DNA of 64,000 nucleotides, taken from Clostridia bacterium. Lineage in GTDB: Bacteria; Bacteroidota; Bacteroidia; Bacteroidales; 4484-276. The notes beneath the pieces are model-generated. The model did not search any database and was not told the DNA's origin. It saw only the letters and a list, made by a program, of their open reading frames with translations. The stretch is taken from contig SABY01000001.1 in the NCBI GenBank assembly GCA_009928785.1, positions 23,633-87,632 on the forward strand, read 5' to 3'. The first letter of the stretch is position 1, and every line of letters starts with the position of its first letter. The position numbers and the translations under genes were made by a program. Of the stretch, positions 1 to 64,000 are shown one piece after another.

Positions 1-795
1 CGTTTTGAAATGGGCGCTGCGCCCAACAAAGCCTGGGGAAGCAGTGATAACGAAATTCCTGTTTCTGCAATCGAAACCCTGCTGATTACGCCGGTGCCTT
101 TTGTGACCGAAGGTACCTATGTATTTTACGATTCGCAGCAGGTGGCGCTGGGCTGTGCCGACACTACCGCCGTTATTTATTTCAGCACCGACACCGCTGG
201 TGTGATGAAGAAATACGAGATGCCTTTTAACGTAAGTGAAAATACCATCCTGCGGGCGCACGCAGAAGCACAAGGAGAAATAAAAAGTCACGAAATGATT
301 TCCGGCATGATGAAGATTGCCAAAGGGCGCACCATCACCCTCAAGTCGGCTTACGCCAACCAGTACAACGCCGGGGGTGATATGGCGCTGATCGACTTCC
401 AGCGCAGTGGCGCCGATTTCCGCACCGGACGGTGGCAAGGCTATGAGGGAGTAGATTTGGAGGCGGTTGTAGATTTGGGGAAAACACAAAACATCCAATC
501 CATTTCAATGGGTTTCCTGCAGGACATCAACGCATGGATTTTTATGCCAGAGCAAGTGGATTTCTATTCTTCAACGGATGGCAGGAGTTGGCGTTTGATA
601 GCCAAAGTAGAAACAACGGTGGAAGCCACCGAAACGGAACCACAAACCGCCGACTTTGCCGCAAAGGCCGATGGAGCAAAAGCCCGGTACATAAAAGTGG
701 TGGCGCACAACATCGGGCAATGCCCCGCGTGGCACAAAGGCGCCGGCGATCCCGCATGGATTTTCGCTGATGAGATTGTGATTGAGGCGGAGTGA
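1..795 (+). CDS. C-terminal part of a secreted glycoside hydrolase (beta-hexosaminidase-like accessory domains plus F5/8 type C/discoidin domain); 5' end is outside the window
   Basis: Frame 1 is open from position 1. The block AVIYFSTDTAGVMKKYEMPFNVSENTILRAHA resembles the chitobiase/hexosaminidase C-terminal domain. The distal part (WQGYEGVDLEAVVDLGK...WIFMPEQVDFYSSTDGRSW...ARYIKV) resembles a discoidin domain. Confidence 0.55.
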   Translation, partial: RFEMGAAPNKAWGSSDNEIPVSAIETLLITPVPFVTEGTYVFYDSQQVALGCADTTAVIYFSTDTAGVMKKYEMPFNVSENTILRAHAEAQGEIKSHEMISGMMKIAKGRTITLKSAYANQYNAGGDMALIDFQRSGADFRTGRWQGYEGVDLEAVVDLGKTQNIQSISMGFLQDINAWIFMPEQVDFYSSTDGRSWRLIAKVETTVEATETEPQTADFAAKADGAKARYIKVVAHNIGQCPAWHKGAGDPAWIFADEIVIEAE

Positions 796-886
796 TGGAT
801 TTACGGTGTACGCATAAACTTTTGACTACGTAGCCCAGGCGTTTACGCCTGGGTTTACGTGATAAAGCAAGAACGATAACTTCCAA

Positions 887-3187
887 CTATCTTTTTCCTG
901 GCTTCTTCGACATCACAAATTTTAAGGTGCCACCTGCTACCAGTTGCTGATGATGGAGTTTATGATCATCGATTTTCTGGCCGTTGAGCCACACCTCTTT
1001 TACATACACATTTTCGGGGCTTTGGTTTTCGGCAATGATTTTTAAAGTTTTCCCATCACCCACCTGCACGATAGCTTCTGTAACCAGCGGGCTGCCGATC
1101 TCATACGCGTCGGAGCCGGGACAAAGCGGATAAAAACCCAGCGCTGAGAAAATATACCAGGCCGACATCTGCCCGCAGTCGTCGTTGCCGCAGAGGCCGT
1201 CGGGAGCGTCGGCATACATGGTTTGGCAAATTATGCGCACACGCTCCTGGGTTTTCCAGGGCTGATCTGTAAAGTTGTAAAGATACGGAATGTGATGTCC
1301 CGGCTCGTTGCCATGCACATACAACCCGATGATGCCATCGCGGGTGATGTCTTCGTTGGCGGCAATGTGCGCGTCGGAAAGCTGCAGGGTGTAAAGCGAA
1401 TCGAGCATGGCGGCAAAGGCTGTGGCGCCGCCAAATTTCTGCACAAGCCATTCGGGGTTTTGCGGCACATATAGTCCGTAATTCCAGGCATTGCCTTCTA
1501 TAAAACCCTGGCCGTGGGTGTCGAGCGGATCGAAGTCGGGACGAAAGGAACCATTGGAGAGCCGTGGCCGCATAAATCGCGAAGCGCTGTCAAACGCATT
1601 TTGGTAATTCGCAGCACGCCGGCTATATTTAGCGTAAGCGTCATTATCGTCTGACGCAAGCGCCAGTTGAGCAATACACCAGTCGTCGTAGGCATATTCC
1701 AAAGTTTTGCTCACGGAGCTTCCATTTTTATCTTCGGGCACATAACCCAGTTGCATGTAATCGCCGATGCCGTCATATTTTTCGTAGGTAGCTGTGGCAA
1801 TGCAGGCCGCAAGCGCACCAGGAAGATTTTTTGTGTAAACGCCTTTGGCCACCGCGTCGGCAATTACCGAAACGCTGTGGTAACCGATCATACACCAGTT
1901 TTCGTTGGCGTAATGCGACCACACCGGAAGCATCTTGTGCGGGCTTTGCTGCTGATGTGCCAGCAGGCTGCTCACCATGTCGGCGTTTCGTGCAGGTTGT
2001 ATCAGGTTGAAGAGCGGATGCAAAGCACGGTAAGTATCCCACAACGAGAAAATAGTGTAGTTGGTAAATCCGTCAGAGGTATGCACGTTTTGATCGAGAC
2101 CACGATATTGCCCATCCACATCTTCGTAAATGATGGGCGTAAGAAAAGCATGATAGAGCGCGGTGTAAAAAACGCGCTTATCGGCTTCGGTAAGTGTTTC
2201 GACCTGAATACGCGACAGCTCCTTATTCCACAACTCCTGGCTTTGTTTTTTTGTAGCATCAAAATCCCATCCCGGAACTTCTGCCTCCATATTTGCCAAA
2301 GCTCCCCGCATGCTCACCGGTGATAGCGCTACCTTGACGAGTAGCGGCGCGCCGTCGGTCATATCAAAATCGAAATAAGCTGTGATGTCGTGGCCGGCCA
2401 TTTCGGGAAAATTATGCTCTTCGTCGAATTTGCGCCAGAAGCCGCGGTAAATGGACTTGTCGTATTTCTTGTGGCCGTATTTTATAAACTTTTTGCTGAA
2501 CGCCATCGCAAAATAAACCGTGCGGGTGCGCGCCCAGCCATTGGTTTGGCGGTAGCCGGTAATCATAGAGTCGTTTTCAACGCGCACAAAAGTCCATACA
2601 TTTTTTCCTTCATAATTATAAATGCCATGTCGCAGGTCGAGGATGATGTGTGCCTGATCAGTTTTTGGAAAAGTGTAGCGATGGAATCCTACGCGTGTGG
2701 TGGCGGTAAGTTCGGCCTGCACCTGATAGTCGTAGAGCAGGACGCTGTAAAATGCCGGTTCAGCTTTTTCGTTCAGATGCGAAAACCGGCTTCGGTAGCC
2801 CGATTCAGGATTGGCTTCGGTGCCGGGATTTAGCTGCAGGGCGCCCACGGTAGGCATCACGAGCAGGTCGCCCAAATCGGAATGCCCCGTGCCACTGAAA
2901 TGCGTATGGCTGAAGCCGACGATGGTGGAATCGTCGTACTGGTAGCCGGCGCAATATTCGTAAGCGCGGCGGTTGTACTGGCCGTTATCGTCGTATTGGA
3001 TGGTATCGGTATCGGGGCTGAGCTGCACCGCACCAAACGGAACAGCCGCGCCCGGAAAGGTGTGCCCCATGCGTTGCGTGCCCGCCATAGGATTTGCGTA
3101 TTGAATAAGATTTTGCGCCGGAAGCGACAACAGCGTGATGAAGTTGAAAAGAGTAGCCAGGAAAAAATATTTCATCTGAAAATTCAT
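887..3187 (-). CDS. GH92 family alpha-mannosidase, secreted
   Basis: GH92-type blocks GHTFPGAAVPFGAVQLSPDT and HGNEPGHHIPYLY. Signal peptide MKYFFLATLFNFITLLSLPAQ. ATG candidates lie at 3187 and 3175; the track start 3217 looks like an upstream extension. Confidence 0.85.
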   Translation of the reverse strand: MNFQMKYFFLATLFNFITLLSLPAQNLIQYANPMAGTQRMGHTFPGAAVPFGAVQLSPDTDTIQYDDNGQYNRRAYEYCAGYQYDDSTIVGFSHTHFSGTGHSDLGDLLVMPTVGALQLNPGTEANPESGYRSRFSHLNEKAEPAFYSVLLYDYQVQAELTATTRVGFHRYTFPKTDQAHIILDLRHGIYNYEGKNVWTFVRVENDSMITGYRQTNGWARTRTVYFAMAFSKKFIKYGHKKYDKSIYRGFWRKFDEEHNFPEMAGHDITAYFDFDMTDGAPLLVKVALSPVSMRGALANMEAEVPGWDFDATKKQSQELWNKELSRIQVETLTEADKRVFYTALYHAFLTPIIYEDVDGQYRGLDQNVHTSDGFTNYTIFSLWDTYRALHPLFNLIQPARNADMVSSLLAHQQQSPHKMLPVWSHYANENWCMIGYHSVSVIADAVAKGVYTKNLPGALAACIATATYEKYDGIGDYMQLGYVPEDKNGSSVSKTLEYAYDDWCIAQLALASDDNDAYAKYSRRAANYQNAFDSASRFMRPRLSNGSFRPDFDPLDTHGQGFIEGNAWNYGLYVPQNPEWLVQKFGGATAFAAMLDSLYTLQLSDAHIAANEDITRDGIIGLYVHGNEPGHHIPYLYNFTDQPWKTQERVRIICQTMYADAPDGLCGNDDCGQMSAWYIFSALGFYPLCPGSDAYEIGSPLVTEAIVQVGDGKTLKIIAENQSPENVYVKEVWLNGQKIDDHKLHHQQLVAGGTLKFVMSKKPGKR

Positions 3188-3299
3188 TTTTAAAAAAAAG
3201 ACAAAGATAATAAACACATAAGGCGTTTAGCCTCCACTTGGGTTGCGATTGTTTTTACACGGACAGCTTTTGAAAGCCGGGCTAATGAAGAAATGCGCC

Positions 3300-3307
3300 T
3301 ATCTTTG
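3300..3307 (+). promoter_or_regulatory. Bacteroidota-type -7 promoter box TATCTTTG (TAnnTTTG) upstream of ppnP
   Basis: Exact TAnnTTTG match 40 nt upstream of the ATG at 3347. Confidence 0.4.
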
Positions 3308-3346
3308 CCATCACTATTTTATTTATTAATACAAAAAAAACGAGCT

Positions 3347-3628
3347 ATGCTGAAAGTAAACGAATACTACGATGGAAAAGTAAAATCTATTGGTTTTGAA
3401 AATTCCGACGGGAAAATCACCACCGGCGTGATGGCTGCTGGCGAATATGAATTTGGTACCAACACCATCGAACACATGACCGTAACTTCGGGCGAGCTGG
3501 TGGTGCAACTGCCTGGCCAGAACGAATGGAAAACCTACAAGCCTTTCGAGACTTTTGTGGTGGAGAAAGACAAAAAATTTAAAGTGAAGGTTAGCGCACC
3601 TGCGGCCTATCGCTGTTTGTATCTTTAA
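3347..3628 (+). CDS. ppnP: Pyrimidine/purine nucleoside phosphorylase PpnP (DUF1255 cupin)
   Basis: 93 aa. MLKVNEYYDGKVKSIGF...GEYEFGT...VTSGEL pattern typical of the YaiE/PpnP family. ATG verified at 3347. Confidence 0.8.
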   Translation: MLKVNEYYDGKVKSIGFENSDGKITTGVMAAGEYEFGTNTIEHMTVTSGELVVQLPGQNEWKTYKPFETFVVEKDKKFKVKVSAPAAYRCLYL

Positions 3629-3707
3629 AGTATAAAACCAAAACCCTCCGCGAATTCACACGAATTTGGCGAATTTTCATGATAAGGGAACTAGCGATAA
3701 TTCGTTT

Positions 3708-4090
3708 AATTGGCGGAAATTCGCGGACGGCTTGTTTATCCACGAATTCACCCGAATCAGTCGAATTCACACGAAAATTAAAAGACTGATTCCTTTTGAA
3801 GTTTCTATGTCAGCCTGATAGAAAGTCGCAGCAGGGGTCTGTTTTTTTATTTTTAAAATAATTAGCGGAAATTCGCGGACGGCTTGTTTATCCACGAATT
3901 CACGCGAATCAGGCGAATTCACACGAAAATTAAAAGACTGATTCCTTTTGACGTTTCTATGTCAGCCTGATAGAAAGTCGCGGCAGGGGTCTGTTTTTTT
4001 TATTTTTAAAATAATTAGCGAAAATTAGCTGAATTGGCGGAAATTCGCGGACGGCTTGTTTATCGAATTCACACGAAAATTAAAAGACAA
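3708..4090. repeat. Tandem repeat, 152-bp unit, about 2.4 copies (unit starts 3708, 3860, 4032)
   Basis: AAT(T/A)GCGGAAATTCGCGGACGG recurs at offsets of 152 and 172. The 172 offset reflects a 20-bp internal duplication. Each full unit has two GAATTCAC words, a hairpin TTTCTAT-N9-ATAGAAA (3802-3824 in copy 1) and a T-run. Confidence 0.85.
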
Positions 4091-4135
4091 TCGGTAAATA
4101 AAAGGTGGAGAAGAAAATTTAGGAAACAGCGTGAT

Positions 4136-5278
4136 TTATTCACCATTAAAGATGTCGAGATAATCCTGAAAGGCAAATAGGCGGTTTCTGCTTTGACCGG
4201 TCATTTCTTTGAGATAATTTTTTTGTTGCATCATGGCAACCAGGTTGCCAGCAGCCTTGTAGCTAAGATTACATGCTTTACTTGCCTGCTCCACAGTAGT
4301 AAACGGATTACGAAAAAGTGTTTGCAATAATGTAATGGCTGAGTGGCTACGTCGTCCAAAAGAGGCATTGATTTCCTTTTCGACCATTTCTTTTAGTTTG
4401 ATAATCCCGATAAGTTTTACCACAGCCATTGAAGCAGTTTGCTCAATGCCGGTCAGAAAAAACTTTATCCATTGCAACATATCATTTTGTGTGCGCACGA
4501 TGCTCAATTTATCATAATACAGCAGCCTGTTTTTATCGAAAAATAAGGAGGGGTAAAGTATCGGCTTATCGAGAATTCCCTGGCTCATTAAGAATAAGGT
4601 GATGAGCAGGCGTCCAATTCGTCCATTCCCATCCAAAAATGGATGTATCGTTTCGAACTGATAGTGAATAATTGCGATACGCACCAGTGCAGGGACATGT
4701 ATCTCCTCGTTGTTGAGGAAGTTTTCCAGATCACCCATCAACTCATCAATTAAATGATGTCGGGGTGGAATAAAAACAGCATCATTCAGAGACATCCCAC
4801 CTATCCAGTTCTGACTTTTTCGATACTCACCGGGCTGTTTATGTTGACCTCGCACACTCTCCAGGAGTATTTGGTGTGTATCCCTGATCAACCGTGATGA
4901 AATGGGAAGCCGGGCTAACCCTTCAATTGCTTGATTAAGCGCCCGAATGTAATTATTCACCTCCTGCCAGTCGTGGCGTCTTTCGGGGATAATTTCCTCG
5001 ATGGGTAGCAAGGCTTCATCAATGCTGGTTTGCGTTCCTTCTATCCGGCTCGAAACCACTGCCTCTTTGGCTACATGCAGCCGGATAAACAAATCGATAT
5101 CGGGTACGAGCCGCGCATACGAATTAAGCTCTCCCAATCTAAGTGCAGCTTTTTCGATTAGTTGATTAACTATCGGTTCATTCCAGCTCCATTCATCATC
5201 TATTTTTGCTGGAACAAAATATTGATAGCCCGTGTACTTTTCATAGTGTCCTGCGACGAAATTTTCTATTTCGATCAT
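4136..5278 (-). CDS. Fic family protein (AMPylase-type, class II with N-terminal inhibitory helix, C-terminal wHTH-like region)
   Basis: Canonical Fic motif HPFLDGNGRIGRLL. Inhibitory motif (S/T)xxxE(G/N) is present as SSRIEG in a Fic_N-like N-terminus. ATG at 5278; the track start 5314 is a TTG. Confidence 0.9.
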   Translation of the reverse strand: MIEIENFVAGHYEKYTGYQYFVPAKIDDEWSWNEPIVNQLIEKAALRLGELNSYARLVPDIDLFIRLHVAKEAVVSSRIEGTQTSIDEALLPIEEIIPERRHDWQEVNNYIRALNQAIEGLARLPISSRLIRDTHQILLESVRGQHKQPGEYRKSQNWIGGMSLNDAVFIPPRHHLIDELMGDLENFLNNEEIHVPALVRIAIIHYQFETIHPFLDGNGRIGRLLITLFLMSQGILDKPILYPSLFFDKNRLLYYDKLSIVRTQNDMLQWIKFFLTGIEQTASMAVVKLIGIIKLKEMVEKEINASFGRRSHSAITLLQTLFRNPFTTVEQASKACNLSYKAAGNLVAMMQQKNYLKEMTGQSRNRLFAFQDYLDIFNGE

Positions 5279-5408
5279 GAGATAGTTTTTGGATTTTGCA
5301 TAATCGAACCTCAAATCATTTTATGGTGCGAAAGTAAAATAAAAAATCCGTTATTTTACTTTTAGCCTTTAAAGTAAAATAAGAAAAAGCGTATTGTACT
5401 TTCGTAAA

Positions 5409-5445
5409 ATAAAAAACCCGGACGCGTTGACCGGGTTTTTCTTTA
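5409..5445 (-). terminator. Rho-independent terminator downstream of the M16 peptidase gene (also hairpin plus T-run on the + strand)
   Basis: CCCGGACGCGTTGACCGGG stem-loop flanked by an A-run (5411-5416) and a T-run (5446-5450). Confidence 0.5.
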
Positions 5446-5459
5446 TCGTCATTTCTTTA

Positions 5460-8396
5460 TTAATAATTAAAAACCTCCTCCAGCGTCAGCACTTCGGGGT
5501 TGGCAATTCGCGAAAGCGCATCCCAGTCGAGGCTGTTTTTGTTGGCCAGAATCATGAAGTTGTAATGATGCCCGCTGATTAGCTTGTCGAAGAAGTCTTT
5601 TTGGAAACTGTCGATGGTTACAGTGTTGGCATAATCATACACGTCGCGGCGTATGTCGTAGTCGATGCCTTTGTCCTGGTTGCTGAGGTAAGTCCAGAAT
5701 ACACCATCTTTGATAATGCGCTCGGTATTAATTTTTTTGATGATCGATTCTTTGGCCAGCTCAAATTGTTTCTCGGCTACAGGCATTTGGTTCATCAGGT
5801 CGAGCATGGCGGTGGTGGCCATTTCGAGTTTATCGGCCTGTGTGCCCACAAAACCATATACGATGTTGTTGCGGCGCGGGTCGCTCGGAACGGAAAAGGC
5901 ACTAAAAGCGCTGTAAGCCAGGGCGCGCGATTCGCGTATTTCCTGAAAGACAATGGAGGAGAGGCCGCCGCCAAAATATTCGCCAAAAAGTTGGGAGGGG
6001 GCAATGAGGTTTTTGTCGAATGGGCTGCTCTTGCTCACCAGCACCACGTTGGCCTGTACCATGTCGTAATCCACAATGTAAACTTTGTTTTCGGTGTTGT
6101 CGGTCTGGGCATAGTTGGCTTCTTCGGGCAGGGGAGTCACCGCTTCGGGCAGCGAGTGCAGGTTTTCGAGTTCCTTGTGTGCATAGTTAAAACTGGCCGG
6201 ACCGTAATAGAAAATCTTATGCTCAAAATTGGTCATCTCAGCAATCATGTCGGTGAGTGTGGCCGGATTGATGCTCTTCAGTTCTTCGGTAGGAATTACA
6301 TTACGGAACGAAGAATTCTGGCCATAGATGCCATAGTTGAGCAAGCCGCCCCACAGGATGGCGTTTTTGTTTTTCTTGCTGTCGCTTTGCTTTTTCAGCA
6401 ATCCGTCCACATAATCAGAATAAGCCTGCTGGTCAGGTTTGGCATGTTTAAGCACATGTTCGAGCAGCTCGATGGCTTCCACGTACGATTTGCTCAGCCC
6501 GGTAATATACACATACGAACGATCGTCGCCGGTACTTACACCAAAGGAGAGTCCCAGACGGAAAAACTCGCGCTGAAGCTCTGCTGCGGTATATTTGTCC
6601 GTGCCCAGATAGGGTAGATAATTGACAGCCAAAGGGAAAAGCCGGTTGTGATTCTTGCCCATGTCGATGATGTAGTTGAGCGAAAAAATGTCATTGTTTT
6701 TATTTTTGATGTAAAACATCTCCACGCCGGGGATAAGTTCCGAATTCTCTATCTGTTTTTCAAAATCAACAAATACCGGTGCGATGTCTTCCGGCTGCTG
6801 GCTGGCGAACTCCTTGTAGAACTCCGATTGAAATTCTTTATTAATAGGAATTGGCGTAAGCGCCGGTTTTTCCACACGCGCAATGTTATCGCTGACGCCG
6901 TAGCGTTTGTACACCACCACATAATTATCGTTGTAATGGGTGTTGGCAAAATTTACAATTTCTTCTTTTGTAATTTTCTCCATCGCATCCACAAAGCGGA
7001 GGCGCTCGTCGATGCTGATGCCTTTTACATAACTATCCACGTAAGTATAAACCCTGCTAAAGTTGCTTTCGTTGCTTCTGATCTCGTTCAGGCGCATATC
7101 GTTTACAAGGGCTTCGAGCATCCAATCGTCAAATTCGCCTTTTTTTATCATGTCGAGTTGCTCCAGCATCAGGTCTTTTACTTCTTCGAGCGATTGTCCC
7201 TGGCGCGGTGAGGCAGCAAAGACGTGCATTCCGTAGTCTTTAAGAAACTGGGCGAAACTGTATGCGTTGAGCACTTTTTGCTGCTGCACCAGATTCAGGT
7301 CGATAAGTCCGGCCTGGCCATTGCTCAGCAACTGACTTATCATGGTCACTATTTTGTTATCGTAGCTGTAGTCGCCGTCGAAGCGGAAGGCAAGCATAAT
7401 GCTTTCGGCATCGGGGCCGGTCACTTCTTTTACAATAGGGCCTTCCAGCGGCACCTCTATGGGCTGCACTACTTCGGGCAGTTCTTTGGAAGGTATTTTA
7501 CCAAAAGTTTCATCAATCATTTTGATGGTGGCGTCGAAGTCGAGATCGCCGGCAAGCGCCACCGCCATATTGTTGGGCACGTACCAGGTGTGGGCAAACT
7601 CGTAAATGTTTTTCATCGACGGGTTTTTCAGGTGTTCGGGCAGACCGATTACGTCGCGGCCATACGGGTGGTTGGGGAAGAGTGCCTCCATCATCACCGC
7701 GTTGGCGCGGCTGCGGTCGCGATCCTGGTACATATTAAATTCTTCATACACCGTTTCCAGTTCGGTATGAAACAAACGCAGCACGATGTCGCTGAAACGT
7801 TCGCTCTCGAGCGAAAGCCATTTTTGTAGTTCGTTGGCCGGAATATCGTTGATGTAAACAGTATAGTCATAGCTGGTGCCGGCATTGGTATTTTTGGCGC
7901 CGATGCTCGACACCATTTTGTCGTACTCGTTGGTGGCTACAAAAGTGGCGGCTATTGCCGAAAGGCTGTCGATGCTTTTGTAAATACGTTTTTTCGCCTC
8001 GGCATCTGAAGCATTTTTATGATCTTCAAAAAGATTTTCGATCTCTTTGAGCAGTGGCTCTTCTTGTGCCCAGTTGATGGTTCCTATCTGGTTGGTGCCT
8101 TTAAACATCATGTGCTCAAAGTAGTGCGCAAGGCCGGTAGTTTCGATGGGATCGCTGGTAGAGCCGGCGCGTACACCGATGAGTGTAGAAATGCGTGGCT
8201 CGTCGGGATTGGCCGAAAGATAAACCGTTAATCCATTGTCGAGGGTGTAAACCCGTGTTTGCAGCGGATCGTCGGCCACCGTGGTGTAGGTGTAGTCGTT
8301 AGAATCGGTATGGGTGGTAACTTTGTACTTTTCGCTCTGGCAAGCGAACATCATACCCACGGCTGCAAGCAGCAGCAAAAGTTGGAATTGTTTCAT
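5460..8396 (-). CDS. M16 (pitrilysin/insulinase) family zinc peptidase, lipoprotein
   Basis: Inverted zincin motif HYFEHMMFKGT (HxxEH). Lipoprotein-type signal LLLLAAVGMMFAC. ATG verified at 8396. The track ORF extension to 8594 overlaps the next gene and was trimmed. Confidence 0.85.
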   Translation of the reverse strand: MKQFQLLLLLAAVGMMFACQSEKYKVTTHTDSNDYTYTTVADDPLQTRVYTLDNGLTVYLSANPDEPRISTLIGVRAGSTSDPIETTGLAHYFEHMMFKGTNQIGTINWAQEEPLLKEIENLFEDHKNASDAEAKKRIYKSIDSLSAIAATFVATNEYDKMVSSIGAKNTNAGTSYDYTVYINDIPANELQKWLSLESERFSDIVLRLFHTELETVYEEFNMYQDRDRSRANAVMMEALFPNHPYGRDVIGLPEHLKNPSMKNIYEFAHTWYVPNNMAVALAGDLDFDATIKMIDETFGKIPSKELPEVVQPIEVPLEGPIVKEVTGPDAESIMLAFRFDGDYSYDNKIVTMISQLLSNGQAGLIDLNLVQQQKVLNAYSFAQFLKDYGMHVFAASPRQGQSLEEVKDLMLEQLDMIKKGEFDDWMLEALVNDMRLNEIRSNESNFSRVYTYVDSYVKGISIDERLRFVDAMEKITKEEIVNFANTHYNDNYVVVYKRYGVSDNIARVEKPALTPIPINKEFQSEFYKEFASQQPEDIAPVFVDFEKQIENSELIPGVEMFYIKNKNNDIFSLNYIIDMGKNHNRLFPLAVNYLPYLGTDKYTAAELQREFFRLGLSFGVSTGDDRSYVYITGLSKSYVEAIELLEHVLKHAKPDQQAYSDYVDGLLKKQSDSKKNKNAILWGGLLNYGIYGQNSSFRNVIPTEELKSINPATLTDMIAEMTNFEHKIFYYGPASFNYAHKELENLHSLPEAVTPLPEEANYAQTDNTENKVYIVDYDMVQANVVLVSKSSPFDKNLIAPSQLFGEYFGGGLSSIVFQEIRESRALAYSAFSAFSVPSDPRRNNIVYGFVGTQADKLEMATTAMLDLMNQMPVAEKQFELAKESIIKKINTERIIKDGVFWTYLSNQDKGIDYDIRRDVYDYANTVTIDSFQKDFFDKLISGHHYNFMILANKNSLDWDALSRIANPEVLTLEEVFNY

Positions 8397-8485
8397 TGTA
8401 TTAATTTGGTTAATGATTGAAGAATAGATTTTATAAAAATGTATCAAAACGAATAGGCATTTTTTTGTTAATAAAAAATGAGTTA

Positions 8486-10069
8486 TCAGTCTATCGAAAC
8501 TATCTTCCATCCCCACGCTTCGTGTTTTTTGTTGTACGAAATTATGGCAAGTCCTGAAATAATGTCGCCATCCTGAAGATTGTACTCGTCGCAAAGCGCA
8601 GGTGTAATATACATGCTGTTAGCAAAGCCGTAGGGTTTTCCTTCGGGAATGGTAACTTCGCCTGAGAAGGTTTGCAGGATGCCGGGGATAGTTTTTTCGC
8701 GTAAGCGGCGAATATTAAAAACGTTGTAGCGCCCGGCAATCTTGGTTTCTTTCATTCTTACCAAAAAAATATCTCCCACCTCTACTTTTGTAATAAACTT
8801 CTCGTACTTGAAAAATCCGCGTGAGCGATCGCTGGCCAAGAAGTTGAGGATTTTCTTGGCTTGGTTCACGGCCTCAATCACGATTTTTCGTTGCGGTATG
8901 TCATCAAATATCAACTCTTCGGCGCCGGGGCGGTAGCTTTGATACATGCTTAGGTTGTTGTCTTTAACAAAAGCCTGCTGGTACCAGCTCTCGTCGCCCC
9001 ATTCGGTAACGCTTTGTGGTATCTCCCATTTATTCTGGAAACAGAGCTTGAGTATCATTGCTATCTCGGTCTTGGCTTCGTCGTAAAAGCCTGCTTCGAT
9101 AAGTAGCGTGGTGAGGCGTTCGCGTATGGATATCAGTTTGTCGAGTTTCACTTTGCAAAGCAGCGCAGCACTAAGGCAGGCAATCTGCTTATCGGTGTCG
9201 CCGGTGTAGGCTTCCGACAGCAGCTCCCACACCCAAAAATCGGTGGGGCGGGTGCGGGCGTAAAAAGTAAGCGTGGCAAAAACCTGTTCATAGTGTCCCA
9301 GCGCCAATAGCAGCCGCACCTTATAATAGGGCAACATGCGGAAGAATTTGTTGTACTTCATCATCTCATCGAGCACCGGCAGGTAACGCTTCATCCGGGC
9401 TTTGATTTCATCGGCACGCTCGGTGTCGGTGGCTGTGCGAAGCGCTTTTAGCAAATGCTTGGCGTAGCGGTTGCACCCTTGTTCGGCTATGGCCATGCGC
9501 ACCATATTGTCGTCGCTCTTTACTATCTTGGTGTCGTCGCGTGTAAAATACCTTATGTCCCACCACTCAACAAAATCAAGGTAGAGCGGCGAATCGCGTA
9601 AGGCTTTATGAAAAGCTTTAAAAATAAAGGAGTATCCTTTGCCGGGTCGGCTGAAATGCAGCTTCATGGTTAATGTAGCCAACATTTCCATTTTCGCAAC
9701 ATCGAAATCAGCCTCTTTGGTAAACTCAAATGCTGCGGTGCCGATAGGCCATACCAGTTGGTTGGTTACCATCTTTTCGTTCTCGCCCAGGTCCAGCTCC
9801 ACAAATTGCCGGAGGTAATCCATAAAAATGTCCAAATCGGTGGCGCTGCTATGATTTTTCATCAAATCGTGCAGCACCCATCCCATGGCGCGCTTGTTTA
9901 GCGTCAGAATGGTTTCGGGTTTCGGCGACGCATCGGGGTCGAAAGTATCGATTGCTTCATCGGGAAGTGATTCTAATTGTTGAACCTGTTGCAAGTGGCG
10001 TTGTGCCTGTTGATAAGCTTCGTCAAGTTTTCCCGATTTTCTTAGTTGTTCTACTTCGTTGTAGGGCAT
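8486..10069 (-). CDS. Uncharacterised 527-aa protein: helical (TPR-like) body plus C-terminal cold-shock/OB-fold-like domain
   Basis: Long clean ORF with an ATG start. The C-terminus GEVTIPEGKPYGFANSMYITPALCDEYNLQDGDIISGLAIISYN resembles the CSD pattern (G.V...GFGF....D.F.....L..G..V). No catalytic motif recognised. Confidence 0.55.
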   Translation of the reverse strand: MPYNEVEQLRKSGKLDEAYQQAQRHLQQVQQLESLPDEAIDTFDPDASPKPETILTLNKRAMGWVLHDLMKNHSSATDLDIFMDYLRQFVELDLGENEKMVTNQLVWPIGTAAFEFTKEADFDVAKMEMLATLTMKLHFSRPGKGYSFIFKAFHKALRDSPLYLDFVEWWDIRYFTRDDTKIVKSDDNMVRMAIAEQGCNRYAKHLLKALRTATDTERADEIKARMKRYLPVLDEMMKYNKFFRMLPYYKVRLLLALGHYEQVFATLTFYARTRPTDFWVWELLSEAYTGDTDKQIACLSAALLCKVKLDKLISIRERLTTLLIEAGFYDEAKTEIAMILKLCFQNKWEIPQSVTEWGDESWYQQAFVKDNNLSMYQSYRPGAEELIFDDIPQRKIVIEAVNQAKKILNFLASDRSRGFFKYEKFITKVEVGDIFLVRMKETKIAGRYNVFNIRRLREKTIPGILQTFSGEVTIPEGKPYGFANSMYITPALCDEYNLQDGDIISGLAIISYNKKHEAWGWKIVSID

Positions 10070-10162
10070 GGGATTATGAGTTTTTAGTTTTTAAGTACAA
10101 CAGATCAGGGTCAGATTTTAAAAGTTGGTCAAGGGTTTGGTTTTTTATTTTAAAAAAATGGT

Positions 10163-11419
10163 TCAATTACTAATTGCCGGCGTGTAGGTATTGGTTGGAT
10201 ATTGGAATACTTTCAAATCGAATTCAGGAATGATGGCCAGGATGTGATCGAAAATATCTGCCTGAATGGCTTCATATTCCGACCAGGCCTGCACTTTACT
10301 GAAAACATAAATCTCGATGGGCAGTCCTTTTTCGGTAGGTTGCAGATGGCGTATCAGGAAAGTCATCTCTTTGTGCACGTCGGGATGATTCATCAGGAAA
10401 GCGCTCAGGTAAGCCCTAAATACACCAATGTTGGTTTGTCGCCGTCCGTTTACCATAACTCTGGTGTCGATATTGCGTTCCAGATTGTATTGTTGTATTT
10501 CGACCTCTTTGCTTTGGACATACTCATTGATATAGCGAATCTGCTTGTATTTTTCCAGCATTTCCCGCGTACAAAAGCGGATGCTGTTGATGTCGATATT
10601 GATGGAGCGTTTTATGCGCCTGCCACCCGATTCTTCCATACCACGCCAGTTTTTAAAGGATTCTGTAAACAGCGAATAGGCGGGGATGGTAGAAATGGTC
10701 TTATCCCAGTTTTGAACTTTAATGGTGGTAAGTGTGATGTCGGTTACCGTGCCGTCGGTGTCGTATTTTTGCATGGTTATCCAGTCGCCGGGGCGCAGCA
10801 TATCGTTGGCGCTAAGTTGCACGCCGGCCACCAACCCCAGTATGGTATCTTTAAAAATCAGCAGAAGTATGGCCGAAAATGCGCCCAGCCCGCCAATGAG
10901 TATCAGGGGGTTTTGGCCAATAAGAACGGAAATAACCCAAATGGTGATGAAAATATAGATCAGGATTTTTCCTAACTGAATGTAGCCTTTTATCGGCTTG
11001 GAGCGGGACACGCCATAGGTAGTGTAAATGCTCAGGATTGCATCGAGGAGTGCTGTGAGCACAAGCATAACTACAACGAGGCTATAGATGCGAAGCGCCA
11101 GCAGTAGAAAACTAGACAGATCAGGATAGTCGTCGAGTGCATAAGGAATGAGCTTGTAAAGCACATAAGCAAGTACCAGATAAGCTGCGCGTGCAAATAC
11201 GCGATGCTCCATCAGTGCGTCGTCCCAGTGTGATTGGGTACGCATGACGATACGCGTAACGATGGTAAGTAGTATTTTACGTGTAATTACAAAGAGCAGG
11301 TAGCTCAATAGGAGGATGGCAATCAGCATCACCCCTGGGATAAAAATATCAGCGTAAGCCACAGGAATTCCTGTTAATTCAAACAGTTCCTGAAGCAAGC
11401 TGTCGATGGTTTTAAACAT
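10163..11419 (-). CDS. Mechanosensitive ion channel (MscS family)
   Basis: Several N-terminal TM helices, then the MscS beta-domain block LSANDMLRPGDWITMQKYDTDGTVTDITLTTIKVQNWDKTISTIPAYSL. Confidence 0.85.
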   Translation of the reverse strand: MFKTIDSLLQELFELTGIPVAYADIFIPGVMLIAILLLSYLLFVITRKILLTIVTRIVMRTQSHWDDALMEHRVFARAAYLVLAYVLYKLIPYALDDYPDLSSFLLLALRIYSLVVVMLVLTALLDAILSIYTTYGVSRSKPIKGYIQLGKILIYIFITIWVISVLIGQNPLILIGGLGAFSAILLLIFKDTILGLVAGVQLSANDMLRPGDWITMQKYDTDGTVTDITLTTIKVQNWDKTISTIPAYSLFTESFKNWRGMEESGGRRIKRSINIDINSIRFCTREMLEKYKQIRYINEYVQSKEVEIQQYNLERNIDTRVMVNGRRQTNIGVFRAYLSAFLMNHPDVHKEMTFLIRHLQPTEKGLPIEIYVFSKVQAWSEYEAIQADIFDHILAIIPEFDLKVFQYPTNTYTPAISN

Positions 11420-11533
11420 TTTATTCGATTACCGTGGTTTTGCGTCAAAAATAATAATTTTTTTGGCTTTAGCCATAATCATTATCTTAACCGGATTAGC
11501 GTTGGTTGCAGCGATGCTCAAGGTCAGACTTAA

Positions 11534-12244
11534 TTACAATACCCGCTTCAGCTCCTGCAGATAGCGATTGCGAACCAGCCTGATGTTGTCCATGTCGTTT
11601 TCTTCGCGGTAAAGCCTGATGTTGTCGATCACTCCCTTTGGTGTGAAAAAGACGCCCAAAGCAGCATCGAAATTATTATACTCATCGCTGATTTTCAGGT
11701 TGTGGGTAATGCTCTCAAAAACATCCCAGCTAACCAACGACGGAATAACAAAATAAATCATCTGTGTGGTGCGGGTGTCGTGGTACATTTCGGGTTCGAT
11801 GAGTTCCAGGGTGAAATATTTGCGGATTTTTATCAAACCATAAAACGGATCCATATTGCGCGACTTCATAAAGTCGATGCCGTTTTTGCGATACAGCCGT
11901 ATCAGCTCGTCAATTTTGTCGTAGCCGCTAATGTCTTTGACGCGGATGCAGGGGGTGAGATTATTGAATACAGTAATCTGACCGGGTACGGCATCAAAAG
12001 TATCGGTAAATTCCCGCTTTACCCCCATGGTGGCACGAATCACTTTTTCGCCGGTATATTTGCGGTCGGTAACCAAAAACAGCGAAGTGGGGTTCAGTTG
12101 GTCAGGAATGGTGGTGCCGTGATAGCCTGGGTAAGGCTTCATTGTTTCGAGAACCAGTGCTTTGTCGGTATCATGTTCGACGGTGGAAAGCACCTCCTTT
12201 TTGGTGATTGTTCCCACGGTTTCCAAAATTGTCTTGTTGTTCAT
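11534..12244 (-). CDS. Hypothetical protein (236 aa), no recognisable motif
   Basis: Clean ORF with an ATG start, a non-repetitive sequence and coding-like composition. Confidence 0.55.
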   Translation of the reverse strand: MNNKTILETVGTITKKEVLSTVEHDTDKALVLETMKPYPGYHGTTIPDQLNPTSLFLVTDRKYTGEKVIRATMGVKREFTDTFDAVPGQITVFNNLTPCIRVKDISGYDKIDELIRLYRKNGIDFMKSRNMDPFYGLIKIRKYFTLELIEPEMYHDTRTTQMIYFVIPSLVSWDVFESITHNLKISDEYNNFDAALGVFFTPKGVIDNIRLYREENDMDNIRLVRNRYLQELKRVL

Positions 12245-12371
12245 AGTGTTAATTGTGAATATTTAATGCCTGCGAAAATATGGTTTTTTTTAATTCATAA
12301 ACATTGCATCCCTATTTTTTGATGAAAAGGATCGTGAAAAAATCATTGGGCACATCTAAATCGTCATTTCA

Positions 12372-12520
12372 AGACGCACGTCCCCCGCATGGGCGGGGCA
12401 GGCTGTGCGTCTCTACAATTGAAATCCCAAATCCCAAATCCCAAATCCCAAATCCCAAATCCCAAATCCCAAATCCAATTTCTTACTTCTAACTTCTATT
12501 CTCTTCCCTCTTAATTTCGT
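12372..12520. repeat. Composite intergenic element: nested GC hairpin, CAATTGAAATCC junction, (AAATCCC)x7 and an AT-rich tail
   Basis: Outer stem AGACGCAC/GTGCGTCT (12372-12379 / 12405-12412). Inner stem CCCCGC-ATGG-GCGGGG. Seven perfect heptads at 12422-12470 plus one imperfect. Tail TTCTTACTTCTAACTTCTATTCTCTTCCCTC. Confidence 0.9.
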
Positions 12521-12551
12521 TATTTTGCACCCAAATTTATAATTTCTGCGC

Positions 12552-14426
12552 ATGAATCTGCTCACGGTCGATAATGTTACCAAATCGTTTGGCGAGAAAT
12601 TGCTTTTCGAGAACATCTCCTTTGGAATCTCATCGGGGCAAAAACTGGCGCTGATAGCACGAAATGGCACTGGTAAGACCAGCCTGCTGCGCATCCTCAC
12701 CGGCGCCGAACCGCCCGATAGCGGCCTGGTGACCGTCGGCAACGACGTGCGGATTTCCTATTTACCCCAAAATCCGGAAATGGACGAGAGCCATACCATT
12801 ATGCAATATCTCTTTGCCACCGGCAACAAGATGATGGCGCTTTTGCAGCAATACACAATGCTTTCGTCAGGCCATAATTTTGATAAAGAAACCGCTCAGC
12901 ATATCACGGGTCAGATGGACGAGCTGCATGCCTGGAATTACGAAGCGCGGATAAAAGAAATTCTGAGCAAATTCGACATTGTGGACCTGCAGCAAAGTAT
13001 CGGGCAACTTTCGGGTGGCATGCGCAAAAAGGTGGCGCTGGCCAAGGCGCTTATCGACGATGCCGATCTGGTGATACTCGACGAGCCTACCAACCACCTC
13101 GACGTAACTACCATCGAATGGATAGAAAACTACCTGAATCGCCAAAACCTGGCGCTGTTGCTGGTAACCCACGACCGCTATTTCCTGGATCAGGTTTGCA
13201 ATGAGATTTTGGAAATCGACAATCAGACTTTGTACAAATACCGCGGCAACTACACCTATTTCCTCGAAAAGCGCGAAGAGCGTTTGGCCAACGAAAAAAC
13301 CGAAATCCTAAAAGCTCGCGCCAACTACAAAATGGAGCTTGATTGGATGCGCCGAATGCCGCAAGCCCGCGCTACCAAAGCCAAAGCCCGCGAAGACAAT
13401 TTCTACCGTATCGAAGAAATAGCCAAGACGAGCCTGGGCGAGCAAACGCGCGGCTTCGACGTGGACATGCAGCGCCTGGGTGGAAAAATTTTGGAACTCA
13501 ACAACATCGAAAAAGCCTACGACACCAAGAAGTTGCTCAACGATTTTTCGTACATCTTCAAGAAAGGCGACCGCATCGGGATAATTGGTGCTAATGGCGT
13601 CGGGAAAAGTACGCTGCTGCAAATAATCATGGAAGAGGTGAAACCCGACAAAGGACGCGTGGTGAAAGGCAAAACCCTCGAAATTGGTTATTTCCGCCAG
13701 GAGGGCCTGCCCATGAAAGAAGACAAGCGTATCATCGACATTGTGAAAGATATTGCCGAGCAGGTCGAGTTTAAAAAGGGGAGCATGACGCCGACGCAGT
13801 TTCTTTCGTATTTCAATTTTAAAACCGACATCCATTACAACTATTATTCGAGCCTGAGCGGAGGAGAGCGACGCAAACTATATCTGCTCACCACGTTGCT
13901 GCGCAAGCCCAACTTTCTGATTCTCGACGAGCCTACCAACGATCTCGACATCGATACGCTGAATAAACTTGAAGAATTTCTGATGGGTTACGAGGGTTGT
14001 CTGATGATCGTGTCGCACGACCGCTATTTTATGGATCATGTGGTGGATCATATTTTTGCTTTTGAAGGCGATGGACGCATTCGCGATTACTACGGCAACT
14101 ATTCGGAGTATGCCCGTTTGAGAAGATTACATGAGAAGCAGCAGAAATCGGTTCCGCGCAACGCCGCTCCACGCACCGAAACGCGTAGCAAATCTGATTT
14201 GCAAAAGCCTACTTACAAGCAGGTAAAAGAATACGAAGCGCTCACCGAAAAAATTGATCTTCTCGAACTCGAGCGCGCGGCAATTCTCGACAACCTTAAC
14301 AGCGGCAACGGCACGCCGGATGAGCTGATCAAATGGTCGGAGGGAATTGCTGAAATTATGCGCCGGATTGACGAAGCCAGCGACCGCTGGCTCGAACTGA
14401 GCGAAATCATCGAAGCCGCCAACTGA
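12552..14426 (+). CDS. ABC-F family ATPase (two ABC cassettes, no TM domain)
   Basis: Walker A motifs GTGKTS and GVGKST. ABC signatures LSGGMRKK and LSGGERRK. Charged C-terminal coiled-coil tail. Confidence 0.9.
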   Translation: MNLLTVDNVTKSFGEKLLFENISFGISSGQKLALIARNGTGKTSLLRILTGAEPPDSGLVTVGNDVRISYLPQNPEMDESHTIMQYLFATGNKMMALLQQYTMLSSGHNFDKETAQHITGQMDELHAWNYEARIKEILSKFDIVDLQQSIGQLSGGMRKKVALAKALIDDADLVILDEPTNHLDVTTIEWIENYLNRQNLALLLVTHDRYFLDQVCNEILEIDNQTLYKYRGNYTYFLEKREERLANEKTEILKARANYKMELDWMRRMPQARATKAKAREDNFYRIEEIAKTSLGEQTRGFDVDMQRLGGKILELNNIEKAYDTKKLLNDFSYIFKKGDRIGIIGANGVGKSTLLQIIMEEVKPDKGRVVKGKTLEIGYFRQEGLPMKEDKRIIDIVKDIAEQVEFKKGSMTPTQFLSYFNFKTDIHYNYYSSLSGGERRKLYLLTTLLRKPNFLILDEPTNDLDIDTLNKLEEFLMGYEGCLMIVSHDRYFMDHVVDHIFAFEGDGRIRDYYGNYSEYARLRRLHEKQQKSVPRNAAPRTETRSKSDLQKPTYKQVKEYEALTEKIDLLELERAAILDNLNSGNGTPDELIKWSEGIAEIMRRIDEASDRWLELSEIIEAAN

Positions 14427-14441
14427 TCCAACCTTTATTAC

Positions 14442-15326
14442 ATGAAAAACCAGAAGAAGGCCATTACTTATGCGCTCATCACGGTGGTGCTATGGTCCAC
14501 TATTGGCTCGGCTTTTAAGATTACCTTGCGATACATCGCCTTTGCCGACTTACTTTTTTATGCTGTTGTCGTTTCCTTTGTCTTTTTCCTTACGGCAATG
14601 GCTGTTACCGGACGCCTCAAAAAAATGCGGTATCTACGTTGGCAAGATATACGGCTGGCGGCTATACTCGGATTCCTCAATCCCTTTTTATACTACCTTG
14701 TGTTGATTCGTGCCTACGAACTTTTGCCCGCACAGGAAGCCGGAACCCTCAACTACATCTGGCCGGTGGTGCTGGTGTTGCTTTCGGTGCCGCTGCTCCA
14801 TCAGCGCATTGGCTGGGTAAGTATGCTGGCAATCCTGATAAGCTTTGCAGGCACGCTCGTGATTGCCACCGGCGGGCGGCTGCTAAGTCTGCATTTTAGC
14901 AGTGGTATTGGTGTGTTGCTTGCCGCCGGCAGCGCCGTTTTTTGGTCGCTGTATTGGATTTTTAATGTCAGGGATAAAAAGGAAGAGATCATCAAACTCT
15001 TTCTCAACTTCAGCTTCGGATTGCTTTATGTCTTTATTTATCTACTCCTCACCAAAGGCTTCCGTTTGCCGGATGCACGCGGTTTGGCCGGCAGCGTTTA
15101 TATTGGCTTGTTTGAAATGGGAATCACCTTTGTGCTGTGGCTCAAAGCGCTTCAATATTGCAGCACTACAGCCAAAATTTCCAATCTGGTTTTTCTTTCG
15201 CCTTTCCTGTCGTTGATTTGGATACGATATGCTGTGGGCGAAACCATTATGCTTTCGACCATTGCCGGGTTGGCTCTGATAGTAGGAGGAATTTTACTGC
15301 AACGTTTTTCGGGAAGGTGGGAGTAG
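14442..15326 (+). CDS. EamA/DMT superfamily transporter
   Basis: About 10 predicted TM helices in two EamA-like halves; 294 aa. Confidence 0.8.
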   Translation: MKNQKKAITYALITVVLWSTIGSAFKITLRYIAFADLLFYAVVVSFVFFLTAMAVTGRLKKMRYLRWQDIRLAAILGFLNPFLYYLVLIRAYELLPAQEAGTLNYIWPVVLVLLSVPLLHQRIGWVSMLAILISFAGTLVIATGGRLLSLHFSSGIGVLLAAGSAVFWSLYWIFNVRDKKEEIIKLFLNFSFGLLYVFIYLLLTKGFRLPDARGLAGSVYIGLFEMGITFVLWLKALQYCSTTAKISNLVFLSPFLSLIWIRYAVGETIMLSTIAGLALIVGGILLQRFSGRWE

Positions 15327-15333
15327 CGCCCGG

Positions 15334-16461
15334 CTATAAATCGGTGTTGTATTTCACAAATTTAATTTCGATGGGAACGCGCGGAAAGTCCTCGCCCAGT
15401 GAAGTTTTGAGTGCGCTATAATAGCGCGTCATCATCTGCGCAGCTTTTTGTTGCTGAAATGCCGCTACCGAATCTGAATATTCACGCGTGAGCACCAGAT
15501 GTACCAGGGAGTTGTTTTCGACATAATAATCTTTGATGCCTGGCTGCAAAGTTTGTTTATAAGCCCAGTCGTTGATAAAAGGTATAAATTTTCGCAACAG
15601 CGGAACCGAAAGCTGCGACACAGTGCTGTAATCGCTTATTGGTTCTTTGGCGGTTGCAGGATTGTCCGCTGTGTTTGGCTTTTCTTCAGCTACCGGGATA
15701 TCCTTTTCCAGCTTAGGTTCTGGTTTGGCAAATTCCTCTTTGGGCTGGTCGGCAACTTTCGGGGCAGCTTCTATAGCAGCAGCAGATTCTGTTTCCGGCT
15801 CCGAATTTTGCGCCAGCAACTGGTTGTCCCTAATTTCATCAGGAATAATTGCTTCAGTTTCGGCAGCAGTTGCAGCGGGCACAACTTTCTTTTCGGGAAT
15901 TACGTAAAGTGGCCGATAGGAAGCCTCCCAAGTGAGATATTTCTTGTGGCTGATTACGGCAGGTGTCGGAGAAACCGCATCGGCAGAAGCGGCAGATTTC
16001 TCATCGGAAAATGGCTGGTCGGATAAATCAGTATTAGCAAGTTCAGAAGCCGTGTTCGTTTCGGCATCATCATCAATCGCAGCTATTGTGTTTTTGTCGG
16101 GCGATGGCGAGGCAGGTTTGTTTATTGATGTGTTGGTGCGATTGGTTGTGGCTGTAGTAAGCGACGAAAGATCGGTAGTGCGAAGTGCGAACAGAAGCAC
16201 AATTGTTAATGCTGCGGCTCCCACAATCATTATTGTGCCGGTAACAATATTACGTCGGGTGGTAAGGGTAGGCTGAAGCGTATCGGGATGCACATACTCA
16301 TCGTTTTCGCCATTGAAATGACGGTTGCTGAAAAACCGACTGCGCGCTTCCTGCTCCATTGCCGCGAAATATTTGCGCGGATAAACATCATGATGGGTCA
16401 GCCTATCGAGGAAATCCTGATCCGACAATGTTTTCAACTTATTTCTGAATCTTCTGAGCAT
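15334..16461 (-). CDS. Hypothetical single-pass membrane protein with a long low-complexity (T/A/P/E-rich) linker
   Basis: TM segment IVTGTIMIVGAAALTIVLLFAL, a disordered middle, and a structured C-terminal ~100 aa. ATG verified. Confidence 0.55.
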   Translation of the reverse strand: MLRRFRNKLKTLSDQDFLDRLTHHDVYPRKYFAAMEQEARSRFFSNRHFNGENDEYVHPDTLQPTLTTRRNIVTGTIMIVGAAALTIVLLFALRTTDLSSLTTATTNRTNTSINKPASPSPDKNTIAAIDDDAETNTASELANTDLSDQPFSDEKSAASADAVSPTPAVISHKKYLTWEASYRPLYVIPEKKVVPAATAAETEAIIPDEIRDNQLLAQNSEPETESAAAIEAAPKVADQPKEEFAKPEPKLEKDIPVAEEKPNTADNPATAKEPISDYSTVSQLSVPLLRKFIPFINDWAYKQTLQPGIKDYYVENNSLVHLVLTREYSDSVAAFQQQKAAQMMTRYYSALKTSLGEDFPRVPIEIKFVKYNTDL

Positions 16462-16596
16462 AGATTTTTTGGTAATGATTTATCGATTTGCTCAACAAAA
16501 TTATAACAATGAATTATAGGGAAAATCTATTTTTGCTTTTTTAACACCTGCGCAATATCTTCTAATTTTTAATAACGCCCAAATTTAAAAGTTGTT

Positions 16597-17778
16597 TTGA
16601 GAGCCTACCCACGCATTACTGATCTCATAAATGATCTCACCGGAATCGACCTAAACCTGCCCGTTCAGACGTATGGCTTTTTTGTTGCACTGGCCTTCGT
16701 AGCAGGGGGGTTTATACTTTGGCTTGAGCTGGATCGGAAAGAAAAATCCGGCCAAATAAAGTTGAAAAACAGCCAGATGGTGACCAGGAAGAAGCCTGTG
16801 GCCGTCGAGTATCTCATTTCCGGAATCTTGTATTTTATCATCGGATTCAAGCTTACGGGAATCATTTTTAATTATGACGAGTTTACTGCCAATCCCCAGG
16901 GTTTTATATTTTCCGCCAAGGGATTTTATATTGGCGGTTTGGTGGTAATGGTGCCGGTATTGTGGATGATTTACCGGAAAGGGAAAAAAGCGGAAAGTGC
17001 AAACCCGGATGATGAAAAAGAATTGCGGGCGCGCGATCTTACACCGGCCATCGTTTTGGTAGCTGCTGTAGCCGGTATTGCCGGAGCCAAAATATTTGAT
17101 GTCGTCGAGCATCTCGATCAACTCTTCCGCGACCCGCTCGGCACACTATTTTCCTTTAGTGGATTAACTTTTTATGGAGGATTGCTCGTAGCGGCTTTTG
17201 CTGTAGGCATTTATGGCGAGCGCCACAATATCCGGTGGCCGGTAATGGCCGATGCGGTGGCTCCTGCTTTGATGCTTGCTTACGGCATAGGGCGCATTGG
17301 CTGCCAACTTTCCGGCGACGGCTGCTGGGGAATCGTGAATACGCTCACCAAACCAGCGTGGCTTACCTGGTTGCCCGATTTTATGTGGAGTTCCACCTTT
17401 CCGCACAACGTCATCAAAGAAGGCCTGCCACTGATGGATTGTAATGGAACCTATTGTTATGAATTGGGGCAGCCGGTTTTTCCTACTTCCCTTTACGAAA
17501 CGTTGATCGCTATTACTTTCTTTGGGGTGCTGTGGGCGCTCCGAAAACGTTTCACTGTTGCCGGAATGTTATTTTCGCTCTATCTGGTGCTAAATGGCAT
17601 AGCACGTTTTATTATCGAATTTGTGCGTGTTAATATTCGCTATCAGGTAGCTGGCTTCGAGGTGTCGCAGGCACAGATTATTGCTGTAATGCTGATTGTG
17701 GTGGGTGGCTTCGGTTTGTTTTATTTCAGATATTTGCATCCGATGGAAAGAAATCGCAAAAAATCAAATCCCAAATGA
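16597..17778 (+). CDS. lgt: Prolipoprotein diacylglyceryl transferase family protein
   Basis: Polytopic membrane protein. Lgt-like blocks [17 protein letters not shown] and [15 protein letters not shown] start with no nearby ATG. The last codons are built from the heptad-like AAATCNN repeat. Confidence 0.7.
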
Positions 17779-18000
17779 CAAAAGACAAATCACAAATAAA
17801 TCCCAAATTCCAAATTCTCAAAACCGTCGCTGGTTGAGCTTGTCGAAATCTGGTTATTAGGATTTATTTGGAACTTGTTTATTTGGAACTTGGAATTTCC
17901 CCAAAACTTGTTTATTTGGAACTTGGAATTTCCCCAAAACTTGTTTATTTGGAACTTGGAAATTCTCCAGGGCTTGTTATTTTGGAATCTGGGATTTAGC
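17764..18000. repeat. Composite repeat: period-7 tract (NNNNCAA), a central ~35 bp, then a 33-bp unit x~3.8; the arms form a long imperfect inverted repeat
   Basis: Unit CTTGTTTATTTGGAACTTGGAATTTCCCCAAAA starts at 17874, 17907, 17940 and 17973. Left AAATCCCAAATTCCAAA is nearly the reverse complement of right TTTTGGAATCTGGGATTT. Confidence 0.85.
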
Positions 18001-18042
18001 AGTAAATTGCCAAACAGTTAATAATCCATTGAAAATATAATT

Positions 18043-18867
18043 ATGAATTTTGTTGTTAATTTTGAAAACCTGACCCACAAGACCATTGGCATCGCCCGCA
18101 AAGCCGGAGCCTACATCCGCCAGCAACGCGAGAGCTTTTCGATGCAGTCGGTTGAGACTAAAGGGCTACACGATTTCGTTTCGTACGTTGACAAAACTGC
18201 CGAAAAGATGATCGTTGAGGCATTGTCAGGCTTGCTTCCCGACGCCGGTTTTATTGCCGAAGAAAATACTGCCAGTCGTCGGGCCGACATTTACAACTGG
18301 GTGATTGACCCGCTCGACGGCACCACCAACTTTATTCATGGCGTGCCTATATTTTCGGTGAGCATTGCGCTGATGGAGCATCAGGAGGTGGTGATAGGAG
18401 TGGTGTATGAGATTAATCTCGACGAATGCTACTACGCATGGAAAGGCAGCGCCGCTTACCGCGATGGTAAAATTATCCGCGTAAGCGATGCTGCCAAAGT
18501 TGCCGACAGCCTTTTGGTTACCGGGTTTCCATACACCGATTACGGAAAGTTGCAACCCTACCTGCGGATGTTTGAACATTTTTTGCGCAATTCGCATGGT
18601 GTGCGTCGCCTGGGTTCGGCAGCCGCCGACCTGGCTTGGATGGCGTGTGGCCGGTTTGATGCTTTTTATGAATACGGCCTCAAACCCTGGGATGTTGCTG
18701 CCGGAGCGCTCATCGTGCAGCAGGCGGGAGGCAGAATCACGGATTTCGATAGCGGAAATAATTATATTTTTGGCGCCGAACTCGTGGCTTCAAATGGCAA
18801 AATTCACGAAGAGCTGATGCAGATTGTCGGGAAGTATTTTCCCGCAAAGGAGAAGGACAAAGAATAA
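18043..18867 (+). CDS. Inositol monophosphatase family protein
   Basis: Signature WVIDPLDGTTNFIHG and upstream FIAEE. Confidence 0.85.
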   Translation: MNFVVNFENLTHKTIGIARKAGAYIRQQRESFSMQSVETKGLHDFVSYVDKTAEKMIVEALSGLLPDAGFIAEENTASRRADIYNWVIDPLDGTTNFIHGVPIFSVSIALMEHQEVVIGVVYEINLDECYYAWKGSAAYRDGKIIRVSDAAKVADSLLVTGFPYTDYGKLQPYLRMFEHFLRNSHGVRRLGSAAADLAWMACGRFDAFYEYGLKPWDVAAGALIVQQAGGRITDFDSGNNYIFGAELVASNGKIHEELMQIVGKYFPAKEKDKE

Positions 18868-18923
18868 AGAATTTTTAATGGTTGCGGGAAAACCGCCGGA
18901 GAAAAACCTCTTGATACATAATA

Positions 18924-19280
18924 ATGGAAATGACAGCCAAGCGCGTAATTCAAACCAATGTTCCGGCAGACGATTCCCTGCGACAAATCAAAGACAGCCC
19001 CACGCGTAGTTTCCTCAAAGCGGTGAGCTGGCGGTTCATCGCTTCGGCTACCACATTTTTGGTAACCTTTATTATTTTTAAAAATGCTACCGACAAAACC
19101 GTCGATGAAGTGCTCGAAGCAGCCTGGTACGTAACCATGGTGGAGTTTAGTGCTAAGATATTTATCTACTATTTGCATGAGCGCATGTGGACTAACATAC
19201 GGTGGGGAAAATATTGGCAGCGCAACTACTGGATACGCCGACGTTGGAAACGCCTCTATCGCAGAATGCACCTGAATTAG
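18924..19280 (+). CDS. DUF2061-like small membrane protein
   Basis: Pattern SFLKAVSWRFIASATTFLVTF ... KIFIYYLHERMW is typical of DUF2061. Confidence 0.6.
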   Translation: MEMTAKRVIQTNVPADDSLRQIKDSPTRSFLKAVSWRFIASATTFLVTFIIFKNATDKTVDEVLEAAWYVTMVEFSAKIFIYYLHERMWTNIRWGKYWQRNYWIRRRWKRLYRRMHLN

Positions 19281-19287
19281 AAAACAA

Positions 19288-19371
19288 GAAGTTAGAGGGG
19301 AGAAGTTAGAGGGGAGAAGTTAGAGGGGAGAAGTTAGAGGGGAGAAGTTAGAGGGGAGAAGTTAGAGGGGA
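19288..19371. repeat. Perfect tandem repeat (GAAGTTAGAGGGGA)x6, 14-bp unit
   Basis: Six identical units counted from 19288 to 19371, starting 8 bp after the stop at 19280. Confidence 0.95.
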
Positions 19372-19479
19372 GAGATGAATTTAGAATTTTAGCACCAAAG
19401 GAGCGTTATTCCGATCGATCCCGGCAGGGCGACAGCAGTAAAATAGTTAAAAAAATAATCAATTTATTGTCATAAAAAA

Positions 19480-20865
19480 ATGAAAGCAAACCATAATGTC
19501 CGACTGTTGGGCGCAATCTCATTTTTGATTTTATTCTTCATTTTTCAAGGAGCATCGGTAGTTGCGCAATCGGCTGATGACACCGTCAGGCCAACGCGTG
19601 TTTACGTTTTTGAGCTTAAAGAAGAAATCGCTGAACCGGCCTGGCATCTCACGCGTAATTCATTGCAGGCCGCACACGATACTGCCGCCGACATCATCCT
19701 GATACACATGAACACCTATGGTGGTGCTCTTGCCACTGCCGATAGCATTCGCACAGCCATCCTTCAATCCAAAATACCGGTGTGGGTTTTTATCGATAAC
19801 AACGCCGCTTCTGCCGGCGCGCTGATTTCCATTGCTGCCGACAGCATTTATATGCGGCCTGGCGCCAACATCGGCGCTGCTACCGTGGTAAACCAAACCG
19901 GCGAGGCGCTGCCCGATAAGTACCAGTCGTACATGCGCTCCATGATGCGTTCTACTGCCGAAGCCAGTGGCCGTAACCCGCTGATTGCCGAAGGCATGGT
20001 CGATCCGCGCATCAGCATTCCCGGCATCTCCGACTCCGGGAAAGTGATCACTTTTACCGCTTCCGAAGCCATCAAATATGGATTTTGTGAAGGCACCGCC
20101 AACAGCGTCCCCGAAGTGCTCACCAATGCCGGCATCACCGATTATAAGATTATCCGCTACGAACTGTCGTTCACCGATCGTATTATTCGCTTCCTGGTGA
20201 ATCCAATGATTTCTGGGCTGCTCATCATGATCATTATCGGGGGTATCTATTTCGAATTGCAAACTCCTGGCATCGGTTTTCCCATCGCTGCCTCCATTTT
20301 GGCCGCGCTGCTTTATTTTGCCCCGCTTTATGTTGAAGGACTGGCGGCGCATTGGGAAATCCTGCTCTTTGTAATCGGTGTTGTTCTGATAGCGGTAGAA
20401 ATATTTGCCCTGCCGGGCTTTGGCGTCGCCGGCATTTCCGGGATAGCCCTGGTAGTAGCCGGTTTGGTGCTGAGCATGCTTGGCAACGTGGGATTCGATT
20501 TTTCGCTGCTCCATATCGACGACATCGTGGTAGCGCTCTTCACCGTGATCATTGCTACTTTTGGGGCACTGGTTGCGAGTATTTATTTTAGCCGAAAGCT
20601 CTTTACCAGCAGAATATTTGGCGGGCTGGCGCTCTCATCTACGCAGGATAAGTCAGCAGGATTTACTTCTGCGCAAAGCAGCTACACCGATATGCTCGGC
20701 CGCCAGGGCGTGGCACGCACCGTTTTGCGTCCGGCGGGCAAAGTGCTTATCGACGAACAAATATTCGACGCCACGGCAGAGTCAGGATTTATCGACAAAG
20801 ACACCCCGGTGCGCGTTACACGTTATATCAATACACAACTTTTCGTACGCAAAATTTCCTCATAA
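19480..20865 (+). CDS. NfeD family membrane-bound serine protease (ClpP-class)
   Basis: Signal peptide, ClpP-like N-domain, 4-5 TM helices and a C-terminal NfeD OB-like domain (VRVTRYINTQLFVRK). Confidence 0.75.
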   Translation: MKANHNVRLLGAISFLILFFIFQGASVVAQSADDTVRPTRVYVFELKEEIAEPAWHLTRNSLQAAHDTAADIILIHMNTYGGALATADSIRTAILQSKIPVWVFIDNNAASAGALISIAADSIYMRPGANIGAATVVNQTGEALPDKYQSYMRSMMRSTAEASGRNPLIAEGMVDPRISIPGISDSGKVITFTASEAIKYGFCEGTANSVPEVLTNAGITDYKIIRYELSFTDRIIRFLVNPMISGLLIMIIIGGIYFELQTPGIGFPIAASILAALLYFAPLYVEGLAAHWEILLFVIGVVLIAVEIFALPGFGVAGISGIALVVAGLVLSMLGNVGFDFSLLHIDDIVVALFTVIIATFGALVASIYFSRKLFTSRIFGGLALSSTQDKSAGFTSAQSSYTDMLGRQGVARTVLRPAGKVLIDEQIFDATAESGFIDKDTPVRVTRYINTQLFVRKISS

Positions 20866-20925
20866 CCAGTGCTTTTATAGTGATTTGCAATACCTTGCAG
20901 CCCATGAGCGTTGGCATAATTGTGT

Positions 20926-20933
20926 TATCTTTG
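20926..20933 (+). promoter_or_regulatory. -7 promoter box TATCTTTG upstream of prfA
   Basis: Exact TAnnTTTG match 40 nt upstream of the ATG at 20973. Confidence 0.4.
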
Positions 20934-20972
20934 CCCGCTTCATTTTAATAATAGAAAGTACCCGCAACTAAT

Positions 20973-22049
20973 ATGCTTGACAAACTGGAAGCGATCAAAA
21001 ATCGCTGGAAAGAAATAGAGAAACAGATGAATGAACCATCGGCTATGGCCGATATGAAGAAGTTTATTCAGCTCAACAAAAGTTATAAAGAACTCCAACC
21101 GGTGGTGGGGGGTTATGAAACTCTGGTGAACATTGAACGAAATATCGAATCGGCGCGCGATGTATTAAAAAACGAGAAAGACGAAGAGTTTAGGGCTATG
21201 GCCAAAGAAGAACTCAACGATTTGCTTCAACGCAGAGAAGAGCTCGAAGAAGAAGTGCGCCTGATGCTCATTCCCGCCGACCCGCAGGACGGCAAAAATG
21301 CCATCGTCGAAATACGTGCCGGCTCTGGTGGCGATGAAGCCAGCATCTTTGCCGGCGACCTTTACAGGATGTACCTCAAATTTTGTGAAAACAAAAACTG
21401 GAAACTCGAAGGCGTGGACGTGACAGAAGGCACGGTAGGTGGTTTTAAAGAGATCATCTTCAACGTAATTGGCGACAATGTGTATGGCCAGATGAAATAC
21501 GAGTCGGGCGTGCACCGGGTGCAACGTGTGCCGCAAACCGAAACCCAGGGACGCGTGCATACTTCGGCCGCTTCGGTAGTAGTGCTTCCCGAAGCCGACG
21601 AGTTCGACATCGACCTGAAACCTGCCGACATCCGCAAAGACCTTTACTGTTCTTCAGGCCCCGGCGGACAAAGCGTCAACACTACCTATTCAGCGGTACG
21701 CCTTACACACATTCCTACCGGAATAGTGGCCACGTGCCAGGATCAAAAATCGCAGATGAAGAATTATCAGAAAGCCCTATCGGTGCTGCGTTCGAGGATA
21801 TTTGAAATGGAATATCAGAAATATCTGGAGGAAATATCTTCCAAACGCAAAACAATGGTTTCTACCGGCGACCGTTCGGCAAAGATCAGAACCTACAACT
21901 ATCCGCAAGGGCGCGTTACCGACCACCGCATCAACTTCACCATGTACAACTTGCAATCTTTTGTTGATGGAAATATTCAGGAAATCATCGATCAATTGCA
22001 ACTTGCCGAAAATGCCGAACGACTCAAAGCTGAAGTGGCAGGCACCTGA
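20973..22049 (+). CDS. prfA: Peptide chain release factor 1
   Basis: GGQ motif (GPGGQSVNTT) and RF1-type anticodon-like region RVPQTETQGRVHTS. Confidence 0.95.
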   Translation: MLDKLEAIKNRWKEIEKQMNEPSAMADMKKFIQLNKSYKELQPVVGGYETLVNIERNIESARDVLKNEKDEEFRAMAKEELNDLLQRREELEEEVRLMLIPADPQDGKNAIVEIRAGSGGDEASIFAGDLYRMYLKFCENKNWKLEGVDVTEGTVGGFKEIIFNVIGDNVYGQMKYESGVHRVQRVPQTETQGRVHTSAASVVVLPEADEFDIDLKPADIRKDLYCSSGPGGQSVNTTYSAVRLTHIPTGIVATCQDQKSQMKNYQKALSVLRSRIFEMEYQKYLEEISSKRKTMVSTGDRSAKIRTYNYPQGRVTDHRINFTMYNLQSFVDGNIQEIIDQLQLAENAERLKAEVAGT

Positions 22050-22116
22050 TAGTTCATCTTAAGCGCTCGTTTATTAATAAAGAAATGCTTTTCAAAAAAA
22101 TCAATAACATACATTA

Positions 22117-22767
22117 ATGGAATACAACAGTCAACGCGAAAAAATCATCATCCCGGAATATGGACGTAATCTGCAAAAAATTGTTGAAATTGTGGTAAAA
22201 ACCGAAGACCGCGCCAAGCGCACCCAACTGGCACATGCCGTTGTGGACATTATGGCCAACATTCATTCGCAGGTAAAAGACTCGCCCGAGCTGCGGCAGC
22301 GCTTGTGGGATCATCTGTATATCGTTTCCCGTTTCAGGCTTGATGTGGACAGCCCGTATCCCATGCCCGACCGCGAAGTCCTGACCAAGTTGCCTCAAAA
22401 GCTGGACTACCCGCGCAAGAATATGCGTTTTAGTTATTATGGTAAAAATATCGAAAACATTATCACAGAGGTTGCCAAATATCCTGATGGCGACGACAAA
22501 AGCGACTTGGTAAAAAGTATTGCCAACCACCTAAAAAAATCATATCTCACCTGGAACCGCGATTCGGTGGACGATGAGTTGATTAAAAAGCATTTTGATG
22601 AATTGTCGCAAGGCAAACTACAGCTCGACAGCGATTATCATTTTACCACTACCAACGAATTACTGGGTACCAAGCCACGTAAAAAATCTACAAAGCCTTA
22701 CCAGCCACGTCCACAGCATAGTACCAGCAAGCCACAGAGGAAGCAAAACCGTCCGAAGAATTATTAA
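22117..22767 (+). CDS. DUF4290 domain protein
   Basis: N-terminus MEYNSQREKIIIPEYGRNLQKIVE. Conserved position immediately upstream of murA, as in other Bacteroidota. Basic low-complexity tail. Confidence 0.7.
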   Translation: MEYNSQREKIIIPEYGRNLQKIVEIVVKTEDRAKRTQLAHAVVDIMANIHSQVKDSPELRQRLWDHLYIVSRFRLDVDSPYPMPDREVLTKLPQKLDYPRKNMRFSYYGKNIENIITEVAKYPDGDDKSDLVKSIANHLKKSYLTWNRDSVDDELIKKHFDELSQGKLQLDSDYHFTTTNELLGTKPRKKSTKPYQPRPQHSTSKPQRKQNRPKNY

Positions 22768-22785
22768 CACCCAAAAATTATTGAT

Positions 22786-24090
22786 ATGAGTTCTTTTGAA
22801 ATTTGCGGAGGCAAAAGGCTCAGTGGACAGATTACACCCCAGGGTGCCAAAAACGAGGCGCTTCAGGTGATTTGTGCTGTTTTACTCACGAGCCAACCTG
22901 TTACCATTAGCAACATTCCGGAGATACGTGATGTGATAAAGCTAATCGACCTGCTGAAGTTGCTTGGCGTGGTGGTGGAAAAAACCGACGAGTCAACCTG
23001 GCGCTTTACCGCCTCAGATATTCATCTCGATATTTTGCTTACGGATAAGTTTCGTAAAAAAAGTGCGGAGTTGCGCGGCAGTATCATGATTATCGGTCCG
23101 CTGCTTGCACGCTTCGGTAAGGCATTTATTCCGCAGCCTGGTGGCGACAAAATAGGCCGTCGTCGGCTCGACACGCACTTTATTGGGTTACAAAAGCTGG
23201 GTGCCAAATTCGATTATAACTTTCAGAAGAACTACTACAGCGTGGTAGCGGAGCGTCTGGAAGGTACCTACATGCTCCTCGACGAAGCCTCCGTTACCGG
23301 CACCGCCAACGTACTCATGGCTGCCACCCTGGCGCATGGCACCACCACCATTTTCAACGCCGCCTGCGAGCCTTATGTGGTGCAGCTCTGTAAAATGCTC
23401 AACAGCATGGGTGCCCGAATCGAAGGTATTGGCAGCAATCTGCTGATTGTACACGGTGTAGAAGTTTTATCCGGCTGCAGCCATAAGCTCTTGCCCGACA
23501 TGATCGAGGTGGGTAGTTTTATCGGGCTGGCAGCACTCACCCAATCCAACATAAAAATTACCGGCGTCAACCCGGCCGATCTGGGCATCATCCCCGACGT
23601 TTTTGGAAGGCTCGGCATCCGTATGCAACTCAATGCCGACAGCATCGAAATTCCCGAACAGGAGAGTTACGAGATCGAAACTTTTATGGATGGCTCCATC
23701 ATGACCATCTCTGATGCTCCGTGGCCCGGCTTTACTCCCGACCTGATTAGTATTGCGCTGGTGGTGGCCATACAAGCCAAAGGCAGCGTGTTGATCCATC
23801 AGAAAATGTTTGAAAGCCGTCTGTTTTTCGTTGACAAACTCATCGACATGGGCGCTCGTATTATTTTGTGCGACCCGCACCGCGCCACCGTTATTGGCCT
23901 CGCCCGGCAATACAAGCTGCGCGCTATCCGTATGAGTTCGCCCGACATACGTGCTGGTGTAGCCTTGCTGCTCAGTGCGCTATCGGCTGAAGGCAAAAGC
24001 ATCATCGACAACATTGAGCAGATCGACCGCGGCTACCAAAACATCGATGGACGCCTGCGTGCAATTGGCGCGGAAATTGAAAGAATTTAG
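22786..24090 (+). CDS. murA: UDP-N-acetylglucosamine 1-carboxyvinyltransferase
   Basis: Full-length MurA pattern (GAKNEALQVICA...). The active-site loop PGGDKIGRRRLDTH has Asp (codon GAC at 23146-23148) where E. coli has Cys115. Confidence 0.95.
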   Translation: MSSFEICGGKRLSGQITPQGAKNEALQVICAVLLTSQPVTISNIPEIRDVIKLIDLLKLLGVVVEKTDESTWRFTASDIHLDILLTDKFRKKSAELRGSIMIIGPLLARFGKAFIPQPGGDKIGRRRLDTHFIGLQKLGAKFDYNFQKNYYSVVAERLEGTYMLLDEASVTGTANVLMAATLAHGTTTIFNAACEPYVVQLCKMLNSMGARIEGIGSNLLIVHGVEVLSGCSHKLLPDMIEVGSFIGLAALTQSNIKITGVNPADLGIIPDVFGRLGIRMQLNADSIEIPEQESYEIETFMDGSIMTISDAPWPGFTPDLISIALVVAIQAKGSVLIHQKMFESRLFFVDKLIDMGARIILCDPHRATVIGLARQYKLRAIRMSSPDIRAGVALLLSALSAEGKSIIDNIEQIDRGYQNIDGRLRAIGAEIERI

Positions 24091-24231
24091 AAGTTAGATG
24101 TCAGAAGTTAGATGTTAGAAATTAGATTTAGGATTTTTAATTAGGAAGTAGAGACGCACAGCCTGCCCCGCCCATGCGGGGGACGTGCGTAAATAATTAC
24201 GAATGAATATTGAATTTTGAATTTTGAATTG
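24090..24231. repeat. Composite element: degenerate 14-mers (GAAGTTAGATGTNA), the same GC hairpin as at 12372 (inverted), and (TGAATTT)x~4
   Basis: 24148-24190 is a perfect reverse-complement match to 12374-12416 (43 nt). 14-mers at 24090-24131; heptads at 24204-24231. Confidence 0.9.
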
Positions 24232-24306
24232 TAACCCCAACAGGACAGTAATAAAATAGGCAGGTGTTACAATGTTTTTGATGAATAAATTTTGAATTTT
24301 CTAATT

Positions 24307-24843
24307 ATGAAAAAATATTTCATAGCCACAACGATACTCATCAGCGGGCTGATCACCTTTTCATTACCTGTGCCTGCGCAAACGCAAGCAGCTACCGGAG
24401 TGGAAATTGGCAATACGTTGCCCGACATTACCCTCAATGACTTGGATGGCAATCCACGCAGCATTTCACAACTACGTGGCAACGTTGTCTTTGTCGATTT
24501 CTGGGCGTCGTGGTGCCGACCGTGTCGCCGTGAAAACCCGGTGGTGGTGCAGACATACACAGATTACCACAATAAAAAATTTAAAGATGCTACCGGTTTT
24601 AGAATTTACAGTATCTCCTTCGATAAAACCCACGACGACTGGAGCAAAGCAGTAGAAGCCGATGGCTTGTTGTGGGACGAACAGGTGAGCGACTTGCAGG
24701 GATGGCGGTCGGTGGCTGCCAAAAAATACAACGTCCGCGCCATCCCCATGAATTTCCTTATCGATCAAAACGGAGTGATCATTGCAAAAAATCTGCGCGG
24801 CGATCAATTGGCCGAGCACCTTCGAAAGCTCGTGAAGGAATAG
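24307..24843 (+). CDS. TlpA-like thiol:disulfide oxidoreductase (thioredoxin fold), secreted
   Basis: CxxC motif in FWASWCRPCRRENP. Signal peptide MKKYFIATTILISGLITFSLPVPAQ. ATG verified at 24307. Confidence 0.85.
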   Translation: MKKYFIATTILISGLITFSLPVPAQTQAATGVEIGNTLPDITLNDLDGNPRSISQLRGNVVFVDFWASWCRPCRRENPVVVQTYTDYHNKKFKDATGFRIYSISFDKTHDDWSKAVEADGLLWDEQVSDLQGWRSVAAKKYNVRAIPMNFLIDQNGVIIAKNLRGDQLAEHLRKLVKE

Positions 24844-24961
24844 TCGGTGCGCCGGTGTGACATTTTGACGTTAAGCCAGCCCGTGGCAAATTATTTGATT
24901 GGCCGGGGCTGGTTTCATTTATACATTTAGTCAAGGTATTGATTATTAATAATAAAATAAG

Positions 24962-25567
24962 ATGGACGAGAAAATAAAAAACCCCGAATACGACAACTCA
25001 CAGCCAGAAAATCTAAAGGAGCGTCAGGATGACGCCACAGATATGCCGGATGGTGATGCAAAGAGATCTACCCGCACAGCAAAGAAAAAGCAGGAGCACA
25101 CGCGGCTCGAATCGCGCATCAACGAGCTGGAAGCCAACCTCGCCGAACTCAACGACAAGTACCTGCGGCTGTTTTCCGAATTCGACAATTACCGCAAGCG
25201 TACCAGCAAAGAGCGCATCGAATTGCTCGATACAGCTTCGGGAGAATTGATCAAAGAGTTGCTGCCGGTGCTTGATGATTTCGATCGTGCCATGCAATTG
25301 CACAATGCTGATACTGACCCCGTACTTGTCAGCAGTTTCGAAGGAACGCGGCTGATTTACAATAAACTTAAAAACCTGCTGATACGCAAAGGCCTGGAGC
25401 CTATGAAAACCTTAGGCGAACCTTTCGATACTGATTTTCATGAAGCCATCACCAACATCCCCGCACCAACTCCCGAATTGGTGGGCAAAGTTGTGGATGA
25501 AATCCAAAAAGGCTATATGCTCAAAGGCAAAGTTATCCGCTATGCCCGTGTAGTGATAGGGCAATAA
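24962..25567 (+). CDS. grpE: Nucleotide exchange factor GrpE
   Basis: Coiled-coil N-terminus, then RLFSEFDNYRKRTSKE and the C-terminal beta domain GYMLKGKVIRYARV. Confidence 0.9.
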   Translation: MDEKIKNPEYDNSQPENLKERQDDATDMPDGDAKRSTRTAKKKQEHTRLESRINELEANLAELNDKYLRLFSEFDNYRKRTSKERIELLDTASGELIKELLPVLDDFDRAMQLHNADTDPVLVSSFEGTRLIYNKLKNLLIRKGLEPMKTLGEPFDTDFHEAITNIPAPTPELVGKVVDEIQKGYMLKGKVIRYARVVIGQ

Positions 25568-25609
25568 TCCGAATAATTAGCGCATTTTTTTGCAAAGAAA
25601 TACGACTTT

Positions 25610-26752
25610 ATGACAAAACGAGATTACTACGAAATACTGGAGATAACGCGCGATGCTAACGAAGGTGAGATAAAAAAGGCTTATCGCAAAATGGCTTTGC
25701 GCTATCATCCCGACAAAAACCCCGGCGACCACCAGTCAGAGGAGAAATTTAAAGAAGCTGCCGAAGCTTATGAAATTCTGAACGACAGTGATAAGCGCCA
25801 GCGCTACGACCGTTTTGGTCATGCTGGTGTGCGCGGTCAGGGAGGTGGCGGCTACGATATGTCGATGGAAGACATCTTCTCTAATTTCGGCGACATCTTT
25901 GGCAGCGCCTTTGGCGGTTTCAGCGGCGGTTTTGGCAACGGCAGCCGGCGGCGTCGTGTCAATCGGGGCAGCAATCTTAGGGTGCGCGTTAAGCTATCCC
26001 TCGAAGAGATTGCCAATGGTGTGAACAAAAAAATAAAAGTCAACAAATACAAAAAGTGTGAGGAGTGCTCCGGGAGTGGCGCCAAAGGCGGTAGCTCTTA
26101 CAGTACCTGCAGCACTTGCCATGGCTCCGGACAAGTGACGCGCGTCACGAATACTTTTCTGGGTCAGATGCAGACCGCCAGCACATGCCCGGCCTGTGGC
26201 GGCGAAGGCCAGGTAATTACCAGCAAATGTACCTCCTGCAATGGCGACGGTATTGTGCGCGGCGAAGAAGTTGTAAGTATCGACATCCCCGCCGGTGTGG
26301 CGCAGGACATGCAACTTTCGGTAAGTGGCAAGGGCAATGCCGGTGCGCGCGGCGGCATCAACGGCGACCTCATCGTGGTGATAGAAGAAGCCGAACACGA
26401 GTCGCTTATCCGCGACGGCGACAACCTCATTTACAATCATTTTATCACTTATGCCGAAGCTGCACTTGGGGCAACTGCCTATGTGCCCACCCTCGACGGA
26501 AAAGCTAAGTTGAGTATCGAAGCAGGCACCCACTCCGGAAAAGTACTCCGGCTTAAAGGAAAAGGAATCCCGCATCTGCAGCAATACGGCCGCGGCGATT
26601 TACTGGTAAACATCAGTGTGTGGACACCACAAAGCCTTAGCCGCGAAGAACGCGAGCTGCTGCAACAACTCGACAAATCCGACAACTTTAAACCCAATCC
26701 TTCCAAAAGCCAGCGCAACATTTTTAACAGGATGAAGGAATATTTTCAGTAA
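25610..26752 (+). CDS. dnaJ: Molecular chaperone DnaJ
   Basis: J-domain HPD (RYHPDKNP), a G/F-rich region and four CxxCxGxG repeats (CEECSGSG, CSTCHGSG, CPACGGEG, CTSCNGDG). Confidence 0.95.
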   Translation: MTKRDYYEILEITRDANEGEIKKAYRKMALRYHPDKNPGDHQSEEKFKEAAEAYEILNDSDKRQRYDRFGHAGVRGQGGGGYDMSMEDIFSNFGDIFGSAFGGFSGGFGNGSRRRRVNRGSNLRVRVKLSLEEIANGVNKKIKVNKYKKCEECSGSGAKGGSSYSTCSTCHGSGQVTRVTNTFLGQMQTASTCPACGGEGQVITSKCTSCNGDGIVRGEEVVSIDIPAGVAQDMQLSVSGKGNAGARGGINGDLIVVIEEAEHESLIRDGDNLIYNHFITYAEAALGATAYVPTLDGKAKLSIEAGTHSGKVLRLKGKGIPHLQQYGRGDLLVNISVWTPQSLSREERELLQQLDKSDNFKPNPSKSQRNIFNRMKEYFQ

Positions 26753-27099
26753 TGGCTAAAAAAAATAAGAATATCACCGGCGATGTTGTTTACTCCACCA
26801 ATCCCGACTTTTCGTTTGAATACCGTGAGGAGGTGCAGCAGGAAACGCTCCCCCCGGCACAGCAAAAGCTAAAAGTGTGGCTCGATCGCAAAATGCGCAA
26901 AGGCAAGATGGTAACATTGGTGAAGGGTTTTGTGGGGACAACCGATGATATGGAATCATTGGCAAAACTCCTCAAGACGCGCTGTGGCACTGGTGGCTCC
27001 GCCAAAGACGGCGAAATAATTATACAAGGTGATGTGCGCGAAAAGGTGTTGACAATCCTGAAAAATGAAGGCTACAAAGCAATTGCCGCAGGAGGATAA
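26752..27099 (+). CDS. SUI1/YciH family translation initiation factor-like protein
   Basis: 115 aa. KGKMVTLVKGF...LKTRCGTGGSAKDGEIIIQGD pattern. The start overlaps the dnaJ stop (TAATG). Confidence 0.85.
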   Translation: MAKKNKNITGDVVYSTNPDFSFEYREEVQQETLPPAQQKLKVWLDRKMRKGKMVTLVKGFVGTTDDMESLAKLLKTRCGTGGSAKDGEIIIQGDVREKVLTILKNEGYKAIAAGG

Positions 27100-27122
27100 A
27101 AGAGGAGTCATGTAGTGATGAA

Positions 27123-27275
27123 AGACCAAACCCTTCGGAGGACGTGTGTCTGGAAATGCAATTGAAATCCGAATACCGAATACCGAATACCGAATACTGA
27201 ATACCGAATACCGAATACCGAATAACGAATACCGAATAACGGATAACGAATAACGAATAACGGATAACGAATTTT
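27123..27275. repeat. Composite element: short hairpin region, CAATTGAAATCC junction and 15 heptads (GAATACC grading to GAATAAC/GGATAAC)
   Basis: AGACCAAACCCTTCGGAGGACGTGTGTCT at 27123-27151. The junction at 27159-27170 is identical to 12416-12427. Heptads counted from 27171 to 27275. Confidence 0.9.
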
Positions 27276-27337
27276 AGCCCCAACGAGCCGACATCAAAGC
27301 CAAACCAACGACAATTTGTTAACCCGACAACATTACT

Positions 27338-27910
27338 ATGGATAACGAAGAAATTTTAAAAGAACCTGTTTACTCGCCTTTTGTACTGGAGTTTCTGGCC
27401 GTGGCGCAGAAGTATTGCCTCTTTATCGAAGACATCGACAAATACAATACTACCGAAATTTTCGACTATATGCACAAAGCATTGCCGCTCCTTTATGTGC
27501 GCGGATCGGTATTACCGGAAGTGGCTCCCGACGACTACGAAGCCAACGAAAAATATGTGACCGAAGAACAATGGCAAAACATCTTTAACGCTTTGCGCGA
27601 AAAGCTGGGAAGCAACGACGAATATTGGTTTAACGAAAACGACAACCCCCTCAACGAATTGATAAAAGGCAGCCTTGCTGATGGATTTACGGATATCTAT
27701 CAGGACATGAAGGACTTCGTGTTGCTGTTTCAAAAACCACTACGCGATGCTAAAAAGGTGGCGGTGTGGGAGATGCGTGAGCTTTTTCAGGCTCATTGGG
27801 GCTTTAGGATTGTAAACTTGCTCAAGGTGCTGCATTATCATATCTATAGCGAAAACCGCCCCCGGCACCTGGCAGATGCTGATGATGTTTCATTGCGCGA
27901 AAGCGAATAA
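27338..27910 (+). CDS. DUF5063-like protein
   Basis: 190 aa; the N-terminal FVLEFLAVAQKYCLFIED block fits my recollection of DUF5063. Weak assignment. Confidence 0.5.
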   Translation: MDNEEILKEPVYSPFVLEFLAVAQKYCLFIEDIDKYNTTEIFDYMHKALPLLYVRGSVLPEVAPDDYEANEKYVTEEQWQNIFNALREKLGSNDEYWFNENDNPLNELIKGSLADGFTDIYQDMKDFVLLFQKPLRDAKKVAVWEMRELFQAHWGFRIVNLLKVLHYHIYSENRPRHLADADDVSLRESE

Positions 27911-27996
27911 GAAATAATCTCCTTTGATAAACCTCAGTGGCGAATCTCCCTCCCGACTTACATTTCTCAACAAGCCCTTACCTATAAAGGCCTCTA

Positions 27997-28140
27997 TTCT
28001 AAATAAGTATTTAGCTACCTAATTGATTGTTAATACATTATTTTAAAATATCTCCGACTTTCTAAATAAGTCATCATCAGGCTGTAATATAGCTTGGGAA
28101 TGATATTTGGGTAATTTTGCAATCTATATTTATTCTAAAT
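27997..28140 (+). promoter_or_regulatory. Three TTCTAAAT boxes upstream of feoAB; the first sits in a perfect palindrome CTAAATA-AG-TATTTAG (27999-28014). Candidate operator.
   Basis: Boxes at about 27997, 28070 and 28133; palindrome read directly. Function is not established. Confidence 0.25.
28112..28119 (+). promoter_or_regulatory. -7 promoter box TAATTTTG upstream of feoAB
   Basis: Exact TAnnTTTG match 46 nt upstream of the ATG at 28165. Confidence 0.4.
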
Positions 28141-28164
28141 TATTGGCTTCCTTCGAGGATCAAA

Positions 28165-30690
28165 ATGAACTTAAGCGAATTAAAACAGGGCGAAAAAGCT
28201 TTTATCTCAAAAGTTAAGGGACGTGGTGCTTTTCGCAAACGCATCACCGAGATGGGCTTTGTGAAAGGCAAGGAGGTGGAGGTAATCCGCAATGCGCCCC
28301 TGCGCGATCCTATCGAATACCGGCTAATGAATTATGATGTATCGTTGCGACGCAGTGAGGCACGCCTGGTGTCGGTGGTTGCTAAAGAATCGCAGGTAAA
28401 TAATGGCAACGGACTTCCTTATGAGGGAACTATCAGCGACGATGCCCTTAAACTTAAAGCTTTCGAAAAAGGCAAGACCATTGATATTGCGCTGGTTGGA
28501 AATCCCAACTCAGGAAAAACCACCATCTTTAATTATGCTTCCCGATCGCGCGAAAAAGTGGGCAACTATGGCGGCGTTACCGTCGATGCCAAAACAGCGC
28601 ATTTCAAACTCGACGGCTACACCTTTAATATCGTCGATTTGCCTGGAACCTATTCGCTTAGTGCCTACACACCCGAAGAGCTGTACGTCCGTAAGCATAT
28701 TCTGGGGCATTTCCCTGACATCGTCATCAACGTTCTCGACGCTTCCAATCTGGAGCGTAACCTCTATCTTACCACTCAGCTCATCGACATGGACATCAAG
28801 GTGGTAGTGGCGCTCAATATGTACGATGAGCTTACTAACAAAGGCGACAAATTCGATTATCGCGAGCTTGGCAAAATGCTTGGGATTCCGTTTGTGCCCA
28901 CCATTGGCTCCAAAGGCAAAGGCATCCGGACGCTCTTCCGCAAAGTTATAGATGTGTACGAAGACCGCGATCCTATCATGCGGCACATCCACATCCATTA
29001 TGGCAAGCCCATGGAACGAGGCATCCGCAGAATACAGGACGAGATTTGGAAAAATAAATCCCTTACTGATAAAGTCTCCTCGCGGTATTATGCTATTAAG
29101 CTGCTCGAAAAAGATGATTCGACGCACTTCTCACTGGGCAAGTTGCCCAACTACGCCGTCATCAGCCGCATTGCCGAGCGTGAAATAGCTGTACTTGAAA
29201 AAGATTTTCAGGACGACACAGAGTCGATGGTCACTGATGCCAAATACGGCTTTATCGCTGGCGCTTTGCGCGAAACATATCACGAAAACCGCCATCGGCG
29301 CAACACGCGCACCGAAACAGAGGTGGTGGACACCTTTCTTACGCACCGCCTTTTCGGATTCCCGATATTTTTGTTTTTCATGTGGCTGATGTTTTACAGC
29401 ACCTTCACCCTGGGCGAATATCCCATGCTTTGGATCGAGGCCGGGTTTGGCGCACTCAATCAATTTGTGAGTACCTACATGACGCCTGGCATGCTCAAGG
29501 ACTTGCTCACCGACGGCATCATCTCCGGAGTGGGCAGTGTGTTGGTATTTCTGCCCAACATTCTCATCTTGTTTTTCTTTATTTCCTTAATGGAAGATAC
29601 GGGCTACATGGCCCGCGTTGCTTTTATCATGGACAGGATCATGCACAAAATCGGCTTGCATGGGCGTTCGTTTATTCCGCTTTTGATGGGTTTTGGGTGC
29701 AATGTGCCGGCCATCATGGCCACGCGCACCATCGAATCGCGCACCGACCGCATCCTCACCATCCTCATCAATCCTTTTATGTCGTGTAGCGCGCGCCTGC
29801 CCGTTTACATTCTTATTATCGGCGCCATCTTTCCGCAATACCCCGGCACCATACTTTTTGGCATTTACGGTTTTGGCATTTTAATGGCTGCACTGGTGGC
29901 AATTATTTTTAAAAAAGTGATTTTTAAAAACAAGGAAGCGCCTTTTGTAATGGAGCTGCCGCCCTACCGTTTGCCCACGCTCAAAGCCATTGTGCGCAAC
30001 ATGTGGTACAAAGGGTCGCAATATCTGCAAAAAATGGGTGGCGTGATATTAATAGCAGTGATCCTGATATGGGCTGCCGGTTATTTCCCTCTCCACAGCG
30101 AGCGCATGGAGGCTTTCGATCAGCAGATTGCCCAGGTGCAAAATGAATACAACGATCAAATCGCCGACGTGAATCCCGCCGAAGATGCTGATCAGGTGGT
30201 GCATTTGCAGCAAACCATGCAATTAGAAACCGGTCTTTTACAACAGCAAAAAGCAACCTTTCGTTTACAAAATAGTTACATAGGCATGTTGGGTCACTGG
30301 TTTCAGCCGGTGATAGCGCCTTTGGGTTTCGATTGGAAAATGGGTGTGGCACTTATCACCGGGGCAGCAGCCAAAGAAATTGTGGTAAGCACCATGGGGG
30401 TTTTGTACCAGGATTCTGACGGAGGGACGACCAACCATACGCTTTCGCAAAAGATTCAGCACCAGCGCTACACCGCCGGCCCGCTCCAAGGCCAGCCTGT
30501 GTTTACTCCTGCCGTGGCGTTGGCGTTTTTGGTTTTTGTGCTAATATACTTCCCGTGTATAGCTGTAGTATCGGCGGTTAAAAAGGAAACAGGCGGCTGG
30601 AAATGGGCTTTGTTCCTGGCCGGCTACACCACGGTGCTGGCCTATGTGCTGGCGTTTTTCACCTATCGCATTGGGTTATTAATATTTTAA
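28165..30690 (+). CDS. feoB: Ferrous iron transporter, FeoA-FeoB fusion
   Basis: N-terminal FeoA-like SH3 domain (LSELKQGEKAFISKVKG). G-domain motifs GNPNSGKTT, DLPGTYS and NMYD, followed by a polytopic membrane domain. ATG verified at 28165. Confidence 0.9.
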   Translation: MNLSELKQGEKAFISKVKGRGAFRKRITEMGFVKGKEVEVIRNAPLRDPIEYRLMNYDVSLRRSEARLVSVVAKESQVNNGNGLPYEGTISDDALKLKAFEKGKTIDIALVGNPNSGKTTIFNYASRSREKVGNYGGVTVDAKTAHFKLDGYTFNIVDLPGTYSLSAYTPEELYVRKHILGHFPDIVINVLDASNLERNLYLTTQLIDMDIKVVVALNMYDELTNKGDKFDYRELGKMLGIPFVPTIGSKGKGIRTLFRKVIDVYEDRDPIMRHIHIHYGKPMERGIRRIQDEIWKNKSLTDKVSSRYYAIKLLEKDDSTHFSLGKLPNYAVISRIAEREIAVLEKDFQDDTESMVTDAKYGFIAGALRETYHENRHRRNTRTETEVVDTFLTHRLFGFPIFLFFMWLMFYSTFTLGEYPMLWIEAGFGALNQFVSTYMTPGMLKDLLTDGIISGVGSVLVFLPNILILFFFISLMEDTGYMARVAFIMDRIMHKIGLHGRSFIPLLMGFGCNVPAIMATRTIESRTDRILTILINPFMSCSARLPVYILIIGAIFPQYPGTILFGIYGFGILMAALVAIIFKKVIFKNKEAPFVMELPPYRLPTLKAIVRNMWYKGSQYLQKMGGVILIAVILIWAAGYFPLHSERMEAFDQQIAQVQNEYNDQIADVNPAEDADQVVHLQQTMQLETGLLQQQKATFRLQNSYIGMLGHWFQPVIAPLGFDWKMGVALITGAAAKEIVVSTMGVLYQDSDGGTTNHTLSQKIQHQRYTAGPLQGQPVFTPAVALAFLVFVLIYFPCIAVVSAVKKETGGWKWALFLAGYTTVLAYVLAFFTYRIGLLIF

Positions 30691-30701
30691 AAACATTGAC
30701 A

Positions 30702-30872
30702 ATGATGGTACAGGAATTTCTCACATATCTCATCTTAGCAGCCACCTTTATTATAATGGTGGTAAAAATGGTTCGTTTTTTTTCCCAAAAAGAGGCCTCA
30801 GCCTGCAGCAGTTGTTTTCAGGCGAAGGGAAGCTGCAAGGTGGCTCATCTCAAAAGAGTTGTCCACCATTAA
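30702..30872 (+). CDS. FeoB-associated Cys-rich small membrane protein
   Basis: 56 aa with one TM (LTYLILAATFIIMVV) and then a CSSC...C cluster, immediately after feoB. Confidence 0.6.
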   Translation: MMVQEFLTYLILAATFIIMVVKMVRFFSQKEASACSSCFQAKGSCKVAHLKRVVHH

Positions 30873-30963
30873 GCTGTTTCTGTAAAAGAAGTGCTTCCTA
30901 AAACCAACTTTTTCTGCTTTCGGATGCATAAAGCTGTATTTTTGGCAAAAAATAAAATGCGCC

Positions 30964-31356
30964 ATGTATCAATACATCAATACCAATAGCAAATACATCA
31001 GAGAGCTACAAGAGTTTAGTCCGGAAATGGTGGTCGAAATTGCTGCTATGTTTCCACACGAATACAACAAATATTTGTCGTTGGTCGAGGAGGGGATAGC
31101 TGCTGCTGATGTCGAAATGATCCTGCTCGGTGTGCATAGTCTGAAATCGAATCTTAAGATTTTTATCGACGAACAGCACGAAATCATTCAATACATGCAG
31201 CAAATAGAAGCCCAACTGCGGAGCCAAATAGAAGCCCGCAAAGATTTACATTCTGTTACTGATGCGATCGACTTTAAAGAAATACCCCTTCAGTTGGAGC
31301 AACGGCTGCGGGAGCCAATGAAGGAAATTGCCCATTTTGCCGCTCAGCCGCATTAG
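30964..31356 (+). CDS. Hypothetical protein, possible Hpt-like four-helix protein
   Basis: Block LLGVHSLKSNLKIF resembles the Hpt HxxKG motif. The domain call is weak. Confidence 0.4.
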   Translation: MYQYINTNSKYIRELQEFSPEMVVEIAAMFPHEYNKYLSLVEEGIAAADVEMILLGVHSLKSNLKIFIDEQHEIIQYMQQIEAQLRSQIEARKDLHSVTDAIDFKEIPLQLEQRLREPMKEIAHFAAQPH

Positions 31357-31365
31357 TTGCAATTA

Positions 31366-32400
31366 CTATTTCAATGTATCCAGCCTGTTTAGCGCTTCGA
31401 TAGCTTTTTGGTAATTACTTGTTTTTTCTAGTGCCGTGCTATAGTCGGTGCGCGCCATGTCGGTTCTCCCCATTTGCTCGTAACTGAAGCCACGGTTGTA
31501 ATAAGCCTCCGTGTAGTTGGGCGCCAGCATGATAACCTGCGTAAAATAATCGGCTGCGGTGGCAAATTCTTTTAGATACACCAAATGTATGTAGCCCAGA
31601 TTGTAAAGTGCCGGAACATAATCGGGGGCTATCTCCAATATGTTTTTGTAGGTAGTGATGGCGCTTTCAGTTTTTCCGTTTTCCTGAAAAAACAAACCAA
31701 GCTGATAATAGGGTTCTATCATGCCGGGGTGCAGGCCGATGGCATTGCTTAGGTAGCTTACCGCAATGGGATTTTTTTGGGTGGCAAAAATGATTCCTAA
31801 CTGAAGCTGTGCCTCAAAATATTCCTGATCCTGGTCTAAGGCTGTCTGCAGACTGCGGATGGCGGCAGTAGTATCGCCTTGTTCGAGCTGCCCGATGGCT
31901 GCTACAAAATATGCCTGCGGATTGATGCCGTCAAGGTCGAGCAGTTGCGTAAGGGTAGCGCGGCTTTTTTCGTAGTCGCGCATGATGAGGTAAAGCTGGG
32001 CTTTTTTGAGCAAAGCCTCACGGCTCTCAGGATTCAGACGAAGCGCCTTATCGAGTGCTTCCAGGCATTTGTCAGGATTGCCGGAGGTAAGATACGCATC
32101 CGACAAGGTGATGTAATGGTTGGCATTATTCTCGTCGATGCTAATGGCGATGAGAATATCGCGCAAAGCACTATCCACATTATTTATCGAAAGATAGTAG
32201 TCGGCGCGGTTGATATAAACGGCGTCGTCGTTGGCATTCGTAGCAATGGCTTTATTCAATGCCATCAAAACTGTATCGACATTTACTTTATCCGACGTGC
32301 CGGTTTGTTGGCGCGAATTTTCGGTATTGCATCCGCTTGCAGCAAAAAACAAAGCTGCGATAGCCACCATGGCTATTTTTTTTAATAAATTTTGTTTCAT
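31366..32400 (-). CDS. TPR repeat lipoprotein
   Basis: Lipoprotein signal IAALFFAASGC followed by about 8 TPR-like repeats (..AIxxxPxxAxAYxxxG..). Confidence 0.8.
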   Translation of the reverse strand: MKQNLLKKIAMVAIAALFFAASGCNTENSRQQTGTSDKVNVDTVLMALNKAIATNANDDAVYINRADYYLSINNVDSALRDILIAISIDENNANHYITLSDAYLTSGNPDKCLEALDKALRLNPESREALLKKAQLYLIMRDYEKSRATLTQLLDLDGINPQAYFVAAIGQLEQGDTTAAIRSLQTALDQDQEYFEAQLQLGIIFATQKNPIAVSYLSNAIGLHPGMIEPYYQLGLFFQENGKTESAITTYKNILEIAPDYVPALYNLGYIHLVYLKEFATAADYFTQVIMLAPNYTEAYYNRGFSYEQMGRTDMARTDYSTALEKTSNYQKAIEALNRLDTLK

Positions 32401-32527
32401 CTCTCTCTTTTAAATAAACACTTATCCCGCCATCAACGCTGACTCTGCAAAAGTCTTAAATCTGAAACCTCCTATTAGATTAGAATTTTTGGCAGTGCTG
32501 ACTTTTTGAATGACGTTAAGATCATAA

Positions 32528-32926
32528 TCAGGATACAATATCTGTTTTAAAATCGCTGTTGCAATCTGCACAATGATAGGTTTTGCTAATATTATTTATG
32601 GGAATAGTATGCAATGCTGAAATTAAAATGAAAAACATCTTTGAAAGTTTTTTGCTTCCAAGACTATATTTGATATTTGTGGAATTGCAGAACGGACAAG
32701 AAAGCGGCTCATCCTGATCAGGAAAAATGATAGAAGCAGCCTTTTCCAAATCGTTTTCATCTACCAGAACCTGAACCCCCGAACCAAGCATGTTATTAAA
32801 ATGAGGTAACAGGGTGGTGATGTTTTGATTGGTGAGGATACACGGAATCCCCTCATTTTCGAGATGCCCCTTGATAAGCGCTGCTTCTTGAATATTCTGA
32901 CACGTTGTTAGCCTGATGGTCTTCAT
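32528..32926 (-). CDS. DUF2007-like protein with C-terminal zinc-ribbon/TM segment
   Basis: N-terminus EAALIKGHLENEGIPCILTN...VQVLVDENDLEKA (DUF2007 pattern), two CxxC-like pairs (CPFC, CADC) and a hydrophobic segment. ATG verified at 32926. Confidence 0.55.
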   Translation of the reverse strand: MKTIRLTTCQNIQEAALIKGHLENEGIPCILTNQNITTLLPHFNNMLGSGVQVLVDENDLEKAASIIFPDQDEPLSCPFCNSTNIKYSLGSKKLSKMFFILISALHTIPINNISKTYHCADCNSDFKTDIVS

Positions 32927-32960
32927 ATTAAATAATTCCCAACCCAAAAAGAATTAGGTT

Positions 32961-33974
32961 CTATTTAATAGCCTCACGGATTTTTGCTTCCAGTTCGTCG
33001 GCAAGCTCGGGGTTGTCTTCGAGGAGTTTTTTCACCGCATCGCGTCCCTGTCCAAGTTTGGTATCGCCATAGCTATACCATGAGCCACTTTTTTTGATGA
33101 TATTTTGTTCGGCGCCCAGGTCGATAATTTCGCCCAGTTTGGAAATGCCTTCTCCATAGATAAGGTCGAATTCGGCGCTGCGGAAAGGCGGAGCAACTTT
33201 ATTTTTAACCACCTTCACACGAACACGGTTACCGCTAATTGTCTCGGTATCTTTAATTTGCCCGGTGCGGCGTATGTCCAGACGGACAGAAGCATAAAAC
33301 TTCAATGCGTTGCCGCCGGTGGTGGTTTCGGGGTTGCCGAACATGACACCAATTTTTTCGCGCAGTTGGTTTATAAAAATACAGATCGTACCGGTTTTGC
33401 TAATGTTGGCAGTAAGTTTACGCAGCGCCTGCGACATGAGCCTGGCCTGCAAACCCATTTTCGAGTCGCCCATTTCGCCTTCTATTTCAGCCTTTGGCGT
33501 AAGCGCTGCCACCGAGTCGATTACGATGATATCGATGGCGCCAGAGCGAATTAGGTTGTCGGTTATTTCGAGTGCCTGTTCGCCATTGTCAGGCTGTGAT
33601 ACCAGCAGGTTTTTGGTGTCCACGCCAAGTTTCTCGCTGTAAAATCTATCGAAGGCATGTTCGGCATCGATGAAAGCTGCAATGCCGCCCAGCTTTTGTG
33701 CCTCGGCCACAGCATGGATGGCCAGCGTAGTTTTTCCCGACGACTCGGGGCCATAGATTTCGATTACTCTTCCTTTGGGTAATCCGCCAACGCCCAGTGC
33801 AGCATCCAGCCCGATAGAGCCGGTAGAAATCGTCGCCATATTTTCGATGGGAGCGTCGCCCAGCTTCATAATGGCGCCTTTACCGTAGTGTTTTTCTATG
33901 TTGCCCAGCGTGAGCTGAAGTGCTTGCAGTTTGTCCGCTTTTATCTTGTCGAATTCATCTTTTTCTTTAGCCAT
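32961..33974 (-). CDS. recA: Recombinase RecA
   Basis: Full-length RecA with Walker [10 protein letters not shown] and L2-region conservation. Confidence 0.97.
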
Positions 33975-34004
33975 GATTTTGATTTTTGTGGTGTTTATAA
34001 TTTT

Positions 34005-34472
34005 TTATTCTTCCTCCATTGCCTGCAAAATCTGCGCAGCATGATCCTTTGTTTTTACCGATGTAATTACTTTTTCAATCTTACCTTGTTCATCTATCAC
34101 ATACGTGGTGCGCAGCAAGCCTTCGTAGCTTTTGCCGTACATACTTTTGGTACCCCAGGCTCCATAGGCTTTTATAACATCCATTTCGGTGTCGGCAAGT
34201 AGCGAGAATGGTAGATTGTATTTTTCAGCAAACTTATTTTGTTTTTCTATGGTGTCGGGGCTTACGCCAATAATTTTGTAACCGCGGCCAAGCAAATCGT
34301 CGTAGTTATCGCGCAGGTTGCAGCTTTCGGCGGTACAACCCGGAGTGTCAGCTTTTGGATAGAAATAGAGTATTACTTTGTGGCCGCGGAAATCTTTCAG
34401 TGCCACCATTTTACCTTCCTGATCTTTTACACTGAAATCCGGTGCTTTGTCGCCTTTATTTAAAAATGCCAT
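34005..34472 (-). CDS. bcp: Thioredoxin-dependent peroxiredoxin Bcp
   Basis: Peroxidatic Cys context YFYPKADTPGCTAESC; 155 aa. Confidence 0.9.
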   Translation of the reverse strand: MAFLNKGDKAPDFSVKDQEGKMVALKDFRGHKVILYFYPKADTPGCTAESCNLRDNYDDLLGRGYKIIGVSPDTIEKQNKFAEKYNLPFSLLADTEMDVIKAYGAWGTKSMYGKSYEGLLRTTYVIDEQGKIEKVITSVKTKDHAAQILQAMEEE

Positions 34473-34549
34473 AGTAGTTTTTATTAAAAATTTAGCAACA
34501 AAATTAATGAAATCATCCGCTTGGCTGGTGGTTTAAGTTTTATTAAGAA

Positions 34550-35194
34550 CTACTTTTTTTGTTGTTGCTGATAATGTTTGCAAATGCTGGCGAGGCCACA
34601 CTGGTCGCATTTGGGTTTGCGTGCCTGGCAGATGTATCGGCCATGCAGGATAAGCCAATGATGTGCCCGCGAAATATATTCTTGCGGAATATTCTGCACG
34701 AGTTGTTTCTCCGTGTCGAGCGGCGTTTTGCTTCGGGTGGTGAGGCCGATACGAGCCGCCACTCTGAAAACATGTGTATCGACGGCCATGGCAGGTTGGC
34801 CAAAAACTACAGAGGCAATTACATTGGCGGTTTTGCGCCCCACACCTGGCAGCTTTTGCAGTAGCTCCACATCTGGGGGCACAATGCCTTCAAACTCCTG
34901 TAGGAGCGCAGTGGCCATACCTATCAGATTTTTGGATTTGTTGTTGGGGTAGGAGCAACTCTTGATTAGCTCATACACTTCCTGGTAAGGAGCATCGGCA
35001 AGCGACGGAGCATCCGGAAACCGGTCGAAAAAAGCTGGCGTGATCATGTTAACGCGTTTGTCGGTGCATTGTGCCGAAAGTATTACAGCCACCAGGAGTT
35101 GGTAGGGCGTGTAATATTTCAGCTCGGTTTCAGGTGCTGGCTGGTGCTGCGAAAAATATTCGACAAAGTACTTGTATCTCTCTTTTTTTGTCAA
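34550..35194 (-). CDS. nth: Endonuclease III
   Basis: HhH-GPD motif LPGVGRKTANV and a 4Fe-4S cluster C-x6-C-x2-C-x5-C (CQARKPKCDQCGLASIC). Confidence 0.9.
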   Translation of the reverse strand: MTKKERYKYFVEYFSQHQPAPETELKYYTPYQLLVAVILSAQCTDKRVNMITPAFFDRFPDAPSLADAPYQEVYELIKSCSYPNNKSKNLIGMATALLQEFEGIVPPDVELLQKLPGVGRKTANVIASVVFGQPAMAVDTHVFRVAARIGLTTRSKTPLDTEKQLVQNIPQEYISRAHHWLILHGRYICQARKPKCDQCGLASICKHYQQQQKK

Positions 35195-35281
35195 TGCAAT
35201 TATTTTGTGTGCAAAAATAGAAAAGCCACCCGCTATGGGTGGCTTTTGTTGAAAAATCGTTGCTCTTTTGTTAAGAGTTCA

Positions 35282-35548
35282 TTAATTCAGCATTAGGCTG
35301 AAAGTTCCGGTCCTTTGTGTTTTTATCACAGATAAGGCTCTGGAGTAGTTCAAGATGTTGTTGATGGCACTTTGGCTTGGGCTAACTTTGAGCTTGGCGA
35401 CATATCTTTTAACACGCAGGACTGTATTGAATGTTTTGGAAAGGTTTTCATCAGCCTCAATCATGTTGCGATACTTGTTGTCGCCCGAAAAATCCGGGTC
35501 GCTGTAAGCAAAGAACATCAAATCGTTAAGAGTAAAAGGATTCTGCAT
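35282..35548 (-). CDS. Small hypothetical protein downstream of the sigma factor gene
   Basis: 88-aa ORF, co-oriented with and 80 bp downstream of the sigma gene. No motif recognised. Confidence 0.45.
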   Translation of the reverse strand: MQNPFTLNDLMFFAYSDPDFSGDNKYRNMIEADENLSKTFNTVLRVKRYVAKLKVSPSQSAINNILNYSRALSVIKTQRTGTFSLMLN

Positions 35549-35627
35549 AGGCTATTTTGTTGATGATTGACTCAGTGAACAAAATAGCAAACGAAGCGTG
35601 CGCGCGCTTTATTACATGCCTGCAGAA

Positions 35628-36215
35628 TTACTTGGTCAGTATCACATTCTTTTCTTTGATGAGCTTACGCAGATTGATCAGCGCATAGCGCATACGTCCC
35701 AAAGCAGTGTTAATGCTGACGTCGGTTTGTTCGGCAATGTCTTTAAAACTCATTTCGGAATAGTGGCGCATAAAGAGCACCTCCTTCTGTTCGGGAGGAA
35801 GATATTCGATCAGTTTACGCACATCTTCATGGATTTGGTCGGTGATCATCTTGTCTTCGACGCTGGGATCGGTAAAACGAACCGTGTCGAAAATGTCGAA
35901 ATCATCTTTATCATTTTCTACGATAGGAATGCGCTTCGACTTGCGGAAATAGTCGATGATGAGGTTGTGAGCGATACGCATCACCCACTGGATAAATTTC
36001 CCTTCCTCCTTGTAAGCGCCCGACTTGATGGTGTTGATTACTTTGATAAACGTGTCCTGAAAAATGTCATCAGCAAGCTGTTTATCTTTTACCACCATAA
36101 GAATGTAGGCAAACACCCGGTTTTGGTGGCGATGGATTAACTTTTCAAGACTGTATTGATTACCTTCCAAAAATTGACAAATTAAGTCCTTATCACTTGG
36201 AAATTGAGCTTTCAT
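35628..36215 (-). CDS. RNA polymerase sigma-70 family (ECF-type) factor
   Basis: Region 2 (ADDIFQDTFIKV...WVMRIAHNLIIDYFR) and region 4 HTH (SFKDIAEQTDVSINTALGRMRYA). Confidence 0.85.
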   Translation of the reverse strand: MKAQFPSDKDLICQFLEGNQYSLEKLIHRHQNRVFAYILMVVKDKQLADDIFQDTFIKVINTIKSGAYKEEGKFIQWVMRIAHNLIIDYFRKSKRIPIVENDKDDFDIFDTVRFTDPSVEDKMITDQIHEDVRKLIEYLPPEQKEVLFMRHYSEMSFKDIAEQTDVSINTALGRMRYALINLRKLIKEKNVILTK

Positions 36216-36368
36216 ACGTATCTCCTTTTTATGTTTGTTTCACAAGCGTAATTTTTTTTCGATAATCTCTCTCCTATTTTTGGTTAATACTGCGTTTGTC
36301 TATCAATTGTTTTTTCTTGAAAAGTTGCTGCAAATATAGACAAAAAATAACACCACCAAATTTTCTTT

Positions 36369-36376
36369 TACTTTTG
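36369..36376 (+). promoter_or_regulatory. -7 promoter box TACTTTTG upstream of uvrA
   Basis: Exact TAnnTTTG match 54 nt upstream of the start at 36430. Confidence 0.35.
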
Positions 36377-36429
36377 TTGCCTTTCAAATCGACATTTTTT
36401 ACGGGGCAAAAGCTCCCAAGAATTATGCC

Positions 36430-39282
36430 ATGACCAGTAAAATAAATTCCATGTCAATTGATCAATTCGAAACCTTAGACCCTCATAAATTCATCCTTAT
36501 CAAAGGTGCCCGTGTGCACAACCTGAAGAATATTGATGTCGCCATCAAGCGAAATCAAATGGTAGTAATTACCGGCTTGTCAGGATCGGGAAAATCGTCG
36601 CTTGCTTTCGATACTTTATATGCCGACGGGCAGCGGCGCTACGTAGAGAGCCTAAGCTCCTATGCCCGGCAGTTTCTGGGGCGAATGCAAAAACCCGAGG
36701 TCGATTACATCAAAGGAATTTCGCCCGCCATTGCCATCGAGCAAAAGGTGAATGCGCGCAATCCGCGCTCTACTGTTGGCACTTCTACCGAGATTTACGA
36801 ATATCTCAAACTTCTTTTTGCACGCATCGGGCATACTATTTCACCCGTGTCGGGGCAGGAAGTGGTGCGCCATTCGGTGACGGATGTTGTGAACTTCGTG
36901 GTGGCTTTGCCCGCCGATTCACGCTTGCTTATCACAAGTTGCATCGTCAGCGCCGGAGGCCGACAGGTGCCTGCCCAACTTACGGTGCTTTTGCAACAGG
37001 GCTTTACACGTTTGTTGGTGGATGGAGAAATTGTTAGGATAGAAGATATTATTAAAAACCCAAAACTCGCACCAACTGAGGCGGAGATTGAAGTGGTGAT
37101 CGATCGCCTGGTGGTAACCGATGAAGATGATCTGCGCTCGCGCGTGGCCGACTCAGTGCAGATTGCTTTTTACGAAGGCAATGGGCACTGCTACGTAAAA
37201 GTATATGACGGCGACCAGCTTATCTCGCATGAGTTTTCCAATAAATTTGAACTCGACGGAATTACTTTCGAGGAACCGACGGAGAATCTGTTTTCGTTTA
37301 ATAATCCTTTTGGGGCGTGTAAACGCTGCGAGGGTTTTGGCAGCGTCATTGGCATCGACGAAGATTTGGTAATTCCCAACAAAAGTCTCTCGGTATATGA
37401 AGGAGCTGTGGCCGCCTGGAAAGGTGAGAAGATGGGGCAATGGCGCGAGTGGTTCGTGATGGCTGCGCCAAAGTTCAACTTTCCGGTGCACAAGCCATAC
37501 AGCCAGCTCACACAGGAGCAGCGCAATCTACTCTGGACCGGCAACAAACATTTTGAAGGTATTGATGAGTTTTTCAGGCAGGTCGAGGAACAGACCTACA
37601 AAATTCAATATCGTGTGATGCTCTCACGGTATCGTGGTAAGACAATTTGTCCGGAATGTCGCGGTACACGATTACGCAAAGACGCGCAATATGTAATGGT
37701 GGATGGCCATTCCATTAGCGACCTGGTGCTGATGCCATTGGATAGCCTGTCGATTTTTTTTGAAAATATTCATATTTCATCTTACGAAATGGAGGTGGCG
37801 CGTCGGCTTTTGCTGGAAATAAAAAACCGGCTTGGATTTCTGTGCGATGTAGGTCTGGGCTATCTTACGCTCAACCGGCTTTCTTCGACGCTTTCGGGCG
37901 GTGAATCGCAGCGCATCAACCTGGCCACTTCGCTGGGTAGCAGTTTGGTAGGATCGATGTACATCCTCGACGAGCCAAGCATCGGGTTGCATCCCCGCGA
38001 CACGCAACGCCTTATAAAGGTGCTCAAAAAATTGAAGCATCTTGGTAATACCGTGATAGTAGTAGAGCACGATGAAGACATCATGCGCCAGGCCGATCAA
38101 ATCATCGACATTGGGCCGTTGGCCGGAGTGAATGGGGGAGAAGTTGTGTTTTCGGGGAGCCTCACCGAGCTTTTGCAAAACGATCAGGGCCTTACGGCAA
38201 AATATCTGAATGGCATGTTGCAGGTTCCCGTACCTGCCATTCGACGAAAGTCCAACGATTATATCGAAGCCACCGGCTGCCGCGAAAATAATCTCAAAGA
38301 CATTTCTGTAAAGATACCTTTGAATGTTTTTACGGTGATAACGGGCGTGAGCGGTTCAGGAAAGTCGTCGTTGGTGCGGCAGATTTTGTTTCCTGCCATC
38401 CGGCGTCATCTGGGAGGGTATTCCGAAAAAACCGGCAAATATGATGTGTTGCAAGGTGATCTGAAACGCATTGAGGCGGTGGAGTTTGTCGATCAAAATC
38501 CCATCGGGCGATCTTCACGGTCTAACCCGGCTACCTACGTAAAAGCCTACGACGAGATACGATCGCTTTACGCAAGCCAGCAACTGGCCAAGGTGCGGGG
38601 CTACAAGCCGGGTTTCTTTTCGTTTAATGTAGAAGGTGGCCGCTGCGAAGAGTGCGAAGGCGAAGGTGTGGTAAAGATTGAGATGCAGTTTATGGCCGAC
38701 ATCTACCTTACGTGCGAAGCCTGTGGTGGCAAGCGTTTTAAAGATGAGGTTTTGGATGTAAAATTTAAAAACAAAAATATCGCTGATATCCTCGACATGA
38801 CCATCAATCAGGCAGTCGATTTTTTTGGCAGCGAAAGCACGAAAACTTCGGCTACCGAAAAACGTATTATGACCCGCCTGCAGCCACTGCAGGATGTGGG
38901 TTTGGGATATTTAAAGCTGGGGCAATCGTCGAGCACGCTGTCGGGTGGCGAGGCACAGCGCATCAAGCTGGCATCTTTTCTTACCAAAGGTGCCAATGAA
39001 AGTCCGACACTTTTCTTTTTTGATGAACCCACCACCGGATTGCATTTTCACGACATCAGCAAACTGCTCGAAGCTTTTAACGCTTTGCTCGAAAATGGCC
39101 ATACCATTGTGGTGATAGAGCACAACCCTGAAATCATCAAATCGGCTGATCATATTATCGACCTGGGGCTGGAAGGTGGCGAGCAAGGCGGGCATCTCGT
39201 TTTTGAGGGGACACCTGAAGAAATTATCAAATCAGAAAATTCATATACCGGCCAGTTTTTGCGCGATAAGATAAAATCATAA
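36430..39282 (+). CDS. uvrA: Excinuclease ABC subunit A
   Basis: Two ABC modules (Walker A GLSGSGKSS and GVSGSGKSS; signatures LSGGESQR and LSGGEAQR) and zinc-finger CxxC pairs; 950 aa. Confidence 0.95.
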   Translation: MTSKINSMSIDQFETLDPHKFILIKGARVHNLKNIDVAIKRNQMVVITGLSGSGKSSLAFDTLYADGQRRYVESLSSYARQFLGRMQKPEVDYIKGISPAIAIEQKVNARNPRSTVGTSTEIYEYLKLLFARIGHTISPVSGQEVVRHSVTDVVNFVVALPADSRLLITSCIVSAGGRQVPAQLTVLLQQGFTRLLVDGEIVRIEDIIKNPKLAPTEAEIEVVIDRLVVTDEDDLRSRVADSVQIAFYEGNGHCYVKVYDGDQLISHEFSNKFELDGITFEEPTENLFSFNNPFGACKRCEGFGSVIGIDEDLVIPNKSLSVYEGAVAAWKGEKMGQWREWFVMAAPKFNFPVHKPYSQLTQEQRNLLWTGNKHFEGIDEFFRQVEEQTYKIQYRVMLSRYRGKTICPECRGTRLRKDAQYVMVDGHSISDLVLMPLDSLSIFFENIHISSYEMEVARRLLLEIKNRLGFLCDVGLGYLTLNRLSSTLSGGESQRINLATSLGSSLVGSMYILDEPSIGLHPRDTQRLIKVLKKLKHLGNTVIVVEHDEDIMRQADQIIDIGPLAGVNGGEVVFSGSLTELLQNDQGLTAKYLNGMLQVPVPAIRRKSNDYIEATGCRENNLKDISVKIPLNVFTVITGVSGSGKSSLVRQILFPAIRRHLGGYSEKTGKYDVLQGDLKRIEAVEFVDQNPIGRSSRSNPATYVKAYDEIRSLYASQQLAKVRGYKPGFFSFNVEGGRCEECEGEGVVKIEMQFMADIYLTCEACGGKRFKDEVLDVKFKNKNIADILDMTINQAVDFFGSESTKTSATEKRIMTRLQPLQDVGLGYLKLGQSSSTLSGGEAQRIKLASFLTKGANESPTLFFFDEPTTGLHFHDISKLLEAFNALLENGHTIVVIEHNPEIIKSADHIIDLGLEGGEQGGHLVFEGTPEEIIKSENSYTGQFLRDKIKS

Positions 39283-39283
39283 G

Positions 39284-39547
39284 ATGCAAATCACCACTTC
39301 ACTGTTATTGGCAAGTTTGCTCACATTTATTATAAACATTCCCTTTGGATTTTGGCGCAGCAACCGGCGCCGGTATAGTTTTTCGTGGTTTTTGGCCATC
39401 CATATTCCGGTGCCAATAATCATTTTTTTGAGATTTTATCTTGATATCGGCTTTCATTGGAGCACCTATTTTTTTTTGGTGACTGCTTTTTTTGCCGGGC
39501 AATACATGGGCACATTTATTAATAGATTAAGAAAAAAAAAGGTATGA
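39284..39547 (+). CDS. Small membrane protein (87 aa), unknown function
   Basis: Three hydrophobic segments. The start is 1 nt after the uvrA stop, suggesting translational coupling. Confidence 0.5.
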   Translation: MQITTSLLLASLLTFIINIPFGFWRSNRRRYSFSWFLAIHIPVPIIIFLRFYLDIGFHWSTYFFLVTAFFAGQYMGTFINRLRKKKV

Positions 39548-39606
39548 AATGATTGGCAAATCAGAGCTTTAGCATTTCTTAACAGCGCCCCGGCGGCGAT
39601 TCTTAC

Positions 39607-39614
39607 TACTTTTG
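39607..39614 (+). promoter_or_regulatory. -7 promoter box TACTTTTG upstream of aconitase
   Basis: Exact TAnnTTTG match 30 nt upstream of the ATG at 39644. Confidence 0.4.
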
Positions 39615-39643
39615 CAAAACGTTCCACATAAAAATTTTAAAAC

Positions 39644-41920
39644 ATGCTTTTCGATCTCGATCTAATCCAAAACGTTTACAATAAATTTCCTGCAAGAATC
39701 CAAAAGGCGCGTCAGCTTTTAAAGCGTCCGCTTACGCTCACCGAAAAAATCCTCTATGCCCATTTGTGGGATGAGGTGGGAAAAGAATATAACCGTGGCG
39801 CCGACTATGTGGATTTTGCCCCCGACCGCGTGGCCATGCAAGATGCTACCGCCCAGATGGCGCTGCTTCAATTTATGCAGGCCGGGCGCGACAAAGTGGC
39901 GGTGCCAAGCACGGTGCATTGCGATCACCTGATACAGGCGCGCGTGGGAGCCAAAGAAGATTTGAAGGTTGCTAAAGATAACAACCGGGAGGTTTTTGAT
40001 TTTCTTTCGTCGATATCCAATAAATATGGTATTGGTTTCTGGAAGCCGGGTGCCGGCATCATCCATCAGGTGGTGCTCGAAAACTATGCTTTTCCCGGCG
40101 GGATGATGATAGGAACCGATTCGCACACCGTGAATGCCGGCGGGCTTGGCATGATAGCCATTGGTGTAGGCGGCGCCGATGCTGTGGATGTAATGGCCGG
40201 CATGCCCTGGGAGCTGAAGATGCCGCGCATCATCGGTGTAAAATTAACGGGTAAACTCAGCGGATGGACATCCTCCAAAGACGTCATTCTGAAAGTTGCT
40301 GGTATCCTTACGGTAAAAGGCGGAACAGGTGCTATTGTTGAATATTTTGGCCCTGGCGCCGAGCATCTGAGCTGCACAGGCAAGGGCACGATATGTAATA
40401 TGGGCGCCGAGATTGGAGCAACCACTTCTTTATTCGGCTACGACCGGCGTATGTCGGATTACCTGCGTGCTACCGGACGTGCTCTGGTGGCCGACGCTGC
40501 CGATAAAATTGCCGGACATCTAATCGGTGATGAAGAAGTTTATAACGATCCCGGAGAATATTTCGATCAGGTTATCGAAATTGATCTTTCCCAACTGGAG
40601 CCGCACATCAACGGGCCTTTTACCCCGGATTTGGCCACGCCGGTATCGGAATTTGCGCAGGCAGCCCGCGACAACAACTGGCCACTGACGCTGGAGGTAG
40701 GCTTAATTGGTTCCTGTACCAATTCATCTTACGAAGACATTACCCGTGCTGCTTCAGTGGCGCAGCAGGCGCTCGACAACGATCTGGAAGTGAAATCGGA
40801 ATATACCGTTACGCCCGGTTCCGAGCAGGTGCGGTTTACAGTAGAACGCGACGGCTACCTCGACATCTTCGAAAAAATTGGCGGCGTGGTGCTGGCCAAT
40901 GCATGTGGCCCCTGCATCGGACAATGGGCACGCCACAATGCCGACAAGAAAGAGAAAAACTCTATCATGACGTCGTTCAATCGCAACTTTGCCAAACGCA
41001 ACGACGGCAACCCCAACACGCACGGTTTTGTGGCTTCGCCCGAAATTGTAACGGCTTTTGCCATTGCCGGCACCCTGGAGTTTAATCCGCTCACCGACAG
41101 CCTTATTAATAAAAAAGGAGAAAAAATAAAACTGAAAGAACCACAGGGAATCGAACTGCCTATTAAAGGTTTTGCTGTGGAAGACAATGGCTACCAGGAA
41201 CCTGCTCGCGATGGCAGCAACATCAGCGTTGAGGTGGCTCCCGACTCCGACCGTTTGCAGTTGCTTGCGCCTTTTGCACCCTGGGAAGGTCACGACATTA
41301 AAGGTCTAAGATTATTAATAAAAGCCAAAGGCAAATGTACCACCGACCACATTTCGATGGCCGGCCCCTGGCTGCGCTACCGTGGTCACCTGGATAATAT
41401 TTCCAACAACCTGCTTATTGGCGCCGAAAATGCCTTTACCGGAAAAACCAATCTTATCAAAAACCAGCTAAACGGTGCATATGATGCAGTGCCGGCGGTG
41501 GCAAGAGCTTACAAAGCGCAAGGCATTGGAACCATTGTGGTGGGCGACGAAAATTATGGCGAAGGCTCCTCACGCGAACATGCCGCTATGGAGCCGCGTC
41601 ATCTGGGCGTTAGAGCTGTGGTGGTGCGTAGTTTTGCACGCATACACGAAACCAACCTAAAAAAGCAAGGGATGCTCGCGCTTACCTTTGCCGACAAAAC
41701 CGATTACGGTAAAATTATGGAAGACGATACTTTCGACATCACAGGTCTCGAAACCTTTGAGCAAGGCCGTCCGCTGCAACTCATCGTTCACCACTTCGAC
41801 GGCACCACCAACAAAATGGAGATGCTGCACACCTATAGTCCGGTACAAATAGAATGGTTTAAAGCCGGCTCGGCGCTCAACCTTATCAAAAAGCAGAATG
41901 TGTTGACGGGGAGGAAGTAG
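39644..41920 (+). CDS. acnA: Aconitate hydratase (about 750-aa type)
   Basis: Aconitase family blocks including the Fe-S ligand contexts GSCTNSS and [10 protein letters not shown], plus the swivel domain. The stop TAG (41918-41920) lies inside the first GGAAGTA heptads. Confidence 0.9.
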
Positions 41921-42223
41921 GAAGTAGGAAGTAGGAAGTAGGAAGTAGGTAGCAGGAAGTAGGTAGTGGTTAGAACAAAGAAATTAGAATTTACCGTTGA
42001 GATGCCCGATCGTGTTCGTTTAATATTGTTGATGAATGAAACCTCTGCAGGCTTCCTGTCAATAATTCCCGGATTCATCAGGGATAGATGGAAGAAGAGC
42101 CAACTGCGAACTGCGAACTGTGTACTGTGGACTGTGGACTGTGAGCTGCCAACTGCGAACTGAGAACTGTGAGCTGCCAACTGAGAACTGCGAACTGTGG
42201 ACTGCGAGCTGCCAACTGCAACT
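41913..42223. repeat. Composite element: (GGAAGTA)x~8, a ~130-bp core, then 17+ heptads of the form GNNNACT
   Basis: Left array 41913-41968. Right array 42099-42223 (GCCAACT, GCGAACT, GTGGACT, GTGAGCT...), with a higher-order ~28-bp pattern. Confidence 0.9.
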
Positions 42224-42434
42224 GCCTTTTGTTGATTTTTTAACCCAAAACCTGGGTAAAGGTATCCACAAGCTATTGGGTTGATAAATTTTTGTATTTT
42301 AAACTAAATATCAGAAAACCAATGATATAGTTTTGAAATTCCTTCGATTTCCTTTTTTATCCCTTTTGGCACGATACTCTCAAGTTCCCTTTTATTGTTA
42401 TAAATAAATTGTTAAACCTAAAAAGTAATACGCC

Positions 42435-42623
42435 ATGAACAAACTACAATTAAAAGGAAACTGGAACACTGTGAAAGGAAACCTGAAACAGAAGTATGCT
42501 AATCTTACAGACGATGATCTAACGTATGCCGAAGGCAAAGAAGACGAACTGCTCGGACGCCTGCAAAAGAAAACCGGCAAAACCAAGGAGGAGCTGACTG
42601 ACGAAATCAATAAAATTAAATAG
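42435..42623 (+). CDS. CsbD family general stress protein
   Basis: 62 aa; [23 protein letters not shown]...[20 protein letters not shown] is the CsbD pattern. Confidence 0.85.
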
Positions 42624-42625
42624 TC

Positions 42626-42769
42626 ATGCGCAGCCTACTTTATATTATCGCCGTAATCCTGGTTATTGGCTGGCTGCTTGGATTCTTTGTTTACACAGCC
42701 GGCGGACTGATCCACATCCTGTTAGTATTAGCCGTAATCGCTATCCTGATTTCGCTGATCCGCGGATGA
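42626..42769 (+). CDS. Lmo0937-family small membrane protein (47 aa; not in the ORF track)
   Basis: Hand translation gives MRSLLYIIAVILVIGWLLGFFVYTAGGLIHILLVLAVIAILISLIRG. ATG at 42626 and TGA at 42767-42769, starting 2 nt after the csbD stop. Confidence 0.6.
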   Translation: MRSLLYIIAVILVIGWLLGFFVYTAGGLIHILLVLAVIAILISLIRG

Positions 42770-42835
42770 CGTCCGAATCCTTACAACAACAGTAATCTTT
42801 TCAAAGACTAAATTTCAAACTTAAAAATTAATTTT

Positions 42836-43339
42836 ATGAATATGCGAACTAAAATGTTTTCGATAGCTTTGTTGTCACTATTTTTTGTCGCCACAGCATG
42901 CAACAATGCCCAGCAGCGCGACGAATACAACGACAATACTATGGAGCAAATGAATCAGGATCGGCAACAAGACTTGGAAAATTTGCGTGCCGACATCAAT
43001 CGTCTCGAAGCCAATGTGCAGGCAACTCTGCGTGACAAACCCGACGATTTCCAGGAGCGCATGAAGGAATCATTGGACAAAATAGAAGAACGTATCGATG
43101 ATTTTGAAGATCGTATGGAAGACCGTGGAGAAGCCATCGACGACAAAACCCAGCGCGCCATCAACAATATGAAACGCGAAACCCAACAGCTCGAAGATCG
43201 TTTGGATAAATGGACCGAAAGCGATTGGGAGGAGTTTAAAGCCGACTTTAATGAAGGATGGCAAAACTTTAAAAACGATTTGCGCGATTTAACCGATGGT
43301 GACGATGATAACCGAGACCATGACAACGACAATATGTAA
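42836..43339 (+). CDS. Acidic coiled-coil lipoprotein, unknown function
   Basis: Lipoprotein signal LLSLFFVATAC followed by a D/E/R-rich helical sequence. Confidence 0.6.
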   Translation: MNMRTKMFSIALLSLFFVATACNNAQQRDEYNDNTMEQMNQDRQQDLENLRADINRLEANVQATLRDKPDDFQERMKESLDKIEERIDDFEDRMEDRGEAIDDKTQRAINNMKRETQQLEDRLDKWTESDWEEFKADFNEGWQNFKNDLRDLTDGDDDNRDHDNDNM

Positions 43340-43380
43340 AGTTAAGTTGAGTGATTGATTAGTTGATTGAGTGAATAGAG

Positions 43381-43419
43381 AATCCCGGCTGCATGTGTGC
43401 GCCGGGATTTATTTTTTTT
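43381..43419 (+). terminator. Rho-independent terminator after the acidic lipoprotein gene
   Basis: AATCCCGGCTGCATGTGTGCGCCGGGATTT stem-loop followed by ATTTTTTTT. Confidence 0.6.
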
Positions 43420-43452
43420 GGTGATTAAGATTACGTATGTACTAACTTGATT

Positions 43453-43490
43453 TAGAACAAAATCCCGGTTGCAGTTGTGCTCCGGGATTT
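43453..43490 (-). terminator. Terminator-like hairpin for the minus-strand PLP enzyme gene (paralogous to the hairpin at 43381)
   Basis: AATCCCGGTTGCAGTTGTGCTCCGGGATTT; on the minus strand it is followed by TTTTGTTC. Confidence 0.45.
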
Positions 43491-43571
43491 GTGTATTTAT
43501 CCGCACTTTATGATATTGGCAGGAATCCGGATTTTTAACTTTAACAACCCGAAAGCCTTTTATTCAGCCAG

Positions 43572-44774
43572 TTATTTGATCATTCCAGCCTGCTTCAGGC
43601 ATTTTTTGATCATGTCGAAAGTGCGGTCGATCTCGCTGTCCAATCCTACGGAAAAACGGATGAGACCTTCGGAAAGACCCATTTCTTTTTGTTTCTCTTC
43701 GGGGACTTCTGATGAGGTGCTTTTGCCTGAGTTGCTAAACAATGTTTTAAAATAGCCGAGGCTCACCGCCAGATAGCCAACCCCTTCGCTTTCCATCATC
43801 TCCATTACTTCGGCGGCTTTGTCGGCGGTGCCGGCATCGAATGAGAGCATGCCTCCAAAACCATATTTTTCGTTCATAATCGATTTCAACAAGGCGTGGC
43901 CGGAATGTTTTTTGAGGCCGGGATAGTTCACCGTAATTCCAATTTCTTCCAGCTTCTCGGCCAGATACATGGCGTTGCGGCTGTGCTGTTGCATGCGGAT
44001 ATGCAGTGTGTGCAGGTTTTTCAAAATTGACGACGAGCGAAACGGATCGAGCACAGGGCCCAAAAGCATCGCAGTGCCGCTGTTCACGTCGATGAGCGAG
44101 GCAATAAACTCTTTGCTTCCGCAGATGGCACCGGCTACGCAATCGTTTTTACCATTAACAAATTTGGTGAGGCTGTACAACACCACGTCGGCGCCCAGTT
44201 GCGCCGGGGTAATCATCATCGGGGTAAAGGTGTTATCAACCAGCAACTTTGCGTTATGCTTGTGTGCTATGTCGGCCAGACGCCGCACATCCGAAACTTC
44301 GAGCAGCGGGTTGGTAACAGTTTCGGTATAAACGATGCGCGTGTTGGGTTTGATGGCGGCTTCCACTTCTTTCAGATCGGTAATATTTACGAAAGTCACC
44401 CCGATGTTGAATTTCTCCACGTAGTTGTTCAGAAAAGCAAAAGTGCCTCCGTAGGTGGTGCGGCTTGCCACAATGTGGTCGCCGGCGTTGCAAAGTTGCA
44501 AAATTGCGGAAGTGATGGCGCCCATGCCCGATGCTGTAACCCAGGCTGCTTCGGTGCCTTCCATGGCGGCCAGCGCATCAGCCAGATATTTATTGCTGGG
44601 GTTCCAGTGGCGTGAGTAAAGGAAACACCCTTCGGCCTCGCCATGAAAAGTGTCGAGCATGGTCTTGGCCTGCATAAAAGTGAATGTTGCCGAATCGGTG
44701 ACGGATGGATTTACATCGCCATACTCGCCAAACTGTAATAAATCCTGAATTTTACTTGCCGGATCAAATTTCAT
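43572..44774 (-). CDS. Cys/Met-metabolism PLP-dependent enzyme (methionine gamma-lyase-like)
   Basis: PLP-lysine context YSLTKFVNGKND and N-terminal YSRHWNP; 400 aa, typical of the family. Exact reaction specificity was not determined. Confidence 0.8.
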   Translation of the reverse strand: MKFDPASKIQDLLQFGEYGDVNPSVTDSATFTFMQAKTMLDTFHGEAEGCFLYSRHWNPSNKYLADALAAMEGTEAAWVTASGMGAITSAILQLCNAGDHIVASRTTYGGTFAFLNNYVEKFNIGVTFVNITDLKEVEAAIKPNTRIVYTETVTNPLLEVSDVRRLADIAHKHNAKLLVDNTFTPMMITPAQLGADVVLYSLTKFVNGKNDCVAGAICGSKEFIASLIDVNSGTAMLLGPVLDPFRSSSILKNLHTLHIRMQQHSRNAMYLAEKLEEIGITVNYPGLKKHSGHALLKSIMNEKYGFGGMLSFDAGTADKAAEVMEMMESEGVGYLAVSLGYFKTLFSNSGKSTSSEVPEEKQKEMGLSEGLIRFSVGLDSEIDRTFDMIKKCLKQAGMIK

Positions 44775-44946
44775 AATTGTATATTTTTTATGATGATTAA
44801 ATTTTGAAATGTCGAAGCAAAACTATAGAAAATGCACCGGATTAAAGGTTGTTTCTCTGTTGATTTTAAAAACTGTAATCAAAAACATGAACATCATAAA
44901 AAACTGTAAGTTTGCTAATTGATTTTTAGAATGTAGATTTCAGTTT

Positions 44947-45083
44947 AAACAAACAAACACCGAACACCAAACAACAAACACCAAGCAACAAACTTGAGCG
45001 TAGCTGCCTGCCCCGACCCATCGGGGAAATCCCGAGAGCTTTGCGATTCGGGAAACAAACAACGAACAACAAACAACGAACAG
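44947..45083. repeat. Composite element: (CAAACAC/CAAACAA)x~7, two GC hairpins, then (AAACAAC/AACGAAC)x~4
   Basis: Hairpins CCCCGA-CCCA-TCGGGG (45011-45026) and CCCGA-N12-TCGGG (45031-45052). Heptad tracts at 44947-44993 and 45053-45083. Confidence 0.85.
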
Positions 45084-45087
45084 TTTT

Positions 45088-45558
45088 ATGACCGAAAATT
45101 TCAAACTCGACAGCCTCGACCGGCGCATTCTGGCGCTACTCACCGCCGACGCCCGGATGCCGTATCTCCAGGTAGCGCGCCATTGCAAAGTGTCGGGAGC
45201 AGCCATCCATCAGCGGGTGCAAAAAATGACCGAAGCCGGCGTCATCACCGGCGCGCAGGTAACCATTTCGCGCAGCGGCTTTGGCTATCTCACCTGCGCT
45301 TTCATCGGCTTACAAGTCAACCTTACTGCTACAAGCACACATGAGGAGGTTTTTCAGAAAATAAAACAAATCCCTGAAATCGTCGAGTGCCACCATATCA
45401 CCGGCAAATATTCGCTGTTGGTAAAAATTCTGGCTCGTAACAATGAGCAGCTCAAAAACATCATCGTCGAGCAAATCCAGTCCATCCCGGAGATTGTAGC
45501 CACCGAAACCTTCATCTCGCTCGAAGAGGGTTTTGTGCGCCCGCTGCCTGTGGAATAA
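45088..45558 (+). CDS. Lrp/AsnC family transcriptional regulator
   Basis: N-terminal HTH (LDRRILALLTADARMPYLQVARHCKVSGAAIHQRV) and a C-terminal RAM domain; 156 aa. Confidence 0.9.
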   Translation: MTENFKLDSLDRRILALLTADARMPYLQVARHCKVSGAAIHQRVQKMTEAGVITGAQVTISRSGFGYLTCAFIGLQVNLTATSTHEEVFQKIKQIPEIVECHHITGKYSLLVKILARNNEQLKNIIVEQIQSIPEIVATETFISLEEGFVRPLPVE

Positions 45559-45616
45559 ACAAGCTTCAAAAACTAATTTATCTTTGGCGATAGAAACAGA
45601 TAAGGTGAAGCAAATA

Positions 45617-47284
45617 ATGACTTTTCGTATTGCCATGTTAATCGTTGCTTTGGTAATTTTCGATTGCCAATTGCAGGCACAAGACACCACCAAAATCGAC
45701 TCGTTGCGTTACATAGCTTTGATGGCGCCGGGCGATTCGGCACGCGTGCACGAATATGTGGAGCTATCCAAGATGCTTATGATCTCTGATGTGCAACAGG
45801 CATTGCAAGTGGCGCAGCAGGCAATGGATATTGCAGAAAAAGCCGCTGACCAAAAACTTCTGGCACATGCCTGCCTCAATCTGGGCAATGTTTACTTCAC
45901 CAACGGCTTGCTCGAGCTTTCCACACAATATTTTTTGCGATACATCGAAATAAATAGCCGGCTTGGCAACGAAAAAGGTGTGGCCTACGGACGCATTAAT
46001 CTGGGAGCTGTGTATCTGCAATTGGAGCAATACCAGCAATCGAGAACGTATTTTGAAAAAGCGCTCATTTTTTTCGAACACCTGGCCGATTCTATGCAGT
46101 CTGCTTCGCCCCACAACGAAATGCTGATTATCTATAACAATCTGGGCATTGCTTGTCAAAACCTTCAGGAGCCTGAATTAGCCAAAAATTATTATGAAAA
46201 AGGAATTCTGATGGCTCGACAGGCTGGGAGCGATCCGGAGGTTCTGGGCATCCTGCTCAACAACCTGGGTGCACTTTTTATCGCCCAGGGTCATTCCGAT
46301 AAAAGCTACGAATATCTCATCGAATCTTTCCGTTTGCGCCAATCAGCCAACGATCTGGTAGGCATGGGACAATCGCATCGCACCCTGGCCGAATATTATA
46401 TGACCATCAACGACGAGCGTACTGCCATCGATCATCTTAATGAAGGTTACCGGTTGGCTGTTCAGGTTGGAAATATGAGTTTACTAACTGAGGTGGCGAT
46501 AAAACTTTTCGAGGTTTACCAGCGGCAGAGTAATGCCGACTCGGCGCTGAAATACTATATGGCTTACTCCGATGTAAACGAAAAGCTCAATCGGGCAGAA
46601 GCAGCCAATGCACTCACCCAGTATGAAATTACCAGCAAATACGAAGAAAGTCGCCGCCTGATGAGATTGAAACAGCAACGCAAAGAGCAGCGCTACCTTT
46701 TTATCGGGTTTATCCTGCTCTTGGTTTTGGCCATCATCAGCCTGCTCTATTTTCTTTCGCACAGCCGCAACAAACGCCTGCGACTCGAAGCCGAGAACAT
46801 CCAGTTGAACGCACAGAAAATGGAGCTTGAAAAAAATAATCTTGAAAAAGAGCTTGAAATCAAGAAAAAAGAGCTGACCACCAATGTGATGTATCAGATA
46901 CAGAAAAACGAACTTATTTACGAAATTGTACAGAAGCTGCAAAAGCAGATGGCAACGAGCCAGCGACCCGATCAGCGATGGCTGTTACAAACCATCCGCG
47001 ATCTGGAGCGTACGCACGACACTTCCGTGTGGCAGGAATTTGAGGTACGTTTCGAACAGGTGCACAATGATTTCTACCAAAAGCTCAACGAAATCGACGC
47101 CAGCCTCACACCCAACGAGCGGCGCCTGTGTGCCTTCCTAAAGCTAAATATGAGTTCCAAAGAAATTTCGCTCATCACCGGTCAGTCGCCCCGCACCATC
47201 GACGTGGCCAGAACCCGCCTGCGCAAAAAACTCAACCTCACCAACTCCGATACAGGACTTGTAGAATATCTCGCCGCGCTCTGA
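45617..47284 (+). CDS. Transmembrane one-component regulator: periplasmic TPR repeats, a TM helix, a coiled coil and a LuxR-type HTH
   Basis: Signal peptide MTFRIAMLIVALVIFDCQLQAQ, TPR-like repeats, TM YLFIGFILLLVLAIISLLYFL and a C-terminal LuxR HTH (ERRLCAFLKLNMSSKEISLITGQSPRTIDVARTRLRKKL). ATG verified at 45617. Confidence 0.8.
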   Translation: MTFRIAMLIVALVIFDCQLQAQDTTKIDSLRYIALMAPGDSARVHEYVELSKMLMISDVQQALQVAQQAMDIAEKAADQKLLAHACLNLGNVYFTNGLLELSTQYFLRYIEINSRLGNEKGVAYGRINLGAVYLQLEQYQQSRTYFEKALIFFEHLADSMQSASPHNEMLIIYNNLGIACQNLQEPELAKNYYEKGILMARQAGSDPEVLGILLNNLGALFIAQGHSDKSYEYLIESFRLRQSANDLVGMGQSHRTLAEYYMTINDERTAIDHLNEGYRLAVQVGNMSLLTEVAIKLFEVYQRQSNADSALKYYMAYSDVNEKLNRAEAANALTQYEITSKYEESRRLMRLKQQRKEQRYLFIGFILLLVLAIISLLYFLSHSRNKRLRLEAENIQLNAQKMELEKNNLEKELEIKKKELTTNVMYQIQKNELIYEIVQKLQKQMATSQRPDQRWLLQTIRDLERTHDTSVWQEFEVRFEQVHNDFYQKLNEIDASLTPNERRLCAFLKLNMSSKEISLITGQSPRTIDVARTRLRKKLNLTNSDTGLVEYLAAL

Positions 47285-47303
47285 TGAAGTCGGCAAACAA
47301 GAT

Positions 47304-47689
47304 TAACCTTTCTATCTCCTCCTTCATCGGACCGTAGAAAGTTGCTACCCCCCCCACAGACTTTCGAGCGTCCGAAGGACCTCGAAACGTCAACAAACGA
47401 AACTAACCTTTCTATCTCCTCCTTCATCGGACCGTAGAAAGTTGCTACCCCCCCCACAGACTTTCGAGCGTCCGAAGAACCTCGAAACGTCAACGAACGA
47501 ACCTAACCTTTTCTATCTCCTCCTTCATCGGACGATAGAAAGTTGCTACCCCCCCACAGACTTTCGAGCGTCCGAAGGGACCTCGAAACGTCAAACAAAC
47601 AACAAACAACAAACAACAAACAACAAACAACGAACAACAAACAACGAACAACAAACAACAAACAACGAACAACGAACAACAAACAACGA
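47304..47689. repeat. Three tandem copies of an exactly 100-bp unit (starts 47304, 47404, 47504) running into ~14 heptads (AACAAAC/AACGAAC)
   Basis: Copies 1 and 2 differ at 3 positions. Each unit has hairpin A (CTTTCTA...TAGAAAG, 47308-47341), a C7-8 run and hairpin B (TTTCGAG-C-GTCC-GAA-GGAC-CTCGAAA, 47362-47387). The heptad tract spans about 47593-47689. Confidence 0.9.
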
Positions 47690-47846
47690 CCTGTGCTTCC
47701 AAACCCTAAGGTACTCGCAGGCAGTAATGTAAGCGTATTTGTATTGTTGATGTATGGCTGGGTTTTGGGCATTGTAGCTACAAAGTGGCGATGGATTTTT
47801 TGGTGGTAAACTATGCGCGTAGTAATCTTGCAGCTCAAAATTATTC

Positions 47847-47999
47847 ATGATGGCAAACAACAAATCCAACAAGGAAACGGAGAAGGAAATCGAAGACGAA
47901 CTGAAGGCGCTTTTGGATCGGAAACAATCTGAAAGAAAAGCACTCCTGAAATTGCTGCGTCATTTCGAAAAGGATATGGATGATAAAAAGACAAAATAG
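47847..47999 (+). CDS. Possible small ORF (50 aa, charged helical); not in the ORF track
   Basis: Hand translation gives MMANNKSNKETEKEIEDELKALLDRKQSERKALLKLLRHFEKDMDDKKTK. No RBS or homology evidence. Confidence 0.25.
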   Translation: MMANNKSNKETEKEIEDELKALLDRKQSERKALLKLLRHFEKDMDDKKTK

Positions 48000-48068
48000 A
48001 AACCATTACACCTTTACTAATTTAACTAATCAAAAATTCATAATTCATAATTCAAAACAATTAAAACA

Positions 48069-51000
48069 ATGCAAACACGAACTACAATTTTCTCACAATT
48101 CAGGCTGGTCAGCCTTATGCTGTTGCTCCTGCCTATGCTGATGATTACTACGGCAAATGCACAAGGTATGCGTCTTTTCCCTGTCGAAGAAGACTTTGAA
48201 GGTGCAACCTTTCCACCCGCATCCTGGCAGGTTTTCGATATAGATGGCGACGGCGAAACTTGGATAGGCTCTGCCGATTTTAACCATAGCCCTGACGGTG
48301 CCAAAAGTGCCTATCATAACTTTGCAAATGGCGCACAAGATGGTTATTTGGTAACGCCCGCTATGGAATTTCCAGCCTCGGGTACTATCGTTTTTACTTT
48401 CTGGAATTACACAGTCGATCCAGACTATTATGGCAATAACAGCGTGCTAATAAGCACTGGTAGCGGCAACCCGGCCGACGGCGATTTTGTCGAGCTTTGG
48501 ACACCCGATCAGGTTGCCGCCGAATGGGAACAGGTATTGATCAATCTGGCTCCTTATGCCGGTCAAACGGCCTATCTGGCTTTCCGTTATCAGGGCGACT
48601 ATGCCCACGCCTGGGCTGTAGATGATGTGTATGTTGGCGACGAGTTTGATACTGCGCCACATATCGTGGTAGCTCCGACCCAGGTTAATGCCACTGGTCC
48701 CATCAATTCCATTCTTACAAAAACACTCAACATCAGCAATGGTGGCATCGACAACCTGATTTATTCTATCGATTTTTCTTATAATGGCGGCACCGAAGGT
48801 TGGCTTACCATTTACCCGCTCACCGGCGACCTGGGTACAGGTGGTGCTCTGGGACACATCCTTACCTTCGATCCCGAAGACCTTTCACTGGGTGATTACA
48901 GCGCAACAATCACCATTAGCTCCAACGATACCGAGTTTCCTGAAGTAATCGTTCCGATAAACTACACGGTTTTAGAAGCTGCAAACTACGAAGTTATCAC
49001 ACTATTAAATGATTATACTTTCCCAACTGATATCAGCGAAAATGGCGAATTTATCGTTATTACCTCTTTTGATGGCAGTGGTTTATTGTGGTCTAAAGAG
49101 TTTGGTCTGAAAGCAATAACCGGCGAGGATCAAACGGTGCAGGCTGTTGCCGAAGATGGTACCGTAGGTGGTACCAACAACAATCCTGAATACAACACGC
49201 AAATGAGCGGCTTTTGGCATTACCAGACTGAACAATGGTTGTTTCTGCCGCTCAATCCCGACGCTGGCCAACCAACGGGTTCCGACTATAATTCCTGCTG
49301 GGGAATGTCGGCTGATGGTTCTATTATGGTAGGGATGCAATATTTCCCGGGAGGATTGTACAAAGCATTTAAATGGACGGCCACGGATGGTTATGAGGAT
49401 ATTGGTGCGCTGGCGCCCGGCGGAAACCGACCCAATGGCATCAGCAACGATGGAAGCGTGGTATATGGCTGGGCTGATTTGCCTGAAGCTTCGCGCTCGC
49501 CGGTGATCTGGGTTGATGACCAACTCATTGAAATTGCTCCTGAAGAATACGGTGAAGCTTTCGCGGCTTCGTCAACAGGAGAATATGTGGTAGGTAATGC
49601 CGGCGAATCCGGATTTATCTGGAGCCAGCAAACAGGCGCAGTATTTTTCGAAAATACGCTTAATGACGGAATGATCTCCCCTGTGGCAGTAATGGATGAT
49701 GGTACTGTGTTGGGTTTTACCGCCGAAGGCTGGCCACCTTTTCCTGATATGCGTCGTGCGTTTGCAAGGTTGCCTGATGGCGAAATGGTTACCTTCAACG
49801 ACTATGCATTAAGCCGCGGAATGGCCGAAGCTTCTGATTGGTTATTCTATAGCATCAATGGCGTTACTCCCGACGGGAATAAATTCATCGGTGCAGGCAT
49901 CAATCCTGAGGGCGATTATGTAACTTTCCTCATCGACTTTGGCGCCGAGCTGCCCAACATCAGCGTTCTTCCCGAAAATATAATGGAAGCATTATTACCC
50001 GGAGCATCTTCTACCCAACTCATGGAAATCGAAAATACCGGCAACGCTCCGCTCGAATACGAAACCTATATCAATTATCTGATGGCCGGGCAGAGCAACC
50101 AACCCACCGCTGTTCCTGTTGGCAAAAGCCAGCGCAGCCGCGATCTTACTCTGCAATCTGTTCCCATCAAGGGTGATGCTGCTATGCACGACAATGCCCG
50201 CGACGACAACTTTCTGCTGCATTACGATGGCGAAAATGCCGAAGCTGTAGGACTTGTCGCAGGTGGAAGCATGTTTGCTGCGGCACGCTTTCCATCGGAT
50301 ATGGTTTATGCTTTTGCCGGCGCCACGCTGCAATCAGTGGATACATACGTTAATGATATGCCCAACGAAGCTACACTCATCATTTGGGGGCCCGGCACCA
50401 CTACCACTCCTGGCCAGGTGCTGCATGTTCAGCCTTTTGATGCAGCCCCCCTCGAGTGGAATACAATTACTCTGGATACTCCGTTGGCGCTGGAAGGTAC
50501 CGATATCTGGATCGGAATCAATTATATCCATGATGCCGGAATGTGGGTTGCAGGTCTCGACGGCGGCCCTGCCGATCCTAATGGCGACTGGGTGTCGATG
50601 GATGGCGAAACATGGGAGCATCTCTCTGATGCCGGTCTGAACGCCAACCTAAACATCCGCGGCCTGGTGCAGCTTTCTCCCGGCGAATGGCTCAGCCTCG
50701 ATCCCGCTGCTGGCACCGTTCCCGCCGAAGATATGCAGGAGGTAGCAGTTAATTTTACCACCACCACCCTGATGCAGGGAATGTATGCTGCCAATATCAT
50801 TATCGAAAGCAACGACAAAGACACGCCTTACACCGTGGTTCCGGTTACACTCGACGTAATGGTAGGTTTGGATGAAAACCCAATGCAGGCCATCCGCGTT
50901 TATCCCGTTCCCGCCACCACCCGGCTCAACATCGACCTGGTGGAAGGTATAGAAAGTGTGCGTTTGTTCAACAGCTTCGGCCAATTGGTTCGTGAAGTAA

Positions 51001-51122
51001 AAACTATTAACAGCCTAAATCAGCAACTCAACCTCGAAGGTTTAGGCACAGGCGCTTACATGCTTCAGTTTGTTGGCAATGCCGGCCTGACGCACCAGCG
51101 AGCCATCATCATTAGCAAGTAA
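48069..51122 (+). CDS. Large secreted T9SS cargo protein (N-terminal choice-of-anchor-J/MAM-like domain, HAF-like repeats, C-terminal T9SS sorting domain)
   Basis: Signal peptide. N-terminal EEDFEGATFPPASWQVFDIDGDGETW...LAFRYQGDYAHAWAVDDVYVG. Repeats such as GISNDGSVVYGWA and KAFKWTATDGYEDIG. C-terminal IRVYPVPATTRLNIDL...GAYMLQF (Por/T9SS CTD pattern). Confidence 0.85.
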   Translation: MQTRTTIFSQFRLVSLMLLLLPMLMITTANAQGMRLFPVEEDFEGATFPPASWQVFDIDGDGETWIGSADFNHSPDGAKSAYHNFANGAQDGYLVTPAMEFPASGTIVFTFWNYTVDPDYYGNNSVLISTGSGNPADGDFVELWTPDQVAAEWEQVLINLAPYAGQTAYLAFRYQGDYAHAWAVDDVYVGDEFDTAPHIVVAPTQVNATGPINSILTKTLNISNGGIDNLIYSIDFSYNGGTEGWLTIYPLTGDLGTGGALGHILTFDPEDLSLGDYSATITISSNDTEFPEVIVPINYTVLEAANYEVITLLNDYTFPTDISENGEFIVITSFDGSGLLWSKEFGLKAITGEDQTVQAVAEDGTVGGTNNNPEYNTQMSGFWHYQTEQWLFLPLNPDAGQPTGSDYNSCWGMSADGSIMVGMQYFPGGLYKAFKWTATDGYEDIGALAPGGNRPNGISNDGSVVYGWADLPEASRSPVIWVDDQLIEIAPEEYGEAFAASSTGEYVVGNAGESGFIWSQQTGAVFFENTLNDGMISPVAVMDDGTVLGFTAEGWPPFPDMRRAFARLPDGEMVTFNDYALSRGMAEASDWLFYSINGVTPDGNKFIGAGINPEGDYVTFLIDFGAELPNISVLPENIMEALLPGASSTQLMEIENTGNAPLEYETYINYLMAGQSNQPTAVPVGKSQRSRDLTLQSVPIKGDAAMHDNARDDNFLLHYDGENAEAVGLVAGGSMFAAARFPSDMVYAFAGATLQSVDTYVNDMPNEATLIIWGPGTTTTPGQVLHVQPFDAAPLEWNTITLDTPLALEGTDIWIGINYIHDAGMWVAGLDGGPADPNGDWVSMDGETWEHLSDAGLNANLNIRGLVQLSPGEWLSLDPAAGTVPAEDMQEVAVNFTTTTLMQGMYAANIIIESNDKDTPYTVVPVTLDVMVGLDENPMQAIRVYPVPATTRLNIDLVEGIESVRLFNSFGQLVREVKTINSLNQQLNLEGLGTGAYMLQFVGNAGLTHQRAIIISK

Positions 51123-51159
51123 ATCCTTTTTTTGATTTGGTTTTAATAATTAATAATAA

Positions 51160-51191
51160 GGCCGGTTCCACTGTGGAACCGGCCTTTTTTT
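51160..51191 (+). terminator. Rho-independent terminator after the T9SS cargo gene
   Basis: GGCCGGTTCCAC-TG-TGGAACCGGCC stem followed by TTTTTTT. Confidence 0.7.
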
Positions 51192-51379
51192 GTGGGGTTT
51201 CTGAAGCTCAATTAGAAGACTTAAACAATGAATCCGAAATTGAGATTTCTCCTTTTGTAGAAAGTATGTCCTCCGGAATATGTATTCCTGCCGAGTTTGA
51301 TTTCAAATCAGAGTACCTGAATCATTTGATTGAAAAAAATGGCTCTGATATAAAATTTTGTGGCCAGGCTGTTCACTAA

Positions 51380-51546
51380 CCCCGGCCTTAAGGCCGGGGT
51401 AAAAGGCAATAGTATTTCAGTAAGCTCTATCCCAAATAAAGAGCATGTTATTATGAGTTCATGGAAAGATACTGATGTAAAAGTGTTGCGGGCTAAAGCC
51501 CGTGGGTTTCTGACGGAGATGTCTGCCCCAGCCCTGAAGGGCGGGG
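51380..51546. other. Three GC-rich stem-loops with 4-nt A/T-rich loops in a non-coding gap
   Basis: CCCCGGCC-TTAA-GGCCGGGG (51380-51399), CGGGC-TAAA-GCCCG (51489-51502) and CCCCAGCCC-TGAA-GGGCGGGG (51526-51546). Confidence 0.7.
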
Positions 51547-51625
51547 TTATTGAAGATGAGCTACACACAATAAGTAATATCAAAGCCAAAAAAATAAATA
51601 AAAATGAAACTATTGAGAATTCATA

Positions 51626-53011
51626 CTAATACAAAAATGCCTTTCGGCTGATGATGCCATCATTGTAAACGGCCCTCACCAGATAAATTCCCGGAGCTAT
51701 TTGCGGAAGCCGATAGATTTTTTCTGTAGCCATTTTCCGGGTGAGCAGAAGTTGCCCGGACAGCGAGTAAACCATCAGATCGAAAGTATCGGTGGCTCCG
51801 GTGGGATCGGTAAACATAACGTTGTTTGCCATTACCTGTAGAGTCGGTTTGTGCGGATTTAGGCTCTCATAAATGGCGCTGGAGTATTCCGGAAATAGCC
51901 ACTGATAAGCTGCCGAAAACTGGGAGCGCCACAAAGCCTCGTTATGTTGGCCACCTTCCACCACCTTCAGCATCAACTGATCGGGACGAAATCCTGCCGC
52001 TACCAGCGTATCTTTCATCTTATTCAGTTGCTGCACCAGGCCGCCACTCTCGGCAGTGCCGCCCATAATGTAAAGTCGCATAGGATGCTGCGCCCCGGCG
52101 AGATAACTGAAATCATACACCGAATCGTTGAACCAATAGGAAGGTGAGAAAATCCCAGCCTTGCTAAAAACATTTTGATATTTCAGGCCGATGTAATGAG
52201 AAATAAGCCCGCCCAGCGAGCTGCCCATCACACCGGTATTGTCACGGTCGGGCAGGGTGCGGTAGTGCTGGTCGATGTAGGGTTTGAGCGTTTCGACGAT
52301 AAAATGCGCATACAAATCACCCGCTCCGCCGCCATATTGCGGATTTGCCCAGGGCGTGTATTCATCAATGCGGTAGCTGCCGCCATTGTCGATACCAACT
52401 ACTATTGGTACTTGCTTACCGTCGGCTGCTAACTGGTTTAGCGCCTCGTCCACTTCCCATTCGCCGGCAAAAGCGGTGGCTATGTCAAAAAGATTTTGGC
52501 CGTCGTGCATGTAGAGCACCGGATAGCTTTTGCCTGATGTGTCGTAGCCGGGCGGGAGGTACAGCCAGATGCGGCGGTGGCGGTTGAACTGTGGCATATA
52601 AAACTCCTCGTCCATCACCACCACATTTTCGGCAGCAGTATGCACGGTGCCACCCTGATCTTCCCAGCTCAGAATTGTAACTTCAAGCGTGTCGGCGCTT
52701 CCCATCATAAAGGTGCGGTCGGGCAGGAAGCCGCCATTTTCGTTGCCCTCTACAGTTTCCCACGAGCCACGCGTAAATTTAAAAGCGATTTGTCCGGAAG
52801 CGGAAATAATGACCTGCGGCTCTCCATTGCTGTTGGTGGCGAGTTGATAATTTGCATCACCGGGGTTCCAGCCGTTGAAGTTTCCTGCAACAAAAACTCC
52901 TTCGTCAGGAGGTGTGTCGGGTGGGAGCGACGTTACGATGATAGTGAGGTCTGCCGCTGAAGCTATAGTTGCGAAAAAGGTAATCAGGACAAGCAAAAAA
53001 TTCTTTTTCAT
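51626..53011 (-). CDS. Secreted esterase (putative-esterase/alpha-beta hydrolase) with an N-terminal E-set/CBM48-like domain and a T9SS C-terminal sorting domain
   Basis: YPVLYMHDGQNLF block, nucleophile elbow GSSLGG, N-terminal FVAGNFNGWNP and C-terminal LMVYSLSGQLL...GIYLVRAVY. ATG verified at 53011. Confidence 0.8.
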   Translation of the reverse strand: MKKNFLLVLITFFATIASAADLTIIVTSLPPDTPPDEGVFVAGNFNGWNPGDANYQLATNSNGEPQVIISASGQIAFKFTRGSWETVEGNENGGFLPDRTFMMGSADTLEVTILSWEDQGGTVHTAAENVVVMDEEFYMPQFNRHRRIWLYLPPGYDTSGKSYPVLYMHDGQNLFDIATAFAGEWEVDEALNQLAADGKQVPIVVGIDNGGSYRIDEYTPWANPQYGGGAGDLYAHFIVETLKPYIDQHYRTLPDRDNTGVMGSSLGGLISHYIGLKYQNVFSKAGIFSPSYWFNDSVYDFSYLAGAQHPMRLYIMGGTAESGGLVQQLNKMKDTLVAAGFRPDQLMLKVVEGGQHNEALWRSQFSAAYQWLFPEYSSAIYESLNPHKPTLQVMANNVMFTDPTGATDTFDLMVYSLSGQLLLTRKMATEKIYRLPQIAPGIYLVRAVYNDGIISRKAFLY

Positions 53012-53086
53012 AAAAAAGTTGTTAAAGATGAAAACGAAGCAGGGTGCGTGGCGCAAGGCGCTAATCGAGGGTTTGAGGCGCTTGGT

Positions 53087-53296
53087 TTAGTCGATGGCAA
53101 TCATCACATTGGAAGCTTTGATGAGGCCATACACCTCCAGGTCTTTTTTCAGCTCCAGATTTTGCGCTGATGTTTTGGTGATGATCGACACGATTTCCTG
53201 TCCACCGGGCAGTTGTATGGTGACTTCGGTATTAACTGCTCCATGCTCGATGTGTGTAATGGTGCCTTTGAGCACGTTGCGTGTTGAAATTTTCAT
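53087..53296 (-). CDS. Molybdopterin/molybdate-binding Mop (TOBE-fold) protein
   Basis: 69 aa; MKISTRNVLKGTITHIEHGAVNTEVTIQLPGGQEIVSIITK...LIKASNVMIA is the Mop/TOBE pattern. ATG verified at 53296. Confidence 0.8.
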   Translation of the reverse strand: MKISTRNVLKGTITHIEHGAVNTEVTIQLPGGQEIVSIITKTSAQNLELKKDLEVYGLIKASNVMIAID

Positions 53297-53494
53297 GATG
53301 TTAATGTTTGGGTTATTAATGATAAAAACTGATCCAAAAATAAATATTTCCAGCCACATGGTGCTGTTTTAGGTTTCAAGGCTGGCGTATCTTATCGTGG
53401 GGAGTTTGGCTTGACGGCTGTGCACCCAGCAGGTATTCTTTCGCAACGTTAGAAATTATCACATCCGGCACCTGCACAGGGATTGTTAATTATT

Positions 53495-53502
53495 TACTTT
53501 TG
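53495..53502 (+). promoter_or_regulatory. -7 promoter box TACTTTTG upstream of the aminotransferase gene
   Basis: Exact TAnnTTTG match 35 nt upstream of the ATG at 53537. Confidence 0.4.
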
Positions 53503-53536
53503 CCCGTCTAATTGGTGTTTTTTACAAAATATAGCT

Positions 53537-54745
53537 ATGAGTGGAAATCATTTGTCAAATCGTGTATTGTCGCTATCAGAATCGGCTACATTGGCGATGA
53601 CTCGCCGGGGGCGGGAGTTGAAAGAGGCTGGAAAAGATGTAATAAGTTTGAGTATCGGCGAGCCTGATTTTGACACGCCAATGTGCATCAAGGAGGCTGC
53701 CATTGAAGCTATTCAGAATAATATCACACATTATTCGCCGGTGGCTGGTTATAAAGAGTTGCGTGCAGCGATTGCCGCAAAATTCAAAAAAGATAACAAC
53801 ATCACCTACAAACCGGAGCAAATCATTGTTTCGGGCGGTGCCAAGCAATCTATTGCCAACGCCATTTTGTGTTTGGTAAATCCCGGTGATGAAGTGCTGA
53901 TACCGGCGCCTTACTGGGTTTCGTATCCTGAAATGGTGAAGATGGCCGATGGTGTGCCGGTGATTATCCCGTCCACGCTGGAAAATGATTTTAAAGTTAA
54001 CCCACAGGCGGTGCGCGAGAAGATAACCGACCGCACGCGCCTATTCTTGTATAGCTCTCCGTGCAATCCCTCAGGAACCATTTTTACGCGCGACGAGCTG
54101 CGTGCTTTGGCAGAAGTGCTGGCCGAAAAAAAAGACCTTTATATCATCAGCGATGAAATTTATGAAGAGATCAATTTCAGTGGCGCACACGAAAGCATGG
54201 CGCAGTTCGACTTTATAAAAGACCGTGTTATTACCATCAACGGGGTATCAAAAGGTTTTGCCATGACGGGGTGGCGTATTGGTTATGCCGGAGCGCCGCT
54301 TGATATCGCTCAGGCCATGAACACGCTGCAGGGGCAATATACTTCGGGACCTTCGTCGATATCGCAGATGGCTGCACTCATAGCCTTGAAAGAAGGTGCG
54401 TGCGCAATGGATGAGGTGTGTAAAATGAAAAAAGCATTTCGTGAGCGTCGCGATCTGGTGCTGGGTTTACTCAAAAAGATTCCCGGTGTGAAGACCAACG
54501 TGCCGGAGGGTGCTTTTTATGTATTTCCCGATGTGTCGTCTTACTACGGCAAAACCGATGGAACGCGCATTATTAATAACGGAATGGATTTGTGCATGTA
54601 TTTGCTCGACACGGTATATGTAGCGCTGGTTCCCGGCGAGGCTTTTGGCTGCGACGAGTGCATCCGTATTTCGTATGCTACTAAGACATCCGAAATCCAG
54701 CGCGCCTTTGAACGAATTGCTTCAGCGCTTGCTAAATTGCATTAG
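53537..54745 (+). CDS. Class I PLP-dependent (aspartate-type) aminotransferase
   Basis: SLSIGEPDFDTP block and PLP-lysine context NGVSKGFAMTGWRIGY. ATG verified at 53537. Confidence 0.85.
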   Translation: MSGNHLSNRVLSLSESATLAMTRRGRELKEAGKDVISLSIGEPDFDTPMCIKEAAIEAIQNNITHYSPVAGYKELRAAIAAKFKKDNNITYKPEQIIVSGGAKQSIANAILCLVNPGDEVLIPAPYWVSYPEMVKMADGVPVIIPSTLENDFKVNPQAVREKITDRTRLFLYSSPCNPSGTIFTRDELRALAEVLAEKKDLYIISDEIYEEINFSGAHESMAQFDFIKDRVITINGVSKGFAMTGWRIGYAGAPLDIAQAMNTLQGQYTSGPSSISQMAALIALKEGACAMDEVCKMKKAFRERRDLVLGLLKKIPGVKTNVPEGAFYVFPDVSSYYGKTDGTRIINNGMDLCMYLLDTVYVALVPGEAFGCDECIRISYATKTSEIQRAFERIASALAKLH

Positions 54746-54784
54746 GTCAGACAGATTTAAGATTTTTATGTTAATAAATATAGA

Positions 54785-54804
54785 GGGGCAGTTGCCCCTT
54801 TTTT
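54785..54804 (+). terminator. Rho-independent terminator after the aminotransferase gene
   Basis: GGGGCA-GT-TGCCCC followed by TTTTTTG. Confidence 0.6.
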
Positions 54805-54891
54805 GTGCTAAATAAAGAAAAAACATTGGGATTACCATTTTCTCGCTTCGATCGTTGTTTGCACTTCCGGGAGATGGAAAGGATGATCTAA

Positions 54892-55128
54892 TCAAAGTTT
54901 GTAGCTTAAATCATACAGTACTTCCGGGTCGAAATCGAGTTCGTTAGTCCACTGGATGCAATCAAAGGAAACCTTCACTGAATTAAAAAGCGACACCTCT
55001 TTTAATTCACTAAACAAGCCTGTGTTCAGGTAGGGTTTCATATCAAATGTTCTCACTTCTCCATTGCCAAAAGTCAGCTCAAGTAAATAGCCTGCTTTTG
55101 GAACGACTTTTATCACAGAAGGTTTCAT
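54892..55128 (-). CDS. DUF2442 domain protein
   Basis: 78 aa; the LLELTFGNGEVRTFDMKPYL...W.NELDFDPEVLY pattern is typical of DUF2442. Confidence 0.8.
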   Translation of the reverse strand: MKPSVIKVVPKAGYLLELTFGNGEVRTFDMKPYLNTGLFSELKEVSLFNSVKVSFDCIQWTNELDFDPEVLYDLSYKL

Positions 55129-55134
55129 AGAAGT

Positions 55135-55368
55135 TTATTTTAAAGGTTCAATGTTAAAAGGTTTTTCTCCGGCCTGGCACAGACTCCAGTTTGCAAGTAA
55201 ATCTTCTTTGTGGATTTCTGCCCATGCTTCAACAAGCCGAGCTATACTCCTCTCTCTTCAGGGGGATTTGCATTCTGGCTTACAGGTGCAACTGCTGAGA
55301 GTTGATCCTGCAATGGTGGCTTTCTCCTCCGGGGATAATTGTATGTTTGCACGCAAATTTTTAAACAT
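55135..55368 (-). pseudogene. Decayed DUF4160-like gene (in-frame TGA at 55258-55260; N-terminal half unrecognisable in any single frame)
   Basis: Minus-strand hand translation of 55138-55257 gives RERSIARLVEAWAEIHKEDLLANWSLCQAGEKPFNIEPLK, a DUF4160 C-terminal pattern. Its stop is 7 bp upstream of the DUF2442 ATG, the usual pair layout. Confidence 0.45.
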
Positions 55369-55370
55369 CA

Positions 55371-56393
55371 ATGATGAGTAGAAATGAGTTTTTAGAACTT
55401 TTCGATTCTTTTACCACCAAAACCATTATGATCATTGGCGACGTGATGATCGATTCGTATATTTTCGGGTCGGTCGATCGTATTTCGCCCGAAGCTCCGG
55501 TGCCGGTTGTGGCCGTCAGCAAGCGCTCGGTACATCTGGGTGGCGCAGCCAACGTAGCCCTTAATATCAAAGCCATGGGCGCACGTCCGGTGCTGTGTTC
55601 GGTAACGGGCCAGGATGACAAATCGCAGGAGTTTATGCACCTGATGCAGGAAAACGATCTTTTCACGGGAGCTATCCTGCGAAGCAGCAACAGAATTACC
55701 ACCACAAAATTCCGAATCATGGGCAACAATGTACAACTGCTGCGTGTGGATGAGGAGTGCACGGAGCCATTGTCGGAAAGCGACATGCAGACGTTTCTGC
55801 ATTTGGTGGAGGTGGCTATCAGCGAACAGCATGTGGATGCCATCATTTTTCAGGATTACGACAAAGGCGTTATTACTCCCGGCTTGATAGATAAAGTTGC
55901 TGCACTGGCTTCAAATCTTAGGATTCCGGTGGCTGCCGATCCCAAGCGTCGCAATTTTGATGCTTACAAAAATATTACACTTTTTAAACCCAACCTAAAA
56001 GAGCTAAATGAAGGACTTGGTATGGATGTGGCGCGCCACGACAACGTGGCGCTAAGGCTGGCAGCCCGCAAGATTCATCAGCAGCAGCAGGTCGATTTGG
56101 TGATGATAACGCTTTCGGAAGATGGCATCTTCGTCAGCCGCCGCAACGATGACGAAACCTTTACCGACCATCATTTGCCTGCCCACCGCCGTTCCATTGC
56201 CGATGTTTCAGGCGCCGGCGATACAGTGATTAGCATTGCCACGCTGGGGCTTGCAGCCGGCATGGCTGATAAAGACATTGCCGCATTGAGCAACCTGGCT
56301 GGCGGACAGGTGTGTGAGCACGTGGGCGTGGTGCCGGTGCGTAAAGAGAAACTGCTGCAAGAGTGGACGAAAATGAATGAAGCAACGTGGTAG
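55371..56393 (+). CDS. PfkB-family sugar kinase, D-glycero-beta-D-manno-heptose-7-phosphate kinase-like (RfaE domain I type)
   Basis: N-terminus IMIIGDVMIDSYIFGSVDRISPEAPVPVV (RfaE-I pattern) and C-terminal PfkB signature DVSGAGDTVIS. Confidence 0.8.
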   Translation: MMSRNEFLELFDSFTTKTIMIIGDVMIDSYIFGSVDRISPEAPVPVVAVSKRSVHLGGAANVALNIKAMGARPVLCSVTGQDDKSQEFMHLMQENDLFTGAILRSSNRITTTKFRIMGNNVQLLRVDEECTEPLSESDMQTFLHLVEVAISEQHVDAIIFQDYDKGVITPGLIDKVAALASNLRIPVAADPKRRNFDAYKNITLFKPNLKELNEGLGMDVARHDNVALRLAARKIHQQQQVDLVMITLSEDGIFVSRRNDDETFTDHHLPAHRRSIADVSGAGDTVISIATLGLAAGMADKDIAALSNLAGGQVCEHVGVVPVRKEKLLQEWTKMNEATW

Positions 56394-56394
56394 T

Positions 56395-57150
56395 ATGAAA
56401 AAAAACAACCCGACACACGCACAACCACCCTCCGACACAACGCCTGCCAAAGCCACTATTGCGCAGAAAGACCAGGTGCAGAAGATGTTTGATAATATTG
56501 CGCCAAGCTACGACCTGCTGAACCATCTGTTGTCGGCAGGCATCGACAAGCTATGGCGGCGGCGGGTGATAAATATAATACGGCACCGGCCGCACCAGCA
56601 TATACTCGATTTGGCCACCGGCACCGGCGATCTGGCCATTGCTGCTGCCGCGCTGCCCGATACACATATTACCGCTGTTGATCTCTCGGCCGAGATGCTT
56701 AAATTTCAACAGAAGAAGCTGGAGAAGAAAAACCTGCTGAAACGTATCACATTGCTTCAGGGCGATGGCGAGGCACTGCCGTTTGATGATAATACTTTTG
56801 ATGTGGTGATGATCGCCTTTGGCGTGCGCAACTTCGAAGACCTGCCCAAAGGACTGGCCGAGATGCACCGTGTGCTCAAAAGAGATGGATTGGTGGTGAT
56901 ATTGGAATTTTCTAAACCAAAGACTTTTCCGGTGAAGCAGCTCTATCAGTTTTATTTTACGCGCATCCTGCCCACTGTCGGGCGCTGGGTTTCCAAAGAC
57001 AAAAATGCCTACAGCTATCTGCCCAATTCGGTGGGCTATTTCCCGTCAGGCACCAGTTTTACGCAGTATCTCACGCAAGCAGGCTTTACCGAACCACGCA
57101 TTCGCCCCCTGACGCTGGGCATCGCTTCAATTTATTCAGCCCGAAAATAA
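56395..57150 (+). CDS. ubiE: Demethylmenaquinone/ubiquinone C-methyltransferase
   Basis: FDNIAPSYDLLNHLLSAGIDKLWRR block and SAM motif LDLATGTGD. ATG at 56395, 1 nt after the preceding stop. Confidence 0.9.
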   Translation: MKKNNPTHAQPPSDTTPAKATIAQKDQVQKMFDNIAPSYDLLNHLLSAGIDKLWRRRVINIIRHRPHQHILDLATGTGDLAIAAAALPDTHITAVDLSAEMLKFQQKKLEKKNLLKRITLLQGDGEALPFDDNTFDVVMIAFGVRNFEDLPKGLAEMHRVLKRDGLVVILEFSKPKTFPVKQLYQFYFTRILPTVGRWVSKDKNAYSYLPNSVGYFPSGTSFTQYLTQAGFTEPRIRPLTLGIASIYSARK

Positions 57151-57198
57151 AAGCACGCTACTCCCGTTTGAACACTAAATTTAAAAAAAACGCATCAT

Positions 57199-57984
57199 TT
57201 GAAGCATCATAAGGTTCTGCGGGTTTTACTAATTATTTTCGTTACCCTATTTTTTGGTGCCGGTGTGCAAGCGCAAGTCAACAAGATTCCAAACCTTAAA
57301 CTCTACGACTACGAGCAGTTGCATTTCGGATTCATCATTTCGGGCAATCAGATGGATTTTGTCGTTGATCCGGTTGACAATCTGCAACAGCTTTATTTTA
57401 AAGGTCGTGAACTGCCTGAATCGGATCTGGGCTATGGCAATGTAGATTCTGCGCAGGTGTATGGCATTTTGCCGCTTCCCAATGTGGGCTTTACGGTGGG
57501 AATTGTGGGAGATTTGCGTCTGGGCGAATATTTTAATCTTCGTTTTATCCCGTCGCTGGCTTTTGGGCGGCGCGACCTGAGTTACGATACCCGGCTTTTT
57601 CAGGACACCGATACCATACGTGTGGTGCTCATACAAAAAATACAATCAACATTTATTGAGTTTCCTTTTTTGCTCAAATACAAATCCAAGCGTATTAACA
57701 ACTTCAGAGCCTACGTTACCGGAGGCGTCAAGTTTAGTTTCGACCTGGCATCGCAGGCCAACAAAACCGAAGAAAACAACTACGAGCCTAAGCTATTCCG
57801 CACCGACACCTATGGCGTTTTGGGTGGCGGTGTCGAGTTTTATATGAACTGGTTTAAGCTGGGAGTAGAACTTACCATGTCGTATGGCGGACGCGATATG
57901 CTGCTTCGCGAAGGAAATCTTTATACCAATAGCATCGAGTCGCTACGCTCCAAAATGTTCATGTTTACCTTCACTTTTGAATAA
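57199..57984 (+). CDS. Outer-membrane beta-barrel protein, PorT/SprT-like
   Basis: Signal peptide ending GVQAQ, alternating beta-strand pattern and a terminal aromatic (FTFTFE). Its position next to ubiE matches the arrangement I recall for porT in other Bacteroidota. TTG start. The family call is tentative. Confidence 0.5.
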   Translation: MKHHKVLRVLLIIFVTLFFGAGVQAQVNKIPNLKLYDYEQLHFGFIISGNQMDFVVDPVDNLQQLYFKGRELPESDLGYGNVDSAQVYGILPLPNVGFTVGIVGDLRLGEYFNLRFIPSLAFGRRDLSYDTRLFQDTDTIRVVLIQKIQSTFIEFPFLLKYKSKRINNFRAYVTGGVKFSFDLASQANKTEENNYEPKLFRTDTYGVLGGGVEFYMNWFKLGVELTMSYGGRDMLLREGNLYTNSIESLRSKMFMFTFTFE

Positions 57985-58019
57985 TTGCTTTTATTTGTTG
58001 ATGTTTAAAAATTCAAAAC

Positions 58020-58742
58020 ATGGAACCTGACCAACTGACCTCGGATTTATTTCAAGCTATTATTGCCAAAAATACCCTCAAACAAAGTGTTTACAATAAC
58101 ACTTACCAAACGTTTGCGATTTTTAAAAGCATCATTAAGCAGTTGGCCAAAGAGTTTCAGGATTCGAAACTTTACAAAAGCAGCAACGTAACCTTTGAAT
58201 ACAAAAACAGAGGCGAGTTTGAGGTGGAGCTGAAATTTGCCGGCGACATCCTGATCTTTATGATGCACACCAACGTGTTTGAGTTCTCGCGCGACCATGA
58301 AGTGATGAAGCTGCCGTACATCAAAGAAGACTCCGATAGGAGCTATTGCGGCATTATCAACATCTATAATTTCCTGGGCGACTCGTTCAAATACAAGCGC
58401 ATCAACGATCTTGGCTATCTTATCGGGCGTGTTTTTATTAACAAAGACACCCATTATTTTATCGAAGGCAAGCGTGAGTTGGGGCAGTTGTATCGAAGTT
58501 TTGATAAAGCCCTGATGAGTGAAGAAGCTGCGCGCAACCTTATTACTTCGGCAGTGACCTACACACTCAATTTCGATTTGCTTACGCCTCCCTACGAGGA
58601 GGTGAAGCTCCTTACTGTTCAGCAGATTCAAACCACTCTCGACAATATGAAAATCCGTACCGGCAAGCGGTTGGGCTTTAAATTTCAGGCAGATCGAGAG
58701 GAAGAAGATGCGGAGAGCGATTCTATGCCGCCGGTATTATAA
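58020..58742 (+). CDS. Hypothetical protein (240 aa)
   Basis: Clean ORF with an ATG start and an acidic tail. No motif recognised. Confidence 0.55.
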   Translation: MEPDQLTSDLFQAIIAKNTLKQSVYNNTYQTFAIFKSIIKQLAKEFQDSKLYKSSNVTFEYKNRGEFEVELKFAGDILIFMMHTNVFEFSRDHEVMKLPYIKEDSDRSYCGIINIYNFLGDSFKYKRINDLGYLIGRVFINKDTHYFIEGKRELGQLYRSFDKALMSEEAARNLITSAVTYTLNFDLLTPPYEEVKLLTVQQIQTTLDNMKIRTGKRLGFKFQADREEEDAESDSMPPVL

Positions 58743-58805
58743 TTGCCAACTGTAGCTTTCCTCTAATAAGTCAACGATAATTAATTTTCAAATACTACGT
58801 CACTT

Positions 58806-60611
58806 CTAAATCAGCTCTCCGGTTGTTTGGTGCGGGTGATACATGCCGGCAATAATGGTGGCATATTGCATCTCTATGGCACGGCGCCGGGTTTTAAGTG
58901 TGCTGGTGAGAGTGTTGCTTTCGATGCTGAAAGGCTCGCTAAGCAGTGTAAATTCTCTTATCTTTTCGTAATTGGCCAATTCGCTTTGCAGCGTTTCAAT
59001 TCTTTGCAATACATGTGCACGTATTTTTTCATGCTGCAGCAGATTTTTGTGGTCGGAAAATTTTATCTCCCATTTTTGCGCAAGCGCCACCATGCGTTCC
59101 ATTACAGGTATGATGAGGGCGGTAATGTATTTGCGGTTGTCGCCAAATACCACTACCTGCTCAAACAAAGGCTCCTGATTCAGCAGCGTCTCTATCTTTT
59201 GTGGCGACACATATTTTCCGATCGAAGTCTTCATCAGGTCTTTCAGACGGTCGCGCATCACCAGGTTTCCATTGGCGGTAAAAGCCCCTTCGTCGCCGGT
59301 GTGATACCAGCCATCGGTAAGGGATTCGGCTGTAGCATCGGGTTTTTTGTAGTAACCTGAAAATACCGTGCGGCCACGAACCATTATTTCGTCTTCAGCG
59401 CCAAGTTTCACCTCTATTCCGGGCATGATGCTGCCACACGATTCAAACTCGTACCGGTCGGTTTTGAAGCAGGAAACGGAGGCTGTAGTTTCGGTGGCGC
59501 CGTAGCCGTAATTGATAAATACACCGGTGGCACTAAAAAACCTTAGCAGATGAATGGGCAGACTTGCGCCGGAGCAGGGCATAGAGCGCATGTTGCCGCC
59601 AAAAATTTGCCGCAGCTTTTTCAGAACCAGGCGGTCGGCAATTTTGTATTGAAGATTGATGATGAATGGCAGCGGTTTGTTATTTTTTTTATAGTCGATC
59701 CTCTGATTGCCTTTGGCTATCGCCCACCTAAAGATCGTGCGTTTTGTAGCCGACCAGCGGTGGTACTCATCCTGAATGCCGTCGTAGGTTTTTTCGAAAA
59801 AGCGCGGCACGGTACACATCAGCGTAGGCTGCGCCTTTGGCAGCGATTGAATAACTTCTTTTGGGTTTTGCAGATAAAAGTTAGTGCAGCCGTTGTAAAA
59901 GATCAGCAGTGTCCAGGTGCGCTCGAAGATGTGGCTGAGTGGCAGAAAGGTCATGGAAACATCTTTGTCGGTAAGGTCGAGGCGCTCGTCGTGAATCGAG
60001 AAAGAGTAAAGGAAATTGTCGTGCGAAAGCATCACACCTTTCGGCTCACCGGTGGTGCCCGAAGTGTAAATAATTGTAGCCAGGTCGGCCACAGTGGCCT
60101 GTTGCTGTTGTGCATCGAGAAGTGCCGGTGCGCACATCTTGCCGCTGGTGTATTTGCTATAACTGATACATCGCGGATCGGCGAGCGTAAGTGTATCGTT
60201 GTAAACGATTACTGTTTTTAAAGTTGCGGTATTGTCGAGCAGCCAAAGCGCTATGTCGAGTTGTTGTTGGTCGCCGGCAAAGAGCATTTGCATGCCCGTT
60301 TCGTCGATGATATATTTGCATTGCTCGCGCGAAGCAGTAGCAAAAAACGGAACCACCACGGCGCGAATATTCAGGATAGCCAGGTCGGTGATTGTCCATT
60401 CAGGACGATTTTGGCTAAAAATGCCGATATTGTCGCTTACGCTAAATCCTTGTTCGAGCAATACCTGTGAGAGTCGGGTAAATTCTTCCGTCATCTTGTT
60501 CCAGCTTTTGGATTCGATGGCGCCGGCTGTATTAAAATAGCGCATGGCGTCTCTGTTTTGGTATCGCGAGGCCTGTTGCCGGATCATGTCGGGAATACTT
60601 TTATACTCCAT
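58806..60611 (-). CDS. Long-chain fatty acid-CoA ligase (AMP-forming)
   Basis: AMP-binding motif IIYTSGTTGEPKGVML and later YGATETT and GWYHTGDEG blocks. Confidence 0.85.
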   Translation of the reverse strand: MEYKSIPDMIRQQASRYQNRDAMRYFNTAGAIESKSWNKMTEEFTRLSQVLLEQGFSVSDNIGIFSQNRPEWTITDLAILNIRAVVVPFFATASREQCKYIIDETGMQMLFAGDQQQLDIALWLLDNTATLKTVIVYNDTLTLADPRCISYSKYTSGKMCAPALLDAQQQQATVADLATIIYTSGTTGEPKGVMLSHDNFLYSFSIHDERLDLTDKDVSMTFLPLSHIFERTWTLLIFYNGCTNFYLQNPKEVIQSLPKAQPTLMCTVPRFFEKTYDGIQDEYHRWSATKRTIFRWAIAKGNQRIDYKKNNKPLPFIINLQYKIADRLVLKKLRQIFGGNMRSMPCSGASLPIHLLRFFSATGVFINYGYGATETTASVSCFKTDRYEFESCGSIMPGIEVKLGAEDEIMVRGRTVFSGYYKKPDATAESLTDGWYHTGDEGAFTANGNLVMRDRLKDLMKTSIGKYVSPQKIETLLNQEPLFEQVVVFGDNRKYITALIIPVMERMVALAQKWEIKFSDHKNLLQHEKIRAHVLQRIETLQSELANYEKIREFTLLSEPFSIESNTLTSTLKTRRRAIEMQYATIIAGMYHPHQTTGELI

Positions 60612-60732
60612 TTTGAAAATTTATTTGATGAATGAATAGGGCGCAAAGGGAAACAAAATTTATTACATACAGCTATTTAAATACGTAATTGCTCAAAGAT
60701 TTCTACGCCAGTTCGCCAACTGCGCCAGCGTG

Positions 60733-61284
60733 TTACGTTTTTTTGTAGCCATTAAATGAGTGAATATCGGCGAGTGATTTTCGTTTTTTAACAGGAGGTT
60801 CGGCACGTTCAGGATACCCTACGGCTATCAGCAAACCGATGGTTTTGTTTTTTGGAATAGCCAGCAGTTGTTTTATTTTTTTTTGATCGAACCAGCCGAG
60901 CATGCAGGTGCCCAGGCCTAGCTCGGTGGCCTGCAGGCAGAAATGTTCGGCAGCAATGCCGGTGTCGATCAGCGGGAAATCCCTTTTCTTGATCACGGCG
61001 CCAATCTGTGTGATTACTTTCGGTTTTTCTATCACCAGCGCCACGATAACCGGTGCCTGGTGTACAAATTTATTAAAAGCTACCAACGAGCTGAAGGTAG
61101 CCTTAGCCAACTGCTGCACCAGCACGGGTTCGTCGGCAATTACAAAATGCCACGGCTGCGAGTTGCTTGCCGAGGGAGCCAGGCGCGCCGCCTCAATGCA
61201 CTTCATCAGCTCCTCGCGTGCTACGAGTGCGGGTTTGAAGCGCCTCACGCTGTAGCGCTGTAATATCAGATCGTTGAATTTCAT
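60733..61284 (-). CDS. Nitroreductase family protein
   Basis: N-terminus RYSVRRFKP...APSASNSQPWHFV is typical of the nitroreductase fold. Confidence 0.85.
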   Translation of the reverse strand: MKFNDLILQRYSVRRFKPALVAREELMKCIEAARLAPSASNSQPWHFVIADEPVLVQQLAKATFSSLVAFNKFVHQAPVIVALVIEKPKVITQIGAVIKKRDFPLIDTGIAAEHFCLQATELGLGTCMLGWFDQKKIKQLLAIPKNKTIGLLIAVGYPERAEPPVKKRKSLADIHSFNGYKKT

Positions 61285-61295
61285 TAATAAATATT

Positions 61296-61991
61296 TTAAG
61301 CTTTTTCTGGTAAAAAAGAAATGTCGATATAATGTTTCTTTTTAGGACTTGCCGGGGCTATCCAGACGTTCATCAATCTGCCAGTGATATAGGATGTGGG
61401 GTCGAATGATATTTTATCGCTGGTGAAAGCGTAAATTTTAGAATCTGCCGGATTGAGCCAATCTGATATTATCACAAATTCGGTTTTGTTTTTCGAACTT
61501 CTCGATTCTACCCGCCCTGCCAGTTGAAGGAGTTTTCCGGAAGCTGGCAATTCTTTCCTAAGTTTGATTTTATTGAAGTAGTTGTAAACAGTACTGCCTC
61601 CCGCCAATAATATCACAATACCTGCCACCAGCAAAGCCATGGGCAAGCCCCATAAGCCCATCAAACTATCTTGCTTAGCCATTTGGGGATTTTCTTCAAT
61701 GTATCTTACCATTAGTTTGTCGCCCTTGGTATAGTCAAATGCGCTAGTTGTACCGGTTTCTGATAAGATAGTATAAGTATTGCCGTCCAGAGCTTGAAAT
61801 GATATCACAGGATGGTAATACGTATTGTTTTTACGTGTGCTGGATTCTACATCAACGATTGTGCCTTCCGTCTGAATGGAATTATTGAAAAATGCAACTT
61901 TATCCTTTAATAGATAGATGCCACCAACTAATAGAGCCATCCCTAAGATAAACAATACAACTCCTGTTAATGATTCTGATATTTTTTTCAT
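61296..61991 (-). CDS. DUF3592-like membrane protein
   Basis: TM helix, a beta domain (TEGTIVDVESS...YYHPVISFQ...GDKLMVRY), a second TM helix and a second beta domain. Confidence 0.6.
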   Translation of the reverse strand: MKKISESLTGVVLFILGMALLVGGIYLLKDKVAFFNNSIQTEGTIVDVESSTRKNNTYYHPVISFQALDGNTYTILSETGTTSAFDYTKGDKLMVRYIEENPQMAKQDSLMGLWGLPMALLVAGIVILLAGGSTVYNYFNKIKLRKELPASGKLLQLAGRVESRSSKNKTEFVIISDWLNPADSKIYAFTSDKISFDPTSYITGRLMNVWIAPASPKKKHYIDISFLPEKA

Positions 61992-62124
61992 TTTGCTAAT
62001 CCTAATTTAAATGTGATTGACTTATTTGAAAACTAAAAGATAAATCAATGCAGCCAATGGGCTATTGCTGAATTTAAAATCAAAAACACAGAAATATTTT
62101 ATTATGGAAATGATGAGGGCTTGA

Positions 62125-62697
62125 CTAGAAAGCCTTGGGCTTAAAATCTTTTGTATTGATGATAGAGGAGGAGTTGCCGGTAGCTCTAATGACGAAGAAA
62201 CCAATTTTTTCGGCCATCCGGTCGCTGGCACTATCGGCAGTGATGAATGCCACTCCTCCATAAATCTTTTTATCGGCATATTCGGGCATGTAGCGTTTTG
62301 CCTTCCAAACTTTTTTATGAAAATCTTCAACATCGTTAACCCGTAAGGTGGTTTTCACTTCAACAATTACAATTTCATGACTATTGATGGCGATGATATC
62401 GAATTCAAAATTTTCGCCATTGAAGTTTCCTTTTCTTCGCTGCAGCGTGCTTTCCACCCGGATGCCCCGTTGGTTTAGCAAATTCACCAAATCACCTTCT
62501 ACCAACGACTCGATGAGTTTTCCCCATTGCGAGGTGAACAGAGCTGACAACTCCTTGATTTTTTGATCTGTTTCTTTGAACTGTTTATCAGTCTCCTGGA
62601 ACTTTTTATCAGTTTCCTGAAAAAGCTGCCAGACCTGATTAAAATTGAGCGGCGGGCTGTAAGTTGCCAGCGGTTCGTTTACGCTATCGTTTTCCAT
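62125..62697 (-). CDS. PD-(D/E)XK nuclease-fold protein (DUF3782-like) with an N-terminal FQETDKxF repeat coiled coil
   Basis: Putative catalytic arrangement FEFDIIAI...IVIVEVK (D...E-x-K). N-terminal FQETDKKFQETDKQFKETDQKIKEL. Confidence 0.55.
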   Translation of the reverse strand: MENDSVNEPLATYSPPLNFNQVWQLFQETDKKFQETDKQFKETDQKIKELSALFTSQWGKLIESLVEGDLVNLLNQRGIRVESTLQRRKGNFNGENFEFDIIAINSHEIVIVEVKTTLRVNDVEDFHKKVWKAKRYMPEYADKKIYGGVAFITADSASDRMAEKIGFFVIRATGNSSSIINTKDFKPKAF

Positions 62698-62794
62698 TTT
62701 TGTAAAAGTGTTGATGGCTACAAAGATACAACAAACCGAATTTCTTATTGGTAAACTCTATCTGATAAACATAGAAATCTTAAAAAGATAGTTT

Positions 62795-62834
62795 AAAAAA
62801 AAATAACACCGCGAATAATAGCATTCGCGGTGTT
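62795..62834 (-). terminator. Terminator-like hairpin downstream of the OMP gene
   Basis: AACACCGCGAAT-AATAGC-ATTCGCGGTGTT, followed on the minus strand by T9. Confidence 0.5.
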
Positions 62835-62937
62835 ACTGATGCCGGAACAACCCAGCGCATGGGTGGGTTTTTTTTAGGGGTAGTTCTTTACAATTCTAAT
62901 TCAGTAAGCCGAACGGGGAGTCAGAAATTTGGGAAAA

Positions 62938-63444
62938 TTAAAGTTTAATTGATATGCCAAATTTGCCACCGGAAAAAGCATTACCACCACCAAATTCAAG
63001 GTTGAGGCCAACTTTGTCGGATAAATAGTACCTGCCACCAACCTGGGCACCTAATCCTATTCCTGAACTGTGATCTCCGTCGTAGTCGCCCGGAGATGAC
63101 CATACAAAAAATCCCAGATTTAGTCCTGCATAAAAATCCCAATTTTGTGGAATATTAAGCAAAGTGTTAAAGTGGTAATTTCCATTCCCCGAAAACCCCA
63201 TTACATTGTGATGGTAGTCATGGTTTTTCCAATCCTCATTGTAAGAACGATAAGAAAATTCACCGCCCAACGTAATGTCCTTATGAACACTATAATCTAA
63301 TCCAACATAAAACGGGACGCCCCAATTTGAAAAGCCAATTCCTAAATTAAGTTGAGCTTTACCAATGGGTAAAGGGCTTTGACCAAATGCAAAGCCGGAA
63401 AACATGAATAAAGCAATTGTTGTTAAAATGATCTTTGTTTTCAT
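62938..63444 (-). CDS. Small outer-membrane beta-barrel protein (OmpA-like 8-strand/porin family)
   Basis: Signal peptide ending FAFGQ, alternating G/Y-rich beta strands and a terminal F-x-I-x-I-K-L pattern. Confidence 0.7.
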   Translation of the reverse strand: MKTKIILTTIALFMFSGFAFGQSPLPIGKAQLNLGIGFSNWGVPFYVGLDYSVHKDITLGGEFSYRSYNEDWKNHDYHHNVMGFSGNGNYHFNTLLNIPQNWDFYAGLNLGFFVWSSPGDYDGDHSSGIGLGAQVGGRYYLSDKVGLNLEFGGGNAFSGGKFGISIKL

Positions 63445-63613
63445 TATATCAGTTATTATTTATTAATCCGACTCATCTGGCTTTTCGGATTCGCCCCGTT
63501 TTTTTTATTGGTATCTGGATTCCAAAATTGATCTGAAATGGTATTTATGTTTTTATCATCGTTTACTTTTGGTGTATTAATTTTGAAAAGCTAAAACGAC
63601 TTATTGCAATACG

Positions 63614-63919
63614 CTAACTAACTTCGTCATACCCGCTTTTGATGACCGTAGAAATTATTTTGAACCGCTCGTTGGCTTTGATAACATTGCGTGCATGTGC
63701 AGGAATAATGATCGATTGTCCGGTGTCGAGCAAATTGGAATTTCCATCAATGACAATCTCAGCCTTTCCATCAATCACCTGAATAAATGTATCGAAGGGC
63801 GAGGTTTTTTCGGTGAGTGCTTCCCCGGTATCGAACGATGATACGGTAACATTTCCTGTAGTTTTTTTTATGATTGTTTTAATCACAACCGAATTGGGGA
63901 CATATTCAATAATTTCCAC
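63614..63919 (-). CDS. Cupin domain protein
   Basis: 101 aa with two beta-rich cupin-like motifs (FIQVIDGKAEIVIDG...IIIPAHARNVIKA). Confidence 0.7.
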   Translation of the reverse strand: MEIIEYVPNSVVIKTIIKKTTGNVTVSSFDTGEALTEKTSPFDTFIQVIDGKAEIVIDGNSNLLDTGQSIIIPAHARNVIKANERFKIISTVIKSGYDEVS

Positions 63920-64000
63920 GATGATAAATGTTTTTGACTTTTCATGCTCTGCATTCGCTGCATTATTAATAGGATGCTTTGTCGTTTTGCCTTGTTTTCC

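Follow-up and report, generated by a model that had tools for sequence, protein, structure and literature searches.

Two unrelated heptanucleotide repeat arrays, probably expanded in place, in a hypervariable acn-csbD spacer of a Lentimicrobiaceae-like Bacteroidota

The window is a stretch of 64,000 nucleotides of contig SABY01000001.1, and the region studied here, locus 6, is the spacer between an aconitase gene (acn) and a csbD-like gene on the same strand (Table 1). As the earlier note had stated, two different heptad arrays follow the aconitase gene; both TRF and inspection of the units bear them out. Array 1 consists of five perfect GGAAGTA units followed by GGTAGCA, GGAAGTA and GGTAGTG (TRF: 41912-41967, 8.0 copies, 89% matches). 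Each of its unit junctions forms a TAG, which places stops in all three frames within 21 nt. Array 2 consists of 17 degenerate heptads (42099-42217) and the incomplete units that end it (TRF: 42102-42225, 17.9 copies, 77% matches). Head-to-tail 7-nt units thus occur far beyond chance in both arrays, with a lag-7 identity of 0.77 versus 0.12-0.21 at lags 1-6 and 8.

Table 1. Features of the acn-csbD spacer and the genes on either side, in window positions
Feature	Positions	Strand	Basis or remark
Aconitase (acn) CDS, 758 aa	39644..41920	+	ORF list and translation
Out-of-frame TGA corresponding to the ancestral stop	41904..41906	+	Read directly from sequences
Array 1, (GGAAGTA)x8	41913..41968	+	TRF and unit listing
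Decayed heptads prolonging array 1 (GTTAGAA CAAAGAA ATTAGAA...)	41969..41995	+	Lag-7 profile, alignments
Putative remnant of terminator-type hairpin element, GTTGAGATGCCC...GATCGTGTTCGTTTAAT	41996..42028	+	Alignment to L162; 3' boundary by eye
8-bp inverted repeat TGATGAAT / ATTCATCA	42030..42080	.	In aperiodic, unique part of spacer (about 41995-42085)
Array 2, 17 degenerate heptads G-[C/T/A]-[G/C]-[A/G/T]-[A/G]-C-T, 7 unit types, then GCAACT, then GCC	42099..42225	+	TRF, unit analysis
Nested palindrome TTGTTGAT-N6-ACCCAAAACCTGGGT-N6-ATCCACAA	42229..42271	.	Conserved in L001, L066, L162, L081
csbD-like gene, 62 aa, PF05532	42435..42623	+	Downstream neighbour in window, L001, L066, L081, L162

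The acn stop codon, TAG at 41918-41920, straddles the first unit junction of array 1, confirming that the first array provides the stop codon together with the last residues of the protein. The earlier note had also named what would speak against this, namely array-less relatives with an identical aconitase C-terminus, and that is not what the C-termini of 75 relatives give: 4-9 residues follow WFKAGSALN in 72 of the 75, versus 12 in the window. Compared with the relatives, the last five codons (LTGRK) and the stop are an extension. In the relatives L001 and L163 the gene ends in AAT GTT TGA, and in L162 in AAT GTG TGA, with a protein five residues shorter; the window reads AAT GTG TTG ACG at the same place. 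The ancestral TGA has been put out of frame by a 1-nt insertion, and translation therefore continues for five more codons until it meets the array's first TAG. We suggest that the array already abutted acn when the insertion shifted the ancestral TGA, so that the first TAG to hand would have ended the reading frame. On this sequence comparison, the overlap between stop codon and array is better read as a by-product than as a feature. The other ORFs running across the arrays look spurious, as had been proposed: none reaches the Pfam threshold. A small protein in the core (ORF 41966-42163) was likewise rejected, since it has no Pfam match and the homologous stretch of L162 contains an in-frame stop codon.

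Of the ACT that the earlier note had called invariant in array 2, the C and T are indeed invariant, but the A is found in only 14 of the 17 units; the invariant positions are G1, C6 and T7, which read CTG from one unit into the next. The array departs from its consensus 19 times, only ever at four of the seven positions, and the CTG never varies. Counted against neutral expansion, this could reflect constraint (rough estimate, p about 0.1), a reading tempered by the presence of only seven unit types and hence of few independent mutations. The proposed higher-order periodicity of about 28 bp does not hold. Identity at lag 28 is 0.758, versus 0.755 when the unit order is permuted (20,000 permutations, p=0.52), identities at lags 7-42 all lie between 0.71 and 0.77, and the period-28 row of TRF has 78% matches versus 77% for period 7. 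We therefore rejected a 28-bp repeat, its long-period identity being no higher than that of shuffled unit order.

Between the arrays, the earlier note had seen a core of ~130 bp containing an inverted repeat; a discrete unit organized around that repeat is not supported. Lag-7 identity fades gradually after array 1 to about 41995 and climbs again from about 42083, which leaves some 90 nt of aperiodic core in place of 130, the rest being decayed heptads; this core is unique, unstructured and not conserved. The inverted repeat itself is present (TGATGAAT at 42030-42037, ATTCATCA at 42073-42080, 8 bp with a 35-nt loop), but it does not organize the core: the minimum free energy fold leaves it unused, the core folds no better than its shuffles (z +0.74), and chance alone would give an estimated 0.1-0.5 such 8-bp pairs in 131 nt. 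The whole region also folds no better than shuffles (z +1.53), and Rfam returned nothing at gathering score (best match at the E-value threshold, E=1); on these grounds a structured RNA or riboswitch was rejected. Searches with blastn-short against the window and 161 loci (1.03 Mb) yielded only chance 13-18-mers of the core, which argues against a dispersed repeat or mobile element of the REP/BIME, MITE or SDR type. The core is probably left-over spacer rather than a functional unit.

Alignment to the relative L162 indicates where the 5' part of this core comes from. Window positions 41926-42007 align to the region after the L162 acn stop (76% over 84 nt, E about 1e-11; a multiple alignment agrees), and the decayed heptads contain a linker, AAATTAGAATTT, common to L162 and to window locus 24110-24147. 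At the homologous spot L162 has purine-rich proto-heptads followed by an intact hairpin and T8 terminator (GACGCCC...GGGCGTC plus T8). Its inner stem-loop (CAGCCTGCCCCG-N6-CGGGG) is deleted in the window, where only the outer flanks of the hairpin are kept. As judged from the alignments, then, decayed heptads and what is left of the L162-type hairpin make up the 5' part of the core. The region is not a plain terminator, the other finding that the earlier note had said would count against its account: a terminator scan of 41700-42700 gave 0 sites, and an intrinsic terminator (GC-rich stem-loop plus T-run) was rejected for the window.

On the csbD side, array 2 stops 3 nt short of the conserved nested palindrome, which bounds the variable spacer and, judging from its conservation, is probably an operator or upstream site for csbD. 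The array end at 42225 lies about 210 nt from the csbD ATG at 42435. A sigma-54 reading of a conserved TGGCACGA box upstream of csbD was rejected, its spacing to any TTGC being unlike GG-N10-GC.

Comparison with relatives and strains showed how variable this spacer is. L001, L066 and L162, whose aconitases are 92-94% identical to that of the window, keep the acn-csbD order and the conserved blocks upstream of csbD; the arrays are absent, and 90-630 nt of unrelated or merely proto-repetitive spacer stand in their place. L066 has heptad-like units of GAATTG type, to which the final units of array 2 align (69% over 95 nt). Unit number and order also differ among near-identical strains. One such strain, L081 (about 98% identical), has GCCAACT three times where array 2 ends, versus once plus GCAACT in the window; the array at 44954 has at least nine units in L081 versus about six in the window; and at 27169, L165 equals the window, and L164 and L166 have another unit order, their flanks being identical over the ~85 nt compared. 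This comparison of strains covers these three places, of which the array 2 end is the one in locus 6, and part of the polymorphism evidence rests on contigs that end inside arrays (L081, L164, L166). A protein search for same-species orthologues of the aconitase reached 93% identity at best, no record was found of the window's exact aconitase or DUF2061 protein, and a metagenome scan with the acn C-terminus gave none closer than 74% among the matches listed.

Locus 6 is not isolated. Period 7 dominates the window, accounting for 12 of its 17 TRF arrays of at least three copies, plus one 14-mer. Per 100 kb, the window has 17.2 period-7 arrays, close relatives have 13.1, other Lentimicrobiaceae 5.1 and other Bacteroidota (911 kb) 2.7, which makes the 64 kb examined of this genome about six times as dense in them as the last group. 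Period 7 is likewise commonest in the other Bacteroidota (25 of 63 arrays). Every array in the window is intergenic, and of the roughly 30 spacers that measure 100 bp or more, about 8 hold period-7 arrays; a non-coding site and an excess of period 7 were thus both found in the 64 kb examined. The units vary by locus and taxon, and the period alone is common to them. One unit family, RGAAGTW, begins at or beside the stop codon of three plus-strand genes (19287, 24082, 41912), ahead of the same hairpin family, which is more regular than pure local slippage predicts.

This regularity bears on a second reading. In it, RGAAGTW heptads, a linker of AATTAGA type and a GTAGAGACGC...CTGCCCCG-N6-CGGGG hairpin make up a dispersed composite element, one copy of which would form the left half of locus 6. 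Such an element would spread or be homogenized between intergenic sites like REP/BIME or like the cyanobacterial small dispersed repeats in heptamer arrays, and the arrays would be part of it or its preferred target, not independent products of slippage. The hairpin family does have similar copies at unrelated sites, unlike the locus 6 core: two 43-nt copies, 100% identical and in opposite orientation, lie 11.7 kb apart (12374-12416 and 24148-24190), with diverged members at 45008 and downstream of the L162 acn. RGAAGTW-type heptads precede the hairpin in three places (window 24082-24147, the minus strand of 12480-12498, and the L162 proto-heptads), locus 6 aligns to the heptad-hairpin module as far as the hairpin 5' arm, and a 12-nt junction, CAATTGAAATCC, stands ahead of two different arrays, at 12415 and 27158 (family D8). 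Against it, the core of locus 6 occurs just once in the 1.03 Mb compared, and the hairpin there is deleted; the two flanking arrays differ from each other, as they would not after a simple insertion of the core into a single uniform array; no hairpin accompanies array 2; what looks like a shared linker may be mere decayed AGAAGTT-type heptads; and any mobility would have to be judged from only four hairpin copies. We regard this reading as unlikely. A bolder form of it, less probable again, holds that in this Lentimicrobiaceae lineage the heptad arrays and the hairpin jointly form a 3'-end module, dispersed and spreading by itself or by gene conversion. The module would set transcript 3' ends, the arrays would be a substrate or by-product of transposase-independent insertion or repair, and locus 6 would be a decayed copy that lost its hairpin. 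If true, it would give the Bacteroidota an equivalent of the small dispersed repeats inside cyanobacterial heptamer arrays.

Function of the arrays themselves was weighed against the same data. They might act in cis, within the 3'UTR of acn or the transcript upstream of csbD, either as multivalent unstructured platforms for a regulator that binds single-stranded RNA or DNA, or as a stand-in for the lost terminator. The CTG found in 17 of 17 array 2 units would fit, as would the AACTG core in 10 of 17, which also occurs in TAACTGA repeats (PMC4679880); shuffled sequences fold better than the region does, the window lacks the terminator that L162 has, and Mucilaginibacter (L019, L022) also places heptads between stop codon and terminator. 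Yet unit sequences are unconserved across loci, strains and relatives, near-identical strains vary in copy number and unit order, and L001, with 94% aconitase identity, has no heptad array of at least three copies in 8.3 kb. Moreover, array 2 lies upstream of the conserved palindrome, away from any ribosome-binding region, and none of its units is TAACTGA. We consider such a role improbable. That the arrays form a contingency (phase-variation) locus, with unit number switching the expression or frame of acn or csbD, is more improbable by far, even though copy number differs between strains and array 1 touches the acn reading frame. The first in-frame TAG falls at the first unit junction, so that gain or loss of units would leave the protein unchanged; array 2 lies outside the conserved palindrome-to-ATG block, and its length would leave the spacing of those elements unaltered; and neither gene encodes a surface determinant, acn and csbD having housekeeping and stress roles. 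Phase variation was rejected on this anatomy, by which repeat number would alter neither the reading frame nor the spacing of conserved elements.

Taken together, we think it likely that locus 6 is a hypervariable non-coding acn-csbD spacer and that short motifs already present there grew in place into two unrelated, LSSR/STRR-like arrays of heptanucleotide simple-sequence repeats. The heptads would have multiplied during replication, by slipped-strand mispairing or by unequal exchange. Array 1 would have grown out of the purine-rich stretch between the acn stop and the hairpin terminator, whose inner stem would have been deleted afterwards in the window lineage, and array 2 from GAAYTG-type units beside the conserved palindrome upstream of csbD. 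Locus 6 would then be one case of a genome-wide habit of forming period-7 arrays, and we infer that the arrays have no sequence-specific function, i.e. that they are neutral. For annotation, such arrays give spurious ORFs, break short-read assemblies (as in the three contigs named above) and lengthen the aconitase by five residues.

Cyanobacteria of the genera Calothrix and Nostoc reportedly carry several families of intergenic heptamer STRRs in which small dispersed repeats are embedded. The window is similar in its scattered intergenic 7-nt tandem arrays and in the short hairpin elements beside or between them (12374, 24148, 45008), but the phylum and the units are others, the core of locus 6 is no dispersed repeat, and its two arrays differ. 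The STRR units CCCCAGT, TTGGTCA and CAACAGT form no tandem pairs in the window; with a Bacteroidota host, membership in the STRRs was rejected. The Rho-independent terminator downstream of acn offers a further comparison: the site after the stop codon is right, and L162 has the GC-rich hairpin and T8, but the inner hairpin is deleted in the window. Heptamer repeats of Xanthomonas (GGGAATC) and Nostoc (GGGGA(T/C)T) form G-quadruplexes (Rehm 2015, PMC4692102), and such intergenic arrays resemble ours in the strong variation of length and sequence among related genomes at one site. Arrays 1 and 2 have no runs of three or more G, and therefore no G4 potential; this class was rejected because its units require such a run, which GGAAGTA and GNNNNCT lack. 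In the window only (AAATCCC)8 at 12422, GGGATTT on the other strand, resembles the class.

A further comparison is with the TAACTGA repeats, which in the Beggiatoaceae mostly sit no more than a few nucleotides ahead of a start codon (MacGregor 2015, PMC4679880). The same paper describes Bacteroidetes intergenic regions with several different long heptamer arrays side by side, missing from close relatives with the same gene neighbourhood, as we found here, and the AACTG core is shared with the array 2 units already mentioned. TAACTGA itself matches 0 of the 17 units and is absent in tandem from the window, and some 210 nt separate array 2 from the next start codon; neither unit identity nor site fits, and membership was rejected. 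Locus 6 on its own is not a new kind of element: its heptad repeats belong to a known bacterial simple repeat class. In most prokaryotic genomes, long SSRs (LSSRs) are most often built of heptanucleotide units, for which an origin by polymerase slippage has been put forward (Mrazek, Guo and Shah 2007, as cited in PMC4679880 and PMC4692102). As far as those accounts describe them, LSSRs share with our arrays the head-to-tail 7-nt units, the intergenic site, the favoured period 7, locus-specific units and variation between close relatives. The window differs in its density of about 17 arrays per 100 kb, in paired arrays within one spacer, in arrays that abut or overlap stop codons, and in its Lentimicrobiaceae-like Bacteroidota host; a literature search by terms other than the family name found no description of that group as heptad-rich. 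The window is thus an unusually dense and clean case of a long-noted, unexplained bacterial liking for 7-nt units. Its orthologous spacers, at 92-98% identity, show arrays apparently born from proto-repeats, expanding, and overrunning terminator and stop codon, and the lineage could therefore serve as a natural system for heptad slippage rates and for the effects of arrays on 3' end formation.

Both heptad arrays that the earlier note described between the aconitase gene (acn) and csbD, at locus 6, are present, as demonstrated by TRF and by direct reading of the units. TRF returned 8.0 copies for array 1 (41912-41967, 89% matches) and 17.9 copies for array 2 (42102-42225, 77% matches), and the ORFs crossing the arrays had no Pfam match above threshold. 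Array 2 is built from seven unit types. When its units are read with ACT as the 3' half, G1, C6 and T7 are fixed, giving a CTG that spans every junction; of the supposedly invariant ACT, C and T are indeed constant, and A occurs in only 14 of 17 units. Because there are only seven unit types, the constant CTG is weak evidence for constraint. There is no support for the proposed 28-bp higher-order period: lag-28 identity was 0.758, against a mean of 0.755 in 20,000 random re-orderings of the array's own 17 units (p=0.52), and identity was 0.71-0.77 at all multiples of 7.

Coordinates of the arrays, the conserved blocks and the hairpin family (window positions unless a related locus is named)
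Feature	Position	Description
Aconitase ORF	39644-41920	758 aa
Array 1	from 41913	8 heptads: GGAAGTA x5, GGTAGCA, GGAAGTA, GGTAGTG
Array 2	from 42099	17 heptads, then the 6-mer GCAACT, then GCC
Nested palindrome TTGTTGAT..ACCCAAAACCTGGGT..ATCCACAA	42229-42271	upstream of csbD; starts 3 nt past array 2
Conserved box TGGCACGA (also given as CTGGCACGAnnCTCTCA)	42367-42374	upstream of csbD
43-nt hairpin GTAGAGACGCACAGCCTGCCCCGCCCATGCGGGGGACGTGCGT	12374-12416 (-) and 24148-24190 (+)	100% identical, opposite orientation, 11.7 kb apart
Diverged hairpin copy	45008 (within 45000-45030)	
Hairpin family member in L162	1364-1410	downstream of acn, then T8; looks like an intrinsic terminator

The stretch between the arrays, taken for a 130-bp core, is not supported as a functional unit. 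A sliding lag-7 profile showed that the periodicity of array 1 fades by degrees to ~41995 and is back from ~42083; therefore, the aperiodic part is only ~90 nt, and neither the rest of the window nor 1.03 Mb of related loci contains another copy of it. The inverted repeat noticed there exists (TGATGAAT at 42030-42037, ATTCATCA at 42073-42080), but it is short and unused by the minimum-energy fold. Folding was no better than shuffles for the 133-nt core (z +0.74) and worse than shuffles for the whole 401-nt region (z +1.53), an Rfam search of the region gave no credible match (best E=1), and a scan of locus 6 for a terminator-like site found none. The sole Rfam match of the window at gathering score is the DUF805 RNA motif RF03081 at 63462-63530 (-) (68.5 bits, E 1.8e-10). 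Unlike locus 6, the spacer at 17757-17987 could form a long hairpin: its left array (AAATCCC/AAATTCC) and its right 33-bp x3.5 repeat of GGAACTT/GGAATTT heptads are mutually inverted, with 37-nt arms that are 73% complementary.

Array 1 does supply the aconitase stop, as first read: TAG 41918-41920 straddles the first unit junction. The WFKAGSALN motif is followed by 12 residues in the window and by 4-9 (mode 7) in 72 of the 75 relatives with a readable aconitase C-terminus. The gene ends in AAT GTT TGA in the related loci L001 and L163, in AAT GTG TGA in L162 and in AAT GTG TTG ACG GGG AGG AAG TAG in the window; therefore, one extra base, possibly an assembly indel, shifts the ancestral TGA (41904-41906) out of frame. 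This base would extend the ORF by five codons (LTGRK) up to the first TAG of array 1. A TAG-containing heptad stops every frame within three units, because 7 and 3 have no common factor, and an ORF that lost its own stop beside such an array would terminate almost immediately. The stop-codon overlap is real and incidental.

The nearest aconitases belong to Bacteroidales/Lentimicrobiaceae metagenome-assembled genomes (94% identity in L001 and L066, 92% in L162, 93% in L163). As in the window, csbD lies downstream of acn in L001, L066, L162 and the ~98% identical contig L081, and two blocks upstream of csbD, the palindrome and the box, are conserved across all five. They probably represent an operator or upstream site together with a promoter; the spacing is not that of a canonical sigma-54 -24/-12 promoter. 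From the acn stop to the palindrome the genomes are completely different, with ~305 nt in the window, ~90 nt carrying a small hairpin in L001, ~190 nt with GCGCATG-like and GAATTG-like heptads in L066 and ~430 nt in L162.

Window 41926-42007, running from the end of array 1 through the first 40 nt of the "core", aligns to the post-stop region of L162 (76% over 84 nt, E about 1e-11), which is rich in purines and no more than loosely heptadic (GGAAAGG AAAGTAA GTAGTAG GTAGAAG ...). In L162 these proto-heptads give way to AAATTAGAATTT, after which GTAGAGACGCCCAGCCTGCCCCGACTATTCGGGGATCGGGCGTC plus T8 forms a textbook hairpin-plus-U-tract terminator. The window retains GTTGAGATGCCC and a 3' flank resembling GATCGTGTTCGTTT and is missing the inner stem-loop; its acn terminator has been lost. 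GAATTG-type heptad-like units beside the palindrome in L066 align with the final units of array 2 (69% over 95 nt). From these alignments, both arrays appear to have expanded in place from short motifs older than the species.

Near-identical strains differ within arrays and not in the flanks. The 3' end of array 2 reads GCCAACT x3 in L081 versus one GCCAACT and GCAACT in the window, and the array at 44954 has at least 9 units in L081 versus ~6 in the window. At 27169, L165 equals the window, which independently confirms the array, and unit order differs in L164 and L166, with flanks identical over the ~85 nt compared. These comparisons are partial, as several contigs stop inside arrays, indicating that the arrays break short-read assemblies. 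In the divergent spacer between a Cys/Met-PLP gene and asnC (44954-45082), AACAAAC-type arrays lie either side of a hairpin core; L162 has (AACAATT)x9 (4992-5056) and L081 a longer CGAACAC/CAAACAA array (2765-2836); the heptads of this one spacer are related yet different in each strain.

Period 7 prevails well beyond locus 6. In the window, 12 of 17 tandem arrays have this period (at least 3 copies), plus one 14-mer of two heptads; all period-7 arrays are intergenic, occupying ~8 of some 30 spacers that are 100 bp or longer, and their units vary by locus (AAATCCC, CCGAATA, AACAAAC, AGAAGTT, TGAATTT and others). Per 100 kb, the window has 17.2 such arrays, the closest relatives 13.1, other Lentimicrobiaceae 5.1 and other Bacteroidota (911 kb) 2.7; in this last group, too, period 7 is the commonest (25/63 arrays). 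Among distant Bacteroidota, two Mucilaginibacter loci (L019 and L022, both 5265-5335) have TTTTAGA heptads separating the acn stop from a classic terminator; different or inverted array pairs surround 80-100-nt cores in a Chitinophagaceae MAG (L047, 7090-7255) and a Bacteroidetes MAG (L065, 1417-1595). The perfect (AAATCCC)x8 at 12422-12476, whose opposite strand (GGGATTT)n has G-quadruplex potential, resembles the GGGGATT repeats of Nostoc studied in PMC4692102. Two larger tandem repeats, 3707-4026 (152 bp x2.1) and 47304-47600 (100 bp x3, each unit ending in heptad remnants, fused straight to (AACAAAC)x13), both carry a hairpin-like motif, TTTCTAT...ATAGAAAGTYGC, pointing to a second family of small structured repeats.

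Two patterns exceed simple local slippage, the constant CTG of array 2 and the placement of RGAAGTW-type arrays. These arrays begin at the stop codon, or beside it, in three + strand genes (19287, 24082, 41912) and precede the same hairpin family: the TAG of an EPSP-synthase-family (murA-like) gene (24088-24090) lies at the first junction of an AGAAGTT/AGATGTC array, and the stop of a DUF2061 gene (19278-19280) lies 7 nt ahead of (AGAAGTTAGAGGGG)x6. The lgt stop TGA (17776-17778) lies inside a CAAATCA/AAATCCC array, and both 43-nt hairpin copies adjoin heptad arrays. The pairing of RGAAGTW-type arrays with this hairpin family may reflect a dispersed heptad-plus-hairpin module, which would resemble the small dispersed repeats that Nostoc carries within its heptamer arrays. 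An identical 12-nt junction, CAATTGAAATCC, stands at 12415-12426 ahead of (CAAATCC)n and at 27158-27169 ahead of a different array, (GAATACC)n; at each site a hairpin, or a sequence like one, ending GTGCGTCT / GTGTGTCT lies upstream of it, which hints that the two loci may be paralogous. Neither the stop-codon/hairpin regularity nor the CTG alters the classification of locus 6.

The STRR heptamers of cyanobacteria were known still earlier than the heptamer repeats compared here. According to Mrazek et al. (2007), as cited in PMC4679880 and PMC4692102, most prokaryotic genomes have more heptanucleotide repeats than any other class of long simple sequence repeat, and slippage tied to the stretch of DNA that the polymerase holds was proposed as the cause. 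Bacteroidetes intergenic regions contain long TAACTGA arrays alongside other heptamer arrays, which are missing from close relatives whose gene neighbourhood is the same (PMC4679880); Xanthomonas GGGAATC repeats occupy the same site at different length (PMC4692102). Locus 6 lies outside the TAACTGA and STRR sequence families, because the window has no tandem copies of their units. It fits the heptanucleotide class of long simple sequence repeats, and is thus a further example of a known repeat kind in a lineage where it is unusually dense.

Follow-up and report, generated by a model that had tools for sequence, protein, structure and literature searches.

Introduction

Few repeat classes of bacteria are as abundant, and few as poorly understood, as heptamer microsatellites, and the reports on them are mostly catalogues. 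In Nostoc punctiforme, small dispersed repeats (SDRs) reportedly lie within tandem arrays of heptamers (Elhai et al. 2008). An excess of heptamer SSRs and their variability in intergenic DNA were reported (PMC4679880, PMC4692102). Arrays of the TAACTGA type and other heptamer arrays are present in Beggiatoaceae, Cyanobacteria, and some Bacteroidetes (MacGregor 2015, PMC4679880), and for those TAACTGA repeats that immediately precede start codons in Beggiatoaceae and in certain Bacteroidetes, a protein-recruiting role was proposed (PMC4679880).

Repeats are also known from 5' UTRs. The 5' UTR of hmw1A from Haemophilus influenzae contains the repeat (ATCTTTC)n, and the expression of the gene is inversely proportional to the repeat number (PMC8262952, PMC12721329). 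An AGAT repeat is located in the 5' UTR of uspA2 from Moraxella catarrhalis (cited in PMC4679880). Lrp-family regulators such as AsnC, BkdR, and MdeR follow a pattern in which the regulator locally controls its divergent neighbour (PMC8707732). The initiation regions of Bacteroidetes are A-rich and unstructured (PMC6847099).

The DNA analyzed here is a stretch of 64,000 nucleotides, designated as the window, from an uncultured Lentimicrobiaceae-like Bacteroidales bacterium. The repeats in the predicted lrp leader of this window belong to the known kind of heptamer repeats.

The divergent gene pair and its promoter core

The window encodes a regulator of the AsnC/Lrp family, identical to NCA83994.1, and, divergently, a PLP-dependent enzyme of Cys/Met metabolism (Table 1). 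The start of the PLP gene (44774), the start of lrp (45088), and the gap of 313 bp between them are as described in an earlier note on this DNA. The divergent arrangement is kept in 49 orthologous Bacteroidales loci. As far as gene order can indicate, this fits the local-control pattern and, with it, the suggestion of that note that the Lrp regulator would act on its divergent neighbour. The enzyme had been described as methionine-gamma-lyase-like. Its membership in the Cys/Met PLP family was supported, but its score is below the equivalog cut-off: the best NCBIfam model is TIGR01328 (met_gam_lyase), with 308 bits against the cut-off of 549.7, and the score for O-succinylhomoserine sulfhydrylase is almost equal. 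Because the met_gam_lyase score is under the cut-off, the enzyme is designated only as "MGL-like".

Table 1. Features of the lrp locus, with positions in the window.
Feature	Position	Strand	Basis and remarks
Cys/Met-metabolism PLP-dependent enzyme, 400 aa	43572-44774	-	ORF; Pfam PF01053 (Cys_Met_Meta_PP), E=2.5e-99
Conserved divergent promoter/operator core, 172 bp	44775-44946	.	Within the species complex, 170-174 bp long (12 lineages)
Predicted Bacteroidetes -7 box of the PLP gene, TAGTTTTG on the minus strand	44818-44825	-	TAnnTTTG match
AAAAACTGTAA box, first direct copy; candidate Lrp/AsnC operator half-site	44868-44878	+	Read from sequence
AAAAACTGTAA box, second direct copy; overlaps the lrp -7 box	44899-44909	+	Read from sequence
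Predicted lrp -7 box, TAAGTTTG	44907-44914	+	TAnnTTTG match; invariant in the species complex
Left heptad array, CAAACAC/GAACACC/AAACAAC type, ~6.5 degenerate units	44947-44993	+	TRF and period-7 scan
60-bp palindromic dispersed element within the array, TTGAGCGTAGCTGCCTGCCCCGACCCATCGGGGAAATCCCGAGAGCTTTGCGATTCGGGA	44994-45053	+	Related copies; comparison with P0127
Hairpin 1, CCCCGA-CCCA-TCGGGG	45011-45026	+	Predicted fold
Hairpin 2, UCCCGAG...UUCGGGA, 7-pair stem and small inner stem	45030-45053	+	Predicted fold
Right heptad array, AACAAAC/AACGAAC x4	45054-45082	+	TRF, period 7 x4.1
AsnC/Lrp-family regulator, 156 aa	45088-45558	+	Pfam PF13404 (HTH_AsnC-type) and PF01037 (AsnC_trans_reg)

The part of the gap adjacent to the PLP gene is a conserved promoter/operator core. 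In the alignment of 12 lineages with MAFFT, 89 of the 176 columns are invariant, and the invariant blocks are TCGAAGCAAAACTA, TTTAAAAACTG.AA, and AAAAAC..TAAGTTTG. The -7 consensus TAnnTTTG and its spacing (T-12...G-5) were taken from PMC6847099, and one exact match is present on each strand of the gap. The match on the minus strand would place the transcription start site (TSS) of the PLP gene at ~44813, giving a 5' UTR of ~39 nt, and the position of this box is conserved at 32-68 nt from the PLP ATG in the orthologous loci. The match on the plus strand predicts the lrp TSS at ~44919 and a 5' UTR of ~169 nt. At -10 or -9, both boxes carry a G, a base seldom found there in the promoters of Flavobacterium johnsoniae (PMC6847099), and this was counted against the explanation favored below. 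Sigma-70 promoters were rejected as candidates; two sigma-70-like matches equal the shuffle expectation, and the sigma-70 model does not apply to Bacteroidetes.

The distance from the lrp -7 box to the ATG is 181 nt, versus 22-61 nt for other genes of the window. Among the 49 orthologous loci it is usually 36-60 nt, while it is 103-601 nt in the present clade. Taking out the 136-bp block of arrays and palindrome would bring this distance back to ~45 nt. The core also includes two direct copies of the AAAAACTGTAA box, which are spaced 31 bp apart and show little or no change across all 12 lineages. Judged from their sequence, they are candidate operator sites for the regulator.

The earlier note had proposed, as a possible contingency switch, that changes in array length alter the operator-promoter spacing, which would switch the transcription of lrp and/or the PLP gene. 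The arrays are indeed located between the genes of a conserved divergent pair, a regulator and its putative target, but both -7 boxes and both AAAAACTGTAA boxes are inside the core of constant length. The length variation in the 12 lineages is wholly downstream of the lrp -7 box, and the exact search of the gap revealed no further TAnnTTTG between the arrays and the lrp ATG. Since the repeats are downstream of the predicted lrp promoter, in the predicted 5' UTR, they would not alter the operator-promoter spacing, and this mechanism is considered highly improbable. The same note had expected the repeats to affect the lrp 5' UTR, and this part agrees with the position of the arrays in the predicted leader.

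Heptad arrays

Both heptad arrays of the gap had been recognized before, the left one at 44947-44993 and the right one reaching to 5 bp before the lrp ATG, and both were recovered with TRF. The left array was reported with period 7 at 44954-44993 (5.7 copies, 78% matches) and with period 21 from 44947; it begins ~28 nt after the predicted TSS of lrp. The right array is in the sense orientation, can also be described as 2.1 copies of the perfect 14-mer AACAAACAACGAAC, and is separated from the ATG by GTTTT. The 14-mer pattern AACAAACAACNAAC, with one mismatch at most, has 18 matches in the window versus 0.13 expected. Both arrays are short and imperfect, with 4-6.5 units and 78-86% matches, and a long perfect hypermutable tract as in classic contingency loci was not found in them with TRF. 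ORFs overlapping the repeats look like translations of the repeats and were disregarded.

Period 7 is preferred throughout the window. The 15 period-7 runs, all intergenic, occupy 705 bp, and no run was found for periods 5, 6, 8, 9, and 10. In 1.06 Mb of related loci, 42 period-7 arrays and 29 period-8 arrays were found, with at most 8 arrays for each other period. About nine other intergenic spacers of the window hold period-7 arrays, the unit sequences of which are unrelated. Thus, the lrp locus is not special for having heptad arrays. Only the lrp array adjoins a start codon, while the other arrays in the window are located 55-210 nt upstream; this exceptional position counts against a neutral reading. 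Between some of these other arrays and their ATG, near-matches to the -7 box were recognized by eye.

The heptads next to the start codon could be a binding platform, in which A/C-rich units would recruit an RNA-binding protein such as bS1 or a protein of the cold-shock or RRM type. The sense orientation of the right array and its end 5 nt before the ATG are consistent with this idea, and the ATG-proximal units are A-rich and G-poor in every lineage. In Flexibacter litoralis, 12 of the 14 repeat sets are 1-43 nt upstream of start codons (MacGregor 2015, PMC4679880), and the A-rich motifs that Bacteroidetes have at -12 to -15 presumably contact bS1 (PMC6847099). However, the units vary by lineage (AACGATT, AACAAAT, AACAAAC, and GAACACC), and therefore no specific motif is conserved beyond the A-richness. 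The distance of the other window arrays from start codons also argues against a platform, and such a role appears very doubtful.

The palindromic element

The two GC hairpins that had been noticed between the arrays are both present in the predicted fold. Together they reach -22.8 kcal/mol (z=-2.1), and 6 of 200 shuffles fold as well. They are contained in a 60-bp palindromic element. The regex scan revealed variant copies of the palindrome in the window at 12403(-) and 24161(+), as well as relatives with the pattern GAGCG[TA]AGC.GCCTGCCCCGACC..TCGGGGA in the loci L004, L087, L088, and L090. At 12383 and 24166, the copies in the window have C-G as the sixth stem pair of hairpin 1, which is A-T here. 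Because this pair is changed on both sides, the pairing of hairpin 1 is kept between the copies.

All three related palindrome copies in the 64 kb (12403, 24161, and 45006) are located at heptad arrays; the GCCTGCCCCG family is thus always found at arrays, but this is a count of only three copies. For GC hairpins in general, no significant association with arrays was observed in the window (3 of 12 intergenic hairpins are near arrays, p=0.5).

The copy in the P0127 lineage is identical to the 60-bp element at 59 of 60 positions, while the identity is 84% in the flanks and 78% in the core (p about 4e-4). This excess of conservation, read from the alignment, suggests either mobility or constraint. 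In P0127, the loop of hairpin 2 contains a nested 25-nt hairpin instead of TTT. The 59/60 conservation of the palindrome was counted against a neutral reading, as function, besides recent mobility, could account for it.

Empty and filled sites were found in other lineages. In L181, the array is uninterrupted over 223 bp and has no central element. In L182, a 69-bp element of another palindrome family is inserted inside one heptad. The same array is occupied by three different palindrome families in different lineages.

No Rfam match was obtained for the GAGCGTAGC.GCCTGCCCCGACC..TCGGGG family. In the region 44500-45400, the Rfam search at E<=1 returned no more than two hits, with E=0.32 and 0.42, which are of chance level and fall well short of the gathering scores. 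As only chance hits were obtained, a riboswitch or a known leader RNA was ruled out for this block. The search for intrinsic terminators returned 0 terminator-like sites in 44600-45300.

Copy-number variation among relatives

The conspecific and sister contigs were reached via the members of 90% clusters; all are assembled contigs, and the differences are those between samples. In the metagenome scan, no locus was found with proteins identical to the Lrp and PLP proteins of the window, and exact look-ups of these two proteins gave no entry.

In the conspecific contig L161, which is 97.9% identical to the window without gaps, the right array has at least 6.5 units versus 4 in the window. L162 and L164 differ from L163 by 42 bp, exactly 6 units, and this is the sole indel in 4.7 kb at an identity of 98.0%. 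The AACAAAC/AACGAAC array of the sister lineage L191 has ~24 units, corresponding to ~12 copies of AACAAACAACGAAC. A long near-perfect allele of the lrp array was seen only in this lineage, and six other assemblies break off within that array. The P0127 lineage has the same palindrome, a right array exactly 21 nt shorter than that of the window, and ~1.7 units at the position homologous to the left array. Over the 12 lineages, the variable repeat region is 53-287 bp long, versus 170-174 bp for the core. Very short arrays are invariant, as observed for P0125 in 13 assembled contigs, possibly not all independent, and for P0127 in 10.

Repeat-length heterogeneity, on which the switch suggested in the earlier note depends, was therefore found between strains and lineages, in multiples of 7, among the assembled contigs. 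That note would have abandoned the switch if the arrays were constant in length and lay outside the regulatory DNA. Length heterogeneity does exist; the repeats are, according to the predicted TSSs, outside the promoter/operator DNA.

A contingency locus or rheostat could operate without any change in spacing. Slippage in the transcribed heptads would tune the Lrp dosage in a heritable and reversible way, and subsequently the expression of the divergent PLP enzyme, either by way of mRNA processing or decay, or because transcription ends prematurely, in the Rho-type manner, on the long untranslated RNA, which is C-rich and G-poor. The location of the array within the predicted 5' UTR of a regulator gene, the differences in multiples of 7 among conspecific or near-conspecific contigs, and the hmw1A precedent are consistent with this possibility. 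The predicted leader, moreover, spans 81-316 nt across the species complex. The repeated contig breaks inside the long allele are compatible with heterogeneity, but they are equally explained by repeats exceeding the k-mer of the assembler. Similar arrays in many unrelated spacers and the short, degenerate arrays of the window argue against a rheostat.

Folding of the predicted 5' UTRs in the species complex also bears on this possibility. In the predicted structures the arrays stay unpaired, and for the positions -20..+10 the unpaired probability averages 0.54-0.76, whatever the array length. A change in the structure of the start region driven by array length was not supported by these values. 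The predicted accessibility of the start site is independent of array length, which also counts against a rheostat, and a rheostat is regarded as unlikely here.

Discussion

The explanation favored here, with a probability of roughly 0.6, is that the lrp leader contains a tolerated, slippage-prone microsatellite of the STRR-like kind which small mobile palindromes have entered, and that it is neutral or selfish, with no dedicated switch. The lrp gene would be transcribed from the conserved Bacteroidetes-type promoter, and the whole block would be copied into an untranslated leader of ~169 nt instead of the typical ~45 nt. The hypervariable, lineage-specific stretch of the leader would represent an AACRAAC-type heptanucleotide microsatellite, one of the many period-7 arrays in the genome, into which the 60-bp palindromic dispersed element probably entered, dividing it in two. 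Whole 7-nt units would be gained and lost between strains, with replication slippage assumed as the mechanism, and small palindromic elements appear to insert into the arrays repeatedly.

Because the repeats are A/C-rich and G-poor, they are predicted to remain single-stranded and to leave the start-codon region open. The site may tolerate repeats because an open start region suits Shine-Dalgarno-independent initiation in Bacteroidetes. The core shared with the PLP gene would be untouched. The net regulatory effect would most likely be small, limited to the leader length and perhaps the mRNA half-life. Neutrality cannot be assumed, however, because the heptad SSR in the hmw1A 5' UTR is a proven expression rheostat (PMC8262952, PMC12721329).

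A more far-reaching possibility is an evolvable dosage dial. Slippage and the near-invariant captured palindromes would together set the level of Lrp and thereby that of the sulfur-amino-acid PLP enzyme, and the heptads would act as landing pads for mobile hairpins. This combination is thought to be rather improbable. If the dial existed, co-existing digester strains would differ heritably in their Lrp regulon; if the heptads were landing pads, the locus would correspond, in Bacteroidales, to the STRR/SDR association of cyanobacteria, with a regulatory pay-off.

The lrp array is traceable between fixed unique anchors, the constant 172-bp core and the ATG. Between these anchors, the array has gained and lost exact 7-nt units, has grown to ~24 units in one lineage, is an empty site in another, and has received palindromes in three independent insertions. 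Thus, the locus is a clean natural test bed. It poses the questions of how arrays grow, why mobile hairpins target arrays, and whether variation in leader length tunes a regulator in bacteria without Shine-Dalgarno initiation. If the repeats are neutral, the result has a practical value: such repeats break assemblies and ought not to be mistaken for operators or switches.

Comparison with known systems

The palindromic element resembles the SDRs of Nostoc punctiforme in being a short GC-rich palindrome within a heptad array, and differs in being larger (60-69 bp here, versus reportedly 21-27 nt). Like the SDRs and the REP/REPIN palindromes (PMC3116915, PMC3733652), it has related copies elsewhere in the window and in other genomes, and the copies are far more conserved than their flanks. 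The empty and filled sites, a further likeness, were found for another palindrome family at this array. The copy count here covers 64 kb and includes only three related copies.

The arrays are similar to the (ATCTTTC)n tracts of hmw1A/hmw2A from Haemophilus influenzae in that a 7-nt SSR is located between promoter and start codon, in a leader which is predicted in the present case, and in that the copy number differs among strains. However, the hmw tract is long and perfect (>=11 units), whereas the tracts of the window are short and degenerate. The hmw tract pairs with a G-rich arm to form a hairpin processed by RNase III, whereas the lrp arrays are predicted to be unpaired. The hmw repeat controls a surface adhesin, and the lrp arrays precede the gene for a metabolic regulator.

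With AsnC-asnA, BkdR-bkd, and MdeR-mdeAB (PMC8707732), the locus shares the AsnC-type HTH and ligand-binding domain of the regulator, the conserved divergence from an amino-acid-metabolism enzyme gene (49 loci), and an A/T-rich conserved shared promoter region with repeated boxes. It differs from MdeR-mdeAB in that the PLP enzyme scores under the equivalog cut-off for methionine gamma-lyase and the regulation is predicted. The likeness to these local Lrp/AsnC regulators concerns the 172-bp core, not the repeats.

The repeats themselves are best compared with the long simple-sequence repeats of heptanucleotides (LSSR, Mrazek 2007), the cyanobacterial STRR heptamers, the TAACTGA arrays (PMC4679880), and the GGGAATC repeats of Xanthomonas and Nostoc (PMC4692102). 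As in these families, 7-nt units are arranged in tandem and are strictly intergenic, period 7 exceeds the neighbouring periods, and the units are diverse within one genome. Some arrays are directly upstream of start codons, and from one close relative to the next, length and sequence vary strongly between conserved flanking genes. The likeness is of kind, not of mechanism. The present case differs in its host, an uncultured Lentimicrobiaceae-like Bacteroidales, and in that the lrp array can be traced through a species complex, with exact differences in unit number and three independent palindrome insertions.

Gene context and host

The PLP enzyme and lrp, the AsnC/Lrp regulator gene, are separated by an intergenic gap of 313 bp. 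The top NCBIfam model for the PLP enzyme is methionine gamma-lyase, with 308 bits against a cut-off of 549.7. Its closest relatives are from MAGs labelled Bacteroidales or Lentimicrobiaceae, to which all close relatives of lrp and the neighbouring genes also belong, and the promoters are of the Bacteroidetes type. The Lrp of the window (P0122) is identical to NCA83994.1, from the 161,475-bp contig of a MAG publicly labelled 'Clostridia bacterium'; this label is probably a mislabelling, mis-binning or taxonomy error.

AsnC, BkdR, and MdeR control their neighbour gene (PMC8707732), and the divergent lrp-PLP arrangement is similar to these local regulators. The same layout was found again in 49 loci of related Bacteroidales, which supports the general point of the earlier note that the Lrp-family protein probably controls the neighbouring PLP gene.

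Features of the locus and of related repeats (window coordinates unless a contig, L-number, is given)
Feature	Position	Strand	Details
PLP enzyme gene	43572-44774	-	Cys/Met metabolism, 400 aa; Pfam PF01053, E=2.5e-99
lrp	45088-45558	+	AsnC/Lrp regulator, 156 aa
PLP -7 box (predicted)	44825-44818	-	TAGTTTTG; 51 nt from PLP ATG
lrp -7 box (predicted)	44907-44914	+	TAAGTTTG; 181 nt from lrp ATG
Two AAAAACTGTAA boxes	44868-44878; 44899-44909		31 bp apart
Left array	44954-44993		period 7, 5.7 copies, 78% matches; alternatively period 21 from 44947 (Tandem Repeats Finder)
Hairpin 1	45011-45026		CCCCGA/CCCA/TCGGGG
Hairpin 2	45030-45053
Right array	45054-45082		period 7, 4.1 copies; alternatively perfect 14-mer AACAAACAACGAAC x2.1 (Tandem Repeats Finder)
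AAATCCC x8	12422
CAAATCA x4.7	17765
AGAAGTTAGAGGGG x6	19287-19373		perfect 14-mer, x6.2; shortly past a stop codon
AGAAGTT x6.4	24082
TGAATTT x3.9	24204
CCGAATA x15	27169-27272
AGGAAGT x8	41912-41967
AACTGCG x18	42102-42225
AACAAAC x13	47594
Nested palindrome	12378-12415	-	AGAGACGCACAGCCTGCCCCGCCCATGCGGGGGACGTGCGT copy
Nested palindrome	24144-24190	+	AGAGACGCACAGCCTGCCCCGCCCATGCGGGGGACGTGCGT copy
TCCCGG(N13)CCGGGA pair	43383-43407; 43463-43487		80 bp apart
DUF6364 + unannotated 136-147-aa gene	L176:3011-3951		L176-L180; between lrp and TPR gene
DUF6364 alone	L188:1292-1552		truncated L188; between lrp and TPR gene
DUF6364 + PIN-domain gene	L208:851-1515		toxin-antitoxin-like; between lrp and TPR gene

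Position of the repeats relative to the promoters

Every heptad array and hairpin that the earlier note described in the gap was found in place. The right array ends 5 nt (GTTTT) before the lrp ATG, and its 14-mer pattern occurs 18 times in the window with at most one mismatch, against 0.13 expected. The sequence between the arrays (44994-45056) is predicted to fold into two hairpins with -22.8 kcal/mol (z=-2.1; 6/200 shuffles equally stable).

Primary promoters of Bacteroidetes carry TAnnTTTG as their -7 box, where position -12 is T and position -5 is G (PMC6847099). Exactly one TAnnTTTG per strand is present in the gap, and at position -10 or -9 both predicted boxes carry G, a base seldom found there in Flavobacterium johnsoniae. 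The distance from the -7 box to the ATG is 22-61 nt in other window genes. For lrp it is usually 36-60 nt across the 49 orthologous loci but 103-601 nt within the clade of the window; without the 136-bp repeat/hairpin block, the window distance would be ~45 nt. In the alignment of 12 lineages of the species complex, the PLP-proximal core (44775-44946 in the window) measures 170-174 bp; 89 of its 176 alignment columns are invariant, including those of both -7 boxes and the two AAAAACTGTAA boxes. In the same lineages, the stretch from the core to the ATG is 53 to 287 bp. This constant core with its -7 boxes and the variable stretch beyond it place the repeats in the predicted lrp 5' UTR, downstream of the promoter, with a leader of ~169 nt from an inferred TSS at ~44919. 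The earlier suggestion that the repeats lie in the lrp 5' UTR thus agrees with the predicted leader. Its companion, that array length changes operator-promoter spacing, is disfavoured as highly improbable, since the repeats are downstream of the predicted promoter and the core keeps its length.

Length variation between strains and lineages

Conspecific and sister contigs were found through members of 90% Lrp clusters, and lineages are designated by their Lrp proteins (P-numbers). Contig L161 (P0124) is 97.9% identical to the window over 2293 bp without gaps. It begins within the right array and still has heptads 51 nt 5' of the ATG, where the window has hairpin 2, which indicates at least 6.5 units versus 4 in the window. 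The 10 contigs of P0127 are all identical, with a 283-bp gap, the window's palindromic element, ~1.7 left units and a right array exactly 21 nt (3 units) shorter than that of the window. In P0002, whose Lrp differs from the window's by 8 residues, L191 has a 461-bp gap in which the 14-mer known from the window occurs ~12 times, and six other assemblies of this lineage end within this array, 35-47 nt from the ATG. The gaps of P0121 are 353, 353, and 311 bp (L162, L164, and L163); L162 and L163 are 98.0% identical, and the 42-bp (6-unit) difference is the sole indel in 4.7 kb. In P0128 (5 residue differences), L181 and five others (four full 223-bp gaps, two truncated upstream) have an unbroken 7-unit array without the central element, whereas L182 has a 69-bp GC-rich palindrome within one heptad; they are the empty and the filled site. 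P0125 (6 residue differences) has just 2-3 degenerate units, the same in 13 assembled contigs. Length heterogeneity, on which the contingency switch of the earlier note depended, is therefore present at the strain level as unit-number differences between related contigs. In every lineage, the units can be written as variants of AACRAWY or AACACCR, and by their sequence they look like those of one old array evolving via point mutation and unit duplication or loss.

Small genes are present between lrp and the TPR gene in some lineages, and several of these contigs have a split or truncated TPR gene; thus the TPR-side flank of lrp is likewise variable. Adapter remnants at public contig ends (L187:1-15 and L189:1-50; GTGTATAAGAGACAG Nextera, ACACTCTTTCCCTACACGACGCTCTTCCGATCT TruSeq) directly abut the lrp leader or core and are assembly artefacts, not biology.

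The palindromic dispersed element

The hairpin block forms a palindromic element with dispersed relatives. The elements of the window and P0127 are identical at 59/60 positions, against 84% in the flanks and 78% in the promoter core (p ~4e-4). This near-invariance and a possible dosage dial on the regulator keep alive a more novel reading, which we consider quite unlikely. P0127 and P0125 have 95.5% identical flanks and entirely different variable regions. The one array in the lrp leader hosts three unrelated palindrome families in different lineages: the GCCTGCCCCG type, the CCTGAGC...GGTTGAGC type, additionally found downstream in L082, and the GCGAAG...GCAATG type. No Rfam family or terminator signature fitting the hairpin block was found.

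A regex scan for close relatives (GAGCG[TA]AGC.GCCTGCCCCGACC..TCGGGGA) revealed two copies each in L004, L087, and L088, and a single inverted copy within the expanded lrp leader of L090. The variant AGAGACGCACAGCCTGCCCCGCCCATGCGGGGGACGTGCGT is present at window positions 12403(-) and 24161(+), both adjoining heptad arrays. Its sixth stem pair is C-G, and that of the lrp copy is A-T; both sides differ, so the stem pairing is kept. In the window, strict GC hairpins show no significant general link to arrays (3/12, p=0.5), and only the GCCTGCCCCG family is consistently at arrays (3/3 window copies). Small dispersed repeats were reportedly described within heptamer arrays of Nostoc by Elhai in 2008, and the lrp-array palindromes resemble them.

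The AGAGACGCACAGCCTGCCCCGCCCATGCGGGGGACGTGCGT copies are inverted ~40-nt nested palindromes that have the GCCTGCCCCG...CGGGG core in common with hairpin 1; the flanking arrays are AAATCCC x8 for one, and AGAAGTT/AGATGTC and TGAATTT for the other. The TCCCGG(N13)CCGGGA pair consists of two similar hairpins in the convergent spacer that separates a 167-aa gene from the PLP gene's 3' end. They may act as bidirectional terminators, or may belong to a further family of small repeats.

Period-7 repeats elsewhere

Period 7 alone is enriched in the window (15 runs, 705 bp), with none for periods 5, 6, 8, 9, and 10; in addition to these runs, Tandem Repeats Finder reports two arrays with a 14-nt period. 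The nine other arrays tabulated are all in intergenic spacers, mostly 55-210 nt 5' of the next start codon. The heptads at lrp are one instance of a genome-wide habit, and active length variation would be more likely in the perfect arrays of the window than in those at lrp. Across 1.06 Mb of loci from related Bacteroidales, the most common class is again period 7, with 42 arrays, and the second is period 8, with 29. The excess in the window agrees with the published heptanucleotide 'long SSRs', cyanobacterial STRRs, and the heptamer arrays known from Beggiatoaceae, Cyanobacteria, and a few Bacteroidetes (PMC4679880; PMC4692102).

Other repeats were also recognized. The AGGAAGT and AACTGCG arrays bracket ~130 bp of unique sequence, and 17757-17987 combines CAAATCA heptads with a 33-bp repeat x3.5. 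At 47304-47692, a 100-bp unit x3 (94% matches) with two hairpins per unit is immediately followed by AACAAAC/AACGAAC x13, a unit family shared with the lrp right array; L161 stops where this block begins. Behind the TPR/LuxR-like gene, L162 has a spacer of only 61 bp, and L181, L182, and L082 carry quite dissimilar repeats there. A 152-bp tandem repeat x2.1 (3707-4051; 95% matches; 10-nt sub-repeats AATTCGCGGA and CACGAATTCA) is inside a 507-bp spacer flanked by one plus-strand and one minus-strand gene, and differs in class from the heptads. In L046, a period-8 array, CTATCAAC x ~10, is between the PLP -7 box and the PLP ATG; the expanded side in this lineage is the PLP leader, not the lrp leader.

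Leader folding and comparison with known systems

In the predicted folds of the leaders of 12 lineages (81 to 316 nt), heptads are unpaired, and local hairpins arise from the palindromes. At -20..+10, bases are unpaired with a mean probability of 0.54-0.76, unrelated to array length, and the variable leader part contains 32-50% A and 9-26% G. Bacteroidetes initiate translation without Shine-Dalgarno pairing, and unstructured A-rich upstream sequence favours initiation (PMC6847099); we propose that the site tolerates repeat growth for this reason. The best explanation (probability about 0.6) is that slippage-prone heptad DNA would be tolerated in the lrp leader and attract small mobile palindromes, lengthening the leader and leaving the promoter/operator shared with the PLP gene intact. 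A protein-binding platform as MacGregor proposed is possible, with a slim chance.

The main rival, though unlikely, is an expression rheostat such as the (ATCTTTC)n tract in the 5' UTR of Haemophilus influenzae hmw1A. Long and perfect, the hmw1A tract folds into a hairpin that RNase III processes (PMC8262952, PMC12721329), whereas those at lrp are short and degenerate arrays for which a single-stranded state is predicted. The components at lrp are all known: heptamer SSRs, small palindromic dispersed repeats within them, a 5' UTR SSR, and a divergent Lrp regulator/target pair. The novelty lies in the lineage, which is uncultured digester Bacteroidales, and in a comparative series of unusual clarity at a single anchored site.

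Follow-up and report, generated by a model that had tools for sequence, protein, structure and literature searches.

The tandem array at 47304-47600 of the window (the whole 64-kb stretch of DNA that we analysed) is likely to be a cluster of six copies, arranged as three inverted pairs, of one dispersed extragenic palindrome of about 36-40 nt from the Lentimicrobiaceae. (The Lentimicrobiaceae are Bacteroidales of anaerobic digesters and are known almost solely from MAGs.) The palindrome resembles a REP or BIME. (REPs are repetitive extragenic palindromes, and BIMEs are bacterial interspersed mosaic elements.) The palindrome family is new, but it belongs to a well-known kind and does not represent a novel type of system. 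An earlier interpretation of this DNA from its letters alone, which we will call the sequence-only reading, had described the repeated unit as two distinct hairpins plus a C-run. We find instead that the unit consists of two copies of the dispersed palindrome, joined in inverted orientation as a dimer.

TRF identified a tandem repeat with a period of 100 nt, 3.0 copies, 94% matches, and a score of 525 at 47304-47600, which agrees with the earlier description of a 100-bp unit that is repeated three times, from 47304, 47404, and 47504. As had also been noticed, units 1 and 2 differ at just 3 of 100 positions (47378 G/A, 47395 A/G, and 47402 A/C), and unit 3 has a few substitutions and 1-nt indels: by direct comparison, it differs from unit 1 by one 2-nt substitution (CG to GA) and three 1-nt indels, excepting its 3' linker, which diverges into an array of heptads. 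The register could equally well begin at 47289, as the 15 nt before unit 1 resemble the linkers between units. This left linker-like sequence (GTCGGCAAACAAGAT, 47289..47303, + strand) is of a degenerate AACAAAC type and begins 5 nt past the stop codon of the upstream gene; our repeat-family search put it in the same register as the linkers between units (GTCAACAAACGAAAC and (G)TCAACGAACGAACC). It is also present in the 99% strain L001. In Logan assemblies, two strains whose flanking proteins are 98-99% identical support both junctions of the array without confirming its copy number: the left junction is seen in L001, whose assembly stops inside unit 1, and the right junction is seen in L011, whose assembly begins inside the heptads. 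The array is not CRISPR-like, as the sequence-only reading had held: its units are contiguous and 94-97% identical throughout, while the repeats of a CRISPR are parted by unique spacers of similar length. We also rejected an integron attC array, as there are no cassettes.

Each unit contains the two previously described hairpins, A and B. The stem of hairpin A has the expected 7 bp in units 1 and 2 (arms CTTTCTA/TAGAAAG) and 8 bp in unit 3 (arms TTTCTATC/GATAGAAA); hairpin B has arms TTTCGAG/CTCGAAA and the inner pair GTCC/GGAC, also as reported. The palindrome that forms B spans about 36 nt and hardly varies (GAC-TTTCGAG-C-GTCC-GMA-GGAC-CTCGAAA-C-GTC); pyrimidines precede it, and CGTCAA(A) follows it. 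Hairpin A is the same palindrome inverted, in a subfamily with compensatory changes in the stem (GAG/CTC to TAT/ATA): B reads ACTTTC-GAG-CGTCC..GGAC-CTC-GAAACGTC, and A reads ACTTTC-TAT-CGTCC..GGAC-ATA-GAAACGTT. A third variant (A'), with CAT/ATG, is found in one MAG, L023. Because A is the inverted palindrome, the 100-nt unit is, by its sequence, a head-to-head heterodimer of two REP-like palindromes, comprising an A palindrome, a pyrimidine-rich spacer of 15-18 nt, a B palindrome, and a 12-nt AACAAAC/heptad-like linker.

The six copies alternate in strand. The A-type copies are at 47301..47348 (38.9 bits and E = 7.9e-9 with our R1 covariance model), 47401..47448 (36.2 bits, E = 5e-8), and 47502..47549 (37.0 bits, and also supported by the family alignment), all on the - strand. 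The B-type copies, on the + strand, are at 47354..47395 (66.3 bits, E = 8e-17, with its core from G47359 to C47391), 47454..47495 (61.2 bits, with a G-to-A change at 47478 that disrupts one inner pair), and 47554..47596 (60.7 bits, with a 4-nt loop). The first A copy is degenerate, as are the other two: each has GGAG in place of GGAC and AGGTT in place of ACGTT. As single-stranded DNA, B folds with -10.2 kcal/mol (z = -3.6), and an A copy from the window folds with only -3.8 kcal/mol (z = -1.5), versus -7.5 for the family consensus. This bears on the suggestion that the longer hairpin A of unit 3 reflects selection for structure. The GACGATAGAAAG of unit 3 is simply the family consensus, which this copy retains, and the A copies in the window are decayed.

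The run of C's was correctly described as 7 or 8 nt per unit (C8, C8, and C7), but it does not seem to be a functional part of the unit. The spacer of the first dimer is at 47344..47358 (+ strand, with the C8 run at 47348-47355), and in an alignment of dimers from five genomes the homologous spacer is CCTGCCCTCAG, CTTGCCCTCCG, or CCTGCCCACAG. C8 is a local variant of a pyrimidine-rich spacer that reads ...CCTGCCC(A/T)C(A/C)G in other genomes. We also considered a G-quadruplex on the minus strand, which we rejected because there is only one G-run per 100 nt, and a Bacteroidetes promoter inside the unit, which we rejected for want of a TAnnTTTG motif.

The palindrome is dispersed across related genomes. 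A degenerate pattern for hairpin B matched 21 loci with unrelated flanks in four MAGs of Lentimicrobiaceae or Bacteroidales (10 in CAZTCX01, 9 in JAAYIU01, and one each in CAZBDF01 and CAZGAO01). Using nhmmer and the covariance model, we found 59 copies in 24 of the 32 loci examined. All of the copies are intergenic, they occur in both orientations, and their neighbours are functionally unrelated (SmpB, NusG, dehydroquinase, SecA, a TonB-dependent receptor, a GH2 enzyme, peptidases, and MFS and MBOAT proteins). Many copies are found no more than about 1.5 kb from the end of a contig, which is where multi-copy repeats would be expected. A species whose flanking proteins are 87% identical (L012) has a 7-copy tandem array with a period of 137 nt that contains the palindrome, counted among the 59 copies, in a mosaic with a second palindrome family; the window lacks this array, which lies beside a TOBE-domain gene.

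Could the array instead be a purely local minisatellite, with incidental hairpins and no relatives elsewhere? The rest of the 64-kb window has no other B or canonical A copies, and our initial exact-word scans found nothing related: a 23-mer scan of species-representative genomes gave 0 matches, and a 20-mer scan of JGI metagenomes gave 3 matches, all of them chance matches within coding sequence (2 in homologous ORFs). Similarly, viral contigs had 0 matches to the B pattern and 0 to the A pattern, and plasmids had no blastn match. Nevertheless, the 59 family members in other genomes refute this explanation, as do two further copies within the window, and we give it almost no credence. These two A-like copies are on the - strand at 3794..3832 (30.3 bits, E = 2.6e-6; left out of the building of the R1 model) and 3946..3984 (33.1 bits, E = 4e-7), within a 152-nt tandem repeat that was detected by TRF (3707-4026).

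Among the outcomes that the sequence-only reading had counted against itself were a match to a known element and a lack of covariation among other copies. A known kind of element (REP/BIME-like) is what we found, but covariation is present. Across 48 distinct copies, 97.2% of cells over the 14 pairs of the stem are paired, and 3 of the 14 pairs have compensatory, double-sided changes (GC/AU; GC/UA/CG; and GC/UA). None of 500 shuffles reached the observed covariation score, and if the 3' partners are slid out of register, pairing falls to 20-55%. All of the compensatory changes are Watson-Crick; of the single-sided transitions, four fall on one strand and two on the other, which gives no strand signal. 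(We rejected an attempt to obtain such a signal from G-U versus A-C mismatches because the 4:2 split is uninformative.)

A rival explanation is that the array encodes a structured RNA (a 3'-UTR stabiliser, a terminator/anti-terminator switch, or a small RNA) whose three pairs of hairpins act on the regulator transcript or on the downstream operon. As RNA, the + strand of each unit does fold better than shuffled sequences: for units 1 and 3, the fold is better than that of every shuffle (z = -4.4 and -5.5), while for unit 2 it is weaker (z = -2.5) and 3 of 200 shuffles fold equally well. Furthermore, three mutually exclusive helices exist, since the 3' arm of A can also pair with the 5' arm of B (16 nt, 81-88% complementarity), and under this explanation the alternative A3'/B5' pairing would be a conformational switch. 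However, this third pairing is a trivial consequence of A and B being inverted copies of one sequence. Also in favour of an RNA are the position of the array, which begins 5 nt past a stop codon, the orientation of B, which matches that of the nearest upstream gene at about 11 of 16 loci, and the known activity of REPs at the level of RNA (PMC3733652). On the other hand, a search of Rfam, which the sequence-only reading had put forward as a check, gave no match at the gathering score or at E up to 10 (the best matches by E-value, at E above 3, are noise); a scan of the array for intrinsic terminators gave no terminator-like site, and neither hairpin is followed by a U-tract; copies are found in both orientations beside unrelated genes; the A copies in the window are decayed; there is no strand signal in the stem; and the element is wholly absent from the orthologous spacer of relatives. 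We therefore view a structured RNA as unlikely.

Gene calls and Pfam bear out the earlier placement of the array between a TPR-LuxR regulator and a T9SS cargo gene. The regulator (45617..47284, + strand; TPR_12, 5e-20, and GerE, 5e-4) has an alternative start 33 nt upstream, and its homologues are 555-566 amino acids long. Downstream, also on the + strand, are a conserved 50-amino-acid ORF (47847..47999), which is called and conserved in L011, L013, and L015, and the cargo gene (48069..51122), which is of the choice-of-anchor J type and has a Por_Secre_tail domain, as seen from Pfam and from homologues. Just before the small ORF, a block of some 115 nt (47735..47846, + strand) is near-invariant among relatives whose cargo proteins are 74-98% identical; it is probably a promoter or operator. 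The block forms the right limit of a hypervariable spacer that carries the array. Among the same relatives, the remainder of the spacer between the regulator and the cargo gene cannot be aligned. The orthologous spacer has different repeats in the 87% species and in a species with 74% identity of the cargo protein, and a third relative, with 82% identity of the regulator, has a spacer of only 60 bp.

Because the palindromes lie directly downstream of a gene for a regulator with a LuxR-type HTH and upstream of the next operon, they might be an array of binding sites (iterons or operators) for this regulator or for another DNA-binding protein. We consider this very unlikely: the orthologous regulators of relatives have no such palindromes next to them, in other genomes the palindrome has SmpB, SecA, NusG, and further unrelated genes as neighbours, and the conserved candidate promoter or operator is elsewhere, at 47735-47846.

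The dimer can be aligned across five genomes from TTAACG... to ...CGTCAA, with unrelated flanks, and the consensus of the element terminates at CGTCAA. Given its long inverted ends and sharp boundaries, the A-spacer-B segment of about 88 nt could be a MITE (miniature inverted-repeat transposable element) that is moved by a DDE transposase and whose terminal inverted repeats (TTRACGTTTC...) are about 35 nt long, in which case the array would be three nested or adjacent insertions. There is a precedent for a MITE that carries a minisatellite, namely BrickBuilt in Porphyromonas gingivalis, another member of the Bacteroidales (PMC4596501). But a MITE inserts as a whole element, with inverted ends and direct target-site duplications, and we found no direct duplications here; the flanking TT...AA just extends the inverted symmetry. 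Most of the copies are solo B palindromes with sharp boundaries of their own. The common linkers of units 1 and 2, and the small number of differences between these units (3 of 100 positions), point to duplication of a single segment and not to separate insertions. Half units, comprising the 3' arm of A, the spacer, and B, are repeated with a 67-nt period in L024 and L037, and no transposase gene was seen near any copy. A MITE thus seems quite unlikely. BrickBuilt is similar to our array in being a species-restricted intergenic repeat of Bacteroidales with inverted ends, tandem repetition, and no unique spacers. However, in BrickBuilt a 23-nt brick is repeated between leader and tail subunits, whereas here the entire palindrome dimer is repeated and the microsatellite is outside of it. 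We also rejected an IS200/IS605-type palindrome-associated element, as its end hairpins would be direct and here they are inverted.

A cluster of REP/BIME-like palindromes accounts for these features. REPs and BIMEs are imperfect palindromes with compensatory subfamilies, alternating orientation, and clusters of dimers that are reiterated along with the flanking DNA (PMC3733652). In Proteobacteria, for example as the Y and Z REPs in the BIME-2 clusters of E. coli, they are extragenic, dispersed stem-loop palindromes of 20-40 nt with a bulge; the core of our palindrome is 36-40 nt with 14 pairs, and it is extragenic, multi-copy, and dispersed in two MAGs, with at least 10 loci in CAZTCX01 and at least 9 in JAAYIU01 (these are lower bounds because the MAGs are fragmented). 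Also as in REPs and BIMEs, the subfamilies are defined by compensatory changes in the stem, the two types alternate in orientation with characteristic spacers to form inverted dimers and mosaic clusters, and the dimers are reiterated in tandem together with flanking DNA. Tandem repeats that carry the palindrome have periods of 46, 67, 100, 112, 137, 176, 179, or 421 nt in various genomes, as well as 152 nt elsewhere in the window, and the 100-bp period of the array is incidental. In contrast to the REPs of Proteobacteria, this family is in Bacteroidales, has an AT-rich basal stem, has no associated RAYT gene in the 368 kb examined, and lacks the 5' GT[AG]G foot: on the 5' side, B is flanked by YYTCMG and A by variable sequence. 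(The GTAG in the spacer of the window is a chance occurrence.)

REPINs are REP doublets that form a single long hairpin and are mobilised by RAYTs. Like REPINs, our dimers comprise two inverted palindromes with a short spacer, total about 90 nt, and are dispersed as a unit in several genomes. Unlike in REPINs, the partners are from different subfamilies (GAG/CTC versus TAT/ATA), so the doublet folds as two separate hairpins at minimum energy instead of as one long hairpin, and the link to a RAYT is putative. Furthermore, there are more solo B copies than dimers, and it is therefore not obvious that the dimer is what replicates. Another comparison is to the CGTC-tagged super-family of REPs, which was reported in Bacteroidetes and has no known dedicated transposase (Di Nocera et al. 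2013). Our palindrome has CGTC at one end, and the CGTC-tagged REPs also occur mostly as head-to-head dimers with the tags outward. However, the REPs described by Di Nocera et al. (2013) have stems of 8-9 bp that start with A-T pairs, loops of 4-5 nt, a tag that is unpaired, and a tail of CCA, while our palindrome has a stem of 7 + 4 bp with two bulges plus 3 outer pairs, a loop of 3-4 nt (up to 13), a partly paired tag, and an A-rich tail (AAA), so we do not assign it to that super-family. Finally, subclasses of TnpA_REP from Bacteroidetes are associated with hairpins that lack the GTAG foot (PMC6006769). The atypical hairpins that flank the subclass 2.6 genes (Quentin et al. 2018) are from the same phylum as ours, lack GTAG, and have copies elsewhere in the genome, but none of those listed contains the TTTCGAG/CTCGAAA or ATAGAAA motifs, and our copies have no adjoining Y1 transposase. 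The palindrome is not related in sequence to any REP in Table S1 of PMC6006769.

We searched for a RAYT/Y1 transposase and found no gene for one in the 368 kb examined, either with two regular-expression scans for HUH...Y motifs or by tblastn with four RAYT proteins from Bacteroidota. (To obtain these queries, a Bacteroidota RAYT-like sequence was used to retrieve thousands of PF01797 proteins, at up to 75% identity, that are annotated as REP-associated tyrosine transposases; four of these were used.) The sole recurring weak match, in L023, is in an unrelated ORF of 420 amino acids, presumably an alpha/beta hydrolase judging by eye, and we treated it as noise. No transposase genes were seen near the palindromes at the loci examined. 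The flanks of two RAYT genes (from Pontibacter and from a Bacteroidota MAG) had no hairpins like this family, which is uninformative about the Lentimicrobiaceae.

As a mechanism, the palindromes may spread as single-stranded DNA hairpins via an HUH/Y1 (RAYT-type) enzyme or by some other activity. The threefold repetition would be recent, arising by unequal recombination or replication slippage between AACAAAC-like tracts that flanked a single dimer, and after this amplification the copies may have undergone concerted evolution. Any effect on the host would probably be generic, such as hairpins in the 3' UTR of the regulator that slow exonucleases, instead of a dedicated function.

The array ends in a heptanucleotide microsatellite (47594..47689, + strand), identified by TRF, with 9 AACAAAC, 4 AACGAAC, and 1 partial AACGACC (47594-47687: period 7, 13.4 copies, 93% matches). 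The previous count of about 14 heptads is accurate, with 13 full heptads (AACAAAC or AACGAAC) and a partial one. The head-to-tail 7-nt units in an intergenic region make this a heptanucleotide simple sequence repeat, and it is probably an ordinary slippage-prone microsatellite of the type that fills this genome's spacers: the window has at least 10 other intergenic arrays based on heptads. It had been proposed that the microsatellite grows out of the element. This is possible but not demonstrated, because the heptad is outside of the element's consensus and because AACAAAC arrays without the palindrome are found 2.3 kb upstream. The AACAAAC/AACGAAC heptads are similar to the intergenic heptamer arrays among the long simple sequence repeats described by Mrazek (2007), such as the TAACTGA repeats of Beggiatoaceae, Cyanobacteria, and Bacteroidetes, although the units in the window are diverse in sequence and the density of the arrays, about a dozen in 64 kb, is unusually high. 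In L012, each of the seven palindrome copies is followed by a variable number of GCGCAGG, and in the window AACAAAC follows the hairpin. A speculative and rather improbable explanation is that the hairpin is the recognition site of an uncharacterised enzyme that acts on single-stranded DNA (a Bacteroidetes-specific subclass of RAYT or a new enzyme), and that nicking at the 3' boundary (CGTCA) seeds heptads of arbitrary sequence. If this were true, then the abundance of heptad arrays across the genomes of these bacteria would be tied mechanistically to the palindrome family and not to simple slippage by polymerase.

In summary, our analysis documents a REP/BIME-like palindrome family in the Lentimicrobiaceae, with clear covariation between subfamilies and with head-to-head heterodimers. 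Its lack of a GTAG foot fits the poorly-characterised "atypical" class of REPs in Bacteroidetes. The palindromes, their arrays, and the dense heptads disrupt short-read assemblies, and many copies are at the ends of contigs. The resulting hypervariability of intergenic spacers between close relatives could aid strain typing and can mislead searches for regulatory RNAs.

The array between the gene for the TPR plus LuxR-type regulator and the gene for the T9SS cargo protein has the composition that the sequence-only reading had described. TRF reports a 100-nt repeat at 47304-47600 (3.0 copies, 94% matches, score 525) and a 7-nt repeat at 47594-47687 (13.4 copies). As had been counted, exactly three mismatches separate unit 1 from unit 2 (47378, 47395, and 47402). 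Leaving aside its 3' linker, which grades by divergence into the heptad array, unit 3 departs from unit 1 in one 2-nt substitution and three indels of 1 nt each. The ~14 heptads are 9 copies of AACAAAC, 4 of AACGAAC, and one partial AACGACC, and hairpin A, hairpin B, and the C8, C8, and C7 runs also match the earlier description. A 50-aa ORF is among the flanking genes as well. Both junctions of the array (47304-47689) are seen in two independent assemblies, from strains that are 98-99% identical in the flanking proteins; one (L001) stops inside unit 1 and the other (L011) begins in the heptads, so they cover the junctions only and give no copy number between strains. The earlier observation was accurate, but its interpretation needs to be re-framed: the unit is a dimer of inverted palindromes like those of REPs (repetitive extragenic palindromes) and BIMEs (bacterial interspersed mosaic elements).

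Matches of the hairpin B model on the opposite strand exposed A as an inverted B. B reads ACTTTC-GAG-C-GTCC-loop-GGAC-CTC-GAAA-C-GTC and A, on the opposite strand, reads ACTTTC-TAT-C-GTCC-loop-GGAC-ATA-GAAA-C-GTT; a CAT/ATG stem variant occurs in the metagenome-assembled genome (MAG) CAZBDF01. The composite of A, spacer, and B can be aligned from TTAACG to CGTCAA in five genomes, with unrelated flanks. In the terms of Di Nocera et al., this is a head-to-head dimer (tags outward) and a heterodimer. The dimer is a recurring unit, and tandem amplification of segments with the palindrome is recurrent. The alternative pairing of the 3' arm of A with the 5' arm of B (81-88% complementary across 16 nt) follows automatically because A and B are mutually inverted. 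The A copies in the window are degenerate relative to the consensus (AACG to AACC and TATGTCC to TATCTCC; on the other strand, GGAC to GGAG and ACGTT to AGGTT), and the consensus G is retained at both positions in L001, a 99% strain. As DNA, the window's A folds at -3.8 kcal/mol (z = -1.5), the consensus A at -7.5, and B at -10.2. The lengthened stem of unit 3 (GACGATAGAAAG), which had been read as a sign of selection, is simply the family consensus. The C8 run stands where the homologous spacer in other genomes has CCTGCCC, and the remaining 12 nt per unit (AACAAACGAAAC, AACGAACGAACC) amount to 1.7 heptads in degenerate form. Ahead of unit 1 lie 15 nt that resemble this 12-nt inter-unit linker.

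Within the 64-kb window there is no further copy of B or canonical copy of A, and exact-word scans with window-specific words gave nothing relevant. A profile of the three units had seven matches in a species whose flanking proteins are 87% identical (L012), ~4 kb farther downstream than the orthologue of the cargo gene. These matches form a tandem array with a period of 137 nt. Only the hairpin-B part of this unit is common with the window (GACTTTCGAGCGTCCGCAGGACCTCGAAACGTCA); the rest is a different palindrome family (GCGCCATAGGCGC), and each unit contains GCGCAGG heptads in variable number. A degenerate hairpin-B pattern matched 21 loci in four MAGs that are species-representative genomes, and the flanks of these loci share ~5 nt to the left (consensus YYTCMG) and CGTCAA(A) to the right but are otherwise unrelated. 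Using nhmmer and R1 (a covariance model of the palindrome family), we found 59 copies in 24 of the 32 loci examined. There were no copies in ~90 kb from the relative with an 82%-identical regulator and the species with a 74%-identical cargo protein, nor in viral contigs or plasmids. The palindrome is dispersed, and its presence or absence is lineage-specific. The rival explanation of an isolated minisatellite is refuted.

All copies of the palindrome are intergenic. Regulator-binding iterons are another rival explanation; the array does lie beside a regulator gene, and the neighbours of the palindrome are functionally unrelated: SmpB, dehydroquinase, NusG, XdhC, SecA, a TonB-dependent receptor, a GH2 enzyme, M14 and S9 peptidases, MBOAT, MFS, and T9SS cargo proteins. 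The palindrome occurs in both orientations, with a mild and non-significant excess co-oriented with the upstream gene (~11 to 5), and contig ends are close to many copies. In CAZTCX01 and JAAYIU01, B is found in the spacer that separates smpB from a gene for a putative sigma-54 activator (confirmed by Pfam only in L033) (L020 2946-3299 and L033 413-451). This spacer measures ~130 nt in one MAG; in the second it is ~570 nt and filled with other repeats. The site is apparently the same in both, which suggests an old insertion that was kept while its surroundings turned over.

The copies form one family with a conserved and covarying hairpin structure. Among the cells of a 14-pair structure aligned over 48 distinct copies, 97.2% are paired; if the 3' partners are slid, pairing falls to 20-55%. 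Three pairs have double-sided changes (columns 6-46, GC/AU; 13-37, GC/UA/CG; and 15-35, GC/UA), and the covariation score is 0.161, as compared to 0.059 ± 0.007 for shuffles (0 of 500 shuffles reach 0.161). Both bulged C residues are conserved in B and mirrored in A. Independent covariation events are few because the changes stem from only two or three subfamily splits, and complementary stem changes between subfamilies are exactly the pattern described for REP subfamilies. A structured RNA is the rival explanation here. As RNA, the plus strand of units 1, 2, and 3 folds with z = -4.4, -2.5, and -5.5 relative to shuffles, and the minus strand has no significant folding relative to shuffles.

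The closest homologues of the regulator and the cargo protein are from MAGs of uncultured Bacteroidales or Lentimicrobiaceae. The gene order (Cys/Met-metabolism PLP-dependent enzyme, Lrp/AsnC, TPR-LuxR regulator, spacer, small ORF, cargo, esterase, TOBE-domain protein) is the same in relatives whose regulator or cargo is 88-87%, 82%, or 74% identical. In the window, 563 bp separate the regulator from the small ORF, and this spacer contains the array. It is ~715 bp in the 87% species, with quite different heptad arrays and palindromes, and ~895 bp in the species at 74% cargo identity, with a duplicated ~240-bp block. The relative with an 82%-identical regulator (L003-L005 11729-13963) has just 60 bp between the regulator and the start of its cargo gene, which encodes 744 aa rather than 1017 aa. 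It lacks the small ORF and the conserved block ahead of that ORF, which suggests that a deletion spanned the hypervariable spacer together with the cargo gene's 5' part. Conservation of the spacer is confined to the ~115 nt directly before the small ORF (47735-47846; TTGTAGCTACAAAGTGGCGATGGATTTTTTGGTGGTAAAC...TAATCTTGCAG), so the array is not a conserved component of the locus. This block is almost invariant among relatives whose cargo is 74-98% identical, and the spacer outside it cannot be aligned among them. It is probably a promoter or operator (TTTG-N20-TAATCTTG), and RNA structure within it had no covariation support. The conserved 50-aa ORF (MANNKSNKETEKEIEDELKALL...) follows at 47847-47999, just upstream of the cargo gene.

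In other genomes, tandem repeats that contain the palindrome have periods of 46, 67, 112, 137, 176, 179, and 421 nt. The window itself has a 152-nt repeat between convergent genes (3707-4026, extending to 4051; 2.1 copies, 95%), and R1 identifies two A-like family members in it (3794-3832 and 3946-3984) that were outside the training set. This repeat also has 10-nt sub-repeats (AATTCGCGGA, CACGAATTCA) and a T-run after each A-like member. Because segments with the palindrome were amplified with unrelated periods, the length of exactly 100 nt is incidental. Units 1 and 2 are nearly identical, linkers included, and the array is bordered by linker-like sequence on its left and by the heptad tract on its right; these observations point to a recent duplication of a single dimer and its linker. 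Unequal exchange or slippage between AACAAAC-like tracts would be the likely mechanism of this local triplication. Two G-to-C changes occur in each of the window's three units and are absent from L001, whereas L001 shares CCGTAG with units 1 and 2 but not with unit 3; this mosaic sharing of mutations indicates concerted evolution within the array.

The heptads adjoining the cluster are an ordinary heptad microsatellite, of the known class of heptanucleotide long simple sequence repeats, and may have grown by slippage. About a dozen intergenic arrays in the window have periods of 7 nt or multiples (14, 21, or 28 nt), including 12422-12476, 17757-17987, 19287-19373, 24082-24230, 27169-27272, 41912-41967, 42102-42225, 44947-45082, and 48035-48054. 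Their units are mutually unrelated (AAATCCC, CCGAATA, AGGAAGT, AACTGCG, AGAAGTTAGAGGGG, and others), and this density looks unusual for a Bacteroidales genome. Relatives are also heptad-rich, with other units (such as CGCCCTG), and L012 has 30 copies of the 8-nt TCACCACA. The array at 44947-45082 lies upstream of the gene for Lrp/AsnC (45088-45558). Its GC-rich core, ~60 nt long and containing hairpins (CTTGAGCGTAGCTGCCTGCCCCGACCCATCGGGGAAATCCCGAGAGC...), is flanked on both sides by AACAAAC/CAAACAC heptad tracts, so that, as at 47304-47689, a hairpin element is embedded in the same heptad family. Heptads are at the 3' side of the hairpin both in the window (AACAAAC) and after 7 of 7 copies in L012 (GCGCAGG, in variable number). 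A mechanistic link between the 3' boundary of the hairpin and heptad arrays of arbitrary sequence is a possibility, but coincidence is more likely because heptad arrays are so common in these spacers.

Other elements were noticed along the way. A second dispersed palindrome family (GCGCCRTAGGCGC) usually has two copies ~50 nt apart (L012 8920-9950; L013 4400-4480; L014; L030; L035; L038). The 87% species and JAAYIU01 have it together with hairpin B in mosaic units of 137 nt, and a single inverted copy sits in the spacer that is orthologous to the array's; none is in the window. A third dispersed element, GGCTTGGCCTAAGCTGT(A/C)TCTATTT(T/C)(T/C)GCAGGCT..GCCTGCTTTTTT, comprises two hairpins and a T-run and is terminator-like in appearance. 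Several relatives carry it (L003-L007 ~11690-11740; L015/L016 8970-9030, 9210-9270, and 16776; L020 3120-3180) with a companion motif, AGCCTGTAAAAA...GACGAGG, and neither is in the window. The window does contain a DUF805 RNA motif (RF03081) at 63462-63530 on the minus strand (68.5 bits; gathering score 51.1).

Like REPs and BIMEs, the palindrome is short, bulged, and dispersed in extragenic DNA; it has subfamilies with complementary stem substitutions; and it forms head-to-head heterodimers with semi-conserved spacers. Unlike them, it lacks the 5' GT[AG]G foot. It also differs from the four CGTC-tagged families, which have an 8-9-bp stem, a 4-5-nt loop, and a CCA tail, although CGTC is present. 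No gene for RAYT (TnpA_REP, the Y1 transposase tied to REP elements) was found in the 368 kb of loci examined. Bacteroidetes are reported to have a TnpA_REP subclass of their own (2.6), with flanking "atypical" hairpins that lack GTAG (PMC6006769); none of the subclass 2.6 hairpins listed there resembles this palindrome. The remaining rival is a DDE-type MITE (miniature inverted-repeat transposable element), and BrickBuilt, a Bacteroidales MITE with an internal minisatellite, is a looser analogue of the array. Given that the family is REP-like, our preferred mechanism is that the palindrome spread via single-stranded DNA hairpins and an HUH/Y1-type enzyme, which we give slightly less than an even chance. 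The array is a REP/BIME-like palindrome cluster in a hypervariable spacer and represents a new family, in Lentimicrobiaceae, of a known kind of repeat; more speculatively, it might have a generic effect on the 3' UTR of the regulator.
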